Assembly: GCA_964524035.1 (NCBI GenBank)
Contig: CAZGBP010000001.1
Location: forward strand, 752 to 64,751
Direction of reading: 5' to 3'
DNA: 64,000 nucleotides
Source: an uncultured Bifidobacteriaceae bacterium
GTDB lineage: Bacteria; Bacteroidota; Bacteroidia; Chitinophagales; UBA10324
Shown here: positions 1 to 64,000 of the stretch, piece after piece
Layout: every line of letters begins with the position of its first letter
Position numbering within the stretch: position 1 is the stretch's first letter
Notes under the pieces: generated by a model
Seen by the model: the letters and a program-made list of their open reading frames with translations, nothing else
The model's database searches: none
What the model was told of the DNA's origin: nothing
Position numbers and translations under genes: made by a program

Positions 1-102
1 AATTGTTATTCCCTTGTAGTGAACAATACGCTCCTGCTGCAGGTATTTCTTTAATAGTGGCCTGAGAACATGATTGGCGAAAAGGCGGGTGATGGAAAAC
101 AT
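1..102 (-). CDS. 5' end (34 codons) of an unidentified gene running off the left window edge
   Basis: ATG at 102-100 on the minus strand, frame open to position 1 (MFSITRLFANHVLRPLLKKYLQQERIVHYKGITI...). Too short to classify. Not in the ORF track because it is under 60 aa. Confidence 0.25.
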   Translation of the reverse strand, partial: MFSITRLFANHVLRPLLKKYLQQERIVHYKGITI

Positions 103-168
103 AATGGGCGATATGGTAAGATAGGTGTTATTTATCTGGTAGCAAATACTGCAACACAAACAATCATT

Positions 169-495
169 TCAAAGACGTTACTTCCTTTGTCTTAAGCAGG
201 ATTTGAAGGATTTGCAGGATGACCATGATTATCACTTAGAATAGGTACTAATAATCCTGTCCATCCTTTAATCTTTCTAATCCTGTCAAAGACGTTACTT
301 CCATTGTCTTAAGCAGGATTTGCAGGATGACCATGATTATCATTTAGAATAGGTACTAATAATCCTGTCCATCCTTTAATCTTACTAATCCTGTCAAAGA
401 CGTTACTTCCATTGTCTTAAGCAGGATTTGAAGGATTTGCAGGATGACCATGATTATCATTTAGAATAGGCTCAACCTATCCTGTCAAAGACGTT
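169..495. repeat. Tandem repeat array 1 (units 169-285, 286-393, 394-484; truncated 4th unit 485-495)
   Basis: Read directly. Each unit starts TCAAAGACGTTACTTCC(T/A)TTGTCTTAAGCAGGATTTG. Unit 2 lacks one 9-nt AGGATTTGA sub-repeat. Units 1 and 2 carry an imperfect inverted repeat AGGATGACCATGATTAT / ATAATCCTGTCCATCCT; the distal arm is missing from the shorter unit 3. Confidence 0.9.
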
Positions 496-540
496 TTTTT
501 CATGCTGCCAAATACGCTATAGTTTCTGTACCCCATCCTC

Positions 541-945
541 TTATACCGGCTTTTTCTCGATTTCGGGATTGACAAGCTTCTTGTTATACACCCTTTTGAA
601 CTCCAGGCTCCTGCCACCAAAATTTATCAGTAGTCCATTGGCTAATCCATATGCTTCTAAATAATTTATAGCTTGAGTTTTGTGTACATCTTCAAGTAAC
701 ATCACTGCTTTAATTTCCACCATTACTTTTCCTTCTACAAAAAAATCAACCCGTCTTGTTCCGATATGCTGGGCTCGGTAAAAAATGTTCATTTCCTGTT
801 CGCGGATAAACTCCAAACCCTGGTATCCAAATTCAATCGCCAATGCTCTTTGGTAAATTACCTCCTGGAATCCGCTTCCTAGTGTATTATGTACTTTCAT
901 TGCACATCCAATGATACTATGTGTGATGTCATTTATCTTGTCCAT
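541..945 (-). CDS. GxxExxY family protein (PD-(D/E)XK nuclease-like fold, PDDEXK_3-type)
   Basis: 134 aa. Has G-F-Q-E-V-I-Y (GxxExxY) in LGSGFQEVIYQRAL and a D...E-x-K-like core (RRVDFFVEGKVMVEIK). Size and motifs are typical of this multi-copy family. Confidence 0.85.
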   Translation of the reverse strand: MDKINDITHSIIGCAMKVHNTLGSGFQEVIYQRALAIEFGYQGLEFIREQEMNIFYRAQHIGTRRVDFFVEGKVMVEIKAVMLLEDVHKTQAINYLEAYGLANGLLINFGGRSLEFKRVYNKKLVNPEIEKKPV

Positions 946-1115
946 AGCTTGTTGCTTTTAATGATATCAGAATATTATACAGGCTGATCAGGATTGTGTT
1001 CCCTTTTTTGTATTGATATGATTACTCTTTTATGATAGTATATTCATTGCCTTAGCCAAAATCTGGCTGACTAACTGGCTGATCATGATGATACTTAAAA
1101 TTTGACATATAAGTT

Positions 1116-1390
1116 AATCATGTCCATCCTATTAATCCTTCCCAATCCTGCTAAATAAAAGCCTCCAATACCGTAAGAATAATATATTCAGGATTATTAA
1201 CCAATGCTTCAACATTTTCAATAATCATGTCCATCCTACTAATCCTTTCTAATCTTGTTTAAGACAAGCCGCCGATACCGCAATAACAAGTTGTTCAGTA
1301 AAAGTAACCGCTGCTTAAACTTTCAATAATCATGTCCATCCTACTAATCCTTTCTAATCTTGTTTAAGACAAGCCGCCGATACCGCATAC
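1116..1390. repeat. Tandem repeat array 2 (units starting 1116, 1223, 1328; about 107, 105 and 63 bp)
   Basis: Units start AATCATGTCCATCCTA(T/C)TAATCCTT. Units 2 and 3 are identical over about 63 nt. The core is related to array 1 (AATCCTGTCCATCCTTTAATCTTTCTAATCCTG) and has the same orientation. Confidence 0.85.
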
Positions 1391-1487
1391 ATCTATCCAA
1401 CAGGAATATTTGCCATCGATATGGTACACAATATAAATATTATATGTTGATACATGGAAGGCCATCTTTAATCAAATCCTGGTACAT

Positions 1488-3080
1488 TCAAAATCCCTCT
1501 ATCTCCGGTTGTCTGTATTTCAGCCAGAATTTTTGCACGGCTTTTATCTCATAAGGAAACCGGTACCATTCCTGTTTATAACGAATGGCTGCCAACGCCC
1601 GGATTACTTTTTTATGGGTGGAAGATAGTTTGACATCGCTTACAGTGGGGTAATAGCCATTTAGAACCGTCTCAAAATTTTTGATCTTATCAATCATGTA
1701 TGGTTTCAGCCAGGGCGTCAACGGATTTTTGCGCAGATCAAAATTCTCCCATTGTGGTGAAATCCAGTCTTCCAGCTTTTGCGGGAAACGGAATCCCTGC
1801 TCTTTCACCTGATTATACAATGCAGACCCTTCTGTAGGTACCGGCGAATAAACATAGATGATGATCTCGGTAGCAGGATTGATAGTTTTTATTTCACGGA
1901 TAAATGAAATGTCCCCATCAATTTGCCGGTTTACTTCGCTTTCCGTTTCGGCCGGAGTACCCAATACAAATGAGTATTCAGGAATGATGTCAAACTTTGC
2001 CATTCTGGAGGCAAACCTGCGTATCAGCTCACCGCTTTGTGTTCCCCCTTTGTCCATTTTTCTGAGCATGGCATCATTACCGGTTTCGGCACCAAAGAAG
2101 ATCATCCTGCAACCGGCTTCGCGCATCGCCGCAATAGAATGATCATCATATTTGTCAATCGTATCAATTCTTCCTTCACCCCACCATTGCAACTGCTCTT
2201 TCGCTATCAGGCCTGAGAATTCAACCGTGCGCTTTTCTGATACGAAGAAGTTATTATCATGAAACTCAATGGCATCGCCGCCATAGTTTTCTTTCAGGAA
2301 TTTGATGTCTTTGTAAATGTTAACAGCTGATTTCCCTTTCCATCTTGCATTGTAAATGGGAACAATGCCGCAGAAAGCACACTTGAACGGACAGCCAATG
2401 CTGGAATGGTAAGCAATTGTTTGCCTGCCGAGGTACGTTTTTCCGAGATACTTCTTTATCGGATAATACCTGTCAAGACTGTCATATGGCAGTTCGGGTA
2501 ACTCATCCTGATCATAGAGTTCATCTTTAGTTGTTTTGATAAGCTTACCGTCATTAAGATAGATCAGGTTGTTGAGTGATTGAACAGGCAAACCGTTTTC
2601 AATGTGATCCAACAGGTCCGGGAAGGTCTTATCGCCGGGGCCATACACAATATAATCCACGTATCCGGATTGCAATACCACTTCCGGTTGATTGGATGCG
2701 AAGTAACCTCCCCATATGATGTTTATCCCGGGAAACAGTGCCCTTGCTTTTTTCGAATAGGGGATAGCCTGCTTTAGTTGCGGTCCGGGCATAACAGAAA
2801 GCGCAAAGTATTTGAAATCACCTCGTGACAGATAGTTCATCAATGTCTGCCAGGCATCTTCTTCCAGGTTACCATCCACCATGGCATAGTCATACTTCCC
2901 TTCAATACTTGCAGCAATCTGCAAAATGGAGTTGGGTATCCGTGCCTTGTAACGGGTAGCTCTTGGATTAAACAGCAGAACCTTGTTTGCGGAATCGGCA
3001 CGTAACATGCCGTAATTTACTAGGTATTTCTGAATGATACCTGAACGAGATTCCGGAGAATGCACGGCCATTTCGTTCAA
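1488..3080 (-). CDS. B12-binding domain-containing radical SAM protein
   Basis: 530 aa. CxxxCxxC cluster motif in SIGCPFKCAFCG, an N-terminal Rossmann-like B12-binding-type region, and a long C-terminal extension like the DUF4070-type tails of this class. Confidence 0.85.
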   Translation of the reverse strand: MNEMAVHSPESRSGIIQKYLVNYGMLRADSANKVLLFNPRATRYKARIPNSILQIAASIEGKYDYAMVDGNLEEDAWQTLMNYLSRGDFKYFALSVMPGPQLKQAIPYSKKARALFPGINIIWGGYFASNQPEVVLQSGYVDYIVYGPGDKTFPDLLDHIENGLPVQSLNNLIYLNDGKLIKTTKDELYDQDELPELPYDSLDRYYPIKKYLGKTYLGRQTIAYHSSIGCPFKCAFCGIVPIYNARWKGKSAVNIYKDIKFLKENYGGDAIEFHDNNFFVSEKRTVEFSGLIAKEQLQWWGEGRIDTIDKYDDHSIAAMREAGCRMIFFGAETGNDAMLRKMDKGGTQSGELIRRFASRMAKFDIIPEYSFVLGTPAETESEVNRQIDGDISFIREIKTINPATEIIIYVYSPVPTEGSALYNQVKEQGFRFPQKLEDWISPQWENFDLRKNPLTPWLKPYMIDKIKNFETVLNGYYPTVSDVKLSSTHKKVIRALAAIRYKQEWYRFPYEIKAVQKFWLKYRQPEIEGF

Positions 3081-3382
3081 TACAAAGAACTGTTATCTCC
3101 CACAAATGATCGGTTGCTGCAAAATTGCCTGTGAAAAAAATAGACAGCATGCTAAGAGAAGGATGATTTCCGGCGCACTCCAAATTCCAAGCGAGATCTA
3201 CTCTTTATCAAGTGAGAACCCGTTAAACACCCATTTGATATTTATTGCAAATCCTAATTTAATACCGGTTGCATTTGCTTCCTCTCCCGGGAGGCTTACA
3301 AAAACAGTTACAGCACACTTTTACCATCAATAGCTGTCCTGCATGCAAAATTGTAACTAACTTGATCCGCCAGTAATGCACC

Positions 3383-4279
3383 ATGCTAAACCCGGTAACA
3401 AAATTTTCACATTACCTGAATACACGGAAACTGCATGCGGTGGCGATGAAATCATCAGACAGGGAGCACGTTTTCCTTTGCTCCAAAAAACATACATATG
3501 ATGTTACCCATGATCACTCCTTAATCTCGCTGAAGCCATTCGCCATTGCAGTGCATATTCCGACGGAGCATGCAAGCACCCTGCAAAATGCTGCACTCAG
3601 GATTGTAAGCGGCAGTACATTATTGGCTGAAATGCCGCTCATCTATTGCGGACTGCAAAAATGCAATGACCTTACACTTTCCATATATGAAGCAAGGCAT
3701 CCGGGCTTTCCGACAACGCTATTTTTCAGGATGTGGAATTCCTTTTTGCTTTCCCTTAAGAACATTACCAATTCGAAATCAAAAAATTTTGTAGTGCCTC
3801 CGGCTGAGTTGGTGAAGTTGTTTGTTTTTAGCCTGAAGCCAAGGCCTGTTTACTTAGTCACGCTGCTGCATCAGGATGGTTTTGATGCATTTCCTATTGA
3901 TATTGCCGGCAGGGTCAGCGAAGCGCGAATGCTTCTAAGCATTCGCAGCAGCAGTGCCGCAGTTGAGTTGATTAAGAAAACCGGAAGAATATGCGCATCA
4001 CTGATGCCGTTTGACCGGCGGGAAGAAGTTTATAGACTTGGCCGGCACCATGCGGGCGCCATAGTTCCGGAATGGCTGCTGCCGGCAGGTTTAATAGAAT
4101 CTTCGAAATGGAAGATTCCGGTTCCGTCGTTCGCGATAACGGTTCATGAGTTGCTGCTGGAATATACATTTATAAAAGGAGTGCATACACAATTTGTGTT
4201 CGGCATGGTGAACAACTATCCGCTGATGCCAGCAGATTTGCTTGCACATACTCCCTGGTTTAACCGTCATTACTTTTAG
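3383..4279 (+). CDS. Hypothetical protein (possible flavin-reductase-like split-barrel region)
   Basis: 298-aa ORF ending 26 nt upstream of the co-oriented methyltransferase. LKPRPVYLVTLLHQDGFDAFPIDIAG resembles the PRPV..V....G..N..P stretch of flavin reductase-like domains. The resemblance is weak. Confidence 0.5.
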   Translation: MLNPVTKFSHYLNTRKLHAVAMKSSDREHVFLCSKKHTYDVTHDHSLISLKPFAIAVHIPTEHASTLQNAALRIVSGSTLLAEMPLIYCGLQKCNDLTLSIYEARHPGFPTTLFFRMWNSFLLSLKNITNSKSKNFVVPPAELVKLFVFSLKPRPVYLVTLLHQDGFDAFPIDIAGRVSEARMLLSIRSSSAAVELIKKTGRICASLMPFDRREEVYRLGRHHAGAIVPEWLLPAGLIESSKWKIPVPSFAITVHELLLEYTFIKGVHTQFVFGMVNNYPLMPADLLAHTPWFNRHYF

Positions 4280-4305
4280 AATTTTTTAGCAGAACCTGAC
4301 TTACT

Positions 4306-5043
4306 ATGTTGAAGAAACTTTTCAGAATAAATACCTATCGCAGCATCAGCAGAAAACTCTTCCCATATAAGCGTTTAGCAGACGAATTTTATGATGCCCT
4401 GTATGTTTCAGTCAATGGTGCACCATTATTTGTTCCGGAGAACATCTATTGTATTGACCTGGCCATCCGTAACCTGCCAACCGATGATCCGGTAATCGAA
4501 ATCGGATCTTTTACCGGTATGTCAACCTGTATGCTCAGTCATTTCTTAGAAGTGTATCAGCGTCGCAATACCCTGTTCAATGTAGATAAATGGGAGTTTG
4601 AAGAAAAAGAGAAACTGTATTATAGCCGCGTATTGAAAGTATCGCCGGAAGTGATGAAGGAGTATATCAGGGAATCATTCATCAGGAATCTTAAACTGTG
4701 TTGCAGCTCCCGTCTTCCTGCTGCAATTGAAATGTTCTCTGATGATTTTTTTGAATGCTGGAATGAAAAAAAACCCTTGCTTGACATCTGGGGCAGAACC
4801 GTGATGCCCGGTGGTCCGATCAGTTTTGCTTACCTGGACGGAAACCATCAGTATGCATTTGTGAAGCGGGATTTCGGGAATGTAAACAAGTGGCTCGTTA
4901 AGGATGGATTTGTTTTCTTTGATGATTCAGACCCTGCTATAAAATCAGGTATACGGGATTTTGTGCAGGAAGGGAGCTGGAAAAACCAGTACGAACTGGT
5001 GGTGAAGAATCCCAATTACCTGCTGAGAAAAATCAGGAACTGA
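4306..5043 (+). CDS. Class I SAM-dependent methyltransferase (Methyltransf_24 / TylF-like)
   Basis: 245 aa. Glycine-rich SAM loop VIEIGSFTGMST, plus later AYLDGNHQY and FFDDS motifs typical of this MTase group. Confidence 0.75.
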   Translation: MLKKLFRINTYRSISRKLFPYKRLADEFYDALYVSVNGAPLFVPENIYCIDLAIRNLPTDDPVIEIGSFTGMSTCMLSHFLEVYQRRNTLFNVDKWEFEEKEKLYYSRVLKVSPEVMKEYIRESFIRNLKLCCSSRLPAAIEMFSDDFFECWNEKKPLLDIWGRTVMPGGPISFAYLDGNHQYAFVKRDFGNVNKWLVKDGFVFFDDSDPAIKSGIRDFVQEGSWKNQYELVVKNPNYLLRKIRN

Positions 5044-5055
5044 AACGGGCTGCAC

Positions 5056-6237
5056 TTAACGCAGCTTTCTTCCAATAACATAATAAGTTATTGCCTGCAA
5101 CCATTGCACCACTGCCATAGCAGTTAATACAGCATTGAAGGTATCAGGTACCAGGTAGACAAATAAAGCAATGAAGGCAGCGCTGCAGCAAATAAAAACA
5201 GAAGCAACACGAACCACCAGTTGTTGCCGATTGTCTTTGAACAGCCTGTAGATTAACGGTGAATAGTAGAAACCCGGTACAGCTATCAGCCAGGCAAGCA
5301 GAAAGGTGACCGGGCCATAGGAAAAATGATATACATATTCCAGGAGCAGTGAAATAGTGAAAACCGAAACACCACAAAACAGCATCCCTACAATCAGTAG
5401 CCGCAATGCCATCCTCCTGACGGTAGCAACCGGCATGCGGTAGATGATACGTATATAGGGAAGCAGCAGGATGGGAATAACCAGCTGTATTGCCAGTACA
5501 AAACTGATAAGTACCTGGTATTTCGCGATAGCTTCTTTGCTGAGCAGGTACGTGGCCGCCAATAAATCAATTCTTGATGCCAGCATGCCTGTGAAATAGA
5601 GCAGGAAAAATGAAAAGGCGGCGCTGATATATCCTGCATGGAAGTTTTTGAAAAACACTGGCAGCAATTCCTTCCTGAAGATGATTACGATTATTAATGT
5701 TTTGAATCCTTCTGCCACCACAAACCAGCTTAGCAGGGCAGATAATCCCGCAGGTCGAAACAGGAAGATACCACCGGCAATCAGCAGGAAACCTGCAGAT
5801 TCAAGCAGGATGCTGATACTGAAATTTCTCCTGAAAATGATAACCGGATCATAGGACTGGTAGATAAATTTCGCAGTGAGCAGGAGCGCTACCCATGTTT
5901 TCACGGTAGCCGATACAGGTAACAGAAACAACAACAGTATAACAACTAAGTAAAGAATACTCCTGGTTCCAAAACTTTCTTGCCAGGCTTTGTTTACGGA
6001 GGCAGGATCCGCACTGAAGCTGCGAATCAGGTAGTCTTTGTTGCCCCATGCCATCAGGTTTCCGGCAATACCGGCCCATACCAGCACCTGAACCAGCTCG
6101 CCCCACAAAGAAACGTTTAGTGTTCTTACAACCAGCGCCGCAATAACCACATTAAAGGCAAGAGGTATCAGGTTATAAGCAGTGCTCAGGCTAAGCAGCA
6201 GCAAGCGTTGTTTGAATTTTTTTGGAGACAACAGCAT
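5056..6237 (-). CDS. Polytopic membrane protein, oligosaccharide flippase (Wzx/MOP)-like
   Basis: 393 aa and almost entirely hydrophobic helices. The N-terminal pattern (LSTAYNLIPLAFNVVIAALVVRTLNVSLWGE) is typical of polysaccharide biosynthesis/flippase proteins. It sits next to a glycosyltransferase. Confidence 0.6.
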   Translation of the reverse strand: MLLSPKKFKQRLLLLSLSTAYNLIPLAFNVVIAALVVRTLNVSLWGELVQVLVWAGIAGNLMAWGNKDYLIRSFSADPASVNKAWQESFGTRSILYLVVILLLFLLPVSATVKTWVALLLTAKFIYQSYDPVIIFRRNFSISILLESAGFLLIAGGIFLFRPAGLSALLSWFVVAEGFKTLIIVIIFRKELLPVFFKNFHAGYISAAFSFFLLYFTGMLASRIDLLAATYLLSKEAIAKYQVLISFVLAIQLVIPILLLPYIRIIYRMPVATVRRMALRLLIVGMLFCGVSVFTISLLLEYVYHFSYGPVTFLLAWLIAVPGFYYSPLIYRLFKDNRQQLVVRVASVFICCSAAFIALFVYLVPDTFNAVLTAMAVVQWLQAITYYVIGRKLR

Positions 6238-6286
6238 ACGCTAAAAATAGTCATACAATCATGGATTCTGTTAAATACGACTGCAA

Positions 6287-7357
6287 TCAGCGAACCGGAA
6301 ACGGATGTTTGAATAACTGGTTGTAATGCATCACTGTGTGAGACATGCCAGGCAAACTAACCGGCGAAAAATCGGGTTGCGGGTGATGCAGGATTTCTCT
6401 AAGCGCATGTACCATAGCTGCTCTATGGCTGCAAACATGCACCTTCGGATGATTGCTGATTCTGCCAATATCAAAGCAAACCACATACATGCCGGCCTGG
6501 AGGGCCTCGGTAATAACAGCCGGCTGTCCTTCAAAAAAGGAGGTATGCAATAAGATCTTGGCACGTTTCATTTTTTCAATCACCGCCTCTCTTTTTAGCT
6601 GTCCATTGATGGTAACTACATCGGTTAGTCCCAGTTCACTAATCAATTGCTCCAGGTGAGCCCTTTCGCTGCCATCGCCGGCTATTTCCACATGCAGCGA
6701 TTTGAATTCGTGCTTTACTTCCGCTATAATGCGTATTGCAAGAGCTGGCTGCTTCACCGGAATTAATGACCCGGCAAACAAGACATCAATATCCCTGCGT
6801 GAAACACCTGAACCGGGTAAAACAATATGATGTACTCCCATAGGAATCACCGCCCTGGTTTTTATGCCGGAGGCTGTTTTCAGTGCTTCTTTCATCTTAT
6901 CATTAAATACTACGATGGAAACAGTTACTGCAGCAAGCCAACGCAGGTATTTGTTTTCCTTTGTAACATCCTGTCCGGCAGCAACAGCTATCAGTTGTAC
7001 GCTGCTTACTTTCGAAAATAACCATCCAATCAGTGTTGCTTCCGTAAGGAAATAGGAAAGCACTACAGCCTGCTTGTCTTGCCGGATTTGCAAGAGGTAT
7101 CGGAATACTCTCAGCCAGACAGCTATCCTGTAAATTCCACCTCTGTCTTTCCCACCTGCAGCATACACTTGCAGGTTGTGCCACCGGTATTTTTTCGATT
7201 GATGGGGATATTGAAATGTGATGATATCAATTTTTATTTCCGGAAATGAAGTTTGCCATCCCAGCACAAAATCCTGCAATGTGGAAATACAACTGGTATC
7301 CAGTTCATCTGCTGGAAAACCCGGTGTGAGTATAATCAGTTGCCGTGCTTGACGCAT
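6287..7357 (-). CDS. Glycosyltransferase, GT-B fold (GT4/GT1-like)
   Basis: Start moved to ATG at 7357 (MRQARQLIILTPGFP...). The longer track ORF overlaps the upstream gene. E-x7-E motif in FFEGQPAVITEALQAG. Confidence 0.8.
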   Translation of the reverse strand: MRQARQLIILTPGFPADELDTSCISTLQDFVLGWQTSFPEIKIDIITFQYPHQSKKYRWHNLQVYAAGGKDRGGIYRIAVWLRVFRYLLQIRQDKQAVVLSYFLTEATLIGWLFSKVSSVQLIAVAAGQDVTKENKYLRWLAAVTVSIVVFNDKMKEALKTASGIKTRAVIPMGVHHIVLPGSGVSRRDIDVLFAGSLIPVKQPALAIRIIAEVKHEFKSLHVEIAGDGSERAHLEQLISELGLTDVVTINGQLKREAVIEKMKRAKILLHTSFFEGQPAVITEALQAGMYVVCFDIGRISNHPKVHVCSHRAAMVHALREILHHPQPDFSPVSLPGMSHTVMHYNQLFKHPFPVR

Positions 7358-7485
7358 GTTAGTCGTAGTGAGAAAAGCAAATAAAGTTTTCCAATTTACG
7401 GGCAATTCCCTGCAGATGATGATGCTGCATAAAAAAACCCGTGACCAACCGGTACACGGGTTTAATTGAAAAGTTATACGGAGGC

Positions 7486-10400
7486 TTAGCGCTGCAATAA
7501 CAATGGCCTGGAAATTACCATCGCCCCGCTCTGCACCTGCACCTGGTACCAACCATCAGGTAGCGATGCTTCCAGGCTGATGTTGCCCTTGTATTTACCT
7601 CTGACCAATGCTATCTGGCGCTGTTGTACAAGTTGGCCGAGGGCATTGAAAAGCTTCAGGTCTGCATTTTCATTCAAAGAAGACTGAACGTTAACCTGTA
7701 TAGTAGTCATTCCATCACTGGGATTGGGAAATAGCACCAGGCTATTGTCATTATCAACAGGTAAGACCTGCACCGAGGTAGCGGAGTCAGGTATGAAATT
7801 TACATCCAATTGATAGGCACCTTCATCTTCATTCAGGCCTTCAACAATGATGTAGAGCACTGCCGGAACCGTACCGGCGTAGTATTCAATAGATGCATAA
7901 TTGCCTGTACAGAGCGGGCCCGCATTGTTATTGCTGGTAAGGTGGTTGCCGAATGCATCAATGAGGTGCAGGTAGGTATTAAAACCGGTCGTGGTTTCAC
8001 AGGTTGATATCTCCAGCCATCCTGAAGTATCATTAAGTGACAATTCATAAAAAACATCAGGCGACACTTGTGGCAGCGTATTGGTATAATCACTGGTCCA
8101 GCAATTATCTGACAGGTTATCCCGGATATCGGTATATGGCAGGCTTGGGATTATGATTGGGTCAGTTTCCGTATTCCCGGTAGGTACTGTTTTTACTTCT
8201 ACCATGACAGCATCTGAATACGCACTGTCTCCGGAACACGTTACCATGCACCGGTAATACGTAGTGGCCGAAACGGTAACATTGGCTGTGTTGGATACTT
8301 GTCCGGAGAGGTCTGTATAGGATGAACCATCGGGAGAAGACTGCCACTGGTATGTTTGTCCAAACCCTGTTGAAGAGCCTGTTAACATCAGGGTAATTTC
8401 GGCTGGTATCTGTGGCGTGCAGAAACTGTTATCGGACGCAGTGGCTGTTCCTGCGATTGGTGGTACCACGCAAGGCGGTACATCAACGATATTGATAACA
8501 TAATCTTCCGTTTCACCCCAATCATAGGTTCCACATGCAGGCGGGAGCGATTCTCCTTCTGCAATCACTACACGCATACCGGTTTTTCCCAGTTGTGTTG
8601 CGGCGGGAATGGTAAACACCCCATCAGGTATACTGTGAAGGTCCGTTGTAGGCCCAAAAGAGTAAACCTTTTCGTTCGCATCATAGATATTGTTTTTATT
8701 ATAGTCAATAAACACTGCAACATAAGCTTCATAGAACTGCCCGCTGCAGGCGCCATTGTCAATCTTGATCGTTACAGGAAATGTTTTATCCACGTCCAGA
8801 TTCAATGACGTATAGTCTGTATAGGTCTCACAGTTTGTGGGAGAAGAACCGGCTATCATATTGCCGATCTTAACCGTATCGATCTTTGTATCTTCCGGAT
8901 TAAGCGCATAGGATGCACAATAGCATGCATAAAATGGCTTCATATCTATAAACACCGAGTCAGCATTTGTTACGGCTCCGGTATTATCACAGGTTACTTT
9001 GCAAAGGTACCAGGTAGCTGCTGTTTGCGACTGCAGGCGGCTTGCGGAAGTTGCACCCGCAATATTTGAAAAGTCTGTACCATTTGAAGATGATTGCCAC
9101 TGATAAGAAATTCCTGAGTTATACTGGTAGTTGCTGATGGTAAGGGTAAACTGCTCGTTTGGGCAAACTGTGGCTGCTGTGGTAAGTGTGGTGCCGGGTA
9201 CCGGCGCACTGCTGCATGGTTCGGCTGCTGTAATGTTCAGCAGGTAATCTTCTGTTTCTCCGTACGTATATTCTCCGCAGGGATTAGGTACGGAATCACC
9301 TTCCTGGAGTATCACACGCATGCCGGTAATACCGGCCGGTGCTGCCGTTGGAATAATATACGAAAAAGGCGGGATGGAATTGAAGTTGGTGATCGGGCCA
9401 TAACCATACACCAGTTCCGTAGCTTTTTCATAAGTACCATTCAGGTTATAATCGATGTAAACCCCAATGTATGAATCATAGAAAAAACCACTGCAGGAGC
9501 CGTTTTCAATCTCAAAAGTTACCAATTGGCCACCGGCAATATTTCCGGGAACAGCCGTATAATCAGAATAGGATTCACACAGCGATGGTGCTGTGCTGGT
9601 GCTGATATCGGCCATTTTAAACGAATTAATTTTTGAATCGCTTATATCAGATGCATAAGAATCACAGTAACAATCATACGAAGGACTCTCATTAACAAGC
9701 ACCGGTACGGAATTGCCGCTTGCGCCGCCATTGTCGCAGGTTACAATACAGCGGTAGTAAGTTGGAATTGTTTGTGTGGCGGTATAAGTTGACCCTGTTG
9801 CACCGGTAATTATTGTCCAGGGATTGCTGCCGGTGGGTGAAGTCTGCCAGACATAGCTTAGTCCCGGTGTGGTGGGCGTATTTTGCAGTGAAAGGGTAAA
9901 GAGTTCATTTAAACAAACGCTGGCGGCAGTAGAAAGGGTGTTACCCGGGTTTGGAGTACCTGTACAATTCGGTTCAAAAGTCAATTGGATAGTAGGCCGC
10001 TTTTTTGTAAGAACGCCATTATCGGTTGGAGGTGTTAAATCATCTTCCCAGAACTCGCACCGGTTACTGGTCGTTGACGAATGGCGAAATTCTTTCGCAT
10101 CAAAATCCTCTCCGCCAAATGATCCGTAGTTGGTCTCAATAAGGATCAGCAGGTTGTTACTATTGTATGCGAATGCAGTATTGAGATTGAGGGTTACCCA
10201 ATTATTGGCACTAAGCATTCCGGCAGTAATAGTGCCTGAATAAACTATGGAGGAACCATTGGATGCAGCACTATAGGTAGTTGAAGTAAGGGAAGTGCCG
10301 GTAAATGTTTTCATCCTGATTACCACTGGAGTAACACTTGCCGGATTATTCAGGCTGTTAACAAAAAACCCGACTTTCGTAATACTGCCTCCCTGGCCTA

Positions 10401-10608
10401 CCTCCGCCGCTGTATATAACATGGCTACCCGCTCATATCCATAATAACAACCAAATGGCTTACGGGATGAACTATCATTTGGGTTACCGGCCGGCACCGT
10501 AACAACCTGCGCCGATGCAAATTGAGTGAACAATAAAGTTACGGCAAACATCCAGTTAATTACCCCGACCTGTCCTTTACGGAATAGAGTAGATAATCCA
10601 ATCAACAT
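7486..10608 (-). CDS. Large secreted surface protein with two GEVED domains, repeated Ig-like modules and a T9SS C-terminal sorting domain
   Basis: 1040 aa with an N-terminal signal. Two modules end in YGETEDYLLNI and WGETEDYVINI (GEVED). Three modules have a Y(V/Q)WQ(T/S)SP-type motif. C-terminus LVLFPNPSDGMTTIQVNV...GWYQVQVQSG matches the Por secretion tail pattern. Confidence 0.85.
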   Translation of the reverse strand: MLIGLSTLFRKGQVGVINWMFAVTLLFTQFASAQVVTVPAGNPNDSSSRKPFGCYYGYERVAMLYTAAEVGQGGSITKVGFFVNSLNNPASVTPVVIRMKTFTGTSLTSTTYSAASNGSSIVYSGTITAGMLSANNWVTLNLNTAFAYNSNNLLILIETNYGSFGGEDFDAKEFRHSSTTSNRCEFWEDDLTPPTDNGVLTKKRPTIQLTFEPNCTGTPNPGNTLSTAASVCLNELFTLSLQNTPTTPGLSYVWQTSPTGSNPWTIITGATGSTYTATQTIPTYYRCIVTCDNGGASGNSVPVLVNESPSYDCYCDSYASDISDSKINSFKMADISTSTAPSLCESYSDYTAVPGNIAGGQLVTFEIENGSCSGFFYDSYIGVYIDYNLNGTYEKATELVYGYGPITNFNSIPPFSYIIPTAAPAGITGMRVILQEGDSVPNPCGEYTYGETEDYLLNITAAEPCSSAPVPGTTLTTAATVCPNEQFTLTISNYQYNSGISYQWQSSSNGTDFSNIAGATSASRLQSQTAATWYLCKVTCDNTGAVTNADSVFIDMKPFYACYCASYALNPEDTKIDTVKIGNMIAGSSPTNCETYTDYTSLNLDVDKTFPVTIKIDNGACSGQFYEAYVAVFIDYNKNNIYDANEKVYSFGPTTDLHSIPDGVFTIPAATQLGKTGMRVVIAEGESLPPACGTYDWGETEDYVINIVDVPPCVVPPIAGTATASDNSFCTPQIPAEITLMLTGSSTGFGQTYQWQSSPDGSSYTDLSGQVSNTANVTVSATTYYRCMVTCSGDSAYSDAVMVEVKTVPTGNTETDPIIIPSLPYTDIRDNLSDNCWTSDYTNTLPQVSPDVFYELSLNDTSGWLEISTCETTTGFNTYLHLIDAFGNHLTSNNNAGPLCTGNYASIEYYAGTVPAVLYIIVEGLNEDEGAYQLDVNFIPDSATSVQVLPVDNDNSLVLFPNPSDGMTTIQVNVQSSLNENADLKLFNALGQLVQQRQIALVRGKYKGNISLEASLPDGWYQVQVQSGAMVISRPLLLQR

Positions 10609-10764
10609 ATAAAAGTATTGTTTTGAAAAAGTTAAAGCATGTTACCTTGAAAACGGATTTAAGCGCCGGATTCTTGCAACGAAAAAGCGCACGAAAATAC
10701 AATTTATCATGGATCATCAAAAATACAACCCTGCTGTGAATTCAAACAAGTGGAGAATACTGCA

Positions 10765-10939
10765 GGGGTACTACAATTTGGATATCGATTATTGGGACAA
10801 TTAAGTAAGTGAGTAATGTAGCGTAGTGAATACAGTATAGCTAGTGACCGGCTTCGCCACAGCAATTTAACCATTTAACCATTTAGCAATATAACCCACC
10901 AACCATTGCTTTACAAGATGAACGAATGGTCGTACACCC
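10765..10939 (+). mobile_element. MITE-like element, copy A (175 bp)
   Basis: Near-full-length match to the reverse complement of 46430-46597. Ends GGGGTACTACAA... and ...GGTCGTACACCC form terminal inverted repeats. The core has the CCGGCTTCGCC mini-hairpin flanked by AACCATTTAACCATTT. Confidence 0.6.
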
Positions 10940-11187
10940 TGGTGCAGGATACCCACTTGACCCCCGCCCGGAACGCATTTGTAACCAGAACTAATCAGGC
11001 TGATTGAGGAATATGGCCGTCTGCTAAAGCATGCTGATTAAAATTTATATAGTCTGCACATGAGCCGGCGAATTCCGAATGATTATTTTCGGCGCACAGT
11101 TGTATCCGGAAATCCGGATGCCGCAGCATTCCTTACCGGTGTTCAGGGCGGCATGCTGGTTAACAGATTAATAAAAATGGTAATGCA

Positions 11188-12342
11188 TTGATAAAAACAC
11201 TGGTACACCCAATACGGGAAATGTCTGAAAAAGGACAGCTCACCGGAGTGCTGTTAATTTTAGCCACCACCATATCTATGCTGGTGAGTAATTCATCGCT
11301 GCAACAAGACTACCTGCACCTGTGGCACCTTAAGATAGGCACCCCTTCCTTTTCGATGTCATTGCATCATTGGATCAATGACGGGCTGATGGCGATATTC
11401 TTCTTCCTGGTAGGATTGGAGATCCGCCGGGAAATAGTGAAGGGTGAACTGTCAGACATCCGTAAATCTATGCTGCCTGTTCTTGCTGCTGTCGGAGGCA
11501 TGGCATTACCCGCTCTTATCTATGTTATCATCAACCTGAAGAGCGGTTACCTTACGGGATGGGCTATTCCAACTGCTACCGATATCGCCTTTTCATTAGG
11601 AGTGCTTGCCCTTATGGGAAACAGGGTGCCTTTCTCGCTCAAGATCTTTCTTACCGCACTGGCCATTATTGATGACCTTGGGGCTGTTTTGGTAATAGCC
11701 GTTTTTTATACCAATGAAATTAAAATTGATCAATTACTTATAGCTGTTGCGGTATTTTTATCCTTACTTGCTATGAACCGGTTTAAAGTCCGTCCACTGT
11801 TTTTCTATATCCTGCCCGGCTTCCTGCTTTGGTGGTTCATCCTGCATTCCGGTGTACATGCCACCTTAGCAGGTGTTTTACTTGCCTTTTGTATTCCTCT
11901 TGCTAAATTGGAAAAGCTGGAGCATATGCTGCAAAAGCCGGTAAATTATTTGGTTATGCCAATCTTTGCATTAGCCAATACAGCAATTGTTATCCCGGCA
12001 AATGGTTTGATGGTAATGATGCAGCCTGTTAGCCTGGGCATTTTTGCCGGTTTGCTGGTGGGGAAATCAATGGGAATCTTCCTCGTATCCTGGCTTTCTG
12101 TTAAAAGTGGCTGGGTACAATTGCCATCGCGGGTATCGTGGCATAAGTTGCTTGCTGCGGGCTTTATTGCAGGGATAGGATTTACAATGTCAATTTTCAT
12201 TGCTACCCTGTCATTTGAAACGGCGGCGGTTCTCGATGGAGCCAAGTTGGCTATCCTGGTCGGTTCAATAGCAGCCGGGCTTACCGGTGTAGTGTTGCTG
12301 GCAACTGATAAAGACCGGGTTATTGATGAGCAGGATCTCTAA
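11188..12342 (+). CDS. nhaA: Na+/H+ antiporter NhaA
   Basis: 384 aa. HHWINDGLMAIFFFLVGLEIRRE and AIIDDLGAVLVIAVFYT are the hallmark NhaA motifs. The TTG start at 11188 keeps the N-terminal LVHPIRE segment homologous to E. coli NhaA; an alternative ATG is at 11221. Confidence 0.95.
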   Translation: MIKTLVHPIREMSEKGQLTGVLLILATTISMLVSNSSLQQDYLHLWHLKIGTPSFSMSLHHWINDGLMAIFFFLVGLEIRREIVKGELSDIRKSMLPVLAAVGGMALPALIYVIINLKSGYLTGWAIPTATDIAFSLGVLALMGNRVPFSLKIFLTALAIIDDLGAVLVIAVFYTNEIKIDQLLIAVAVFLSLLAMNRFKVRPLFFYILPGFLLWWFILHSGVHATLAGVLLAFCIPLAKLEKLEHMLQKPVNYLVMPIFALANTAIVIPANGLMVMMQPVSLGIFAGLLVGKSMGIFLVSWLSVKSGWVQLPSRVSWHKLLAAGFIAGIGFTMSIFIATLSFETAAVLDGAKLAILVGSIAAGLTGVVLLATDKDRVIDEQDL

Positions 12343-12346
12343 CCCA

Positions 12347-13141
12347 TCAGGCCCCAGGATGGCTAAAAGGTATCTTTTCCAATTGAAACTTTCCATCACC
12401 GCTTGTCTTCACTTTAGCCATCGGCATATTGCCTGAATGAAAAAAAAGGCAGGTATACCCTTTCTGCGCAATGCGGTTACCAAATTCTATTCTTTTGGCA
12501 GCTGCGGCTTTTCCATCATAATCGTATTTGGCATTGAATCGCATTTGCAACTGTTTCGGTTGTGGCAAAACATCGCCCCCGAAAAAACAGGTTGTACTGC
12601 CGGTATTTATGGTAAATACCTGGTGGTAAGGGGTATGGCCCCCGCTGATTTCAAAGGCAATATCATCATTAATATATCCATTGCCCTTTAGGAGGCTGAG
12701 CCGAGGGTTATCTTTAAGATACCTGAGTTTCGCAAATGCAAAAGAAGGGGAATCCTTCCTGGAAAAAGCATATTCCAGTTCCTGATCCTGGCAATAATAA
12801 TTTGCTTTTGGGAACATGAGGTTAAAAGCAGGGTCATTACCATAACAAATGCCACCCGTATGATCTTTGTGTAAATGGCTGAGCAAGACAATTCCAACAT
12901 CATCCGCTGAATAACCGGCCCGCTGCATATTCTCCAGAATCATAAAATCACCGGCTGCATTTTGCATCCCCAGCCCCGGATCTATAACCACCAGGTCGTT
13001 TTTTGTGGCAACCAGAAAAGGAACTATATCTACCAGCAATGAGGAAGGGCGGTCTTTGAGTTGATCGTGGTTGGGATCGAAAGCGATAAAGGTCTTACTG
13101 TCATCGACTGTGAAAGTACCTTCGGATAATGGGATGATCAT
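12347..13141 (-). CDS. MBL-fold metallo-hydrolase
   Basis: 264 aa. HxHxDH motif in LLSHLHKDHTGG, plus a later H (GGHTPYH) and D. Confidence 0.85.
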   Translation of the reverse strand: MIIPLSEGTFTVDDSKTFIAFDPNHDQLKDRPSSLLVDIVPFLVATKNDLVVIDPGLGMQNAAGDFMILENMQRAGYSADDVGIVLLSHLHKDHTGGICYGNDPAFNLMFPKANYYCQDQELEYAFSRKDSPSFAFAKLRYLKDNPRLSLLKGNGYINDDIAFEISGGHTPYHQVFTINTGSTTCFFGGDVLPQPKQLQMRFNAKYDYDGKAAAAKRIEFGNRIAQKGYTCLFFHSGNMPMAKVKTSGDGKFQLEKIPFSHPGA

Positions 13142-13156
13142 GATGGTGGGGAAACT

Positions 13157-13312
13157 GGGTACTTTGTAAATGGATAATTATAGCAGTCTCTTTAAATGGT
13201 TGAATGGTTGAATGGTTGAATGGTTGCGGCGAAGCCGATGAGTTTGAGGACAACAATTAAACAATTGAACAATTAAGCAATTGTGCAATTCAGTCATTTG
13301 ACCACTCAGCCA
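13157..13312. repeat. Diverged copy C of the MITE-like element, with (AATGGTTG)x4 and (NAACAATT)x4 arms around a CGGC-GAA-GCCG mini-hairpin
   Basis: Shares GCGGCGAAGCCGAT and the arm lengths with copy B. The left end TGGGTACTTTGTAAATGG resembles the copy A end GGGGTACTACAATTTGG. The rest has diverged into short-period repeats. Confidence 0.5.
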
Positions 13313-13313
13313 A

Positions 13314-14267
13314 CTACCACCCCTTTCCTCCAATCACAAAATTTCTTGCTATGTTAAAGCCAATCCTGAATTCACCATCGAGCCAGTTGGATTTAGTGAA
13401 TGGCAGAAAGAGATTTTCCAGCGTTCCTGTAGAATTGGTGAAATTGATGGTAAATACATGGCCGCCGGTTTCAATTTCTACGCCCACACTCAACGGATTA
13501 TAATAAATCTTATCTCCATTGGCATCGACTGCATCGTTCCGGTAGCTTGAAAAATTATAGAAGTAATCTGCTATTAAAGCAAAGCGGTTGCTCAGTTTAA
13601 GCCTGCCGCCTATTCCCAGCGAAAACATATCATTCTGATCATCATAAGAAACATAATTGCGATGGGTCCAGGTCGGTAGCAACTCCAATGAAAAACCAGG
13701 TGAAAAACGCCGGGCTATAATGGCCTGCGAAACATATGACATTCTTTGTGCTGTATTTTGAAAGGATGCATCAGAGGTGCTGTCGGTAGAAGCCGGCCTG
13801 CCCGTTATGCCGGCAACGCCGTAGAGTGTAATACTGAGCGGCATCTTGCCATCAACCGTTTGTTGCAAGAGGCGAAACTTGACATTGGCGTCGTACAATT
13901 GGGTATATGCATCAATTCCTTTTGATCTGCCAACGCCTAACTGCAGACGGTCGGTTACTCCATAGTCGAACGAAAAACGAATGTCGGCTGCATTATCAAA
14001 TCCGTAGAACGTACTGATTCCGCCGGCATCACCGGCTATATCGCCAAAACGGTGTGCAATGTTAAAATGCAGGTTTCGCTTTTTGGCCGTTTCATTGGTT
14101 TGTGCGTTAATGATCCGGAATCCCTTAAAAGTGGCACTTACATATTCCTTCTCATCAGACTTGGAATTCTCATCAACAAGGGCAGAAAGGTCTGTTTCCT
14201 GTGCGGCAAGGCGCAGGGAAAAAAGTAAACCGGCAAAGAATAGAAGGAGGATGGAGATTTTTTTCAT
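13314..14267 (-). CDS. Putative outer-membrane beta-barrel protein (DUF5777-like)
   Basis: 317 aa. Signal peptide MKKISILLLFFAGLLFSLRLAAQ, alternating beta-strand pattern, and terminal aromatic residues. Family assignment is from memory of similar proteins next to YceI genes. Confidence 0.55.
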   Translation of the reverse strand: MKKISILLLFFAGLLFSLRLAAQETDLSALVDENSKSDEKEYVSATFKGFRIINAQTNETAKKRNLHFNIAHRFGDIAGDAGGISTFYGFDNAADIRFSFDYGVTDRLQLGVGRSKGIDAYTQLYDANVKFRLLQQTVDGKMPLSITLYGVAGITGRPASTDSTSDASFQNTAQRMSYVSQAIIARRFSPGFSLELLPTWTHRNYVSYDDQNDMFSLGIGGRLKLSNRFALIADYFYNFSSYRNDAVDANGDKIYYNPLSVGVEIETGGHVFTINFTNSTGTLENLFLPFTKSNWLDGEFRIGFNIARNFVIGGKGW

Positions 14268-14442
14268 AAGCAGTTATCTCTGTACGGAAGAAAATTTAAT
14301 TGCAATATCGGCAAAGTTTAAGATTGAGATCCGCCAAATTAAAGGGTTTTAGAAAATCATTGGCGGCATGCCTAACCTCCTCAGTCAGGTTTGATGACCA
14401 GTCTATTCAGGAGATTAGACCGTTCATGCAACCTGCAGCGCA

Positions 14443-14997
14443 TCATTTCTCTGATTTTGACGGTAACATGTCAGCCTTCACTTTCACCTTAACTACTTCA
14501 GCAATATTTTTTACCACTACAGTCGGTATTTTAATTTCATGGTCACTCAGTTTCACATCAAATTCGCTCACTATGCTGATGGTTTCTCCTTTTACCGTTA
14601 TCGTGCCGGGAATCGTCCTCTCTTTTTCGATGCCATGCAGGTTGAACTTGCCGGTTACGGTAACTGCATAGGTTCCATCCTTTGACAGATCAACATTTTC
14701 ATTGATCGCACCATTGAATGTGGCATTGGGATACTTCTCACTCTCCACATAATTTTCGTTGAAATGTTCCTGCATCAACGCCTTCTTGAAAGTGAAGGTG
14801 GTCATTTTTGCTTTAAAAAAAACGGACTTGGTCGATACATTCAAGGCACCTACCACCTGGTTGCTGGTAGCATCAATATTTTCCACAGGGGTTTCGGAAA
14901 AGAATGAAACGGTACTGTTGGTGGAGATATAAACGTCCTGTGATTTTGCAGGCAGGAAGAACGCCACTGAAAGTAAGAAGAAGATTAAATTTTTCAT
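14443..14997 (-). CDS. YceI family (polyisoprenoid-binding) protein
   Basis: Start moved to ATG 14997 (MKNLIFFLLSVAFFLPAKSQ signal). FKKALMQEHFNENYVESEKYPNATFNG matches the YceI-like signature region. Confidence 0.8.
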   Translation of the reverse strand: MKNLIFFLLSVAFFLPAKSQDVYISTNSTVSFFSETPVENIDATSNQVVGALNVSTKSVFFKAKMTTFTFKKALMQEHFNENYVESEKYPNATFNGAINENVDLSKDGTYAVTVTGKFNLHGIEKERTIPGTITVKGETISIVSEFDVKLSDHEIKIPTVVVKNIAEVVKVKVKADMLPSKSEK

Positions 14998-15079
14998 GAT
15001 ACCGGTTTGTGATTTTAGAAGATGAGAATAAAGAACGTGGTCAAACAAACTGCTGCTTTTCAATTACCGTACCACATCA

Positions 15080-15499
15080 TTATTCCGGGGCTCCCTGGTC
15101 AACCCACGTCTGAAGTTTCAGCTGATCGCAGTCGCTTAATGTTTGAGGGCCGGTGGAAAGAATGGAGGGCATTGGGTTTCCAGGAGAATTGAATACCCTG
15201 TTAATCAGGGTTCCATCATCCGCTTTCTCCTTAATACCGGCATAGGTGGTAAAATCAAAGCCAAAGGTGCCGCCATCTGCATCAGTTTGATGGCAACTTC
15301 CAAAATCCTTGTTCGTGCAATAGGTGGTCAGGATCTGTTTTACATCATCAGTATAGGTAATTGTTTGCCCGGCTTGAATACAGGCTACTGTATCTGTTGT
15401 TTCCTTGGGTTCGGTGGCTTTGTCTTTAGTACAACTTCCAAGAAAAACAAATGCACCGACTGCCAAAAAAGCGAAAAGATTACGGATGAAAACTTTCAT
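15080..15499 (-). CDS. Lipoprotein with C-x7-CH motif (possible haem-binding, PSCyt-like)
   Basis: Start moved to ATG 15499. Lipobox FLGSC. The motif is YCTNKDFGSCHQ, and the C-terminal MP...LS...L..W...GAP pattern recalls planctomycete-type cytochrome c domains. Confidence 0.45.
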   Translation of the reverse strand: MKVFIRNLFAFLAVGAFVFLGSCTKDKATEPKETTDTVACIQAGQTITYTDDVKQILTTYCTNKDFGSCHQTDADGGTFGFDFTTYAGIKEKADDGTLINRVFNSPGNPMPSILSTGPQTLSDCDQLKLQTWVDQGAPE

Positions 15500-15702
15500 A
15501 TGTGTTGCGTGATGGTTGGGCAATAACTGGTTTTTGTTATTAGCAGTTTCCAATGTTAAGGGCCCGGCATAAAAAGGTCAGGCTTTCGTCCGGTAAACAT
15601 TAAAAATTAATGCTTGCCAAAAATAGCTGATAATCCTGCCTCATCCAAATTCGTGCACGGAGCATTTGTGTTATTCGGTGTTTCTTCAACCATTGATCCC
15701 GT

Positions 15703-16161
15703 CTAATCCTTATAGCTGTCCAGAATTTGCTGTGTATGTTTTTTCGAATGCACTTTACGGAAAACTTTCTCAATACATCCTTTTTCATCAATAATAAATG
15801 TTTGGCGGAACACCCCCATGTATCGATGGCCAAACATCTGCTTTTCACCCCAGGTGCCATAGCTTTTGATTATTTTCTTATCCGGATCAGCCAGTAATGG
15901 GAAAGGAAGCGCGAATTTGGTTTCAAACTTTTTGTGGGATTTCACATCATCGGGGCTTACCCCAACAATTTCAAATCCCCTCCGCTTCAGCAAGGCGTAG
16001 TTATCTCTCAGGTTGCAGGCTTCTTCTGTGCAGGTGGGCGTATCATCTTCAGGATAGAAATAGAGCACAACTTTTTTCCCCTTAAAATCAGCAAGCGATA
16101 TGATGTTGCCATTCTGGTCTTTTGCTTTAAAAGCGGGAGCTTTTTCGCCAACGTCAGGCAT
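15703..16161 (-). CDS. bcp: Thioredoxin-dependent thiol peroxidase (peroxiredoxin Bcp)
   Basis: 152 aa. FYPEDDTPTCTEEAC contains the peroxidatic and resolving Cys arrangement of Bcp. Confidence 0.9.
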   Translation of the reverse strand: MPDVGEKAPAFKAKDQNGNIISLADFKGKKVVLYFYPEDDTPTCTEEACNLRDNYALLKRRGFEIVGVSPDDVKSHKKFETKFALPFPLLADPDKKIIKSYGTWGEKQMFGHRYMGVFRQTFIIDEKGCIEKVFRKVHSKKHTQQILDSYKD

Positions 16162-16164
16162 AGG

Positions 16165-17979
16165 TTATTTTTTAAATTTCAACAGGTAGATTGATTCATT
16201 TTTTACGTCGTCACTCACCAGCACGCGAAGTGTATGTTCGCCGGGAGCCATTTGTTTATCCAGGGTGCATTGCAGCCGGTCATTTTTCGCATCGTATTCC
16301 ATCAGTATCCATTTTTCATCCAGCAGGCCTTTATACGAAACAATACCTGAAAGTTTATCGGTGATCGTGAAGCGTATTGTATTGGATGTAATAAGTTGAT
16401 TTTGTTTCACATTCTCACAGGCAATTTTTGGTGCAACCGTGTCGAGCAAAACATAAAAGTAGCCGAATTCCCTTGCACGGGCAGCCAGCCATTTGCCTTC
16501 CCAATGGGAAGTTTTGGTGCTTTTTATTCCGGTACCATCGTCATACACAATCAACGCTTTAGATTGCAAGGCAGGCGGAATATTGCGCGGCAGTATGCTT
16601 ATCGTATAACTGTCATGCACAGGCGTAGCCGTATTATGCACCAGGTGTGTTGCTGAATATCTTTTCGTATCACCCGTTTTTGCGACATACTGGAAATTGA
16701 TGTCTTCATACAGGATGTTAGCCGGCAAATTCAACCGGATACTGTCAGAAGCAAAACTGTTTGCTTGCTGATAACGAAACACCGTTCCTTTGCCGGCAGC
16801 CGCCGTTATTGTATTTTCTTTTAAGGTACTCTTTATAAAAAAAGTGAGGCGGGAACTGTTTTCATATGCATCGGTGGCTAGTACTTCCACTTTATGAAAG
16901 GCACCGTCAGAAAGGCCGATCTTACCATCATTCTCCAGTGCATGGTAAATGTTATTGCGGTCACCGGGCAAACGGTAAAGCCGTTGTATCTTTTTGCCGG
17001 TAGCTTTGAGTATCCTAAAATCAATGAAGGCATTTACATAACGGCCATTGGCAAAATCCATACGGTCAAACGTAACGCCATAAATCTGCCGGCCATCCAG
17101 CAGCACCCGGTATTCATACATTCCATAATCGTTAGAGGTATTATTCATATAATCTGCTGCCTCCAGCGCAATGCCAACTACCTGTTGATCTACCGTAATG
17201 GTATCACCGTTAATGCGGTATCCTGATTTGCCTTTTTGCAAAGTATATTTTACCGGGTCTGCCATGCTATTTTGAAGATTATACAAATACGCGGCCGTAA
17301 TTTTAGGAGCGATGGTATCCTTTAAGGAATAGAACGAAGCCGGGTTCAATGGGTAGGTTTCGCCGGAAGCATCCCGGATTTCAAAGTGCAGATGGGGCCC
17401 ACCTGATGAACCCGAATTCCCTGAATAAGCGATGAGTTCCCCTTTTTTAAAAGCAAATTTCGAAGCATCCGGAAACAACTCAATCTCAAACGACTGCTTT
17501 GCATATTGCTGTTGCCTTACATAGGTGGCAATGGCATCGGCAAAGCGGTCGAGATGGGCATAAACCGTCATGTACCCATTTGGATGCGAGATATATAGCA
17601 CATTACCAAAACCGCCGGCAGAGACTTTAATTCTCGATACTACACCATCTGCAGCAGCATAAACCTTATATCCTGTTTCGCCATTGGTGCGTATATCGAA
17701 GCCGCTGTGAAAATGATTGGTCCTGATTTCTGCAAAATTTGCAGAAAGGGTAATCGGTATATCTAATGGGTTCCGGAAGTAATTTGCCGGTTGCGCGGCG
17801 CCATCACCATATGTTAGCAGTTGCAGCAGCACCAACAGCTGACCCTTTGAAGACAGGCGTTTCAGCAATCTGTAAAAACAGCTCCTGCCAAACTGAGAAA
17901 ATGAACCGGCTTCCTTTTTATGTCTCATGCAGCACAAAGAATAATTTCGGCTAAATAACGACACGGCGGTCAATTTCAT
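16165..17979 (-). CDS. M23 family metallopeptidase with long C-terminal extension
   Basis: HFHSGFDI (HxxxD) and GGPHLHFEIRD (HxH) motifs. The true start may be ATG 17928. Confidence 0.85.
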   Translation of the reverse strand: MKLTAVSLFSRNYSLCCMRHKKEAGSFSQFGRSCFYRLLKRLSSKGQLLVLLQLLTYGDGAAQPANYFRNPLDIPITLSANFAEIRTNHFHSGFDIRTNGETGYKVYAAADGVVSRIKVSAGGFGNVLYISHPNGYMTVYAHLDRFADAIATYVRQQQYAKQSFEIELFPDASKFAFKKGELIAYSGNSGSSGGPHLHFEIRDASGETYPLNPASFYSLKDTIAPKITAAYLYNLQNSMADPVKYTLQKGKSGYRINGDTITVDQQVVGIALEAADYMNNTSNDYGMYEYRVLLDGRQIYGVTFDRMDFANGRYVNAFIDFRILKATGKKIQRLYRLPGDRNNIYHALENDGKIGLSDGAFHKVEVLATDAYENSSRLTFFIKSTLKENTITAAAGKGTVFRYQQANSFASDSIRLNLPANILYEDINFQYVAKTGDTKRYSATHLVHNTATPVHDSYTISILPRNIPPALQSKALIVYDDGTGIKSTKTSHWEGKWLAARAREFGYFYVLLDTVAPKIACENVKQNQLITSNTIRFTITDKLSGIVSYKGLLDEKWILMEYDAKNDRLQCTLDKQMAPGEHTLRVLVSDDVKNESIYLLKFKK

Positions 17980-18052
17980 AAGCGGTCATTAATTTAATAT
18001 GGCCTTATACAAAAAGCATTACCCTCTTCTTGCGCAGGCAGAAAAGGCATGA

Positions 18053-19555
18053 TCAGTCCTCCATTCTTTTTTCCGGTTGCTGATACGTTTTACGCGAAAT
18101 GATGATCAAGCCTAGGAAGGTGAGCAAGCCATTCAGCACCAATACTTCAAACCCCAGCTGATATCCATTAAACCAGTAGGTGGAATTGAGATTCACCACA
18201 TAGCAGATAACCGGTGAGATGATACAGATCCATGGTGACCATTTGTCGTGTATCGCTTTGCGGGTAAACATTCCAAAAGCATACAACCCGAGCAAGGGCC
18301 CGTATGTATAACCGGCTATTGTTAAAATGGTGCTGATGACAGAACTGTTATTATTAGCCTGAAAATAAAGAATGCACAACAGGAATATCACAGCAAATGA
18401 AATGTGCACGAGGTAGCGTATGTTGGTCTTCTTTTTTTCATTCCAGTTGTGGCGCTCACGAAAGCCTATAATATCAATACAGAATGCACTGGTTAATGCG
18501 GTTAGTGCACCATCGGCACTGGGATACAATGCCGATATCAATCCTATCAGAAAAATCAGCCCGGCCAATTCACCCAAATGATTCAAAGCAATGGCAGGAA
18601 AGAGCTGATCGGTTTGGGCGGGAATGGGGATACCGCTTTGTTCGGCAAACACAAACAATACGGCGCCAAGTGTAAGAAACAACAGGTTTACGAGTACAAG
18701 GATAAAACTGAAGGTGAACATATTCTTCTGCGCTTCCTTTAAGGTACGGCAACTCAGGTTCTTTTGCATCATCTCCTGGTCAAGCCCCGTCATGGCTATG
18801 GTAATGAACACGCCGCTTAGAAACTGTTTGCCAAAAAAGGTCTTGTCTTTCCAATCGAAGAAGAAAACCTGGGTCATATTCTTTTCACGAATAGCAGCCA
18901 GCATCTCCGAAGGCCCGGTACCTAAATGCTGCATAATAAGGACAACAGAAAGAATGAGCGCCAGCAGCATGCAGGTAGTTTGAATCATGTCGGTCCAGAC
19001 TATTGTTTTAACCCCCCCTTTGAACGTATAGATGAGGATGAGCAGAATGATAAATGCGCCTGTAAATGCAAAAGGTACGCCCATGGCATCCAGCACAAAA
19101 ACCTGCAATACATTCACAACCAGGAATACCCTGATGGAAGCGCCTAATGTTCTGGAAAGAATGAAAAAAGATGAACCGGTCTTGTAGGTTACATTTCCGA
19201 ATCGCTGTTGCAGGTAGGAGTAGATGGATGTAAGATTAAGCCGGTAGTACAGGGGCAGCAGAACCAATGCGATCACAAAATACCCGACCAGGTAACCCAG
19301 TACAATCTGCATATAGGCGAATTGCTTTACACCTACTTCACCCGGAACGCTCATGAATGTGACACCGCTCAATGAAGTGCCTATCATACCATAGGCCACT
19401 ATATACCATTTCGATTTTTTGTTTCCGATAAAGAAAGAATGTGCATCAGCGCCGCGGGAGGTATACCAGGCAATCACGAGAAGCGCCACGAAATAGATGA
19501 AGGTAACCGACAGAATGAGCCCCGCAGACATAAAAAGATATTTTTTGCGCGGCAA
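18053..19555 (-). CDS. Sodium:solute symporter (SSS) family transporter
   Basis: 500 aa with about 13 hydrophobic helices. The N-terminal pattern FFIGNKKSKWYIVAYGMIGTSLSGVTFMSVPG is typical of SSS transporters. Confidence 0.8.
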   Translation of the reverse strand: MPRKKYLFMSAGLILSVTFIYFVALLVIAWYTSRGADAHSFFIGNKKSKWYIVAYGMIGTSLSGVTFMSVPGEVGVKQFAYMQIVLGYLVGYFVIALVLLPLYYRLNLTSIYSYLQQRFGNVTYKTGSSFFILSRTLGASIRVFLVVNVLQVFVLDAMGVPFAFTGAFIILLILIYTFKGGVKTIVWTDMIQTTCMLLALILSVVLIMQHLGTGPSEMLAAIREKNMTQVFFFDWKDKTFFGKQFLSGVFITIAMTGLDQEMMQKNLSCRTLKEAQKNMFTFSFILVLVNLLFLTLGAVLFVFAEQSGIPIPAQTDQLFPAIALNHLGELAGLIFLIGLISALYPSADGALTALTSAFCIDIIGFRERHNWNEKKKTNIRYLVHISFAVIFLLCILYFQANNNSSVISTILTIAGYTYGPLLGLYAFGMFTRKAIHDKWSPWICIISPVICYVVNLNSTYWFNGYQLGFEVLVLNGLLTFLGLIIISRKTYQQPEKRMED

Positions 19556-19616
19556 TTTAGAAAGTAAGTATTACAATACGGCAATTCGACTTGTCAGGGA
19601 GAAAGGTTTATTTTTT

Positions 19617-20549
19617 TTATTGCAGCTCAGGTACCGTCTTACCCGCTTGTTGCTTCAAAAGATTAATCAATGCACTTTCAAGCTTCGGATACCTGAACTC
19701 AAAGCCGGTTGCCAAAATTTTCTCTGCCGAACAACGTATACTCATGGAAAGGGTTTTTACAAAATCACCCAATACCAGCTGAAGCACAGCCATTGGAACC
19801 GGTACATTCATTTTCCGCTTGCCCAGGGTTTCCGCAAGCTGATTCATAAAATCGATGTAACGCACCGGCTCAGGTGCTGTGGCATTATATGCACCGGTCA
19901 AACTTTCATTTTTAATGGCATGAAGGTACATCTGACACAGGTCGTATATATGAATCCACGGATAATACTGCTGTCCGTTTCCGAAAATGGGAGCCATACC
20001 AAAGTGCAAGGGCCTTACCAGCGGCGGAAGGGCACCTCCTTCCTTTGCAAGCACTATACCGGTGCGTAACAGCACCACCCTCTTGTTTAGCCTGCTTATT
20101 TTTCTCACCGAGGCTTCCCATTGTGTGCAGGTTGCACCCAGGAAGTCTGTACCCGGCGCTTCCTCTTCACTCAGCCATTTATCACCTCTTTCACCGTAGT
20201 ACCCGATGGCTGATGAAGAAATAACTGCCTGCACCTTATTTGGGTTTCGTTCCAATGCGGTGTAAATCAAAGCAGCACCTTGCTCCCTGCTCACCCTGAT
20301 TTCCTGTTTATATTTTTTCGTCCAGCGATGGCCGGCAACATTAGCTCCCGCTAAATGAATGATGTAATCGGCACCGGTTATGGCATCAGCGTCCACTTCC
20401 TGCTTTGCTATGTTCCAGTAAAACGTTTTCGGCTGGCCATCGTTTCTGTTCCTGCTTAAACAGTTTACTTCGAATCCTTCCTGCTGCAAAAGTCCGGTTA
20501 AGAATTTCCCAATCAACCCTGTGCCTCCGGTAATGAGTATGGTTTTCAT
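19617..20549 (-). CDS. TIGR01777 (YfcH-like) NAD-dependent epimerase/dehydratase family protein
   Basis: 310 aa. ILITGGTGLIG Rossmann motif and a C-terminal DUF1731-like tail (ATGFEFRYPKLESAL). Confidence 0.85.
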   Translation of the reverse strand: MKTILITGGTGLIGKFLTGLLQQEGFEVNCLSRNRNDGQPKTFYWNIAKQEVDADAITGADYIIHLAGANVAGHRWTKKYKQEIRVSREQGAALIYTALERNPNKVQAVISSSAIGYYGERGDKWLSEEEAPGTDFLGATCTQWEASVRKISRLNKRVVLLRTGIVLAKEGGALPPLVRPLHFGMAPIFGNGQQYYPWIHIYDLCQMYLHAIKNESLTGAYNATAPEPVRYIDFMNQLAETLGKRKMNVPVPMAVLQLVLGDFVKTLSMSIRCSAEKILATGFEFRYPKLESALINLLKQQAGKTVPELQ

Positions 20550-20854
20550 CTACGCTGTTGTTTGTTCAATGTCACAATACAATTGAAAAGCCGGGAAGTT
20601 CGCCATCAGGCTAAAAGTCGGTTACCAATACACGCCTCCTCTTGGCACCCTGCATAGCTTTGACAGGTATAGGCCTGTTTCCCTGCTTCCGTGCAGCCGG
20701 TGTTTAACCAGAACAGCAAAGCTGAAACAATTTTGAGTTTGTTTTTAAGAACGAACCGGACCAGTTCAACGCTGTATGGATAAACGGCACGGCAGAAAGA
20801 TGCATATTATCACGATTAATTTGTAAATTCAGAGTTTAATATCGCTGCGCCGCC

Positions 20855-22708
20855 ATGAAAAGAAACTTCATTGTACTCTTCTTGCTGCCGTTACTTTTTG
20901 CAGCCTGTACGAATAGCAGCCACCGGTTAAATGAAGAGCAGCAGGATAAGAGCAAGGAGGTTTATCTTACTTTCCCCGATGAGGCAAATATGATGGCCGA
21001 TTGGTCGAGAGACAACATCCTGGTGGTTCATACCTTATCTGATGCCGGATACCTGCACCCTACCAATTATACCTTTCAGAATGCACGCCTGATTCTGAGT
21101 CTCACCCATCCGGCACTATTGACGATTGACCAGTTGAAGATGGGGCTGGCGCCTTGTATGGCGAAGGAATTACCTGATGTTGCCGCTGATGAGATGCAGT
21201 TTACCTATTCACTGCTCGATGAAGCAACCTGGGATGATGGCAGCCCGGTAACAGCCGAAGATGTGATCTTCACTTTTAAAGTTGCAAAATTCCCGCTTAC
21301 CGATAATCCGCTGCATAAATCCGTTAGCGTCAATCTGAAAACCATTGTAGCCGACCCTGCCGATCCGAAACGATTCACCATGGTGATGAAAACAAAATAT
21401 GTGCAGGCAGTCAGCATGGTAACAGATTTTCCTTTATTGAGTCGTAGTTTTTTTGATCCTGAGAATGTCTTGGGAAAGTTCACCATTGAACAAATGGATG
21501 AACCGGACTTCAGGCCTGACCAGATACCGGCTCTCAGCACCTGGGCCGCTGATTTCAACAACAGCAAAAATGGAAACGACCCGCAGTATTTCTATGGCTG
21601 CGGTCCATATAAAGTAAGCGGGTGGGAAAGCGGTCAATCGGTTACCCTGGAACGTAAGCCGAACCATTGGACCGGTTTGCTCACAGGCGATAACATCTAT
21701 CTTACTTCGTATCCGGAAAAAATAATATTTAAAGCTGTAAAGGATGAAAATGCGGCGATGCTTGAATTTAAATCGCAGCAGTTCGATGTATCTACCTATC
21801 TCACCAGCAGGGTATTACTGGAGCTGCAGCGCGACAGCAACTTTAACCGCAACTACCACTCTGTTTTTTTGAACAGCTATTCCTTCACCTATATGGCCAT
21901 GAATATGCGCCCCGATGGCATAAAACATAAACGGATTCTGGACGATGTGCGCGTACGGAGAGCCATTGCATTGTTGACACCCGTAGACCGGATTATTGAA
22001 GTTGTTGCATTAGGACGCGCCAGCCGCTGGCCCAGTATGGTTTCTCCATTAAAAAAAGAATTTAATGCTGATTTGAAACTGTTGGAGTATGATGTGGCAG
22101 AGGCTTCGCGGTTATTGTCAGAAGCAGGCTGGACAGATACCGATGGTGATAATATCCGTGATAAGGTAGTAGACGGCGAACGGATTCCGTTGCAACTCGA
22201 GTTACTGAATATGATTCAGGGCAGCATGGCGAAAGACCTGGCAAATATTATAGCCGAAGGTGTTTACCCCGGTGGCATCAAAATAATATTGAAATCGGTA
22301 GAAGGCAGCGTATTGCGCCAGATGAGCGCAGACCATGATTTCGACCTGGTACTTTCCAGTTGGGCAGTTTCATCATTGCCACAGGATTTCAACCAGGTGT
22401 GGTCAACAGATGCCTGGGTAAACAAAGGCAGCAACATTACCGGATTCGGTAATGCCGGGAGTGATGCTTTGATCGATTCCATTGCCATTACCCTCGATGA
22501 ATCGAAACGGATACCCATGATAAAACGTTTGCAAAAAATAATATATGATGAGCAACCTTATGTATTTTTATACAGCCCCGACCGTAAAGTCGTCATTCAC
22601 AAAAGGTTTGGCAACATAATCATGACTGCCGAGCTTCCTTCCTTTATCCCCAACAATCTGGTACTCCTGAATACCGGAGCGGCAAGCATGGCATCCGATA
22701 CGCAGTAA
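20855..22708 (+). CDS. ABC-type substrate-binding protein, family 5 (peptide/nickel type), lipoprotein
   Basis: 617 aa. Lipobox LLFAAC. Overall SBP_bac_5-like pattern (GPYKVSGWESGQSVTLERKPNHW). No permease or ATPase genes lie adjacent. Confidence 0.75.
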   Translation: MKRNFIVLFLLPLLFAACTNSSHRLNEEQQDKSKEVYLTFPDEANMMADWSRDNILVVHTLSDAGYLHPTNYTFQNARLILSLTHPALLTIDQLKMGLAPCMAKELPDVAADEMQFTYSLLDEATWDDGSPVTAEDVIFTFKVAKFPLTDNPLHKSVSVNLKTIVADPADPKRFTMVMKTKYVQAVSMVTDFPLLSRSFFDPENVLGKFTIEQMDEPDFRPDQIPALSTWAADFNNSKNGNDPQYFYGCGPYKVSGWESGQSVTLERKPNHWTGLLTGDNIYLTSYPEKIIFKAVKDENAAMLEFKSQQFDVSTYLTSRVLLELQRDSNFNRNYHSVFLNSYSFTYMAMNMRPDGIKHKRILDDVRVRRAIALLTPVDRIIEVVALGRASRWPSMVSPLKKEFNADLKLLEYDVAEASRLLSEAGWTDTDGDNIRDKVVDGERIPLQLELLNMIQGSMAKDLANIIAEGVYPGGIKIILKSVEGSVLRQMSADHDFDLVLSSWAVSSLPQDFNQVWSTDAWVNKGSNITGFGNAGSDALIDSIAITLDESKRIPMIKRLQKIIYDEQPYVFLYSPDRKVVIHKRFGNIIMTAELPSFIPNNLVLLNTGAASMASDTQ

Positions 22709-22919
22709 TCAGGTTGAAATAGTGCAAGCCCGTTGACTGCAAGCAAAAACATATTTGTATTTCACACCGCGCAGCCGGAAATGAACCACGCATTCATTTT
22801 TGTACACTTTTGGTTTTGAGTGTGAATAACGAAAGCATCTGATTTTCGGCCGTTGCGTTTTATTTTTTGATCTTTAGCCAACCCTTGCACCATCAGTTGC
22901 AGGAATAACACCGCCACGT

Positions 22920-25199
22920 ATGAAACGAATTCTGATTATACTTTTTTCAGTATGCCTTTTTAATCCGCTGCAGGCACAGGAGTACCTTGGGATCATTAAC
23001 AGCAATTACGCCGGAACCCTGGGTACGCAGTTGAATCCGAGTTCATTCGTTGGTTCAAAACTTAGTTTCGACATTAACCTGGCATCCGGAGGCTCATCTT
23101 TCGATAACACATACCTCTATATCCCAAAAGAAGACCTTACGTTTTTTGGTTTCGGGAATATTGTAGACATCGTCAAGAACAAAGAGTTCCTGACAAGATG
23201 GGATCCAAATAATCCGAATGACCCGCAAAGCCTGACATTTTCAGCTGAAGCAATAGGCCCCTCTTTCATGATCAATTTTGCAGAGCGCCACAGCATCGGG
23301 TTCAGTATCGGCGCAAAAACATTCATGACCACCTACAATGTGCCGGCTCATGTGGCGGAAAATGCATACCAGTTCCTGGAGGATGAATCGCTATACAATA
23401 CGTTATGGACAACAGACAACATGCAGATGGACATTCTCTCCTGGGCGGAATACGGACTCAACTACGGGCTTATCCTGTTTCAGAATAAAGATCACCTTTT
23501 TAAAGGCGGCATTAACCTGAAGGTAGTAGATGGTTTTGCCGCGGGTTATGTTAAGAATGCCGATGTAACCTATAACATCGTGAGTTCCGACACTATTCTC
23601 TTCGGGCCCACTTCCCTGGATTATGGACGTACTGATTTTAACTCGTATGATCCGGTTGAAAATTATAAGGATCTCAAGCATGGTGGCGGTTTTGGCTGGG
23701 ACCTGGGCTTTACCTACGAGTTACTTCGCGATTCTGCCGAATGGACGTATCAAATGGATCAGCACTGGTGGGCGGACCCCGATAAAAACAAGTACAAACT
23801 TCGGATTGGCGCATCGCTGATTGATATGGGAACCCTCAAGTTCAACGACTCATCCGGCACCTATCACCTGGAAACAAATGATGCCGCCTACCCTTCCTGG
23901 AACGGAGAACACTATGAGGGCAATGAAGATTTTGACCGCACACTGAGCTACATTTTTTACGGCGACTCAAGCGCTTCCTTTGTGGATGATAATTTCAAAA
24001 TGTCGTTGCCGGGTGCATTCAGCCTGCAGGTTGACTGGAACGCATATAAGAATTTTTTTATTAATGCCACCATCATACAAGGCTTTAATCGTTCAAGTGA
24101 GCAGGGTATCGTAAGGCCGGATATCTATGCGCTTACTCCGCGTTATGAACATAAATGGTTTGAAGTGGCGGTGCCCATGTCCATTGAATACTACGGACAT
24201 ACCAAAGCCCGTATTGGGCTTGCCTTGCGGGCCGGGCCCGTATTTGTTGGCACTGATGAAATCGGTTCGCTGCTTGCTATTAACGATATGGAAGGAGCTG
24301 ATATCTATGGCGGAATAAAGATTAATATTCCCGGAAGAAAACTGAAAGATGTTGATGCCGATATGGTTTCCGATAGCAAGGATCGTTGCATAGAAGTGCC
24401 CGGCTCCGTAAGCCTGCAGGGTTGCCCAGACCGGGACCGTGATGGCATTGAAGATGTGAAGGATATGTGCCCCGATGCAGCCGGCGTTGCTACGCTCAAT
24501 GGTTGTCCGGATGCCGATGCCGATGGTATTGGCGATTCACAGGACCGGTGTCCGGATCAGGCTGGTATTGTTGAATTGAACGGTTGCCCCGATGCGGATA
24601 GTGATGGTATTGCTGATCTGGATGATGAATGCCCTTACGTGGCAGGTAGCCGCCAGTTTTCAGGCTGCCCGGATACCGATGCAGATGGCATAGCCGATAA
24701 AGTGGACTCCTGCATCTACGAACCAGGCCCGGTATCTACCAATGGATGCCCGGATCGTGATGGAGACCTGGTGGCTGATAAACACGACAATTGTCCTGAT
24801 GAGGTTGGTGCAATTGACAACCAGGGCTGTCCGCGCGTGCGGGAAGATGCACTGAACAAATTGAAGCTGAGTTCCAAATCCATCACTTTTGAAACCGGCA
24901 GCGATAAGATCAAAGGAGCTTCCTATGATGTTCTTGATGTAATTGCCGAAATCATGCTGCAATACAGTTATACGAAATGGACCATTGAAGGATACACCGA
25001 TAATACCGGAAGCGCCGCTACCAATCTGGAACTTTCGAAGAAGCGGGCTGCCATGGTGCGGAATTACTTCATCTCGAAAGGAGTCAGTCCTGACAGGCTC
25101 ACTTCAGAAGGTTATGGCATAGCTAAACCGGTAGCAACCAATAGTACTGCAGCCGGCCGTGCAAAAAACAGGAGGGTTGAGATTAATTTGGTGAATTAA
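22920..25199 (+). CDS. OmpA family outer-membrane protein with thrombospondin type 3 repeats
   Basis: 759 aa with a signal peptide. About 8 DxDxDGxxDxxDxCP repeats. C-terminal OmpA-like domain (EGYTDNTGSAATNLELSKKRA...NRRVEINL). Confidence 0.9.
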   Translation: MKRILIILFSVCLFNPLQAQEYLGIINSNYAGTLGTQLNPSSFVGSKLSFDINLASGGSSFDNTYLYIPKEDLTFFGFGNIVDIVKNKEFLTRWDPNNPNDPQSLTFSAEAIGPSFMINFAERHSIGFSIGAKTFMTTYNVPAHVAENAYQFLEDESLYNTLWTTDNMQMDILSWAEYGLNYGLILFQNKDHLFKGGINLKVVDGFAAGYVKNADVTYNIVSSDTILFGPTSLDYGRTDFNSYDPVENYKDLKHGGGFGWDLGFTYELLRDSAEWTYQMDQHWWADPDKNKYKLRIGASLIDMGTLKFNDSSGTYHLETNDAAYPSWNGEHYEGNEDFDRTLSYIFYGDSSASFVDDNFKMSLPGAFSLQVDWNAYKNFFINATIIQGFNRSSEQGIVRPDIYALTPRYEHKWFEVAVPMSIEYYGHTKARIGLALRAGPVFVGTDEIGSLLAINDMEGADIYGGIKINIPGRKLKDVDADMVSDSKDRCIEVPGSVSLQGCPDRDRDGIEDVKDMCPDAAGVATLNGCPDADADGIGDSQDRCPDQAGIVELNGCPDADSDGIADLDDECPYVAGSRQFSGCPDTDADGIADKVDSCIYEPGPVSTNGCPDRDGDLVADKHDNCPDEVGAIDNQGCPRVREDALNKLKLSSKSITFETGSDKIKGASYDVLDVIAEIMLQYSYTKWTIEGYTDNTGSAATNLELSKKRAAMVRNYFISKGVSPDRLTSEGYGIAKPVATNSTAAGRAKNRRVEINLVN

Positions 25200-25220
25200 A
25201 CACCGGTTTGCTGAAAGGAG

Positions 25221-25249
25221 TTGGGCGGCTCAGGGCCGCCCAATTTTTT
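25221..25249 (+). terminator. Rho-independent terminator after the OmpA-family gene
   Basis: Perfect 9-bp stem TTGGGCGGC / GCCGCCCAA with loop TCAGG, followed by TTTTTT. Confidence 0.8.
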
Positions 25250-25298
25250 CAGCTAACCGGGAATGCAACCAATTCGCCCGGACTCATTTATGTGATTG

Positions 25299-26072
25299 CT
25301 AATAACCTTTTCTCAACATATCAGCATATTCGTTTGGTAATGGGCTGTCCTCAATAGCACGGGCAGCTTTTTCTACATCATAGGTGAAGCGGACAAATTC
25401 AACCTGTACGGCATCCTTATTTAAAATACTGCTGTTTGCATTGATAGTTAACAATACATAACAACCATTGGATGTGCCGTCTTTAGGTTTTCCGGTAGCA
25501 CCTATATTGATTGCATGACGGAAAAACGGGGTATTCCTTTTTTCAGTAACCAATATTCTGTGAAAGGGTTTGTGGGTATGCCCGAAACACAGTATGTCTG
25601 CATCGGCATGTTCCATAATCCTGAGCATACTTTTTTCATCGCGGTCTTCAAACAGGTACTCATTTATCTTTCTTGGGCTTCCATGCACGAGCAACAGGTT
25701 GAATGGATCATTGTCTGTTTGAAACACCACCCTGATGTGTGCGGGCAATGTGCTGAGATATGCTCTTTCATCCGCACCAATAATCGAGTTAGTATAGGAA
25801 ATCGATATCTTACCCATCTCCTTTTCCACTTCTGTTTTGTAAGCGCAGCCACATTCATCAGCCGACAGACCGATGCCCTGATCGTAGTTGCCCGCAATAC
25901 AGGGAATACCTCTTTTGCGGATTTCATTGATCACTTCATTGGGCCAAATATTATATCCTACCAAATCACCAAGACAATAAACAGCATCTGCCTTTTTTTC
26001 GTCTATACTCTTTAAACAAGCTTGCAATGCAGGCAGATTGGCGTGGACATCAGAAAATAATGCGATTTTCAT
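25299..26072 (-). CDS. Metallophosphoesterase (YfcE/MJ0936-like), last gene of the ars operon
   Basis: 257 aa. Motifs LFSDVHAN, GDLVGYN, GNYD and GHTH. The start lies 9 nt after the acr3 stop. Confidence 0.85.
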   Translation of the reverse strand: MKIALFSDVHANLPALQACLKSIDEKKADAVYCLGDLVGYNIWPNEVINEIRKRGIPCIAGNYDQGIGLSADECGCAYKTEVEKEMGKISISYTNSIIGADERAYLSTLPAHIRVVFQTDNDPFNLLLVHGSPRKINEYLFEDRDEKSMLRIMEHADADILCFGHTHKPFHRILVTEKRNTPFFRHAINIGATGKPKDGTSNGCYVLLTINANSSILNKDAVQVEFVRFTYDVEKAARAIEDSPLPNEYADMLRKGY

Positions 26073-26081
26073 TTAGACAGG

Positions 26082-27143
26082 TTATTGAATGATGGAAGAT
26101 TTCAAGTAGTATTTATTTCGAAGCCATAAAGCCACATTCACCAGGGTAATCAGTGCCGGTACTTCTACCAAAGGGCCGATGACACCGGCAAATGCCTGCC
26201 CGCTGTTGATACCAAAGACTCCAATGGCCACAGCAATAGCCAGTTCGAAATTGTTTCCTGCCGCTGTAAATGCTATTGATGCATTGGTGGAGTAACCGGC
26301 TCCCATTTTGCGGGCAATAAAAAAACTCGCGATAAACATAACGGCAAAATAGATGACTAGTGGTATAGCAATTCTGATAACATCCATTGGTATCTGCACA
26401 ATCAGTTCACCTTTCAAGCTGAACATAATAACAATAGTAAAGAGCAATGCAATCAACGTAATGGGAGATACCTTCGGGATAAATTTTGTTTGATACCATG
26501 CTTCGCCTTTCCATCGTATCAAAAAATACCTTGTTAAGAACCCTGCTAAAAACGGTATTCCCAAATAAATGGCAACACTTTCTGCAATCTGCCCGATGGT
26601 GATATCTACAACTGAACCGGTGATACCAAACCAGGGTGGCAAAACAGTAATAAAAATAAATGCATAAAGACTGTATAAGAGCAGCTGGAAGATGCTGTTC
26701 ATTGCTACAAGTCCTGCCGCATACTCCCTGCTTCCCTCAGCCAGGTCATTCCATACAATCACCATGGCTATGCAACGGGCAAGACCAATAAGTATTAACC
26801 CCACCATGTATTCAGGGTATCCCTGCAAAAAAATAATTGCCAGGAAGAACATGAGCATGGGACCAATGATCCAATTCAGCAATAATGAGATTGCCAGCAC
26901 CCTCGTGTTTTTGAAAACTTCATTAAGCAGTTCGTATTTCACCTTGGCAAAGGGTGGGTACATCATTAAGATCAGTCCGATTGCTAACGGGATATTGGTA
27001 GTACCGGCAGAAAATGAATTGATAAATCCGGAGGAAGCAGGAAGGAAGTACCCCATTGCCACACCGGCAGCCATTGCGGAGAAAATCCAAAATGTAAGGT
27101 AGCGGTCGATGAATCCCAAACCTTTTCTTGAGTTGTCAGGCAT
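26082..27143 (-). CDS. acr3: ACR3 family arsenite efflux transporter
   Basis: 353 aa and polytopic. Contains the conserved [13 protein letters not shown] region with the ACR3 Cys. Confidence 0.9.
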
Positions 27144-27218
27144 ATCAATTATTTAACAAAACCGCCGTCACCAGCAGATTAAATAAGATTACTACAAAAA
27201 AAATCCATGGCAAGCCTC

Positions 27219-27533
27219 CTATTGCCGGTTGCCGGAAAAAAAAAGATCAAGTTCCTTTTTTACCTGCGTCCACGTCCTCTCATCAATACAATAGCTAACA
27301 CGGGTGCCTTCCGCACACCCTTTGATAAGGCCGGTTTGCCTCAGTTCCTTTAAATGTTGGGAAATGGTGGCTTGCGCCAATCCGACTTCACGCACCATAT
27401 CACCACAGATGCAATGCTCCGATTTTATCATATGCTGTAAAATGGCAATCCGTGCAGGATGGGCTAATGCTTTGCATAAGGCGGCCAACCTGTTTTGCCT
27501 GGCAGTGAATTTTTCTTTTTTTGTGCTTCCCAT
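27219..27533 (-). CDS. arsR: ArsR/SmtB family metalloregulator
   Basis: 104 aa. HTH region LAHPARIAILQHM and a CxC metalloid site in SEHCICGDMV (equivalent to ELCVCDL). Confidence 0.9.
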   Translation of the reverse strand: MGSTKKEKFTARQNRLAALCKALAHPARIAILQHMIKSEHCICGDMVREVGLAQATISQHLKELRQTGLIKGCAEGTRVSYCIDERTWTQVKKELDLFFSGNRQ

Positions 27534-27536
27534 TTC

Positions 27537-27552
27537 ATCGCAATATTACGAT
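27537..27552. promoter_or_regulatory. Candidate ArsR operator palindrome
   Basis: ATCGCAATATTACGAT pairs at 7 of 8 positions and starts 4 nt upstream of the arsR start codon. Confidence 0.3.
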
Positions 27553-27791
27553 ATATAGACGACCGGGCAAATTTTATTCTGTTGTTAAACCACTTTTCGG
27601 CGGGTGCGTATGCCGGAAGAGGGCGGAATACAACCCCGCACGGATGATAATGGTTGCCTGTAGCAATAACGTTCAGACAATACCTGCTTTAATTCTCCTG
27701 CCAGTGCTGAAAAAAAATAGGCAACCCGGTTTATGGAATTCAATCAACCAACTGCATCTATGGTTGGTAATTGATTGAAATTCCTCAGCCG

Positions 27792-28676
27792 ATGCAAACG
27801 ATTGCGCTTCGCCTTACAGCAAATTACCAAGCCATAGCTGCCAGCATTCACCACAGCCTTCAATGGTTTATGCGTGATGCCCGTCACTACCAGATGCTGT
27901 TCCTGACCACGTTCCTTACTTATGGCACCGTCTTTCTGAAATGGGAAATGGATCCCGTTAGTATGGCTGCAGCTTTTGCCGGTTGTTTAATCACCCAGTA
28001 TTTGTTTATAGCACTGGGCATGAATGACCTGCATTCATTAAAGAGTGCGATGATCTCCGCTCTCAGCCTGTGCCTGCTGCTCAAGACCAACGATCCGGCA
28101 GTCATGCTGCTGGCCGCCACCTTGAGTATCTCTGGAAAATTCCTGCTCAGGTGGCGTCATCCTGCTATAGGCAGCAGAGCCGGAGGCTGGAAGCATTTTT
28201 TTAATCCAACCAATTTTGGGATAGTAACGAGTATCGCCATCACCGGAAATGCATGGATCTCTCCGGGCCAGTGGGGCAGCGATGGCCTGCTCCTGTTTGG
28301 TATCGGATTGCTTGGGCTGTTTGTATTGTTGAAAGTAAAGCGACTGGATATTGCCATAACATTCTTTGCAGTGTTTTGCCTGTTAACGTTTATCAGGAAT
28401 ATAGCCGTATTAGGGTGGTCGGCTGATGTGTTCTTTCACCAGTTCACCAGTGGCACCCTGCTCTTGTTTACCTTTTTTATGATCACCGATCCCGTATCAA
28501 CGCCCTCTCATCGCGTAGCGCGCATCTGCTGGGCTGTTCTGGTCGCCTTCCTCGCATTCTACCTGGCTACCTATGAGTTCATCAACGGTGCTCCTATATG
28601 GGCCTTATTCTTTCTTTCTCCGCTTTCTGTGCTTTTCGATAAATTATTTCTTCACGCTAAATTTTCATGGATATGA
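27792..28676 (+). CDS. RnfD/NqrB-like integral membrane protein (short form)
   Basis: First ATG at 27792; the track uses TTG at 27771. HFFNPTNFGIV and FFMITDPVSTPSH resemble the two conserved NQR2/RnfD motifs. I saw no SGAT flavinylation motif. Confidence 0.6.
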   Translation: MQTIALRLTANYQAIAASIHHSLQWFMRDARHYQMLFLTTFLTYGTVFLKWEMDPVSMAAAFAGCLITQYLFIALGMNDLHSLKSAMISALSLCLLLKTNDPAVMLLAATLSISGKFLLRWRHPAIGSRAGGWKHFFNPTNFGIVTSIAITGNAWISPGQWGSDGLLLFGIGLLGLFVLLKVKRLDIAITFFAVFCLLTFIRNIAVLGWSADVFFHQFTSGTLLLFTFFMITDPVSTPSHRVARICWAVLVAFLAFYLATYEFINGAPIWALFFLSPLSVLFDKLFLHAKFSWI

Positions 28677-30328
28677 AAAAATCAATCAAAAATGTATGGG
28701 TAATGCCAGCATCCGTTTTAAAGGAAACAATGCAAATACCCGGCAAACAACTGCATCTCAAAACCAGGCAATGGCACCTGGCACCGGTAATTGTCGGCAG
28801 CCTGATTGCAATAACCTGGCTTGCTGTTTCTGTGAATGCTTGGGCCTTTTGCGGCTTCTATGTTGCCAAGGCAGATGCTTCCCTGTTCAACAAGACTTCA
28901 CAGGTCATCTTAGTACGGGAAGGCAACCGTACCACCATCACCATGTCGAGCGATTTTGAAGGCGATGTAAAAGATTTTGCCATGGTGGTACCCGTTCCTG
29001 TGGTATTGCAGCGCAGCGAGATCAAGACCGTACCGGCGCAAATCTTTACCACACTGGATGGTTATAGCGGACCGCGTCTCGTAGAGTACTTTGATGAGAA
29101 TCCATGCCAGATTATTGAAAGATATGAATCAGATCAGATAACCAGCTTTGAAGAAGCAATGCCTTCTGAAGCGGTTTCAAAATCTTCAGCAGGGAACTAC
29201 CATGTTAAGATAGAAGCACGATACACGGTAGATGAATATGATGTATTGTTGCTTTCTGCCGATGAATCTTCCGGCCTGGAAAAATGGCTGGTGTCTAACG
29301 GCTACCGGATTCCTGAAGGGGCACGGGAAGTACTGCAACCGTACATCAACAGCGGTATGAAATTTTTTGTTGTTAAAGTAAATGAAGAAGAACTCAGAAA
29401 ACGGGGAACTACATTTCTAAGCCCGTTACAGATCACCTTTAACTCCCCAAAATTCATGCTGCCCATCCGGCTGGGCATGGCCAATGCAAAAGGCACACAG
29501 GATATGATCATCTATGCATTTACACCAACAGGCCGGGTGGAAACCACCAACTACAGGACAGTGAAAGTACCTACCGACAAAAATGTTCCTGAGTTTGTGC
29601 AACAGTATTTCGGGCAGTTCTATGTTGATACCTACCGGAAACACCGTCGCGAACAAGGTGGAGGCAATGTTTTCCTGGAATATGCCTGGGACGTAAGCGG
29701 TAGCGTAAGACAATTTTGTGATCCATGTACAGGCCCGCCTCCCATGTTACAGGATCTCGTTACGGCCGGCGTAAATTGGGTGCAGCAATACCACTACGGT
29801 TACAACGGTAACGTGTTTTTCACCCGCCTGCATGTCACGTATGACCGGAAGAGTTTTCCGCAGGACCTCCAGTTCCAGGAAACACCTAATAAGGAGAATT
29901 TCCAGGCCCGGTACATCATTACGCATCCTGCCTATGGAACCTTTGATTGCGAAGAAGGGGCGCGCTATTTAAAATCAACACAGCAACGGCGCACGCGGGA
30001 ACTGCAACAGCTGGCACTGCTTACCGGTTGGGAAACATCAGGCTATGGTGCCTATATCGGCAATTTCAATTACTCGCCGGATGGGCCGCCGGTTTACCGG
30101 AAGGCAACCGTTCCCGCTACCCGGAAACTTCCGCCTGACACCCTCAACAGGTTTGTTCCGGAAAAGGATCCGGGACAGATTGATCAAGGAGCTTTCAATG
30201 TGCCGTTTACCGGTGATTCTCCGGATGATGACGGAAGCGGCCAGGAAGGAATCTGGATCATCCCGGGCATAGTGATGCTATTGGCATTGATGTTATTTTC
30301 AGGCAGAAGGAAAACCGTGGTTAAGTAA
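28667..30328 (+). CDS. DUF2330-like protein with N-terminal signal/anchor and C-terminal TM helix plus RRK tail
   Basis: 553 aa. AFCGFYVAKADASLFNKTSQVILVREGNRTTITM and MVVPVPVVL match my memory of DUF2330. An in-frame ATG at 28673 gives an ATGA overlap with the upstream stop. Confidence 0.6.
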   Translation: MDMKKSIKNVWVMPASVLKETMQIPGKQLHLKTRQWHLAPVIVGSLIAITWLAVSVNAWAFCGFYVAKADASLFNKTSQVILVREGNRTTITMSSDFEGDVKDFAMVVPVPVVLQRSEIKTVPAQIFTTLDGYSGPRLVEYFDENPCQIIERYESDQITSFEEAMPSEAVSKSSAGNYHVKIEARYTVDEYDVLLLSADESSGLEKWLVSNGYRIPEGAREVLQPYINSGMKFFVVKVNEEELRKRGTTFLSPLQITFNSPKFMLPIRLGMANAKGTQDMIIYAFTPTGRVETTNYRTVKVPTDKNVPEFVQQYFGQFYVDTYRKHRREQGGGNVFLEYAWDVSGSVRQFCDPCTGPPPMLQDLVTAGVNWVQQYHYGYNGNVFFTRLHVTYDRKSFPQDLQFQETPNKENFQARYIITHPAYGTFDCEEGARYLKSTQQRRTRELQQLALLTGWETSGYGAYIGNFNYSPDGPPVYRKATVPATRKLPPDTLNRFVPEKDPGQIDQGAFNVPFTGDSPDDDGSGQEGIWIIPGIVMLLALMLFSGRRKTVVK

Positions 30329-30345
30329 GATGTTGTTTAACAAAG

Positions 30346-30376
30346 AAGCGCAGGACCGGCATCCTGCGCTTTTTTA
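30346..30376 (+). terminator. Rho-independent terminator after the DUF2330-like gene
   Basis: 10-bp stem AAGCGCAGGA / TCCTGCGCTT, 6-nt loop, then a T-run. Confidence 0.8.
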
Positions 30377-30423
30377 GTATCAAACCAACCTTTAGCAGTC
30401 AGGTTGCATCTTACTATAGCACC

Positions 30424-31809
30424 ATGCATTGCTACTACCACAAAAGCAAATACACGACCGGCAACTGCAGAAAGTTCATCAGGACACTCTTCTATTCAGC
30501 CAGTGTGCTGATTACCTGCTTTATATACTCTATACCAAAGGCCGGTGCGCAGGATGCAAAGATGCTTTTGTCAAACTATCTGAATGCAGCAGGCAATCCT
30601 GCCAAAGAAAAAGCCGCTAAGGCAATTGTTAAGTCCGATATTCCATTTGATACCGTTTACCGGTCACTGCAAAAAGGCAGAAACTACAGCCCCCGGGTGA
30701 GTACGGGTTTTCTGAATTGGGACCGCCATACACAAGAAGGCATCCATCTTTTTGCATTGGTATTGATACCGTGGAATTATACTCCTGAAAAAAAATGGCC
30801 GGTTCGTGTGGTGTTGCATGGCGACATCTCTCATATGGATTCGTACAACGTATTCCGTTTTATTGATACCACGCTGGCCACATACAGAACAGTGCAGGAG
30901 ATTCGTATATATCCTTCCGGATACTTTGCAGCCCGATGGTATTACAAGATTCAGTATGAAAATGTGATGCAACTGCTGGACAGCATCAAACAGTTGTATA
31001 ACGTTGACGAGAACCTGGTATCACTTGGCGGGTTTTCTGATGGTGGTACAGGCACCTATGCTTTTGCGAATTATGATGTGACGCCATTCAATTGCTTCCT
31101 CCCCTACATCGGCAGCTGTGGTTCATTAAGGGTCTTAGGAACCCGCCAGGCTTATTTCAACAATTACCGTAACCGCCCCTTTTTTATTGAGAATGGAAAG
31201 CTGGATGAAACTTTTCCACCCTCGGTGGTATTGCCATATGTCGAACAAATCATGCGCCTGAATAATCAGGTCAGCTTTTTTATGATAGACACCAGTGGCC
31301 ACAGCCTGAAATGGATGCCGTTATTAAAGGATTCCATAGATCATTTTGTACAGTCGCATCCCAGGAACCCGCATCCGGATTATATCGTCTGGCAAACAGA
31401 ACATTCTGCAATTTTTAACCGCAATCATTGGATCATTATAACCGGTATTGGAAAAACGGGTAGCAATGCACCGGAGCTGGTTGACTATAATGAAGTGGTA
31501 CTGAACGGGCAATACAGGCAGGCTTTCCGGCGCGATAGTCTGGCAGGACATATTGAAGCAACCATAAGCGGTAATACGATAACCGTTCGGACAAAAAATA
31601 TTACCGGCTATAAACTGCTGCTCTCGCCCGGTCAGTTCGATTTTTCAAAACCATTTACTATTGTCACGAATGGGATTTTATCCTTCGAAGGGTTACTTGA
31701 TCAGGAAGTTTCAGTATTGTTAAAATGGAACAGCATTGACAACGACAGAACCAAGTTATATGGTGCGGAAAAGAATATTCAGGTGGGCAAAGCATTCAGG
31801 CCACGGTAA
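30424..31809 (+). CDS. Alpha/beta-hydrolase-like secreted protein (esterase/peptidase type)
   Basis: 461 aa. GxSxG nucleophile elbow in LGGFSDGGTGTYAF and an N-terminal hydrophobic signal-like segment. Confidence 0.55.
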   Translation: MHCYYHKSKYTTGNCRKFIRTLFYSASVLITCFIYSIPKAGAQDAKMLLSNYLNAAGNPAKEKAAKAIVKSDIPFDTVYRSLQKGRNYSPRVSTGFLNWDRHTQEGIHLFALVLIPWNYTPEKKWPVRVVLHGDISHMDSYNVFRFIDTTLATYRTVQEIRIYPSGYFAARWYYKIQYENVMQLLDSIKQLYNVDENLVSLGGFSDGGTGTYAFANYDVTPFNCFLPYIGSCGSLRVLGTRQAYFNNYRNRPFFIENGKLDETFPPSVVLPYVEQIMRLNNQVSFFMIDTSGHSLKWMPLLKDSIDHFVQSHPRNPHPDYIVWQTEHSAIFNRNHWIIITGIGKTGSNAPELVDYNEVVLNGQYRQAFRRDSLAGHIEATISGNTITVRTKNITGYKLLLSPGQFDFSKPFTIVTNGILSFEGLLDQEVSVLLKWNSIDNDRTKLYGAEKNIQVGKAFRPR

Positions 31810-31821
31810 CCGTGGTTTTTT
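31801..31821 (+). terminator. Small hairpin terminator with the stop codon in its loop
   Basis: CCACGG-TAA-CCGTGG followed by TTTTTT. The stem is short (6 bp). Confidence 0.45.
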
Positions 31822-32020
31822 GGATGAAAGCAAGCTTTTGTATTTTTCATGTTGCCAAAACAGCTAATCTACAACGGTAGCCCGGCATCGCTAACGTTCC
31901 GGGCCATACAATTTCCGGTTTAATCTTTCAGGAATGAAACAACGGTATTATACGGTCGTCTGCTGCCTGGAACGTAAGTTCATCCGTAGTATCGGAAACT
32001 ACTCCTTCATTTTTAACAGG

Positions 32021-33271
32021 ATGATACTCATCCTCGTGGTATGTTTTTGTTGCAAACAACAGGCGATGGCGCAACAATTTAAGCCAGGCTATGTGTTACT
32101 TAATAATGGTGATACCCTTCACGGCTTAATACAATCAGAGAACTGGGCGAAGGCACCACTGAAGGTGCAGTTCAAAGCATCAGCTGCCGAAAAGCTACAT
32201 ACGTACTCCCCCTTACTCATTCACTCTTTCAGAATCAAAGGCGGCGACTGGTATTTTAGTTATGTGGGTAACATTGATCCGTCTTCTTTAAACGATGACC
32301 GGTTAGATTTCAACCCGTTGCCTGATACCGTGCGGGTAGCCATGTTTATCAGGTCGGTAGTAATCGGGAAATTGAGTCTCTACTATGCCCGTGATTACAA
32401 CGACAGGGTACACCTGTTTATTCAAAAGGATGGTGGAGCAATACAGGAATTGAGCTATAAGAAATACTATATTGAAGAACGGGTTGTTGCTGATTATCGT
32501 AATGAGATTACACGCCGTACCATCATGGCCAATCAACTGTACAAAGAGCAACTGACCAACCTCATGGCAGATTGTCCTCCGGTGGCGATTGGCATTGTTT
32601 CACGGCCGTTGTCTTACTCCAAAAATGATATCATGGAATTGGTAGTAGAATATAACCGCTGCAAGTCGGCCCAAACCAGTTTTGTTGAAAAAAAAGAGAC
32701 CTGGCATTTTCAAGTACGTGCCCTTGCAGGAATTAACTATGCGGGATTGCAGTTCAAGAGTACCACCAATACTTATATTGGTGGTGCCGTGATGGACAAT
32801 GCCCTTGGCTATGCGTTCGGCCTTTCGCTGAATGCCGTGTTGCCACGAACTAACAACAGCTGGAGTATACTGAATGAACTGATGCTGCGCAATTACAGCT
32901 CCACAGGTGTTTCAGGAACGGCACCGTTTAAAGAACAGCGGCCTGTGAAAATGGATCTTATCTATGTTAAACTGGGAACGATTATCAGGTATCAGTTTAC
33001 GGGTTCGGCCGCGCAACCTTTTCTGCAGGCAGGTATCACGAACAGTATGGCATTAAAAACCACCAACCTGGAAACTGACAGTGCAGGACTCACTTATAAC
33101 TTTCTTCAATACTTCAGAACCTACGAGCAGGGACTGCTATTTGGAACAGGCATAGAATACAAGCAGGTAACCTGGGATGTGCTGCTTGAATTTTCCAATG
33201 CCATGTCAGGCTATTCTGACGTGAAGAGTGCGTTTACAACCTGGTATGTTATGATGGGCTATAAATTTTAA
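32021..33271 (+). CDS. Hypothetical secreted/outer-membrane protein
   Basis: Start moved to ATG 32021 (MILILVVCFCCKQQAMAQ signal). The C-terminal third has a beta-strand-like alternating pattern ending ...WYVMMGYKF. No family recognised. Confidence 0.5.
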   Translation: MILILVVCFCCKQQAMAQQFKPGYVLLNNGDTLHGLIQSENWAKAPLKVQFKASAAEKLHTYSPLLIHSFRIKGGDWYFSYVGNIDPSSLNDDRLDFNPLPDTVRVAMFIRSVVIGKLSLYYARDYNDRVHLFIQKDGGAIQELSYKKYYIEERVVADYRNEITRRTIMANQLYKEQLTNLMADCPPVAIGIVSRPLSYSKNDIMELVVEYNRCKSAQTSFVEKKETWHFQVRALAGINYAGLQFKSTTNTYIGGAVMDNALGYAFGLSLNAVLPRTNNSWSILNELMLRNYSSTGVSGTAPFKEQRPVKMDLIYVKLGTIIRYQFTGSAAQPFLQAGITNSMALKTTNLETDSAGLTYNFLQYFRTYEQGLLFGTGIEYKQVTWDVLLEFSNAMSGYSDVKSAFTTWYVMMGYKF

Positions 33272-33400
33272 GCAGGTAACAAAGAACACCGGGAAACCAA
33301 ACTGTTTGTTCTATAAAGAAAGTACACGACGACAACCCCTGCATAAACGCTCACCAGTGTTATCAGAATTTCCCAGGTAAGGTGCCACATCAAAACCGGC

Positions 33401-33432
33401 AAAAAAAAACGGAACAGGCAATGCCTGTTCCG
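33401..33432 (-). terminator. Rho-independent terminator for the 33457-34188 gene
   Basis: CGGAACAGGC-AAT-GCCTGTTCCG. On the minus strand it is followed by a 9-nt T-run (A-run 33401-33409 on plus). Confidence 0.75.
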
Positions 33433-33456
33433 CATGAATTCAAACTATCTCTGTTG

Positions 33457-34188
33457 TTACTTCACATAGGATCTGAGTTCCTCATTGTAATCAACTACCA
33501 CTTCATTCCAGGTGGTCAGCATTTTCGCCCAGCTTCCTGCACCATTTAGTTTTTCGTAAGCTTCTTTAACTTTCCAGTCGGCTCCCCAATCAGCCAGGCT
33601 GGTATAGCTGGTGATAATTGCTACATCTGCATCACCCGGTGTATGAATCATGTTGCGGTACACCACAAAAGCCCGGTCACCCATTGATTCGTAAGCCTTC
33701 ATTACCTTTTTGGTTAGTTCATTGAAACGCTCCATTTCTCCGCGCTTTACATCAATTGCCCATGCATCATAGTGCCCCGATTTTGCAACTAAATCCCGGC
33801 CGAATGACATACCCGCTTCATACTCCCATAGTTTGGGTTCGCCATATTCTTCAATCAGCGGGTCAACCGTTTTGTTCCAGTCTTCATCATGTGCACCCTT
33901 GTCCGGTCTTGAATCAATGGAAGCGTAGGTTGTCGGACCCATCAGCCAAACATACCAACCGGCCTTAGCCCCATAATCAACGGAACGGAGGCCGGCCACA
34001 TACGGGCCTTCAGGATGGTACTTTGCATTGTGGGTCTTAATAGCGCTTTCCAGTTGGTCGTTCATACCCCGCTTGGGTAAGATGTACATGGTTTCTGTCA
34101 CAGGGTTTGATGTCTGTGCCAAAGTTGAGGAGCCCGCTGCAACCAGTATGAATGCAACAGATACCAGTAAGAGGAAGATGTTTCTCAT
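33457..34188 (-). CDS. Hypothetical secreted protein
   Basis: 243 aa. Signal peptide MRNIFLLLVSVAFILVAAGSSTLAQ. No family recognised. Confidence 0.55.
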   Translation of the reverse strand: MRNIFLLLVSVAFILVAAGSSTLAQTSNPVTETMYILPKRGMNDQLESAIKTHNAKYHPEGPYVAGLRSVDYGAKAGWYVWLMGPTTYASIDSRPDKGAHDEDWNKTVDPLIEEYGEPKLWEYEAGMSFGRDLVAKSGHYDAWAIDVKRGEMERFNELTKKVMKAYESMGDRAFVVYRNMIHTPGDADVAIITSYTSLADWGADWKVKEAYEKLNGAGSWAKMLTTWNEVVVDYNEELRSYVK

Positions 34189-34433
34189 GGTGATTTTATG
34201 TTTTGGTTATTAATTTAAGAAATATAGGTATTCTTTTCCTGGCAAACGAGCATTAAAGCCAAAGTCAATTACAAAAAACTTTTGTTGTAGTCAGACCGGG
34301 TGAATGCATCTTTTATTTGCAGAACTTTATGCCATCAATGATGATGCTGTTCCATAATGGCTGTTTTCATTTCAATGTGTTTGCGGTTACGTTATTGGAA
34401 TTGGTCAATTTTCTCTTTTGTTAATTTTTATAT

Positions 34434-35705
34434 ATGAAACGAATAATTATTGTCGGGGGAGGTTTTGGGGGATTAAAGCTTGCCGAAAAACTGAACCACA
34501 CCGCATACGATGTGCTGCTGATTGATAAACTCAATCACCATCAGTTTCAACCGCTGTTTTACCAGGTTGCCACAGCTGGACTGGAGCCATCGAGCATTTC
34601 TTTTCCATTACGTGGAATTTTTCACCATTCAAAGAATGTGCGCATCCGGTATGCAGAGGTATCGGCCGTAATGCCCGAGAAGAATACCATCCTCACGTCC
34701 ATCGGTGAACTGCCATACGATTACCTTGTTCTGGCTACAGGCGTTACTACCAATTTCTTTGGCAATAAAAACGTGGAGCAGTGGGCCTACCCCATGAAAT
34801 CTACTTCCGAAGCGATCAACATCCGCCAGCATGTGCTTCGGAATTTCGAAGAGGCACTCGTGGCAGACGAAGTGGAACGCCCGCGCCTGATGAATGTAGT
34901 AATCGTTGGCGGAGGACCTACCGGCGTGGAATTGTCCGGTGCTTTTGCTGAAATGAAACGCCATGTTTTTCCCAGGGATTATCCGGAACTGGACTTCAGC
35001 CAGATGAATGTAATGCTGATGGAAGGGTCCGGAAAAGTACTGGGCAATATGAGCAGCCAATCTTCGGCCAAGTCAAAATTGTACCTCGAAGAGCTGGGTG
35101 TTACCGTTATGCTTAATACCCGTGTAAAAGACTACGACGGGAAAAATGTTTTTCTGGAAGATGGAAGCGTGGTTCCTACTAACACAGTCATTTGGGCTGC
35201 CGGCATCCGCGGCAATACGCTTGCCGGAATACCGCAGGAAGCACTTGCACGGGGAAACCGTTTCCTGGTCGACAGGTTTAGCCTGGTGAAAGGCTGCACC
35301 AATATTTACGCCATCGGCGACCTTGCTTACATGATAACAGAAAAATATCCGCAAGCACATCCGCAGGTGGCTAATGTTGCATTGGGACAAGCCGCCCTGC
35401 TGGCAAAGAATTTCAAAAATACTCTGCTTAAAAAACCCTGGTCACCTTATGAATACAAGGATAAAGGATCAATGGCTACTGTTGGTAAACACAAGGCAGT
35501 AGTGGATCTTTCCTTTGTTCACTTCCAGGGATTTTTTGCCTGGTTTGTATGGATGGGACTGCACCTGCTTTTGCTTATGGGTATGAAAAACAAAATTTTC
35601 GTTTTCGTGGACTGGCTGATTGCTTACTTCAGCAATGACTCGACGCTGCGTCTCATCTTTACACCCGTTAATAAAAGAAAACAGGATCATGATGCTGCAC
35701 AATAA
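34434..35705 (+). CDS. ndh: Type II NADH:quinone oxidoreductase (NDH-2)
   Basis: 423 aa. Two dinucleotide folds (IIIVGGGFGGL and VVIVGGGPTGVELSG), IYAIGD, and a C-terminal amphipathic/TM tail. Confidence 0.85.
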   Translation: MKRIIIVGGGFGGLKLAEKLNHTAYDVLLIDKLNHHQFQPLFYQVATAGLEPSSISFPLRGIFHHSKNVRIRYAEVSAVMPEKNTILTSIGELPYDYLVLATGVTTNFFGNKNVEQWAYPMKSTSEAINIRQHVLRNFEEALVADEVERPRLMNVVIVGGGPTGVELSGAFAEMKRHVFPRDYPELDFSQMNVMLMEGSGKVLGNMSSQSSAKSKLYLEELGVTVMLNTRVKDYDGKNVFLEDGSVVPTNTVIWAAGIRGNTLAGIPQEALARGNRFLVDRFSLVKGCTNIYAIGDLAYMITEKYPQAHPQVANVALGQAALLAKNFKNTLLKKPWSPYEYKDKGSMATVGKHKAVVDLSFVHFQGFFAWFVWMGLHLLLLMGMKNKIFVFVDWLIAYFSNDSTLRLIFTPVNKRKQDHDAAQ

Positions 35706-35879
35706 GTTAATCAGTCATCGGATGACTTCTCCGGACAAAAGAAAACATGCTTAGCTTGCTGCATAAAATGCACGCAAATCATCCGATGACTAACTATTCA
35801 AGAATTGCAAAGTCATCGGATTACAGTTCCGGAACAAAAGAATAAAAAGAAAAAAAGTAATCCTACGACTGCTTCACTA

Positions 35880-37343
35880 TTAATGCCGAACCATAAACTT
35901 CAGCGTTTCATGCCCGGTGGCAGTGTAAACCGTCAGCAGGTACATACCATCGGTTAAACCGCCGGTTTCGATCGCAACCACCGCGTCCTGCAACCCAACC
36001 ATTTCTCTTACGATCATCCCCGATGCACTCATTACTTTTAAGGAAGTGATCTTTTGCTGCGGATCTTTCAATGTAACCTGCAGTAAGTTTGAAACCGGAT
36101 TGGGAAATAAGAGAACATCATCGTCACCGATTTCAGTTGCCGTCAAACTGCTGTGCTTTTCAGCGGCAGGTAAGGTGATCGTGTACTCACCTCTCAGGCT
36201 CACCCCGTCATGCTGCGAAATCCAGTTGTCGGCTGTGTCATTCGCACCTTCAAGATCTATCCATGGTGCATCCGTATCATCCTTGCGTGCCATAAACTTT
36301 ATCTGTAATTCATTATCCTGATTGACCACTCCATTATTTCCATTGTACTTATACCGCATGTTGTAGCCTGCATTGCCATTTCCCTTCACGCAATAAACGC
36401 CGAAGTAATAAGAAGGTGAAAGCTCAAGGCCATCACTCAGCACAGGAGGCGCATCAACATAATATACAATGATTCCATCGCCGGAAATATCCTGCGTCAG
36501 CATCTTATCACCGGAAGGAGAATATAAGGTCACTTTTACATCAAACCAATTGGAAGTGAACTTTGACTTTTGCGCATTTCCCAGCGCTGCACCTGAAAGA
36601 ACTTTGCCGACTGTGCCAACAATAGACCCGTTTTCGGGAACACCTGCTTTATCCAGAACTGTGGTACTGGTGTAGGATTCATCCGCATTCCAGTACCCGA
36701 TCAGATCAGACGGCACTACGGTATGCTTCACACAAATGTAATCGCGGATCTGAAGCTGCGACTTTGATTTCTTCCATAAACGAACTTCATCCAGCTCCCC
36801 GTTAAACCAAATCTCTCCCGAGGCTGAAGTTGCTTTTCCAATTGATGCAGTTGCCGCGGAATGACTGATGACTTCGGATATGGATGTACCGTCCGTAGGC
36901 GTAAGGCTTCTCGAAACACCGCTGATATAGACGATTACATTCGAGGCGCTTTTACAGGAAACAGCAATATGCGTCCAGGAATTAACCGGAATGCTCCAGT
37001 TGGTAATATATCCCCTGCTGAATGCCGGACCGCTTCCAAGACCATTGCCAAATTCCACTTTTACCTGGCCTTCCGCAGTGAGCGATACCCGAAGTCCCTG
37101 TTCGGCAGATGCATCATTATCCGAGGCGAAAATAGCAGCACCAGCAGCGTATTCAGCCGGTTTAACCCAGGCTTCCAGCAATAATGGAAAGGTGAGGTTA
37201 TTGTAAACATCGCCAAGGTCTACATAGTTACCCGGACTGCCATCAAACGACAGGCTGATACCGGCACCAACTTCATTGGATTGGGCAAAAGAAGTACTGC
37301 TTACCAGGATAGGTAAGCACAGCGCAAGAAAAAGTTTTTTCAT
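35880..37343 (-). CDS. LamG/concanavalin-like domain protein with T9SS C-terminal sorting domain
   Basis: 487 aa with a signal peptide. FNGELDEVRLWKKSKS is typical of LamG-type laminin G_3 domains. C-terminus VLLFPNPVSNLLQVTL...GMYLLTVYT. Confidence 0.75.
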   Translation of the reverse strand: MKKLFLALCLPILVSSTSFAQSNEVGAGISLSFDGSPGNYVDLGDVYNNLTFPLLLEAWVKPAEYAAGAAIFASDNDASAEQGLRVSLTAEGQVKVEFGNGLGSGPAFSRGYITNWSIPVNSWTHIAVSCKSASNVIVYISGVSRSLTPTDGTSISEVISHSAATASIGKATSASGEIWFNGELDEVRLWKKSKSQLQIRDYICVKHTVVPSDLIGYWNADESYTSTTVLDKAGVPENGSIVGTVGKVLSGAALGNAQKSKFTSNWFDVKVTLYSPSGDKMLTQDISGDGIIVYYVDAPPVLSDGLELSPSYYFGVYCVKGNGNAGYNMRYKYNGNNGVVNQDNELQIKFMARKDDTDAPWIDLEGANDTADNWISQHDGVSLRGEYTITLPAAEKHSSLTATEIGDDDVLLFPNPVSNLLQVTLKDPQQKITSLKVMSASGMIVREMVGLQDAVVAIETGGLTDGMYLLTVYTATGHETLKFMVRH

Positions 37344-37804
37344 GGGTAGGGCTTGTTAAATTGCAGCGAGAAATATAGTAAACTGAATGAATATAAAGGT
37401 GAATTCAGAAAACAATCTCATTTGAATTCTTACTAACATTCATAGAAGCCGGTTAGCAATGGGAACGGAATTTAACTTTATGCATTTTAGTTCGTCTATG
37501 CATGTTCCGTTTTATCGCCTGGCGGAATTACAAATGTTGAATGGAGAAAATCCAAAGCATTGAAGTTGCATGGCAAAGCGGCACGCTGATTTCCTGTGTT
37601 ACCTTTTTTAAACCTCGAAGCTCGAAAAGTCTGTAGTGCAATAAGCAGTATCCATAGTATTATTGTTCGCTATGCCCGCGGTGTTTGCTTTATATAAACC
37701 TTTGCAGATAATGTGAGGAATTCACATCAAATACGATGTATGCGTATTTTTCCCTGTGTTCTATGTGGTTGCCATTTTTATCCGTTGATATTAAGACAGG
37801 CGCT

Positions 37805-40666
37805 TTAGTTCGCCAATTCAAACCGTGTTACCAAAAACTGAACAGGCGCTGTCCGTTCATTATCTTTATTAAAAGCATAACTGTAACGAATACCCGCCGA
37901 CACCTGGAATAACCGGAACATCCTCAGGTCAACCATAAACTCTGCGCCCACTGATGAAAGGATATGCTGCACCGTATCAACATTACCAATTGAATAATCG
38001 AAGTATGGATTCAACCTCAACCGTTGAATCATTGCCACGGAACTTAAAGCAAGGTCAGGATACCATAGTGGCAATTCATAATTCATGGCCACACCATACA
38101 ATGATTCAAATGGGGCTGGCTTATAGCCCCGCGGCATATTGAATTTATCGGCAAATCGGTAGGTATTGATCACCTTTTCCAGTTTGTAAGAAAGCCCCAG
38201 GTTAAAGGAATGTGTTTTATAGAATCCCGGGAAATACAAATGTCCGACAGCAGTCAGCCTTTCCGGTTCTTCATTAATTGCCTTTTCAAAAGATGCAGCA
38301 AGCGTTTGTCCCCAACGGGGTTTCACTTCCTGCCTTGACTGCACCCGCAGACGGCTGAACGTAATAACCGGCTCAATGGCATGAAAGAAGGCATGACTCT
38401 CCACTTCGCCTGTACCGGAAGTATCTAAGGCATTCACATCATAATAATGATACCAGCCGCCAAAATCAATTTGGGTTCTGTGTGTGCCCTGCGTCAAGCG
38501 AAATGGCAAAGTTATACCACCTGAAACCACATTTTCCGTCCAGGTGATTTCGCTTGCCTGCGAACTAACCTCATCATACACTTTCCCTTTACGCATCAGG
38601 CCATACTCATATTGCGCATCCAGCACAGGATAGAGCGCAGCATACGTAAACCGCAGATAGGTATGAAAATTATCTTCGTTGGTATTATAGAGGATCCCTA
38701 TTGTGCCTCGCAGGGTGCTCATGATGTTTTGGGTATAAAACTCCGCTCCATATTCCGGAACATTGGGAATGGGAAACCAGCCATAAAGGTTAAAAAGCCC
38801 ATCCGTCATGGCATGGTATTTCTTTATAGAATACGCAGTATCGGCCTTCAGGGCAGACAGGTCCCGGCCTGATGCCTTCAGCAGGGGCACATGAAAATTC
38901 AAATCGGTAGCGGGCACTGTTTGCAGAGGTTGCCAGCTTTGTGTACTGAGTTCCATTTCTTTCAGCCGGTAACCATCAGCAGTGTATTCGCTGAACATTA
39001 ATTTTTTTCCATCCGGCGATACAACAGGATAATAAGCGCCAAAGCGAACGGAGGTGACCCGGAATACTTCCTGAGTTGAAACAAGCACGGCATAAATATT
39101 ATCGATGCCGGTATAGCCTCCAGTAAAGAATACATAATCCCCTTTTGCAAAGGGACGGCTTACCGGAACAGCCGTTTCATCAAGTACAGGAGTCAGAGCG
39201 CCCGTGCTTACCTTCAGCAGGCTGATGCCATTCCCATTATCGGTGAGTGACAGTAAAACGAGCGAGCTGTCATCTTCAGTCCAGCGCGGCTGCGAGAAAT
39301 TGATATTATGCGGGTTAGGGAAGGTCTTGCTCAGTGCGCCGGTCTGTGCATCCAGCACTACCACATTGAACCGGCCGTCTAAAGAAATTTGTACTGCAGC
39401 AATCCATTTGCCGTTGTTGGAAGGCGCTGGAGAAAAATACCGGCTGCGCGAGGTAAGTTGCTTTTTTTCACCCGTTTTAAAATCGTAGGTTTTTATGACG
39501 GAATAATCCTTGTTAAACCAACGCGCGTCAAAAGCTGATTCAGCCCAGGCCATCAAATGGCCGGCTACCGAAGTGGTTTGATGGTCTTCTGAATAAATGC
39601 CGGGCGAAAAAAGTCGCTGTTCCCTGCCATCTGTTGCCCGGTAGTAGGTATTGGTTTCGTTAAACGCATTCTTTAAAACCACTATGGATCCATCGGGCAG
39701 GTAATGCGCAAACCGGTAACTGGTATAAACTGTGGTATTTACCGGTATCAAATCCCTGGATGAGGTGAGTTGCAGATTTTGGTCGGTCACTGTAAAAAGA
39801 CTGTCCAGCTCCTTTACAGTGGCACCATAAAACTGAACCGGAGTGTATCCCATAAATTGCTTCATACTGCGCCCGAAGGGATAGAAGAAGCCCTTTTTCT
39901 GATAGACATCATCGAGTACCTTCAGCCAGATTTGTTCACCGAAGTCGCGGCGCGCTTTAGACGTCATGTAATAACCGAGCCGGTAAGGGTTGGGTACAAA
40001 GTCTTTGTATGAATTCCATGCCGCTTTTTCATATCCATATTGTTTGCCCGACAACAACAGTGCCCGGTATTCCATGTTAAAAGAAGGCAGCCTTCCACGG
40101 CCACCTTTAGTGAAGATGGTTTCGTTTATTACAGCATCTCCTTCTCGAAACCACAGTGGTTGGGTAAACAGGGTATTCAGCAGCCATCCTGTTTGACCCA
40201 TCAGTATCTGGTATGCAAAAGTGAGGCCTTCATTGGATTCAGAAAATTGTTCGGTATGCCGGTATTCATGTATGGTAAGGCCGTCTATCCAGAATACAGG
40301 ACCTAAAAAGAAATTTTGTGGCGGGGTCAGGTAGTATTCATTACGCCAGGGAGCCGGTGTGGAAAATCCGGTGGGCAGCGTGGAAAGGGGTTGGAGAATG
40401 GCAGCTACTTTTTTTGTTTGGCCGTTGCCTGAAAGACTTTGGTCATGTACCTTTTCAAAATTCATGATGGCACCTGCCCGTAAGGCCACCGAATCAAATC
40501 CCTCCGGAAAAATCATTCGACCCGTTGGGGTTCCCATTTGATACCATTTGATGGAAGGTGGATTGAGGCCAAGGCGGCCCTGTGGTTCTTCCTGGGAATT
40601 GGATTGCAATACCATGAATAACAAAAAGAAAAGTATGGAAAGTAGTGGCTTCATACCATGCAGCAT
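37805..40666 (-). CDS. Large secreted protein with an HExxH-like motif and TolB-like beta-propeller repeats
   Basis: 953 aa with a signal peptide. TIHEYRHTEQ (HExxH). The middle region has repeated PxxSPDG(K/S)-type propeller motifs (YYPVVSPDGKKLMF, FSPAPSNNGKWIA). Confidence 0.6.
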   Translation of the reverse strand: MLHGMKPLLSILFFLLFMVLQSNSQEEPQGRLGLNPPSIKWYQMGTPTGRMIFPEGFDSVALRAGAIMNFEKVHDQSLSGNGQTKKVAAILQPLSTLPTGFSTPAPWRNEYYLTPPQNFFLGPVFWIDGLTIHEYRHTEQFSESNEGLTFAYQILMGQTGWLLNTLFTQPLWFREGDAVINETIFTKGGRGRLPSFNMEYRALLLSGKQYGYEKAAWNSYKDFVPNPYRLGYYMTSKARRDFGEQIWLKVLDDVYQKKGFFYPFGRSMKQFMGYTPVQFYGATVKELDSLFTVTDQNLQLTSSRDLIPVNTTVYTSYRFAHYLPDGSIVVLKNAFNETNTYYRATDGREQRLFSPGIYSEDHQTTSVAGHLMAWAESAFDARWFNKDYSVIKTYDFKTGEKKQLTSRSRYFSPAPSNNGKWIAAVQISLDGRFNVVVLDAQTGALSKTFPNPHNINFSQPRWTEDDSSLVLLSLTDNGNGISLLKVSTGALTPVLDETAVPVSRPFAKGDYVFFTGGYTGIDNIYAVLVSTQEVFRVTSVRFGAYYPVVSPDGKKLMFSEYTADGYRLKEMELSTQSWQPLQTVPATDLNFHVPLLKASGRDLSALKADTAYSIKKYHAMTDGLFNLYGWFPIPNVPEYGAEFYTQNIMSTLRGTIGILYNTNEDNFHTYLRFTYAALYPVLDAQYEYGLMRKGKVYDEVSSQASEITWTENVVSGGITLPFRLTQGTHRTQIDFGGWYHYYDVNALDTSGTGEVESHAFFHAIEPVITFSRLRVQSRQEVKPRWGQTLAASFEKAINEEPERLTAVGHLYFPGFYKTHSFNLGLSYKLEKVINTYRFADKFNMPRGYKPAPFESLYGVAMNYELPLWYPDLALSSVAMIQRLRLNPYFDYSIGNVDTVQHILSSVGAEFMVDLRMFRLFQVSAGIRYSYAFNKDNERTAPVQFLVTRFELAN

Positions 40667-40875
40667 ACTCTAAACAACGCATGAATATTCAAAAGTAACA
40701 GCTTTCAATAACTATTTTTAACAGTCACTGCCGGCATTCATAAAATCAACAGGCGGCCAATGGTTATTTCATACAGCTTTACAGCCTCAATATTGCCTGT
40801 CAATTCAAATTCCTGTGGTTTATACCGAAGGATACAAATATTCACTTGTTGTGAAACCAACACTACAGTCTGTAG

Positions 40876-42138
40876 TCATCTGCTTTTTATGATCTCCAAT
40901 GCGCTGTCATATGACCTGGAGAAGTCAGCTAATTTATTGGAAGTCACCACGTCAGGCAGCAGCGGCCCATCATGGTTTTTCCATGTTTCATGATATTTTG
41001 TGGAATAGGTTATCCTGATATTTGAATACGGCAGGACAAACGATTTTATTTCACCAAAGTGGTTTATGTTACCACCGGTAGGCTCTCCCACAAACGTTGC
41101 ATTAGTGGTTTTCTTAAGTTCCACGGCATTCATGAGTGAAGAAGACATGACGGTTCTGCCAATCACCACAAAAAAACGTTCCTTCGTATTTAATTCGCTT
41201 TTCCTTATTCTGTCAATAAATGGTTGCAGAACCCCGGAATTTCCTCCGCTGTTCATCCTGAGATCCAAAACAATTTTTTCCGGCTTTAGCTTTTCAATCG
41301 TATCAAACATTTTTTGATTGAAAACACTAAAAGGTTCCTCTTCATTCTCGCTGCAATGCTGATAATTAAAGTATAAAATGCTGCTTTCAGTATCCATCCT
41401 GAACCAGTAATTTGATTGTGCTGCATGTGCTAAGAGTGTTTCGTACTGCGCAGCATAGTTCCAGTTTGTTACGTTGTTTTTTTCTGCCGGGATAATCGTA
41501 ACGCTAACAGTATCATTGTCAAGCGATAAGAGTTGAAACTTGATGGAAGACAGCTGTCTGATGATATCGAGGCCATACAGTATTTCCGCATAGTTAAAGT
41601 AGTAAGTTTCAAAGAATCTGAAGTAGGAAGGGTTGTCCTGCTTAATCAGATTCCTGTACAACGAGTCAATCGTATCCCATGATACGCCATCAATTGCTAA
41701 GACCCGGTACAGCAGGTACTTTTTGTTTGCGCTGTCAGCGGCAACGATGGTCATTCCTTCATCAAACCACCTGAATTTAAACGGAATCACCCACCTGTCA
41801 TCCGGAAACAATATCGTATGCTCATCTCCGATGAGCGCATTGATCTTCATCAGTTCAACGGTAAAATGGCTTTGGTCCATTGCGGGTAACAAAAGAATCA
41901 GCGAGTCTATCTTTTGATTGAATGCCGGCTTACTGATTTTTGTGAACGGATTAATATGCTTTGAGGAGATGACCTTTCTATAATGGTTTGCGTCGGCAAT
42001 GAGCCCATCCTTGCTCAGGTCACGCTGGGCGTGAGCCGGTATGGAAAGCACCAGGAGCATAGCTACCAAGCTTTTAGCAAAATGGGTTGTAGCATTATAT
42101 ATGGCCTGTATCACGCAAAAGCTATTTGTAACGTTCAC
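40876..42138 (-). CDS. S41 family peptidase
   Basis: 420 aa. DLRMNSGGNSG and GRTVMSSSLMNAVELK...FVGEPTGG match the S41 active-site regions. The start is uncertain (GTG at 42138). Confidence 0.75.
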   Translation of the reverse strand: MNVTNSFCVIQAIYNATTHFAKSLVAMLLVLSIPAHAQRDLSKDGLIADANHYRKVISSKHINPFTKISKPAFNQKIDSLILLLPAMDQSHFTVELMKINALIGDEHTILFPDDRWVIPFKFRWFDEGMTIVAADSANKKYLLYRVLAIDGVSWDTIDSLYRNLIKQDNPSYFRFFETYYFNYAEILYGLDIIRQLSSIKFQLLSLDNDTVSVTIIPAEKNNVTNWNYAAQYETLLAHAAQSNYWFRMDTESSILYFNYQHCSENEEEPFSVFNQKMFDTIEKLKPEKIVLDLRMNSGGNSGVLQPFIDRIRKSELNTKERFFVVIGRTVMSSSLMNAVELKKTTNATFVGEPTGGNINHFGEIKSFVLPYSNIRITYSTKYHETWKNHDGPLLPDVVTSNKLADFSRSYDSALEIIKSR

Positions 42139-42295
42139 TATCCGGTTTGAAGATAGAAAGCTATTGATCTAATCTTAATGAAGAGTCCGGTTAAATTTGC
42201 TTGTTGAACACGCTGGATTTTATTTGTGTAATATAAAACCGCTTCTTCAATATTGCCCTGTAAACTTATACCTTTGGCAACCCAAACTCCGGACT

Positions 42296-42913
42296 ATGAA
42301 TAAGTCATTCCACTTCATTGCTGCTATCTTGCTCTGCTGTATTTTTCTAACTAATGCGACGGCACAGGATGATAAGCAGGCGGCGAAAGACAAACGCACC
42401 TATTTCGGCCTCTTTGCCGGATTGAACAGCGGGAAAACTAATTTTGAACCCGAGCTTTATGAATCCAGTGCAAATCTCGGGTACCTGTTCGGTTTTTTTG
42501 TAAGGTCTGGTGGCTGGGGCTATATTCAAAGTGGTTTAAACTATCAGAAACTGTCGCAGGATCTTACTACCGGCAGCTCCTTTCCTATAGACGAATCTGA
42601 TAACCTGAATGTAGGCCGCATTGAAATTCCGGCTTTTGTCGGTTTTAATGTTTTGCCTATCGGGAAAAATCTTCTCAATATCCGTGTTTTTGCCGGGCCC
42701 ACTTTTTCCTATGCAGTCGGCGTAAGTGACAATACGCTTGGCTTCGAAGCCGGCGACCTCAACAGGCTTCAGATGGACCTTGGGGGAGGAATCGGTTTTG
42801 ATGTACTTATCATGAAACTTGATATAGGCTATAATTATGGACTGGCTAATTTCATGAATGGTCAGACGGGGCATTTGGGGTATGGGTATGTTTCATTTGG
42901 ACTTGGATTTTAG
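42296..42913 (+). CDS. Small outer-membrane beta-barrel (porin family) protein
   Basis: Start moved to ATG 42296 (MNKSFHFIAAILLCCIFLTNATAQ). Beta-strand pattern ending YGYVSFGLGF. Confidence 0.7.
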   Translation: MNKSFHFIAAILLCCIFLTNATAQDDKQAAKDKRTYFGLFAGLNSGKTNFEPELYESSANLGYLFGFFVRSGGWGYIQSGLNYQKLSQDLTTGSSFPIDESDNLNVGRIEIPAFVGFNVLPIGKNLLNIRVFAGPTFSYAVGVSDNTLGFEAGDLNRLQMDLGGGIGFDVLIMKLDIGYNYGLANFMNGQTGHLGYGYVSFGLGF

Positions 42914-42925
42914 CGGATAAGGGGG

Positions 42926-43077
42926 AGAGACTTAGGATGTAAGACTTAGGACTTAAGACGTTCATTGTCCAACGTCCTGCGTCCTATCTCCTACATCCTA
43001 TGTCCTACGTCCTATGTCCTATGTCCTACGTCTTACGTCTTATGTCTTATGTCTTACATCCTGCGTCTTAAGTCTTG
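42926..43077. repeat. Inverted heptamer array: about 5 TARGACN heptads, a 12-nt spacer, then 15 NGTCYTA heptads
   Basis: 42973-43077 reads as 15 consecutive heptads (CGTCCTG CGTCCTA TCTCCTA CATCCTA TGTCCTA CGTCCTA TGTCCTA TGTCCTA CGTCTTA CGTCTTA TGTCTTA TGTCTTA CATCCTG CGTCTTA AGTCTTG). 42926-42960 carries the complementary heptads. Confidence 0.9.
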
Positions 43078-43129
43078 CAATACATACTTCCTTCCTGCAC
43101 AAAAAATTACCTTTGACATTTCTTGCATA

Positions 43130-45574
43130 ATGCTCCGAAACCCAATTTTCCTGCTAAGTATATGTTGTTCATTGCTGGCCATGAACCGCCTAACCGCGCA
43201 GGATAAAAAGCCCGTTTCCGCAACCCGCATCACGACAGCCCCGAAAATAGACGGGCAATTGAATGATGCCTGCTGGAGTTTGGGCACACCCTATGCAGAC
43301 TTTATCGAATCATCGCCCACCTTCGGGCTTACCGCCAGGCACCGTACGGAAGTGACCATCGTGTACGACAACAATGCCATCTACCTTGGCGCGAAGTGCT
43401 TTATGCCCACCGACAGCATCTGGATGCAACTGACACAACGGGACGATGTTTTGGAAACAACAGATGTATTTGCCATTGGCCTGGATACTTATCATGATGG
43501 TCAGAATGCCCTTGCCTTTGGCGTTTCGCCCCGGAATGTGCAGGTTGACTTCAAACTCTTTCTCAATACAGAGAGCGACTTTTCCTGGGATGCCGTGTGG
43601 GACAGTAAGGTATACCTCGCAGACGATGGCTGGTATGTAGAAATGAAAATCCCATATTCTGCTTTACGCTTCCCTAAAATTCAAACGCAGGAATGGTACA
43701 TTGATTTTTATCGCGTGGTACGCAGCAGCCGTTTTGTTTACCATTCCGCCAGTGTAGACCCGGAGGCAAATGGGCTTGTATCACAGTTTCAACCGCTGAC
43801 AGGCGTCACCGATATTCAGCCTCCCCTGCGCCTTTCCTTATCGCCCTACGCAACCGGCTATGCCAATTTCTACACCGATAAACAAAATGATATCTCCGAA
43901 AGCAACCTCGATTTTAAAGGGGGCATGGACCTTAAATGGGGTATCACCGAAAGCTTTACCCTGGATGCTACGCTCATTCCGGATTTTGGCCAGGTACAGT
44001 CTGACAATATCATCTATAACCTTACCGCATTCGAAGTGCAGTACGATGAAAACCGTCCCTTCTTTACCGAAGGTACCGAGCTGTTTACCAAAGCCGAACT
44101 GTTCTATTCCCGCCGCATAGGTTTTGTTTCCGACTATTTCGAAGAGCATGGCGACAGCACCCTGACGCTGGTGAATCCACCGATCAACTCGCAACTGCTG
44201 AATGCTACCAAATTTTCGGGACGTAACCGCAACGGCCTTGGCATTGGCGTATTTAATGCTGTTACCGGGAACACCTATGCCACCGCCATAGATGAGGAAG
44301 GCAATACGAAAGAAGTACTCGTGGATCCGCTCACGAATTCCAATGTACTGGTATTTGATCAGGCATTAAAGAATAACAGTTACGTCACCTTTACCAACAC
44401 CAACGTTATTCGGGATCAAAAAGGCAGGGATGCGAATGTGGCCAATATCATGTCGTTCATCGCCAATAAAAAACAAACCTATGCCGGGTTCGGATATGTG
44501 GCCATAAGCACCCTGATGAATGAAACAGACAGCAGCAACAAAATTGACTTTACCAATGGCTTCCTGTATCAGCTCGAATTTCAGAAGATATCGGGCAATT
44601 TCAAGTTCAACTTTTCCCACCTGGCCATCAGTGAAGACTATAACATCAACGACCTGGGTTTTCTGAATGTCAGCAATTACAATGAAGATGAAGCCAATAT
44701 TTTCTATGATATCTACGAACCCTTTGGTAAATTTCTGGAGTTCCATTCGCAAACCAACCTCGATTACAATTACCGGAACAGCGACGGTGCCTATATCGGC
44801 TTATCATTGAACGGAAGCGCTTATATAGTAAACAGGAACTACCTGGGCTATTTCACCTACTATTATGCAGCGCCCTTTGGTTTGCATGATTATTACGAGC
44901 CAAGGGTGGAAAACCGGTACTATGCCGAACCCGCAGTATATGAAATCGGGGCAGGCTTCAGTACCGATTACCGGAAACACTTTGCCCTCGATCTCGAAGG
45001 CGGCCCGGCCATCTGGAGTGAGCCCGGCAGGGTCAAGTACCGCTGGCAAATCAAACCGCGTATCCGCATCGGCGACCGGATATTCCTGGTTCCTCTAAAT
45101 GAAACACACCTGTACTATAACAATGTGGGTTATGTGAGTATTGACTCTTTGTCAAATATCATTTTCGGAAAAAGAGATGTAAGTGAATTCGACAACAGCA
45201 TTACCGGAACCTACATCTTCAACAGCAACATGTCAATTGGTTTTAAGCTGCGCTACTATACCCAGAAAGGAACCTATAGTGAATTCTATACACTGGAAGA
45301 CGACGGTTCACTCAGTGCATCGGAATACAATACCAACAGCAACTTCAACTTCAATGCCTGGAATATTGATTTTAATTTCAGTTGGTGGTTCCTGCCCGGC
45401 AGCGAAATCAATATCGTTTGGAAGAATTCCATTGTTGGTTTCGATGATCAGTCGCAGTTAAGCTTTACGGAGAATTTCGAACATACTTTCGATTTTCCGC
45501 AGAACAACAATTTTTCCATCCGCATCCGGTATTATCTCGATTACCAGGATGTGAAACGATGGGTTAAAGGATAA
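43130..45574 (+). CDS. DUF5916-like outer-membrane protein with N-terminal CBM9-like domain
   Basis: Start moved to ATG 43130 (MLRNPIFLLSICCSLLAMNRLTAQ). ITTAPKIDGQLNDACW is typical of the CBM9-like module. A long beta-rich C-terminal region follows. Confidence 0.7.
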   Translation: MLRNPIFLLSICCSLLAMNRLTAQDKKPVSATRITTAPKIDGQLNDACWSLGTPYADFIESSPTFGLTARHRTEVTIVYDNNAIYLGAKCFMPTDSIWMQLTQRDDVLETTDVFAIGLDTYHDGQNALAFGVSPRNVQVDFKLFLNTESDFSWDAVWDSKVYLADDGWYVEMKIPYSALRFPKIQTQEWYIDFYRVVRSSRFVYHSASVDPEANGLVSQFQPLTGVTDIQPPLRLSLSPYATGYANFYTDKQNDISESNLDFKGGMDLKWGITESFTLDATLIPDFGQVQSDNIIYNLTAFEVQYDENRPFFTEGTELFTKAELFYSRRIGFVSDYFEEHGDSTLTLVNPPINSQLLNATKFSGRNRNGLGIGVFNAVTGNTYATAIDEEGNTKEVLVDPLTNSNVLVFDQALKNNSYVTFTNTNVIRDQKGRDANVANIMSFIANKKQTYAGFGYVAISTLMNETDSSNKIDFTNGFLYQLEFQKISGNFKFNFSHLAISEDYNINDLGFLNVSNYNEDEANIFYDIYEPFGKFLEFHSQTNLDYNYRNSDGAYIGLSLNGSAYIVNRNYLGYFTYYYAAPFGLHDYYEPRVENRYYAEPAVYEIGAGFSTDYRKHFALDLEGGPAIWSEPGRVKYRWQIKPRIRIGDRIFLVPLNETHLYYNNVGYVSIDSLSNIIFGKRDVSEFDNSITGTYIFNSNMSIGFKLRYYTQKGTYSEFYTLEDDGSLSASEYNTNSNFNFNAWNIDFNFSWWFLPGSEINIVWKNSIVGFDDQSQLSFTENFEHTFDFPQNNNFSIRIRYYLDYQDVKRWVKG

Positions 45575-45595
45575 CCGCCGCAATAAGTTGCAGCA

Positions 45596-46342
45596 TCAAT
45601 TCTGTTTATTCAGTTCTTCCGATTTCTCCGCAGCCTTTTTTTCCGCTTTACCCTTTCCTATCGGGATAGCGGCGCTAAAGTAAAACGCCGAGTTGCGCTG
45701 ACTGCCTTCCATCACTTTGTTCACATCTACAAAACCAAAATAGTATCGGGCATTTAAAGACATTCCTTTGCCTTGCTGCAGCTTGTAGCCAAGGCCAACT
45801 AAACCTCCTGCATCCAGCCGTGTGTAGTTATCCTTCACATCGTTCTTATACTTCAGATCATCGCCATCAATTTCCTGGATAAAATCATCAAACCCTGTAT
45901 ACCGCAATCCTAACTGAATACCTCCCTCCGCATGCAGGTAGTCAATAAACCGGTACTTTACAGTTCCGGGTACGTTGAAGTAATTGATTTTTCGCTGAAC
46001 GGTTCCGCCGTAGAAAACGGTATCCAGATTGGCATTATCAAGCGAATAAGGGGTAAGCCCTTCCGTACCCATTTTAGATTTAACAAGTACACCGGTGGCA
46101 ATAAAAAGTTTACTGTTCACTTTAAAATCAAAATAAAAACCAAGCTGCCAGTTCAGCATCATTTCCGACCCCGGCGTATTCGACATATTGAGCAAACATC
46201 CACCGCCATCCAGCCCAAACTCCAGCCAGTCTGAATTCAGTTTATCACCAAGCAGCAAAGAAATCAAAACCTGCGATTTAGCGGAAGGGCTAAACGCAAC
46301 AAAGAGCATCGTAAGCAGAATCAGGAATATTTTTTTGTTCAT
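45596..46342 (-). CDS. Outer-membrane beta-barrel (porin family) protein
   Basis: 248 aa. Signal peptide MNKKIFLILLTMLFVAFSPSAKSQ and a beta-strand pattern. Confidence 0.65.
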   Translation of the reverse strand: MNKKIFLILLTMLFVAFSPSAKSQVLISLLLGDKLNSDWLEFGLDGGGCLLNMSNTPGSEMMLNWQLGFYFDFKVNSKLFIATGVLVKSKMGTEGLTPYSLDNANLDTVFYGGTVQRKINYFNVPGTVKYRFIDYLHAEGGIQLGLRYTGFDDFIQEIDGDDLKYKNDVKDNYTRLDAGGLVGLGYKLQQGKGMSLNARYYFGFVDVNKVMEGSQRNSAFYFSAAIPIGKGKAEKKAAEKSEELNKQN

Positions 46343-46429
46343 GGAGTAATTTTTAGTCGTTGGAATACCAAACTATTTTGGTGTTAAGATATACAATATT
46401 ACTATTGCCCGGTTTATGAGGACAGCAGC

Positions 46430-46597
46430 GTGTGTACGACAATTCGTTCATCTTGTCAGGCAATGGTTGGTGGGTTAATTTGCTAAATGTTTAAACTGCA
46501 GCGGCGAAGCCGATCACTTGCTATGCTGTATTCAATATACTGCTTTACTCACTTTCTTAATTGTCCCAATAATCTATATCCAGTTTGTCGTACACCC
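46430..46597 (-). mobile_element. MITE-like element, copy B (168 bp, inverted relative to copy A)
   Basis: The reverse complement aligns with 10765-10939 along its length. Ends GTGTGTACGACAA... and ...TTGTCGTACACCC are terminal inverted repeats. Core GCGGCGAAGCCGAT. Confidence 0.6.
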
Positions 46598-46672
46598 AAT
46601 GCAGCCGCCCCAAGCAGGTTTCATCCTAAACCCCAATATTATGGCCTTAAAATGATGATTGATCGACTCGCT

Positions 46673-47785
46673 TCAATCCATTCGAACAGGGTAACCTAAC
46701 CTGTTCACAATATCAGCAGCCATTTCATTCACATACTGCACGGTTTCCGGATGAATCTCGTAAGCGTGTTTTTCGCGCGGATTGCCTGATAGAAATTTTT
46801 CGAAAGCAGGAACGGCATTTTCAAAACCACGCATTCCAAAGGCCTCATATAGCTTTCTCAGGCTGCCGATCTTGTCTTTCATAAATTCTTCCATTCTGAT
46901 CTCATAAAACAGAGCTGATCCAAAATCTTCGCGGGCTTTGAAATAGGATTGCATAGCGATGGTATAAAACCTGGCCACATTCCTTCTGGTAAAATCTGCC
47001 GGCACCTGCTGCAACTGAACGCCGGGAAAAATGGCAAGCAGGAAATGATAGAGTGATTCCACCACCACATAGGGATTGCGGTAGATGAAAATGAAACGGG
47101 CATCCGGGTAAAGATCCCTGATCAGTTGTACTCTTGGAATATTCTGAGGATTCTTACTTACATACCGGCTGCCTTTTGTATTCAGCAATGATTTAATCAA
47201 CATTTTCTTAAACGCACTCTTCCATTGGATGATGTCGTGCTCCGGCAAAGAACCGGTAACGTATTCATGGTCTATGATGTAGTCAAACTCTTTCGGAAAT
47301 AAAAAGAAATTGTAAATGCTGAACGGCTGCAGGTTGGCCAATGCGAATTCTTCTTCCTGCGGGAAATCCATATTCATGGAAACATTGTCAAATGGCCTCT
47401 TATCAGGAACAATAGCATTAAACATAGGCCCCAGCCACCATTTCTGGCTGAGCACACAGTGTGGAAAGACGGCATGTAACGTGCTGGTAAATCCTGCCTG
47501 CGGGTCCTGGCATAAGAGGTTGTGCAACAAGGTGGTTCCACTCCTGTTGAAACCAATGATAAATACAGGCGGCTCGCTGATGGCATAAGTTCCGATCTTC
47601 CGTCCCCATATCAGCTTTTCGATCAGGTTAAAAAGAACAAAAATCAGGGATACAATAAAGGACAACACCAGTTTCATATAGTATTTAGGTTCCGCCCGGT
47701 GCATACGCAGCACTTTAATAATATTACCCGGTGTGGTACCGGCTAAAGAAGTAATCGGAAATCGGAAACTTTTTCCCCGTATCAT
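46673..47785 (-). CDS. Sulfotransferase family protein
   Basis: 370 aa. PAPS 5'-phosphosulfate loop GFNRSGTTLLHNLL and the later RYVSKNPQN...RNPYVVVES region. Confidence 0.8.
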   Translation of the reverse strand: MIRGKSFRFPITSLAGTTPGNIIKVLRMHRAEPKYYMKLVLSFIVSLIFVLFNLIEKLIWGRKIGTYAISEPPVFIIGFNRSGTTLLHNLLCQDPQAGFTSTLHAVFPHCVLSQKWWLGPMFNAIVPDKRPFDNVSMNMDFPQEEEFALANLQPFSIYNFFLFPKEFDYIIDHEYVTGSLPEHDIIQWKSAFKKMLIKSLLNTKGSRYVSKNPQNIPRVQLIRDLYPDARFIFIYRNPYVVVESLYHFLLAIFPGVQLQQVPADFTRRNVARFYTIAMQSYFKAREDFGSALFYEIRMEEFMKDKIGSLRKLYEAFGMRGFENAVPAFEKFLSGNPREKHAYEIHPETVQYVNEMAADIVNRLGYPVRMD

Positions 47786-48057
47786 ACCTGATCTGTTTAC
47801 TTGCTGTTATTACAACCTTGTTATCAGATTTATGCTGAAAACAAATACTTCATTAAATGGGTTATCCGTATTTCAAAGGTAAAATTGTTTCTGCTGAAAG
47901 GATATGTTCCCTATCATTGGAAATTTGCAAACTGCAGCAGCAATACTGAAGTGAAAAGAGAACAAGCTTTTGGATAATGTGCGTTTGGTATGAATGGAAC
48001 CTTTCCGGAACAACGAAAGGTCATACAGCGCACCCTCCGATTATTAAAACCGAAAAG

Positions 48058-48519
48058 ATGATGAAAAGTATATCCGAGCTAAAAGATCTGGAAGAGATCA
48101 CTGCAAGAATCGGCTTATTGCAGCCTGAAGCAAAAGGATTATGGGGCGTTATGAATGTAAACCAGATGCTTTGCCATGTAAGCGATCCGGTTAGGGGTGC
48201 CCTGGGCGAAAGAACATATAAAGATATCAGCAACCTCTTTACCAGCACATTTGCCAAATGGATATTCCTTTACCTTTTCCCGTTTCCAAAAAATGCACCC
48301 ACAGGCAGGGAGTTCAATCAGGTAAAGGGAAGCGGTACACCGGTAAAAGATTTTGAAAGCGACCGTAAAGAGTTGCTGCGTCTATTGCAGCAGTTGCATA
48401 TGAGCAGTCCATCTGCTAAATTGATCGGCCATCCGTTGTTTGGTAATATGTCGAAGTGGGAATGGGGACGCATCACCTATTTGCACCTCGATCACCATTT
48501 GAAGCAATTCGGGGTGTAA
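48058..48519 (+). CDS. DUF1569 / DinB-like family protein
   Basis: Start moved to ATG 48058 (MMKSISELKDL). LCHVSD and YLHLDHHLKQFG His motifs are typical of the DinB superfamily. Confidence 0.7.
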   Translation: MMKSISELKDLEEITARIGLLQPEAKGLWGVMNVNQMLCHVSDPVRGALGERTYKDISNLFTSTFAKWIFLYLFPFPKNAPTGREFNQVKGSGTPVKDFESDRKELLRLLQQLHMSSPSAKLIGHPLFGNMSKWEWGRITYLHLDHHLKQFGV

Positions 48520-48521
48520 AA

Positions 48522-49016
48522 TTAATCGGCGTGCTTTCTTCGGGCCGACAGCATCTTATCCAGTAATGCCAGTCCTAAAATTACATTCAGTGAAAGGAAG
48601 AAAAGGATAAAAGAAGGGCTTGCAAGCGACAACCAATTGACCGTTGGCATGGTTACTTCCGGTAATCCAAGATCATACGTTGACTGCCAGTTAATTTGAG
48701 AAAGCATATAGGCCAGGATGCCTCCGATAGTCAATACAAAGAAACCGGCAATTACCGATATAATGCGGGAATCTACTTTTGTTTTAAGGGTAGAAGGATG
48801 TGGTGACAGCAGTACCTGTTCCATTACACGGTTCTTAAACCCCAGAGAAGGTTCATCCAGTTCCATTGACTGGAGTTGCATGTGGAGGTTAGAGAGTTCC
48901 TCAAACTTCGCTTTCACCTGCGAACTGGTGTTCATTAAATCTTCAATGGCTTTGCGTTCATCCGGTGAGCAAGTGCCATCAATATAATCCCACAAACGAT
49001 CTTCCATGTTTTTCAT
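48522..49016 (-). CDS. Anti-sigma factor (single-pass membrane)
   Basis: 164 aa. N-terminal LWDYIDGTCSPDERKAIEDLM anti-sigma-like segment and TM helices. Its start overlaps the sigma-factor stop (ATGA). Confidence 0.7.
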   Translation of the reverse strand: MKNMEDRLWDYIDGTCSPDERKAIEDLMNTSSQVKAKFEELSNLHMQLQSMELDEPSLGFKNRVMEQVLLSPHPSTLKTKVDSRIISVIAGFFVLTIGGILAYMLSQINWQSTYDLGLPEVTMPTVNWLSLASPSFILFFLSLNVILGLALLDKMLSARRKHAD

Positions 49017-49597
49017 CTTACCAGGTCTTTTACTTCATGATGCAATAATAATTCCAGCTTATCTTTTAACCGCTGCCGTGCACGGTGTAATTTTACTTTT
49101 ACAGTGTTCGCTTCATATCCGGTAGCCTTTGCAATTTCTTCCAGCGATTGCTCGCCTTTGTAAAACAAAGTTATAATAACCGCATCATCCGGCAAAAGCA
49201 ATCCAATGGCCTTTTCCAGGTATTCCGACCTTGATTTTGCCTCCACGAGGTTGGCTTTCATATCTGATGCCGTGTCTTCCACCTGTAAAAATGTTGTTTC
49301 ATCGTCAATAGAGGTCACATCCAATCGCTTCTTTCTTAAAAACGTCATGGAAGTATGATATACTATACCATACAGCCATGTTGTAAACTTCGATGACCGC
49401 TGAAAGGCAGCCAACGAACGGTAAGCCTTCACAAAACAATCCTGGGCAATTTCCTCTGCATCTTCCCGGCTTTTGGTAAACCGCAAGGCCAGTGTAAAAA
49501 CATAGCGCTGATGGTGACTTACCAAATCAGAAAATGCTGCGGTATTGCCCGCCAACACCTTATCAATAAGCTCCAAATCGGTTTGGTTGTCTCTCAT
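49013..49597 (-). CDS. ECF-type RNA polymerase sigma-70 factor
   Basis: 194 aa. Region 2 (HHQRYVFTLALRFTKSREDAEEIAQDCFVKAY) and region 4 (SLEEIAKATGYEANTVKVKLHRARQRL). Confidence 0.9.
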   Translation of the reverse strand: MRDNQTDLELIDKVLAGNTAAFSDLVSHHQRYVFTLALRFTKSREDAEEIAQDCFVKAYRSLAAFQRSSKFTTWLYGIVYHTSMTFLRKKRLDVTSIDDETTFLQVEDTASDMKANLVEAKSRSEYLEKAIGLLLPDDAVIITLFYKGEQSLEEIAKATGYEANTVKVKLHRARQRLKDKLELLLHHEVKDLVR

Positions 49598-49608
49598 GAG
49601 CTATGCTG

Positions 49609-49638
49609 TTAGTCTGCTAAACACGTTAACAGGTTACA
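49609..49638 (-). promoter_or_regulatory. Candidate ECF-type promoter upstream of the sigma gene
   Basis: Minus-strand TGTAACCTGTT-N13-GACTAA, ending 11 nt before the ATG. The same TGTAACCTGTT 11-mer recurs at 49896. Confidence 0.3.
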
Positions 49639-49895
49639 GTGGCATTGAATTATTTTCCTGTAACAATATACTTATTACGATTTGAAAATGGAATACTATC
49701 GAAAACAGATAACGCTTCTGCTGAAAATGAATCGATTACATGAAAACAGGCCTTTCCTTCAGTACCCTTATATTATAGCCGGCGCGGTTGCAGCGAGGCA
49801 AGGCAATAGCAATACCTCCAGCCAGGAAGCATACTCCGGGTTCCGGTTACCGGATTAGCGGCGGTTTTGCTTCCAAAAAAAAATTAAAAAGACGG

Positions 49896-49925
49896 TGTAA
49901 CCTGTTGCTGAAACATGTTGTCAAA
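49896..49925 (+). promoter_or_regulatory. Candidate ECF-type promoter upstream of the small membrane protein gene
   Basis: TGTAACCTGTT-N13-GTCAAA, 51 nt upstream of ATG 49977. Confidence 0.3.
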
Positions 49926-49976
49926 GGTTTCAAATTCGATAACAAATTCACATTCTAACCCTTTAAAACAATATTT

Positions 49977-50324
49977 ATGGACCCCATTCTGATTCCCATT
50001 TTAGTTCCGCTTGGCGTATTTGCTATGATTTTTGGCCTTCGTTACTTTGAAAACAAAGAACGTATGGCAATGATTGAAAAGGGCATGGACCCGGGTTTGC
50101 GTCGGAAGAAGCCTTCCAGCCCGCTGACTTCTTTAAAATGGGGACTTATCCTCATCGGTGTTGGCCTGGGCCTCGTACTGGCTTTCTGGCTTACCGATTA
50201 TGTCCTGCTTACACAAGACGATCAGGGCGTACCTATCTACTTTGGCCTGATTGCTCTTTGTGGCGGACTTGGCTTAATAACCAGTTATTTCTTTGAAAAG
50301 AAAGAGCCGGTGGAAAAGAGTTGA
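49977..50324 (+). CDS. Small membrane protein (DUF6249-like)
   Basis: 115 aa and 4 hydrophobic segments. The FENKERMAMIEKGMDP loop is as I recall for this family. Confidence 0.6.
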   Translation: MDPILIPILVPLGVFAMIFGLRYFENKERMAMIEKGMDPGLRRKKPSSPLTSLKWGLILIGVGLGLVLAFWLTDYVLLTQDDQGVPIYFGLIALCGGLGLITSYFFEKKEPVEKS

Positions 50325-50468
50325 ATACTGGTTAAGTTAATCAGGATAAGGTTTGGGCAAAAGCGCCTGAACCTTTTTGCTTTGCAGGTGTGTTAAAACA
50401 ACCATTAATGGCATACTTACAAAGACGGTATACCGTTAATGCATAGCTTTAACCGGCAATTAATTACC

Positions 50469-51059
50469 ATGAAACGCCTGAGCCTGCTGTTTTTCCTGTC
50501 ATTATCCTGGTCTATGCTGCAGGCGCAATCTATGCCACTTTCTCAGTTTTCCGGGTTTCAACAAGGAACCTCCATCCAATTATCATTTACCATCAGCGGC
50601 GGAAATACCTGCCAGGGTATTGAAATTCAAAGATCAGCGGATAGTATTCACTATATGGCCATTGGAAGTATTCCCGGCATTTGCGGCAGCATTGAAAAAG
50701 AGGAATCCTATTTCTTTGAAGATATGGCACCGCTTGAAAATCAGGTAAACCATTACCGGCTGTTATTGGGACAATTGGGTTATTCCGCAACCATAGCTGT
50801 GCCCTTCTACCAATTTGATGATGGCTTGCTACTTTTTCCCAACCCGGCATTAGACCAGGCTATGGTCTATTACTACAATGAAAAAAATGAGCTTTTCGAC
50901 ATTGGCATTTTCGATACCACGGGAAGATTATACCGGTTAATCTCTACACGCGACGATTCTGTTCCGCTAATAGTTGCGGAATTACCCGCCGGCATTTATT
51001 TGGTTACCGTTCAACAAAACGGAAATGTGCGGTACTTTAAGAAGCTGGTATTGCTTTGA
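50469..51059 (+). CDS. Small secreted protein with T9SS C-terminal sorting domain
   Basis: Start moved to ATG 50469 (MKRLSLLFFLSLSWSMLQAQ). C-terminus LLLFPNPALDQAMVYY...GIYLVTVQQNG. Confidence 0.7.
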   Translation: MKRLSLLFFLSLSWSMLQAQSMPLSQFSGFQQGTSIQLSFTISGGNTCQGIEIQRSADSIHYMAIGSIPGICGSIEKEESYFFEDMAPLENQVNHYRLLLGQLGYSATIAVPFYQFDDGLLLFPNPALDQAMVYYYNEKNELFDIGIFDTTGRLYRLISTRDDSVPLIVAELPAGIYLVTVQQNGNVRYFKKLVLL

Positions 51060-51094
51060 CACATGGCTTCACCTAATAGAAAAAGTACCTTCCT

Positions 51095-51403
51095 CTAAAA
51101 ATGAGCCGATTGTGCCCTTTCAATCAGCCCAACACTCCAGGCTTCGGCCTTTTCAGAAAACAGCAGTTTGGAGCGCGTCCAGGTTGATTTGAAAAAATCG
51201 GAAAAACGGTAATGGTCCAGAAAATGCTCATCTTCCCAGGTGCTGTATGTAAAAAAAATATGCCGGTTGTGTAAATCCTGCAGTAATTCCACATGATGGC
51301 AACCATCGAAAGAGGCAATCGTTTCTTTTACTTCTTTAAATATTTCCAGGAACTCATCTATTTTATCAGGTTGAAGGGTAATCTTTACAAGCCGGGTGAT
51401 CAT
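51095..51403 (-). CDS. Antibiotic biosynthesis monooxygenase (ABM) domain protein
   Basis: 102 aa. The ferredoxin-like ABM pattern is present (MITRLVKITLQPDKIDEFLEIF...FFTYSTWEDE..L..H). Confidence 0.7.
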   Translation of the reverse strand: MITRLVKITLQPDKIDEFLEIFKEVKETIASFDGCHHVELLQDLHNRHIFFTYSTWEDEHFLDHYRFSDFFKSTWTRSKLLFSEKAEAWSVGLIERAQSAHF

Positions 51404-51554
51404 AATGGTGTTGGTTTTAAAATTCGCGAAACGAAGTTAGCCACAAACAGGGCAATTTTTCAGAAAGCCGGGTTAATTCTTGCCTGATATAAATCACTTG
51501 TAATATTCGGTATCTTTGCGCCTGAAATCTTTAATCGCTCCTAATTACTCCTCA

Positions 51555-51923
51555 ATGGCACTTGAAATTTCCGGAAAACTGGTACAAATTCAACCTGAAC
51601 AAACAGGGCAAGGTCAAAACGGCCCCTGGCTGAAGCAAAATTTTGTAATTGAAACGCAGGAACAGTTTCCTAAGAAGGTATGCATTACCTGTTGGAACGA
51701 CAAGGCAGAAATACTCAAGCAACTGAAGGTGGGTGAAGAATTAAAAGTGGCAATTAACATCGAATCCCGGGAATACAATGGGAAATGGTACACTGATGTA
51801 AAAGCCTGGAAAATTGAACCGGCAGGAGCCGGAGCACGAACCGGAGGTCAGGAATTTAACCAGGAGAGAGAAACAAACTATAATCAGGCGCCACCTGAAA
51901 TAAAAGACGACCTGCCGTTTTAA
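51555..51923 (+). CDS. DUF3127 domain protein
   Basis: Start moved to ATG 51555 (MALEISGKLVQI...). The OB-fold-like N-terminal part and low-complexity tail ending DDLPF are typical of DUF3127. Confidence 0.75.
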   Translation: MALEISGKLVQIQPEQTGQGQNGPWLKQNFVIETQEQFPKKVCITCWNDKAEILKQLKVGEELKVAINIESREYNGKWYTDVKAWKIEPAGAGARTGGQEFNQERETNYNQAPPEIKDDLPF

Positions 51924-52092
51924 TACTTATCGAAATAGTTCATCCATGAACTGCTTTGAAATGCCCAAAGCCTTTTGGCAGCCAGGCTTCCTCCAAGCCA
52001 TTCGGCTTTGCAGTTGGTGAGCCATGCCTTAGGAAAACGATATTGTATCTTTTCCGAATAACTCAATAATTGTTTTGCCGGAAAAAAAACCG

Positions 52093-52626
52093 TCAGGATT
52101 TGCGACTTAGCTTGTAGGTGAATTTGAACTGCCGGTAATCCATGGCCGGAATGCCCGGCAGCAACGGAAAATAGTTTGCAGTACCGGAAGCAGATCCGAA
52201 CCCGGTATATTCGTCTTTCTTATGATAATCATCTGCCGTTGACTCCATATTCGGAAAGCCTGAAAAAACAAATCTCAGCAACGGGCTTTGAGTCAGTTCT
52301 TCATCAAAATCAGGTACATAGTACTTGAAGGTAATTTGCTGTCCATTTGCCGGCGTAAATGATCCCTCTCCGTCAATATCATCGCTGTTATCGAAATGAA
52401 ATGTTCCGGCATTAAATACCAACGTATCAAAAGCAGGTGCATCCGCATTTAAGGCTGAATCATTGATATAGCAGGAGACGGTGAGTTCCGTCAGGTTCCA
52501 ATCGCCATCCTGCTTGCTGAGGCTGTTAATAAATGTTCCGGAAGGATCTGCTGAAGGATTCGAAAATATCAGGCAACCTGAAAGAAACAGCAGCGAAAGA
52601 AACAGATGTGGCAATAGCTTTTTCAT
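52093..52626 (-). CDS. Hypothetical lipoprotein
   Basis: 177 aa with lipobox LFLSGC. No family recognised. Confidence 0.55.
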   Translation of the reverse strand: MKKLLPHLFLSLLFLSGCLIFSNPSADPSGTFINSLSKQDGDWNLTELTVSCYINDSALNADAPAFDTLVFNAGTFHFDNSDDIDGEGSFTPANGQQITFKYYVPDFDEELTQSPLLRFVFSGFPNMESTADDYHKKDEYTGFGSASGTANYFPLLPGIPAMDYRQFKFTYKLSRKS

Positions 52627-52932
52627 CCCCGCAAGATAAAAGGAGTTTCTTCAATCTCTAAACAGGGAGCCGAAGCTGAAAACCAAATTTTGAATGACCG
52701 GCGTTAAAGTGACCCGATATCTTGATCGTGTTTGACTACCCGTCAGCGACGTTGCGTAGTAGCAAATCCAAGAAAAGGCTATTTAACCCATATTATTCAA
52801 TCGAATAATTGCACTTCGCCTCGGTTCAGAACTGCTATAGGTGGGCCCAGTATAAAAGAAATTGTTTCACAAACCCTTAGCAGTTACAGGTCGGGGTAAA
52901 GTCCAAATCTGTTTTAAAATTTAGTATGAATG

Positions 52933-54579
52933 TCAAAAATTCCTTTTCAGAAAATCCAGCACATTTCCGATACAAACATCATGGGCAAGATCATCTGCCG
53001 TTTTGCCGTTGGGGATTAAATAAGAAGCAGTTAGATTTCGATCAAAAATTTCTGTTTGAATGGCGCTTCGCAAATCGGCTTTAAATTGTTTAAATTGAAG
53101 TGCAGTGGCATATTCATTTACAGGGTCTATGTACCCTTCAAAATCTGTTCCGATACATAGCGATTTCCATATGCCGGGTCTTTCTTCCTGCGTCAATACC
53201 GTTGAATGAACAGCAGCATGAATAAAACCCAACAGGTTCTTCCATATAATTTGTTTGCCCGGACGATTTTCTTTTTTCCGGATACCAAGCACCCGCTGAT
53301 CAAAACATAAACCAAGCAATCCTTGTGTCTTCACAATTATTTCAATGTCCTCATCGCAAACGTTGATGTTCCATGGATTTAGTTCAGGCACCACCTGAAA
53401 GATATCCGTTTCGGTTCCAACACTATTAATCAGTTCATCCAAACTCCTGACACCCGTATAACCAACATGGCTTGCAATTACGGGAATGTTATCTCCATTT
53501 GCATTGCAGCGATTCACCAGGTCATAGTATCCTTTGCGGGAACTCGCAGCCATATGTTTTACATCAATCAGTATTCTTCTTCCATATCGGGCTTCATTCT
53601 TCACGTTATCCGGGCCAACACTCAGCAATAACCTTACTGCAGCCATGCCTTTACTGTTGGTATAAGCAGGCCCGCCATCAAACGGGGCATTCATACCATC
53701 GTTTTGAACGGCAAAGAGTGTTCCTTCACCGGGAAGGCTGTGGGCATGTCCGCATAAATAGTTGTTGAAGTGATGAGAAAACGTAATGAAAAACACCGGG
53801 AAGGTCCACCTTTTTATTTCCATTATTCTTTTATAGATATCCGGCAGTGCGGTATCCGTACCTAAGGAGTGCATTCCTTCTATTGTGACAATAAACACCA
53901 GCTTCCCGTCATTGATTGCCTGCTCTACTTCTGTATTGTTACGGGCTATAAAATAGGTACCCTTTGCTTTGTGAGAGACATCCTCTTTTTTACCACTGAA
54001 CAGGTTAAAGGAGGTTTTCTTCAGCCAGGGAGCTTCAATGGTTGTTTCCATCGGTACATTGTGTGCGCTAACCAGGAAATTATATTCTTCCTTCAGTTCT
54101 GTATAGTAATCGTAAGCTGCCGATTGAATGAATTCTATTCGTTCGCCCGGCATTTTCATGAGTATATTTTGCAGGTAATCTTTCGCACTCTGAAAATTTT
54201 CTTCTGAAGAAACAACCGGTCTAAGCATATGACGGAGGTAGGCAATTGCCACATTTCCAAGAACAGGAATACGTTGCAGTATAGCAGCTACCTGTACAAT
54301 CCACTTACTGTCTACTCTTCCGCCACCCCGAAAAAATCCCTTTTCAAAAGGGTACAACGATGCGAAGGCAATGCCCACCTCACCATGGATCAGCCGTGCC
54401 ATATCGCATTGAGAATAGCTGAATGCGCGTTTTCCTTTTTCCTGGTTGGCAATATTAGATAGAATGATAGTCCAGGGATTATACTTAGTGGTATTGCGCT
54501 CGCGGCTGTTACGAAAGGCATTGAACGTTCTGCTATGCGGATGACAGTGCAGGTCGGCAAATTGAATGTTTCTTTTCAT
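52933..54579 (-). CDS. Divergent amidohydrolase-superfamily protein, membrane-dipeptidase (M19)-like
   Basis: Start moved to ATG 54579 (MKRNIQFADLHCHPH). The motifs appear in the same order as in M19 dipeptidases: DLHCH, TIEGMHSLG, ITFSHHFNN, IDVKHM, IASHVGY, GTDFEGY. Long insertions are present. Confidence 0.5.
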   Translation of the reverse strand: MKRNIQFADLHCHPHSRTFNAFRNSRERNTTKYNPWTIILSNIANQEKGKRAFSYSQCDMARLIHGEVGIAFASLYPFEKGFFRGGGRVDSKWIVQVAAILQRIPVLGNVAIAYLRHMLRPVVSSEENFQSAKDYLQNILMKMPGERIEFIQSAAYDYYTELKEEYNFLVSAHNVPMETTIEAPWLKKTSFNLFSGKKEDVSHKAKGTYFIARNNTEVEQAINDGKLVFIVTIEGMHSLGTDTALPDIYKRIMEIKRWTFPVFFITFSHHFNNYLCGHAHSLPGEGTLFAVQNDGMNAPFDGGPAYTNSKGMAAVRLLLSVGPDNVKNEARYGRRILIDVKHMAASSRKGYYDLVNRCNANGDNIPVIASHVGYTGVRSLDELINSVGTETDIFQVVPELNPWNINVCDEDIEIIVKTQGLLGLCFDQRVLGIRKKENRPGKQIIWKNLLGFIHAAVHSTVLTQEERPGIWKSLCIGTDFEGYIDPVNEYATALQFKQFKADLRSAIQTEIFDRNLTASYLIPNGKTADDLAHDVCIGNVLDFLKRNF

Positions 54580-54794
54580 GTGGAAGAAAACACTGGTGTT
54601 TAAGAATGATGACAAGATGGGCAACTACATCGCAGCGCCTGTCAGTAATTGATTAAAGAAAAGGTGATCATTTCTATAACCACTTTTCGAACCGTTGTGG
54701 GCCAGGTCTAACCCGCAACCTGAATCCTGCGCTGCAATGTGTTTAACTGGTTGAGGTATTTTTATCAGAGCAAACAATCATTTCCTGCAAGCCG

Positions 54795-55796
54795 CTAAGA
54801 GGTGGATGTTTCCGGCTTAGGGCCGGTTCCCCTCAGGTTCACAAATTTTTTCAGAATCTCAAACCAGAAAGGTGCACCCTGCCGCAGCAAAAGGGCTGTA
54901 ATGAGCCAGCCAACCAAGGTTTGAAAACTGCAGGCTTCCAGGTTTTTGCAGATTAACTCCCCGAGTTTCTGCCAGCTGATCCTGCCTTCAATTTCCGTGA
55001 TCCAGCCCAGGGGCAATGCCTTTAGTTCCATTGATTTGAGGATCGCTTCATTCCGTTCCACTATGGCCCGGATACTGTCGATACGCTGTTCAACCGGAAG
55101 CAATTCCATCCTCCTGAGCAAGGTGCTGTCATTGCCTACCTTTAATGCCGCTGTATAAAGTTTGCTTCGCAGCGCTTCATCCTGCCAGAGTGTTTGTACC
55201 ACTCTGATCGTATCAACATTAAGCAATACCGTTACAAAGCAGGCTGCTACAAACAAGCTTTTTCGCAGATTGCGTTTGTACCATCCGGCAACACGATCCA
55301 TATATCCATTGTACCAGTGTTCCATATTTGCTTTCAGGCTTTCTGCCCCGGTTGAATTAACCAGGAATGAATTCAAAAGGGTTTTCAGATCACCTGGCTG
55401 TAATTCCTTCAATCCGGATTCGAACTGCGCGAATGTGTTTCCATGGTCACTGCCATCATTGAGATAGGGCATACCAGATGCATCGTAGCTAACTTCAGCA
55501 GGTCTTCCATTTGCAGAAACAAGGTCTATCAAAGTATGGGCAAATGCCGTAGCATCAATATAGGATGGAAGGCTGCCCGGATGCTGCTGAGTGCTGGAAA
55601 TGAGCGGGTGCCGGTAAAACAGCTCCGCCCGGTTCTGATCCGCCTTATCATTCAGCACCCTGGAAATAGCGTCGTACAATTGTTTGCTCCTGCTTTTTAT
55701 CCTGGTTTGAAACACTTCAACCATGCTGGAAACCAACATGCTTAGCAGGAAATAAATGAGAGCAAGGCCGGCAAGCAGTTCGAGGAGAGAGCTCAT
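54795..55796 (-). CDS. Hypothetical membrane protein
   Basis: 333 aa. It has an N-terminal TM, a central TM (LFVAACFVTVLLNV) and a C-terminal hydrophobic GAPFWFEILKKFVNLRG segment. No family recognised. Confidence 0.5.
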   Translation of the reverse strand: MSSLLELLAGLALIYFLLSMLVSSMVEVFQTRIKSRSKQLYDAISRVLNDKADQNRAELFYRHPLISSTQQHPGSLPSYIDATAFAHTLIDLVSANGRPAEVSYDASGMPYLNDGSDHGNTFAQFESGLKELQPGDLKTLLNSFLVNSTGAESLKANMEHWYNGYMDRVAGWYKRNLRKSLFVAACFVTVLLNVDTIRVVQTLWQDEALRSKLYTAALKVGNDSTLLRRMELLPVEQRIDSIRAIVERNEAILKSMELKALPLGWITEIEGRISWQKLGELICKNLEACSFQTLVGWLITALLLRQGAPFWFEILKKFVNLRGTGPKPETSTS

Positions 55797-55937
55797 TTTG
55801 GAAGACTGATGTTATGGATGCGGCAACAAAAAAAGTGCAGTGCGCTGATGAAGCACTTCAAATTTAATCATATTAAAATCAAAAACAATAGTGAATTTGA
55901 TTAAGATAAATTTTGACCGGGATGGAATAATTCTGTT

Positions 55938-56444
55938 TTAACCTTGCTTTTCTGAAAGTTTCATGAAATAGAGCGCGATCGAAATCAGGAGAATGCTTCC
56001 GGGTATCAGCAGGATATCCCAGGAAACGGATTTGTGAGCGATATGCCACACTGCATAATTAAGAAACAACATAACAAGGGTAGTCAATATGCTTTGCCAC
56101 AACAAAGTTTTCAAGTCGAGGATAGAATGAACATCAAGCCAGGCAGGTAATCTGCTGCTGCCATCACTTGATTCTTTAACAAAAAAAAGTTTATACAGGC
56201 CAAAGGAAAAAATGAAGAATACAAATGAAAGCAGGAAACTGTCTACTGCTTCCATAATAATGAGCACCGGAGGTTCATCATCCGTTTGGTCGGAGATGAG
56301 TTCAAAACTCATTTTGGCACTCACCATGTTCGATACCACTTCATTGCAAATCCAGATGCCCCTTACCGTAAAGAATATGGAAATCAGCAGGATTACAATA
56401 ATCATGGGCAACAGTAAAAATCGCAAGAGCAGCATCCGGTTCAT
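55938..56444 (-). CDS. YqhA (UPF0114) family membrane protein
   Basis: 168 aa with 4 TM segments. The MEAVDSFLLSFVFFIFSFGLYKLF pattern is typical of UPF0114. Confidence 0.65.
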   Translation of the reverse strand: MNRMLLLRFLLLPMIIVILLISIFFTVRGIWICNEVVSNMVSAKMSFELISDQTDDEPPVLIIMEAVDSFLLSFVFFIFSFGLYKLFFVKESSDGSSRLPAWLDVHSILDLKTLLWQSILTTLVMLFLNYAVWHIAHKSVSWDILLIPGSILLISIALYFMKLSEKQG

Positions 56445-56516
56445 AGAGCATGGGATTATCTGATAAAGATATAAACAGGAAAATAGCTTCCACTATAGAT
56501 ACCTGCAGGCTGGTTG

Positions 56517-58463
56517 TTAATCCCAAACGGGTAAACCAGCCATCTTCCGGGTGGCCTTAACATGTGCATCCGTGCGCAGCACGCCGTTGAATGAGTCGCC
56601 ATACATTTGTATTACCCAGGTATTTTTTTCTTTCACTTCCTTGTCGTAAAGCTGGTAAAACGCTTCCAGTTCATTGAAAACAACGTGCAGATACGCTATC
56701 ATGGTCTCAAACCCGGACCCCGGATGCTGTTGGTTCATCGCAACAAACTGCTGTTGAATGGCCCGTGCTTTTTCCTCCATGCCTGCTTTTTTATAACCCA
56801 GTGCAAGAGCCAACAGAACATAAGGATGGTCTCCTACAATCTTATGGTTGGCTTCAAAGATGTCGAGCGCTTTTTTATAATCCCCCTTCAGGTATGCAAC
56901 ATAGCCAAGTAACTGTTTCGCCAAAAAATTATCAGGATTTAAAGCCACCGACCGCTCTGCAAGTTCAAGTGCTTCATCGGGCTTGTTAATATAAATCAGG
57001 ATACGTGCTGCTTCCGCCAAAGTGCGTGCGCTCATAGGATCCACCTGAGCGGTGCGCATTGCTACTTCTGCCGCTTTATCATATTGCAGCATCAGCATGT
57101 AGTATTCTCCCAAAACAAAATACACGGCAGGCTCGCTGGGGTTGATCGTGTTGGCCTTAATAAGCAAGTCATAGGCTTCCTGCCATTCCCATTCAGCCAG
57201 CTTCACTATAGCCATGGCCGCCATAGCTTTGGGGTTTTCAGGTTGTGCTTTCATAGCCAGGCCTGCATGATAAGCTGCAAGCCTTTTTGCTTCATCAGCA
57301 TCCATAATGCCCATGATTCCCGGAAATGAATAGATGACAGCCAGCAAGGCATGAGCCGCGGAGAATTCAGGATCGAGGGTTACGGCTTCCTTAAGCTGAT
57401 CCACCGCGTTGAAGCGAACCTCCATCTGTATGCTATCCCAGTTGATCAGCGCCTGCAGGTATTTTTTATACGCCTCCAGGTTTTCCGTAGGGGCAGCGGC
57501 TATAGGCGCTTCATGCTTTTCAGGCAATAAATTTTCGCGCAGCTTATTGGCAATGGCCCTCGAAATCTCATCCTGCACTTCAAAAATATCTTCGAGGTTT
57601 CGATCGTAGGTTGCGCTCCAGATATGATAACCATCGGAAGCATTAATAAGCTGTGCCGTAATGCGCACTTTATTACCTGCTTTACGAACGCTGCCTTCAA
57701 TAATCTTCTGCACGTTCAGCTTACCGGCAATTTCACGAACATCCTCATTCACCCCTTTGAACGCAAAGGCCGATGTACGGGAAGTTACCTGCAGACCATC
57801 CACCTGTGCCAGTACATTAATCAGTTCTTCCGTGATGCCATCGCAGAAAAACTCATTCTCCGAATCCGAACTCAGGCTTGCGAAAGGAAGAACGGCAATT
57901 GCGTTGAGCACTTCTTTCACTTTCCCTTTTACTTCTGTTCTGGAGGGAACAACAATTCCCTGATTGGAAACAGCATAAACCTGCATGGCCTGTTTGACAT
58001 TCTTCAATTCAAAAAAGCCAAGGGGTTGGGTACGTATACTTTGGTGGTTCCGTACCTCTTCCTGCATACGTTCAGAAATAAATATGCTGCCGGGTACTGC
58101 CAGTGTTTCAATCCTGGATGCCACGTTTACACTGTCACCATAAATGCCGGCTTCATCGAAGATGATATCCCCGATATGAATACCAATACGCACATCTATC
58201 TTCGGGTCTTCCAGGTTATGTGTCTGCATCTCAATGGCACACAGGATGGCATTAACGGCAGAAGTGAACATGCTTAAAGTGCCATCCCCATAATATTGCA
58301 GTAACCTTCCGCCATGCTTTTCCAATGCACGTTCAATAATGTTTTTGCTGCGGTCGCGCTTCTTAAGTGCAAGTTGTTCATTCTCCTGCATCAGGGCGGT
58401 ATACCCCACCATATCGGTGAACATGATTGCTGCAAGCTGACGGGTTGTAGCCATAGTGCTCAA
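56517..58463 (-). CDS. Class III adenylate/guanylate cyclase domain protein with TolB_N-like middle domain and TPR repeats (paralog 1)
   Basis: 648 aa. Cyclase motifs are IMFTDMVGYT, YYGDGT and GDSVNVASRIE. The middle domain is VLPFASLSSDSENEFFCDGITEEL, and the C-terminus is TPR-like. Confidence 0.85.
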   Translation of the reverse strand: MSTMATTRQLAAIMFTDMVGYTALMQENEQLALKKRDRSKNIIERALEKHGGRLLQYYGDGTLSMFTSAVNAILCAIEMQTHNLEDPKIDVRIGIHIGDIIFDEAGIYGDSVNVASRIETLAVPGSIFISERMQEEVRNHQSIRTQPLGFFELKNVKQAMQVYAVSNQGIVVPSRTEVKGKVKEVLNAIAVLPFASLSSDSENEFFCDGITEELINVLAQVDGLQVTSRTSAFAFKGVNEDVREIAGKLNVQKIIEGSVRKAGNKVRITAQLINASDGYHIWSATYDRNLEDIFEVQDEISRAIANKLRENLLPEKHEAPIAAAPTENLEAYKKYLQALINWDSIQMEVRFNAVDQLKEAVTLDPEFSAAHALLAVIYSFPGIMGIMDADEAKRLAAYHAGLAMKAQPENPKAMAAMAIVKLAEWEWQEAYDLLIKANTINPSEPAVYFVLGEYYMLMLQYDKAAEVAMRTAQVDPMSARTLAEAARILIYINKPDEALELAERSVALNPDNFLAKQLLGYVAYLKGDYKKALDIFEANHKIVGDHPYVLLALALGYKKAGMEEKARAIQQQFVAMNQQHPGSGFETMIAYLHVVFNELEAFYQLYDKEVKEKNTWVIQMYGDSFNGVLRTDAHVKATRKMAGLPVWD

Positions 58464-58564
58464 ACCTACATATTCGGTAATAGAAAAACAAGGAGTAATG
58501 CTGCCTGCGTATATGATTATGCTTATATATTTACTCTATATTTACTCTGACGAAAAATCAAACC

Positions 58565-59245
58565 ATGCCTTTAAAAGTAATTGGTGCCGGAATGGGCCGG
58601 ACCGGAACAGAATCGTTGAAGATTGCATTGGAGCATTTGGGATTTGGCAAATGCTATCATATGTATGAACTGATAAAAGACCAAAGCAGGTTTCCCTGCT
58701 GGCTGCAACTGGAGCAGGGGGAGGTACCCGATTATGCTGTATTGTTTGATGGCTACCAGTCGGCTGTTGATTTTCCTGCAGCCTTGTACTATCGTGAATT
58801 CATGAAACAATATCCTGAGGCAAAAGTAATTCTGACGGTACGGGACGCCGGAAGCTGGTATGACAGTGCCAGCAAAACCATTTTGAAAGGTATCCCTGCA
58901 CCGGTTTTGTTGCTGGCCAGGGTGTTTGGTGTATTTTCTGGTCGGCTCAGAAACCTGCCCGCAGCTTCCCAATGGCTCGACCGGATACTTTTTAATGAAC
59001 AAGCTTTGTTCAAAGGCCGGGCGAAGAACCGTGAAGCCATGATGCAACTGTTTAACGATTGGAATGAGGAAGTAAAGAGGACCGTACCGGCCGACAAGCT
59101 GCTTGTGTTTGAAGTGAAAGATGGATGGGAACCGTTATGCCGATTCCTGGATGTTGCCATTCCAGCTATTCCTTTTCCGCGGAGTAATGACAGCCAGGAT
59201 TTTCAGAAGAAAAGTATAAGGCGGATGTTGAAAAGGGAAGGATGA
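58565..59245 (+). CDS. Sulfotransferase family protein (Sulfotransfer_4-like)
   Basis: 226 aa. N-terminal GAGMGRTGTESL P-loop-like PAPS motif. Confidence 0.7.
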   Translation: MPLKVIGAGMGRTGTESLKIALEHLGFGKCYHMYELIKDQSRFPCWLQLEQGEVPDYAVLFDGYQSAVDFPAALYYREFMKQYPEAKVILTVRDAGSWYDSASKTILKGIPAPVLLLARVFGVFSGRLRNLPAASQWLDRILFNEQALFKGRAKNREAMMQLFNDWNEEVKRTVPADKLLVFEVKDGWEPLCRFLDVAIPAIPFPRSNDSQDFQKKSIRRMLKREG

Positions 59246-59279
59246 ACCTGCCAGGTATTTGTTTTGATAAACGGAAATT

Positions 59280-61208
59280 TCAGACCGGAAGTCCCATCTT
59301 AATCCTGATCGCAATCAAACGCGGATCATTTCTGAATTTTTCAGGAAGCAGCGGAGACTTATAGATCCAACCGGGAACGATGGAACCGCCGGCAACACCT
59401 TTTTCAATCACTTCATAGAATGCCGTTTCCATTCCAAGTGCTGCATAAATCAGCCCCACATGGTCCATAACATGACCCTGGTTTTGTTTACCTGCTTCTT
59501 CAAACCAGTCAATACATGACTTCGCCTTTTCGGTTTCACCATGTGTAGCATAGGCCATTCCCAGTATTCCCATGAGCATTGGAAAAGGGCCATGCTGCTT
59601 CCTGATGGCTTCCAGTCTTGGAATAATGGTATGCCACCCGTCTCTGGCTCCTTCAACAAAGAGGCCGACCATGGTTATATATGCAATTTCTGAAGAGACT
59701 TTATTGAACTCATGACATATTCTATGTGCCTTTTCCAGCTGGTTGGAATACAGGTACAGGTTCGCAATCATGCCATTGGAAAAGGCATCCAGCGGATCAA
59801 TGGCCCTGATTTTTTGCGCATATTCATCCAGGTCATCGAATTCGCGCATAAGCAAACGGTAAAGAGAATAGAAGCTCCAGGCAAATGAGCTGTTAGGATT
59901 TACCGACAGCGATTTTTCAAGCAATGCGCATGCAGTTTTCCAGTTAAAGCCAAACATCATATTCCAGATTCCGGAAGCAAGCAGGGAATAAGGATTTTCG
60001 GGTGAAATTTCCATGGCTTTATTGGCTGCAACCCTGCATTTTTCACCGGCTTCTTTCAGCGGCAGCATCCCGTTTTCGCCCATGGCAAAATATAGAAATG
60101 CCATGTAGCTGTAAGGTTCGGCAAACACCGGATCCAGCTGCACGGCTTCTTCAAATAGTTGCATGGCCACCGTGATTTCGTGCGTTCCCTTCTGCCAGGT
60201 TGTTACCGCCTTCAGGTATTTCATGTAGGCCTGTAAATTTTCAGTCGGCGCCTTCACAATTTGCCTGGTGAAATCCTGTTCGTTCAGGTTTAGCCGGAAC
60301 TTACCGGCGATTTCGCGTGCGATCTCATCCTGCACAATAAAAATATCTTCAAGTGAGCGATCATAGGTTTCACTCCAAAGATGGTAGCCATCGGCTGCAT
60401 TGATCAACTGTGCCGTAATCCTTACTTTATTGCCTGATTTCCGCACGCTGCCTTCCAGTACCTTCTGTACATTGAGTTTTGTGGCGATTTCCCTTATATC
60501 TTCTGTTTTCCCTTTAAAAGCGAAAGAGGAAGTACGCGAGGTAACCTGCAAGCCATCCATCTTTGCCAATACATTCAGCAGTTCTTCCGTTATGCCATCG
60601 CAGAAGTATTCATTTTCAGGATCTGAACTTAAAGAGGCGAAAGGCAAAACGGCTATTGAGTTCACCACCTTTTTTAGTTTCCCTTTCACTTCATCTCTTG
60701 TAGGCACCAGTACTCCTTCATTGGAAATGGCAAAGACCTCAACAGGCTGTTTCACATTCTTCATTTCGAAGAATCCAATCGCCTTCGAATAAATGCCCTC
60801 ATGATTCTTTATTTCATCATAAAGTTTCACCGAAATAAAAATGCTGCCCGGAACAGCAAGCGATTCAATCCTCGAAGCAACATTAACACTGTCGCCATAG
60901 ATGCCGTTTTCATCTGTCAGTACATCTCCGGTATGTATCCCAATGCGCAGCTCTATTTTATCCTGCCTGCAATGGGTTTGAATTTCAATGGCGCATCTGA
61001 CTGCATTAACACCAGACGTGAAAATGCTGAGGGTTCCGTCTCCGTAATATTGCAACAGTTTACCATTAAAGCGGCCGAGTGCTTTGTCAAAAATGGACTG
61101 ACAGCGATCGCGCTTTTGCAATGCCAGTTGTTCATTTTCCTGCATCAAGGCAGTGTATCCTACCATGTCGGTAAACATGATTGCGGCAAGCTGACGCGTT
61201 TGGCTCAT
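59280..61208 (-). CDS. Class III adenylate/guanylate cyclase domain protein with TolB_N-like domain and TPR repeats (paralog 2)
   Basis: 642 aa. The first ~330 aa are collinear and highly similar to 56517-58463 (same motifs). The C-terminal TPR part is divergent. Confidence 0.85.
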   Translation of the reverse strand: MSQTRQLAAIMFTDMVGYTALMQENEQLALQKRDRCQSIFDKALGRFNGKLLQYYGDGTLSIFTSGVNAVRCAIEIQTHCRQDKIELRIGIHTGDVLTDENGIYGDSVNVASRIESLAVPGSIFISVKLYDEIKNHEGIYSKAIGFFEMKNVKQPVEVFAISNEGVLVPTRDEVKGKLKKVVNSIAVLPFASLSSDPENEYFCDGITEELLNVLAKMDGLQVTSRTSSFAFKGKTEDIREIATKLNVQKVLEGSVRKSGNKVRITAQLINAADGYHLWSETYDRSLEDIFIVQDEIAREIAGKFRLNLNEQDFTRQIVKAPTENLQAYMKYLKAVTTWQKGTHEITVAMQLFEEAVQLDPVFAEPYSYMAFLYFAMGENGMLPLKEAGEKCRVAANKAMEISPENPYSLLASGIWNMMFGFNWKTACALLEKSLSVNPNSSFAWSFYSLYRLLMREFDDLDEYAQKIRAIDPLDAFSNGMIANLYLYSNQLEKAHRICHEFNKVSSEIAYITMVGLFVEGARDGWHTIIPRLEAIRKQHGPFPMLMGILGMAYATHGETEKAKSCIDWFEEAGKQNQGHVMDHVGLIYAALGMETAFYEVIEKGVAGGSIVPGWIYKSPLLPEKFRNDPRLIAIRIKMGLPV

Positions 61209-61338
61209 AGCTCAAACCTAAGTAAAGGCTACCAGAAAATCAATGGATATTGGCAAACGATGCGAAGCAGTGCATTGATGCTTACCCGGGTTAGACAAGC
61301 AGCTATCTCAGTTGAAGCTGCTAACCGGTAGGTTTCAG

Positions 61339-61725
61339 TTATTGAAACTCCTGTATCAGCTCTGCAATTTCCTCAAAAGCACCTTCCCCTTTCATTACAT
61401 ATTGTTCAGCGCCTTTTTGTATGCTCTCGAATGCCGTTGAATACCTCTCCTGGCCTGATAGCATAATAACATGAACTTCCGGATGAAATTTCCGGATCGC
61501 CTGTAGAATTTCCAGACCATTGGCAGCGTCTTTGTGAACGGAGTTGAGGTAATATGCAAGGATGACGATATCCGGTTTCTCATGCAGCTTTTTAAGACAT
61601 TCTTCCCCGGTGCTGAAAACTGAGACCTGGTGTGGTATATCCTGTGTAAGAAAATTCTTCAGCGCTTCTGTTGCCGTTGCATCGTCATCAACGATAAAGA
61701 TTTTCCGGGGATTACGGTATTCCAT
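61339..61725 (-). CDS. Single-domain response-regulator receiver lacking the phospho-acceptor Asp
   Basis: Start moved to ATG 61725 (MEYRNPRKIFIVDDD). The acidic pair, Ser (VIMLSGQ) and Lys (YVMKG) are present. The expected LDYYL reads LAYYL (Ala57, codon GCA at 61557-61555). Confidence 0.75.
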   Translation of the reverse strand: MEYRNPRKIFIVDDDATATEALKNFLTQDIPHQVSVFSTGEECLKKLHEKPDIVILAYYLNSVHKDAANGLEILQAIRKFHPEVHVIMLSGQERYSTAFESIQKGAEQYVMKGEGAFEEIAELIQEFQ

Positions 61726-62161
61726 ATGTAAAGCTATTTTGATGTAAATGTAATGTTCAAATGGTTTTGTAGCAACCATGCTCATTCAGGAAGTTACCAA
61801 TAAGTTGCCGGTCGCTCACTTTCACATGACCGGTTTGTGGTGATTAATAAAGCTGCACCCGGGTACCTGCTAATTTTCGTACATGGAAAAAATGCGTGTC
61901 ATACAAAGGATACCATGACTTTAAAGAGAAGAAATATTTCGCAGCACGCTTTGCAGGATGCTAATTTGACCAGCTGCTTTAGGGTATATCGCCACCTGAT
62001 TGAAGACTAAAAACCTTATGAACTGCCGGCAAATCTTGTTCCCTTTTTCGGCAACCGATTATTAAGCAGCCTGTAATACCATGATATACCTAAACGATCA
62101 ATCAAACTTCTGCAACCATTCATGGAGAATATTTTCGGGCGTATGCGGGTGGAAGTAAAAA

Positions 62162-62215
62162 AGCAGTATGGACAGTATTAATATGGTTCATGCAAAACTG
62201 TCCCATGCTTTTTCC
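62162..62215 (-). terminator. Probable bidirectional hairpin terminator downstream of the cytochrome c gene
   Basis: GGACAGT / ACTGTCC plus AGCA / TGCT stems, flanked by an A-run upstream and a T-run downstream on the plus strand. It lies about 50 nt past the stop at 62266. Confidence 0.45.
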
Positions 62216-62265
62216 ATTCAACTGGTCATTTCCGGCTTAATTGCCTGATGCACGCCAAAAAGATC

Positions 62266-63249
62266 TTACTGCTCCTCCCTGACCAGTATGTCACCAACAT
62301 CATTCTTAACAGGTGGCAGGCTCATCAGGTATTTATAAACAGCTTTCAAGTCGTTGTCGCTATAGTTCACAAATGTTTCCCAGGGCATAATACTTTCTTT
62401 AACTCTGCGCCCTTCTTTTTGAAAACGCTCTTTGAACCGTTCATAGCTCCAGGTTGCTATTTTGCCGGTTTCAGGATCCGGTGTCAGATTTGCGGTCATG
62501 ACCCATACGCCCGGTTCTTCCGTTGCGCTCGGCGTTTTTCCTCCTCCGGCAAAGGGGGTTCCGGTAAATTTACCGCTCATCTCGTCAAACTGGGTATGGC
62601 AATCTTCACAGCCGGAAACAGCCCTGGCCAGGTATTCCCCATACTCCACCGTAGTATCACGTTTTACGGGTCTCGGAAAACCTTCCTTCGGAGGATATGG
62701 CCTAATCATAAATGCCATCACGCCTTTCATAATAAAATTGAGATGATCTTCCGGCACTTCCTTTTTTACGGGTGCTACCGTTCGCAGGTAAGAAATGATA
62801 GCAGTCAGGTCCTCATCATTCATGTTGGCATAAGCCATAAAAGGAAACATGATGGTTCCGTCAGAGCGTACTCCGTGCCTTATCATGCGGGCCAGCTCCT
62901 GATCGCTGTACCTTCCAATGCCGGTTTCTTTATCAGGGGTTAGGTTCTTTGAATGCACCGCACCTCCTGGCAATGTGAATACCATGCCGCCCGAAAGGGT
63001 AAGCTGCGAAAGAGGTATGCCATTCATAAAATCTTCGCGGGTTCCTGAATGGCATTCCGCACAGTGTGCAGGGCCATATACCAGGTACTTGCCGTGTGCT
63101 ATCACAGCGCTATCAGTACTCGCTGCGATATCCGGAAGCGGAGCCTCCATCTTCGGAGGATACATGGTGTAAACAGCAACAACCAAACCGATGATGACAA
63201 CGGCAAGCACAATGCCCGTCCATTTAAGAATGCGTAACAGTGTTTTCAT
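62266..63249 (-). CDS. Di-haem c-type cytochrome, membrane-anchored
   Basis: Start moved to ATG 63249 (MKTLLRILKWTGIVLAVVIIGLVV anchor). Two CxxCH motifs (CAECH, CEDCH). Confidence 0.85.
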   Translation of the reverse strand: MKTLLRILKWTGIVLAVVIIGLVVAVYTMYPPKMEAPLPDIAASTDSAVIAHGKYLVYGPAHCAECHSGTREDFMNGIPLSQLTLSGGMVFTLPGGAVHSKNLTPDKETGIGRYSDQELARMIRHGVRSDGTIMFPFMAYANMNDEDLTAIISYLRTVAPVKKEVPEDHLNFIMKGVMAFMIRPYPPKEGFPRPVKRDTTVEYGEYLARAVSGCEDCHTQFDEMSGKFTGTPFAGGGKTPSATEEPGVWVMTANLTPDPETGKIATWSYERFKERFQKEGRRVKESIMPWETFVNYSDNDLKAVYKYLMSLPPVKNDVGDILVREEQ

Positions 63250-63647
63250 TAAGGTTATGTTTAGTATAGGTAGATTGCTGTGATCAACTAAACAGTCCTT
63301 TTTCTGAAAAAATGCAGTAAGCATTTTCCAAAAAAAAGCGCCTTCTTTCCACAATGAAGCTGAAGACCATTATTGCCTTGCAAATGCTACGTACTTTTCC
63401 GCTTCATCCGGAAACCAATCACAATGTATATATATTTATTTGAATTGTAAAAACATCGGATATCCATGCCCCGGTGGCTAGGCATTCCGGGAAAAAAATA
63501 AACAGATTTAACTATCTGAATAAATAATATTCATGGGCGGTCAAATCGGATATTGACATTGCCTGGCTGGCTGTGTGCCAACCCTTAGTTGACAAACTAA
63601 ACGGTTTGTTGTATGCCTGTTTATGAACTGTATAATCACTGATAAAT

Positions 63648-63995
63648 TCAGCAGCCGGTCGTTGTCCAGCTGGCCACCTGTTTCACCAGTTTGCCGGTTT
63701 CGGCTTTGGTAGAAAGAAACAGCGTGATGTTCGACATGTTGTAATGCGTGCTCAGGTCATAGAGCAGATCAGGCTTTCCATCGCGGTCAATATCTCCTGC
63801 ATAAAAAACCGCGGGTTGCACTTCATCACTTGCATATAACTGATCCAGGGAGATTATTTCCTGAACCACCGGCTGGTTGTACATGCTTTCCACCAGGGAA
63901 ACTTTATAATCTTTGATGTATGGTACCAACCGGTTCTTGGCCGTATCAAACACAACGGTGCCAGTAGCCATCAGTGCATATTCTTTGTTATTCAT
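63648..63995 (-). CDS. Hypothetical protein, possibly partial (FG-GAP/VCBS-like DIDRDGKPD motif)
   Basis: 115-aa ORF. The frame stays open upstream of ATG 63995 to the window edge, so the true start may lie outside the window. Confidence 0.4.
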   Translation of the reverse strand: MNNKEYALMATGTVVFDTAKNRLVPYIKDYKVSLVESMYNQPVVQEIISLDQLYASDEVQPAVFYAGDIDRDGKPDLLYDLSTHYNMSNITLFLSTKAETGKLVKQVASWTTTGC

Positions 63996-64000
63996 GTTAA

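Follow-up and report, generated by a model that had tools for sequence, protein, structure and literature searches.

The GxxExxY/PDDEXK_3 proteins constitute a very large family (13,654 clusters at 50% identity) whose genes are multi-copy in many environmental bacteria and whose function, to our knowledge, has not been established. Among described systems in which genes are accompanied by palindromic sequences, REP sequences surround RAYT genes, and the attC sites of integron cassettes carry boxes with the consensus RYYYAAC and GTTRRRY. A further precedent is provided by the intervening sequences (IVS) of 23S rRNA, which have a 28-bp terminal inverted-repeat stem that is cut by RNase III, and those IVS that carry an ORF are sporadic, horizontally transferred and regarded as selfish (PMC4990558).

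In this study, we compare with these systems a GxxExxY locus found in a window of 64 kb, that is, the whole stretch of DNA that was analysed. With a probability of around one half, we read this locus as a selfish, IVS-like hairpin cassette which carries a Cas4/RecB-like nuclease, is widespread and has been amplified locally here. Such a cassette has apparently not been described before, and no description of these GxxExxY arms was found in open-access papers and bioRxiv.

Results

The ORF located between the two repeat arrays of the window (Table 1) was identified by profile search as a GxxExxY/PDDEXK_3 gene, with scores above the curated cut-offs of both TIGR04256 (GxxExxY; 134.3 bits vs. a cut-off of 35) and PF13366 (PDDEXK_3; 130.9 bits vs. 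22). Its product has the G25-E28-Y31 motif and the catalytic residues D67, E77, and K79, all of them invariant or near-invariant in the alignments of homologues (A1 and A5). The AlphaFold2 model, obtained with a diverse alignment as input, had a pLDDT of 93 (49 with a shallow alignment) and presented an alpha-beta nuclease core. The PDB structures closest to this model were the Cas4 proteins 4ic1 and 4r5q (SSO0001 and Pcal_0546), while sequence or profile searches of the PDB gave no match and no family was matched among the PHROGs and PADLOC profiles of phage and defence proteins. According to the model, the window nuclease has a Cas4/RecB-like PD-(D/E)XK fold with its active-site residues intact. 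It shares this predicted fold and the catalytic D...ExK motif with the Cas4/RecB nuclease domains, but it has only about 125 aa and no Fe-S cluster module, the TM-score is ~0.5 and, unlike Cas4, the gene lies outside a CRISPR context.

The position of the gene between two tandem arrays, as given in the original prediction, was confirmed by repeat and profile searches. Tandem Repeats Finder delimited the arrays at 207–436 (period 108, 2.1 copies, 97% matches) and 1115–1387 (period 107, 2.6 copies, 85% matches), and unit spacings in the repeat search were 108/117/91 nt. The same program recovered the 9-nt sub-repeat that had been noticed in the array downstream of the gene, at 198–220 and 423–445. 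The core motif AATCMTGTCCATCCT, with up to two mismatches, had nine matches in the 64-kb window vs. 0.31 expected, eight of which fell within 216–1342. Similarly, a generic 9-nt-periodic GATT pattern matched nine times in the window (1.2 expected), with eight matches in the array region. Neither search revealed a further hairpin in the remaining 62 kb.

These flanks had been considered satellite-like, but the repeats are instead palindromic arms and hairpins. They are formed by two mutually complementary arms, each a series of 9-nt nnGATTnnn units, whose ends resemble GTCTGAAC and GTTCAGAC. The sharing of a core in the same orientation by both arrays was found as proposed; nevertheless, the core is also shared in inverted form, since the segments 187–232 and 1221–1267 are ~85% complementary. 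In the same way, the inverted repeat of about 17 bp is present, but only as the centre of arms that are ~43 nt long.

The array downstream of the gene is made up of three tandem hairpins (Table 1), and the 108-nt units of hairpins A and B are 97–98% identical (Tandem Repeats Finder; repeat family D3). In hairpin C, the gene-proximal arm is truncated. In the array upstream of the gene, three forward arms are accompanied by reverse arms that have decayed. The degenerate GGCTGATCA copies noticed in 946–1115 could be aligned base for base to an intact reverse arm of an orthologous locus, L003, and the partner of forward arm 3 presents the changes CATCC to CAGCC and AATC to AGTC. The unit of forward arm 3 itself is missing in L003, and the alignment of both loci contains an indel of about one unit. 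The window copy is not compact, with ~540 nt of arrays lying between the radical SAM stop codon and the GxxExxY start codon. Its arm modules have been duplicated in tandem.

Table 1. Position of the host genes, the nuclease gene and the arms and hairpins in the window.
Feature	Position	Strand	Characteristics	Basis
MTS-type methyltransferase gene (start), downstream host gene	1..102	−	One insert boundary; cut by the window edge	
Truncated arm end AATCATTTCAAAGAC	162..176		Closes the downstream array	Repeat family D4, 88% identity
Hairpin A	189..293		Arms 189–232 and 252–293	Sequence reading, repeat search, RNA fold
Hairpin B	306..401		Arms 306–340 and 359–401, 18-nt loop	Sequence reading, repeat search, RNA fold
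Hairpin C	414..492		First downstream of the gene; arms 414–457 and 476–492	Sequence reading, repeat families D1 and D4, RNA fold
GxxExxY/PDDEXK_3 gene	541..945	−	134 aa	Profile search
Decayed reverse-type arm	954..998	−	Immediately 5' of the start codon	Aligns to TTCATCCTGCTAATGATTCTAATACTATTAAAGAC in L003
Decayed reverse arm	1049..1092	−	Partner of forward arm 3; predicted local hairpin	Aligns to an intact L003 reverse arm
Forward arm 3	1115..1156	−	Upstream array	Repeat and motif search
Forward arm 2	1221..1265	−	Upstream array; contains the cross-phylum motif	Repeat and motif search
Forward arm 1	1326..1370	−	Upstream array; minus strand GTCTTAAACAAGATTAGAAAGGATTAGTAGGATGGACATGATTAT; contains the cross-phylum motif	Repeat and motif search
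Putative decayed forward-like arm	1461..1487	−	Minus strand ATGTACCAGGATTTGATTAAAGATGGC; directly after the radical SAM stop codon	Comparison by eye with the consensus arm
B12-binding radical SAM gene, upstream host gene	1488..3080	−	Other insert boundary	PF04055 and PF02310

Orthologues of the radical SAM gene were identified at the loci L003, L094, L095, and L099, and the 5' sequence of the methyltransferase gene is conserved with L003, whose gene has the PF05175 (MTS) domain. L003, the nearest of these loci, has the gene and the repeats, while the more distant L099, L094, and L095 have neither; in L099, the methyltransferase gene directly follows the radical SAM gene, with no insert between them. 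Among the loci compared, the insert was found only in the closest relatives. The number of units, whose comparison at this locus had been suggested, differs between the window and L003.

With respect to other members of the family, 79 GxxExxY genes were sampled independently, all of them relatives 60–79% identical to the window protein, and 78% of them exceeded the 95th percentile of the control genes for flanking inverted arms (Mann-Whitney p = 7e-19). In these homologues, the arms overlap the gene at both ends, at its start codon and at its C-terminal tail, and the protein termini (MDRI... and ...NLVNPxIK) are arm-encoded. Small ORFs flanked by inverted repeats numbered 38 among the 2003 scanned, and 27 of these 38 were GxxExxY genes. 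The gene and its arms travel together. The proposal that gene and flanks form a single unit, which could be a selfish or mobile cassette, is therefore sustained by the proportion of homologues with arms, by the overlap of the arms with the gene ends and by the presence or absence of both gene and repeats at orthologous loci.

Compact copies of the cassette occupy the gap from the stop codon of a host gene to the start codon of the next one, often in type I restriction-modification operons, next to HsdM/HsdS and HsdR. In 59 of 71 loci, an upstream ORF in the same orientation ends at most 400 nt away, with its stop codon within or adjoining the GTCT(G/A)A end. On the downstream side, 25 of 48 loci have an ORF of 80 or more codons whose start lies 0–7 nt past GTTCAGAC, vs. 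14 of 128 controls.

The 22-nt arm motif matched 87 stretches across genome contigs of more than 15 phyla, whereas the chance expectation by our own arithmetic, assuming equal base frequencies, is ~1. The taxa comprised an archaeal MAG, Patescibacteria, Chloroflexi, Acidobacteriota, Verrucomicrobia, Planctomycetes, cyanobacteria, Beggiatoa relatives, Desulfobacterales, and Bacteroidota, and the cross-phylum matches were mostly in MAGs, although the isolate genomes of Spirosoma oryzae, Arsenicibacter rosenii, Chryseolinea, and Microcoleus also have the motif. Most matches have a complementary arm 10–130 nt downstream. The scatter of the core away from GxxExxY genes, which had been put forward as a refutation of the single unit, was observed in part: only 9 of 82 exact motif matches adjoin such a gene, just upstream of it, and ~90% are gene-less hairpins. 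Therefore, the arms also persist without the gene. The gene-less hairpins lie mostly away from stop-start junctions, and several genomes have multiple related copies at different loci; in one Anaerolineales genome, a palindromic unit of 175–185 nt occurs four times with unrelated flanks. Phages were rejected as the vector, given that only one match to the arm motif was obtained in 2.9 million viral contigs.

The downstream array of the window folded better than 100 of 100 shuffles (z = −3.98), while the upstream array folded no better than shuffled sequences (z = +0.37). For a compact cassette (L150), a stem of ~30 bp around the whole ORF was predicted (z = −4.87). Many arm stems are perfect, without extrahelical bases. 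Changes on both sides were observed in 19 of 32 arm pairs, which had been pre-selected for complementarity (77 cells vs. 35.6 in shuffles, with none of 500 shuffles as high); such covariation is equally compatible with a hairpin and with terminal inverted repeats to which a single protein binds. A test of strand asymmetry (G:U vs. A:C), addressing RNA vs. DNA function, was dropped as evidence because it gave opposite signs in two data sets and the ATGGAC asymmetry present in the search motif was a confounding factor. The reading of the repeats as intrinsic terminators was likewise rejected, given that there were no terminator-like sites; promoter-like sites were at chance level. The covariance models of Rfam 15 gave no match in positions 1–1600 of the window at E-values up to 1.

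With regard to mobility, no recombinase domain was present in the eight nearest genes on the visible side of the window, and no transposase or recombinase was found near the window cassette. No consistent target-site duplications were observed beside the arm ends, and the palindromes often run past the conserved arm end.

Discussion

The ORF-carrying 23S rRNA IVS of Leptospira and Coxiella (S23p/PF05635) resemble the GxxExxY cassette in having an ORF of ~120–140 aa within terminal inverted repeats, with a stem of ~28–30 bp, and in their sporadic distribution. Long inverted repeats around the ORF were found in the window, in most of the sampled homologues and in the predicted stem of L150. In addition, PF05635 IVS-protein genes located outside rRNA, whose loci were fetched, also have nonamer-periodic flanking arms, other than those of GxxExxY, and likewise lie between a stop codon and a start codon of the host. 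The differences must also be considered. The GxxExxY cassette resides in protein-coding operons or intergenic DNA and not in an rRNA helix, and the window locus, between the radical SAM and methyltransferase genes, has no rRNA match in positions 1–1600. Its cargo is a PD-(D/E)XK nuclease; its arms, which are made of 9-nt units and contain a motif that different phyla have in common, also occur as gene-less hairpins and tandem arrays. Processing by RNase III, a feature of the IVS, may also apply to the GxxExxY cassette.

In the model that we propose, the basic unit begins with a forward arm formed by a GTCTGAAC-like end followed by 2–4 nnGATTnnn nonamers, the last of which provides the start codon (ATG GAC AGG ATT, that is, MDRI). 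The nuclease gene follows, and then a reverse arm mirroring the forward one, which encodes the ...NLVNPxIK tail and ends in GTTCAGAC. In the transcript, the two arms would pair into a stem of ~30 bp enclosing the ORF, as in the ORF-carrying 23S rRNA IVS, and this pairing would bring together the stop and start codons of the host genes. The cassette could then be excised by RNase III or bypassed, at only a small cost for the host operon. At the DNA level, the function of the Cas4/RecB-like nuclease is probably to help the cassette to spread or to be retained.

Another explanation, which we consider unlikely, is a system of the REP/RAYT type, in which the hairpins themselves would be what moves or is amplified (MITE- or REPIN-like) and the GxxExxY nuclease would bind and cut them, being kept as a single flanked copy. 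As in REP/BIME sequences and their RAYT genes (REPINs), a small gene for a nucleic-acid-cleaving enzyme is flanked by palindromic repeats that are also found gene-less, intergenic, downstream of genes and sometimes in tandem clusters. The large majority of gene-less hairpins among the motif matches, the multiple related copies in several genomes, including the four of the Anaerolineales genome, the resemblance of tandem clusters such as the downstream array of the window to BIMEs, and the predicted DNA-nuclease fold with an intact active site are all consistent with this explanation. However, dispersed gene-less palindromes, of which some other organisms have several per genome, are missing from the other 62 kb of the window, and the copy number of the hairpin in the window is therefore low in comparison with REPs. 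The enzyme also differs, since the gene encodes a PF13366 PD-(D/E)XK protein with a predicted Cas4-like fold and not an HUH Y1 (IS200-like) transposase such as RAYT. In addition, the arm motif is conserved across phyla whereas REP motifs are species-specific, and the arms overlap coding sequence and directly adjoin the stop and start codons of host genes, for which we know of no REP/RAYT counterpart. The same architecture around a non-nuclease, four-helix-bundle gene (PF05635) also argues against this explanation. An ORF at locus L108, flanked by REP-like palindromes and IS200/RAYT-like by eye, had no Pfam match and was not used as a RAYT control.

The arms share with MITEs and other palindrome-associated transposable elements the dispersal of short palindromic units in unrelated flanks of one genome and the existence of gene-carrying and gene-less forms with identical ends. 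In contrast, they showed neither target-site duplications nor a recognised transposase family, and their palindromes often exceed the conserved end.

It is also conceivable, but quite improbable, that the hairpins act purely in cis on expression or mRNA stability, as intercistronic stabilisers, in translational coupling or as protein-binding arrays, with no role in mobility, and that the gene is an ordinary operon accessory. The coincidence of the cassette boundaries with host stop and start codons, the co-orientation with the neighbouring genes, the strong predicted closing stem and the lack of a recombinase nearby would agree with this. Nevertheless, such a role does not account for a 22-nt motif that is nucleotide-identical across domains and phyla, for the variable presence of the insert among related genomes or for gene-less copies in unrelated flanks, nor were terminator-like features found.

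Finally, an integron-type gene cassette with attC-like sites, in an integrase-less cluster (CALIN), is very improbable: although a small ORF without an obvious promoter, co-oriented with its neighbours, lies amid imperfect palindromes of 60–160 nt whose ends GTCTGAAC and GTTCAGAC resemble RYYYAAC and GTTRRRY plus one extra base, the cassettes are single genes inside housekeeping or restriction-modification operons and not arrays, the eight nearest genes on the visible side of the window, where the gene lies between housekeeping genes, include no integrase or other recombinase, many stems are perfect, the arms overlap the ORF and, unlike attC sites, they are conserved in sequence across phyla and not in structure alone.

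Returning to the IVS-like hairpin cassette, a broader proposal, which we regard as tentative and less probable than not, is that GxxExxY and IVS-protein genes are cargo of one unrecognised "operon-junction" selfish superfamily of Bacteria and Archaea. Its nonamer-periodic palindromic arms, on folding in the transcript, would juxtapose host stop and start codons, or the element would be excised, so that insertion would be almost harmless; the minimal Cas4/RecB-like nuclease would cut arm or hairpin DNA for homing or copying, and the rRNA IVS would be a special case.

The arms may explain recurrent spurious peptide motifs in the annotation of metagenomes (MDRINRMDRI... and ...NPVNPV). For the GxxExxY family, these results mean that its members come with a defined nucleic-acid partner, namely nonamer-periodic inverted arms that are nucleotide-conserved across phyla, with a precise position between host genes and a design common to the IVS-protein genes. 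The small nuclease becomes in this way a testable system, with arm DNA, arm RNA and the predicted stem as candidate substrates, and it opens a way to address the long-standing question of the origin and movement of ORF-carrying rRNA intervening sequences.

Organization of the repeat arrays

The layout given in the original prediction, with a GxxExxY gene lying between two tandem arrays, was borne out by Tandem Repeats Finder together with profile matches. In the 64-kb window, the core common to both arrays, AATCMTGTCCATCCT, had 9 matches with at most 2 mismatches (0.31 expected), 8 of them within 216-1342, and a generic 9-nt-periodic GATT pattern had 9 matches (1.2 expected), 8 of which fell in the element region. 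Given this concentration, the element is real and has no second copy in the 64 kb. Read in gene orientation (minus strand), the repeats are made up of two arm types, a forward arm (GTCTTwrACAGGATTAGnAAGGATTAnTAGGATGGACAkGATTAT) and a reverse arm (ATAATCATGGTCATCCTGCAAATCCTGCTTAAGAC) that is its imperfect reverse complement. Each arm is a series of 9-nt units, nnGATTnnn in one type and nnnAATCnn in its counterpart.

Features of the element and of other periodic arrays in the window
Feature	Position	Strand	Remarks
GxxExxY/PDDEXK_3 ORF	541-945	minus	
Array 1 (downstream of the gene)	207-436		Period 108, 97% matches; Tandem Repeats Finder
Array 2 (upstream of the gene)	1115-1387		Period 107, 85%; Tandem Repeats Finder
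9-nt sub-repeats	198-220, 423-445		Tandem Repeats Finder
Tandem hairpins, array 1	414-492, 306-401, 189-293		
Forward arms, array 2	1326-1370, 1221-1265, 1115-1156	minus	
Decayed reverse arms, array 2	1049-1092, 954-998		Follow the forward arms
Heptamer-periodic array	42928-43076		Intergenic, just upstream of a DUF5916 gene
8-nt-periodic array pair	13195-13290		Intergenic

The three hairpins of the downstream array are separated by an identical 12-nt spacer, which points to an origin by tandem duplication, and when folded as RNA this array beat 100 of 100 shuffles (z = −3.98). The folding of the whole upstream array was not unusual with respect to shuffles (z = +0.37). The GGCTGATCA stretches, described before as degenerate repeat versions, are indeed related to the arrays but represent a decayed reverse arm, aligning base for base with the intact one of L003, the orthologous locus of a relative. 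The two arrays are therefore related not only in direct orientation, as had been proposed, but also in inverted orientation (inverted pairs I1-I13). The window copy is an amplified and partly decayed cassette.

Two other arrays were observed in the window. The first comprises about 14 heptamers (GTCCTAC/GTCTTAC) with an inverted partner, AGACTTAGGATGTAAGACTTAGGACTTAAGAC, ahead of them; its fold as single-stranded DNA was better than those of 200 of 200 shuffles (z = −4.09). It represents a second type of palindrome with periodic arms in this genome. In the other, (AATGGTTG)x4 and (AACAATTR)x4-5 succeed each other with about 25 nt between them, and this pair is a candidate for a third periodic element resembling a palindrome.

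The GxxExxY protein

Profile searches identified the ORF as a clear GxxExxY/PDDEXK_3 protein (TIGR04256, 134 bits; PF13366, 131 bits), and family alignments show conservation of D67, E77, K79 and the G25-E28-Y31 motif. No solved structure was found by sequence search of the PDB, and neither PHROGs nor PADLOC profiles matched the protein. The AlphaFold2 model obtained with a diverse alignment was confident (pLDDT 93, pTM 0.85); its closest PDB matches were the Cas4 proteins SSO0001 and Pcal_0546, followed by RecB-type, lambda-exonuclease and MGME1 nuclease domains, with weak matches to RNA-splicing endonuclease and Hjc resolvase. The family comprises 13,654 clusters at 50% identity (E-value up to 1e-3). 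Tandem two-domain fusions of 250-290 aa (e.g., P0243, P0267, and P0270) make up about 20 of the 150 top-ranking representatives of the family, which suggests that the protein with a single domain functions as a dimer.

Gene and arms in homologous loci

Among 79 genes scored in 80 metagenome loci encoding proteins 60-79% identical to that of the window, 78% had an inverted repeat shared by the 5′ flank and the 3′ flank whose score exceeded the 95th percentile for control genes, with a median score of 30 versus 18 in controls (Mann-Whitney p = 7e-19). When 2003 small ORFs from all loci were scanned, 38 had strong flanking inverted repeats, 27 of which were GxxExxY genes. The start codon is the end of the forward arm and the stop codon is overlapped by the reverse arm, the protein termini MD(K/R)I... 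and ...NLVNPxIK, common to most of the 120 closest homologues, being translated innermost nonamers. GAATT replaces the GATT blocks in some loci, and variable arm positions change jointly in both arms of a locus. In 24 arm pairs, pre-selected for complementarity, changes on both sides occurred at 19 of 32 positions, with 77 such cells versus 35.6 in shuffles (0 of 500 as high) and far lower values in slid controls. This covariation fits a hairpin as well as terminal inverted repeats that a single protein binds, and does not separate the two. The gene and the arms make up a single unit.

Of 71 evaluable loci, 59 have a co-oriented upstream ORF of 90 codons or more whose end is no more than 400 nt away (median 62 nt). 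By our own count, about 18 of these ORFs use the TGA or TAA of GTCT(G/A)A as their stop, and in most others the stop is only a few bases from where the arm ends. On the other side, 25 of the 48 loci whose reverse end is recognisable have an ORF of 80 codons or more that begins 0-7 nt past GTTCAGAC, typically as GTTCAGAC-A-ATG, versus 14 of 128 controls. Therefore, the compact cassette occupies the gap in a host operon from the stop of one gene to the start of the next, and its position between host genes is exact to the base; the most frequent neighbours are HsdM/HsdS (27 proteins), HsdR, FtsX/MacB permeases and RhuM. For the compact cassette of L150, the minimum-free-energy and centroid RNA structures alike have a predicted stem of about 30 bp around the whole ORF (z = −4.87), the base of which would bring host stop and start together.

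Presence, absence and dispersal

The orthologous locus L003 (protein 90% identical) has the same order of radical SAM gene, GxxExxY gene and MTS methyltransferase gene, with forward arms upstream (two units versus three in the window) and a reverse-arm array downstream whose unit differs from that of the window (period 93-103, about 3 copies). The radical SAM gene of L099 (protein 76% identical) is directly followed by the methyltransferase gene, with neither a gene nor arms in the 215-nt spacer, and the insert is also absent from L094 and L095. Related genomes differ in having or lacking the cassette. The flanks are too diverged between the window and its relatives to define exact insertion boundaries, no target-site duplications were seen at other loci, and no recombinase was found among the housekeeping genes neighbouring the window element.

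The pattern GATTA-N(1,2)-AGGATGGACAKGATTA was sought across one genome per species (596 Gb) and matched 87 stretches, versus about 1 expected by our own arithmetic with equal base frequencies. The sources were an archaeal MAG, Patescibacteria, Chloroflexi, Acidobacteriota, Verrucomicrobia, Planctomycetes, Armatimonadetes, Poribacteria, Nitrospinota, Spirochaetota, Ignavibacteriae, cyanobacteria, Beggiatoa relatives, Desulfobacterales, Burkholderiales and many Bacteroidota, and included isolate genomes of Spirosoma oryzae, Arsenicibacter rosenii, Chryseolinea and Microcoleus; there was a single match among 2.9 million viral contigs. The aligned matches share an end like (T)GTCTGAAC and periodic GATT blocks. 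Because a complementary arm terminating in GTTCAGAC(A) lies 10-130 nt downstream, the majority are stand-alone hairpins. With the broad family HMM, a GxxExxY gene was found within 450 nt downstream on the same strand at 9 of 82 evaluable loci, and a narrower HMM gave a similar number. Arms therefore persist without the gene. Most gene-less hairpins are found after the end of a gene, irrespective of orientation, and they lack the stop-start junction pattern. The main rival explanation is a REP/RAYT-like relationship, in which the hairpins themselves would be the mobile units.

In the Anaerolineales genome HSG25, four copies of a 175-185-nt palindromic unit around a GATT hairpin, one of them truncated, lie in unrelated flanks (L022, about 7150-7330; L061, L068 and L078); with its outer inverted repeats AGTTTATCATTTCAACATGAC..., this unit looks MITE-like. 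Several other genomes have two or three related matches each. Long runs of 9- or 18-nt arm units, e.g., (AGGATGGACAGGATTAAC)n, were observed at L020 (26-140), L038 (5100-5330), L082 (7700-7900) and L064 (1378-1440), as if produced by slippage. In L090 (4473-5413 and 6887-7258), two arm hairpins enclose a nucleotidyltransferase substrate-binding gene (HEPN-like, PF08780), with a GxxExxY gene further downstream, so arm hairpins may bracket other small accessory genes too.

Possible relationship with intervening sequences of 23S rRNA

Two non-GxxExxY matches of the inverted-repeat scan were PF05635 23S-rRNA-IVS proteins (87 and 102 bits). The PF05635 gene of L100 lies in the space that separates the upstream gene's stop from the ATG of the following gene, with AATTGATAATGGATAATTGA and TCAATTATCCACTATCAATT on its two sides, and that of L084 is flanked by arms (GTATCAAGT)n and (CTTGATAC)n. 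In the type I restriction-modification operon of L100, a GxxExxY cassette and a PF05635 cassette occur together (2501-2902 and 4601-4963), each with its own nonamer-type inverted arms adjoining neighbour stop and start codons. The Coxiella IVS is 428 nt long, contains an S23p ORF, has terminal inverted repeats forming a 28-bp stem that RNase III cleaves, and is viewed as selfish and horizontally acquired (PMC4990558). A small ORF in L108 (171-551), without Pfam match, has an IS200/RAYT-like C-terminal motif by eye and REP-like palindromes (ATACCTGACAGGTTTT...AAAACCTGTCAGGTAT) on its flanks.

No description of these arms was found in open-access papers and bioRxiv. A purely cis-regulatory role and an integron-attC identity of the arms are both less likely, and no terminator-like features were detected. 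The RNA-versus-DNA strand test of the arms gave a contradictory result. We infer an IVS-like RNA stem that would limit harm to the host operon, via RNase III excision or stop-start juxtaposition, together with a DNA-level role of the Cas4/RecB-like nuclease, which would act in the spread or retention of the cassette.
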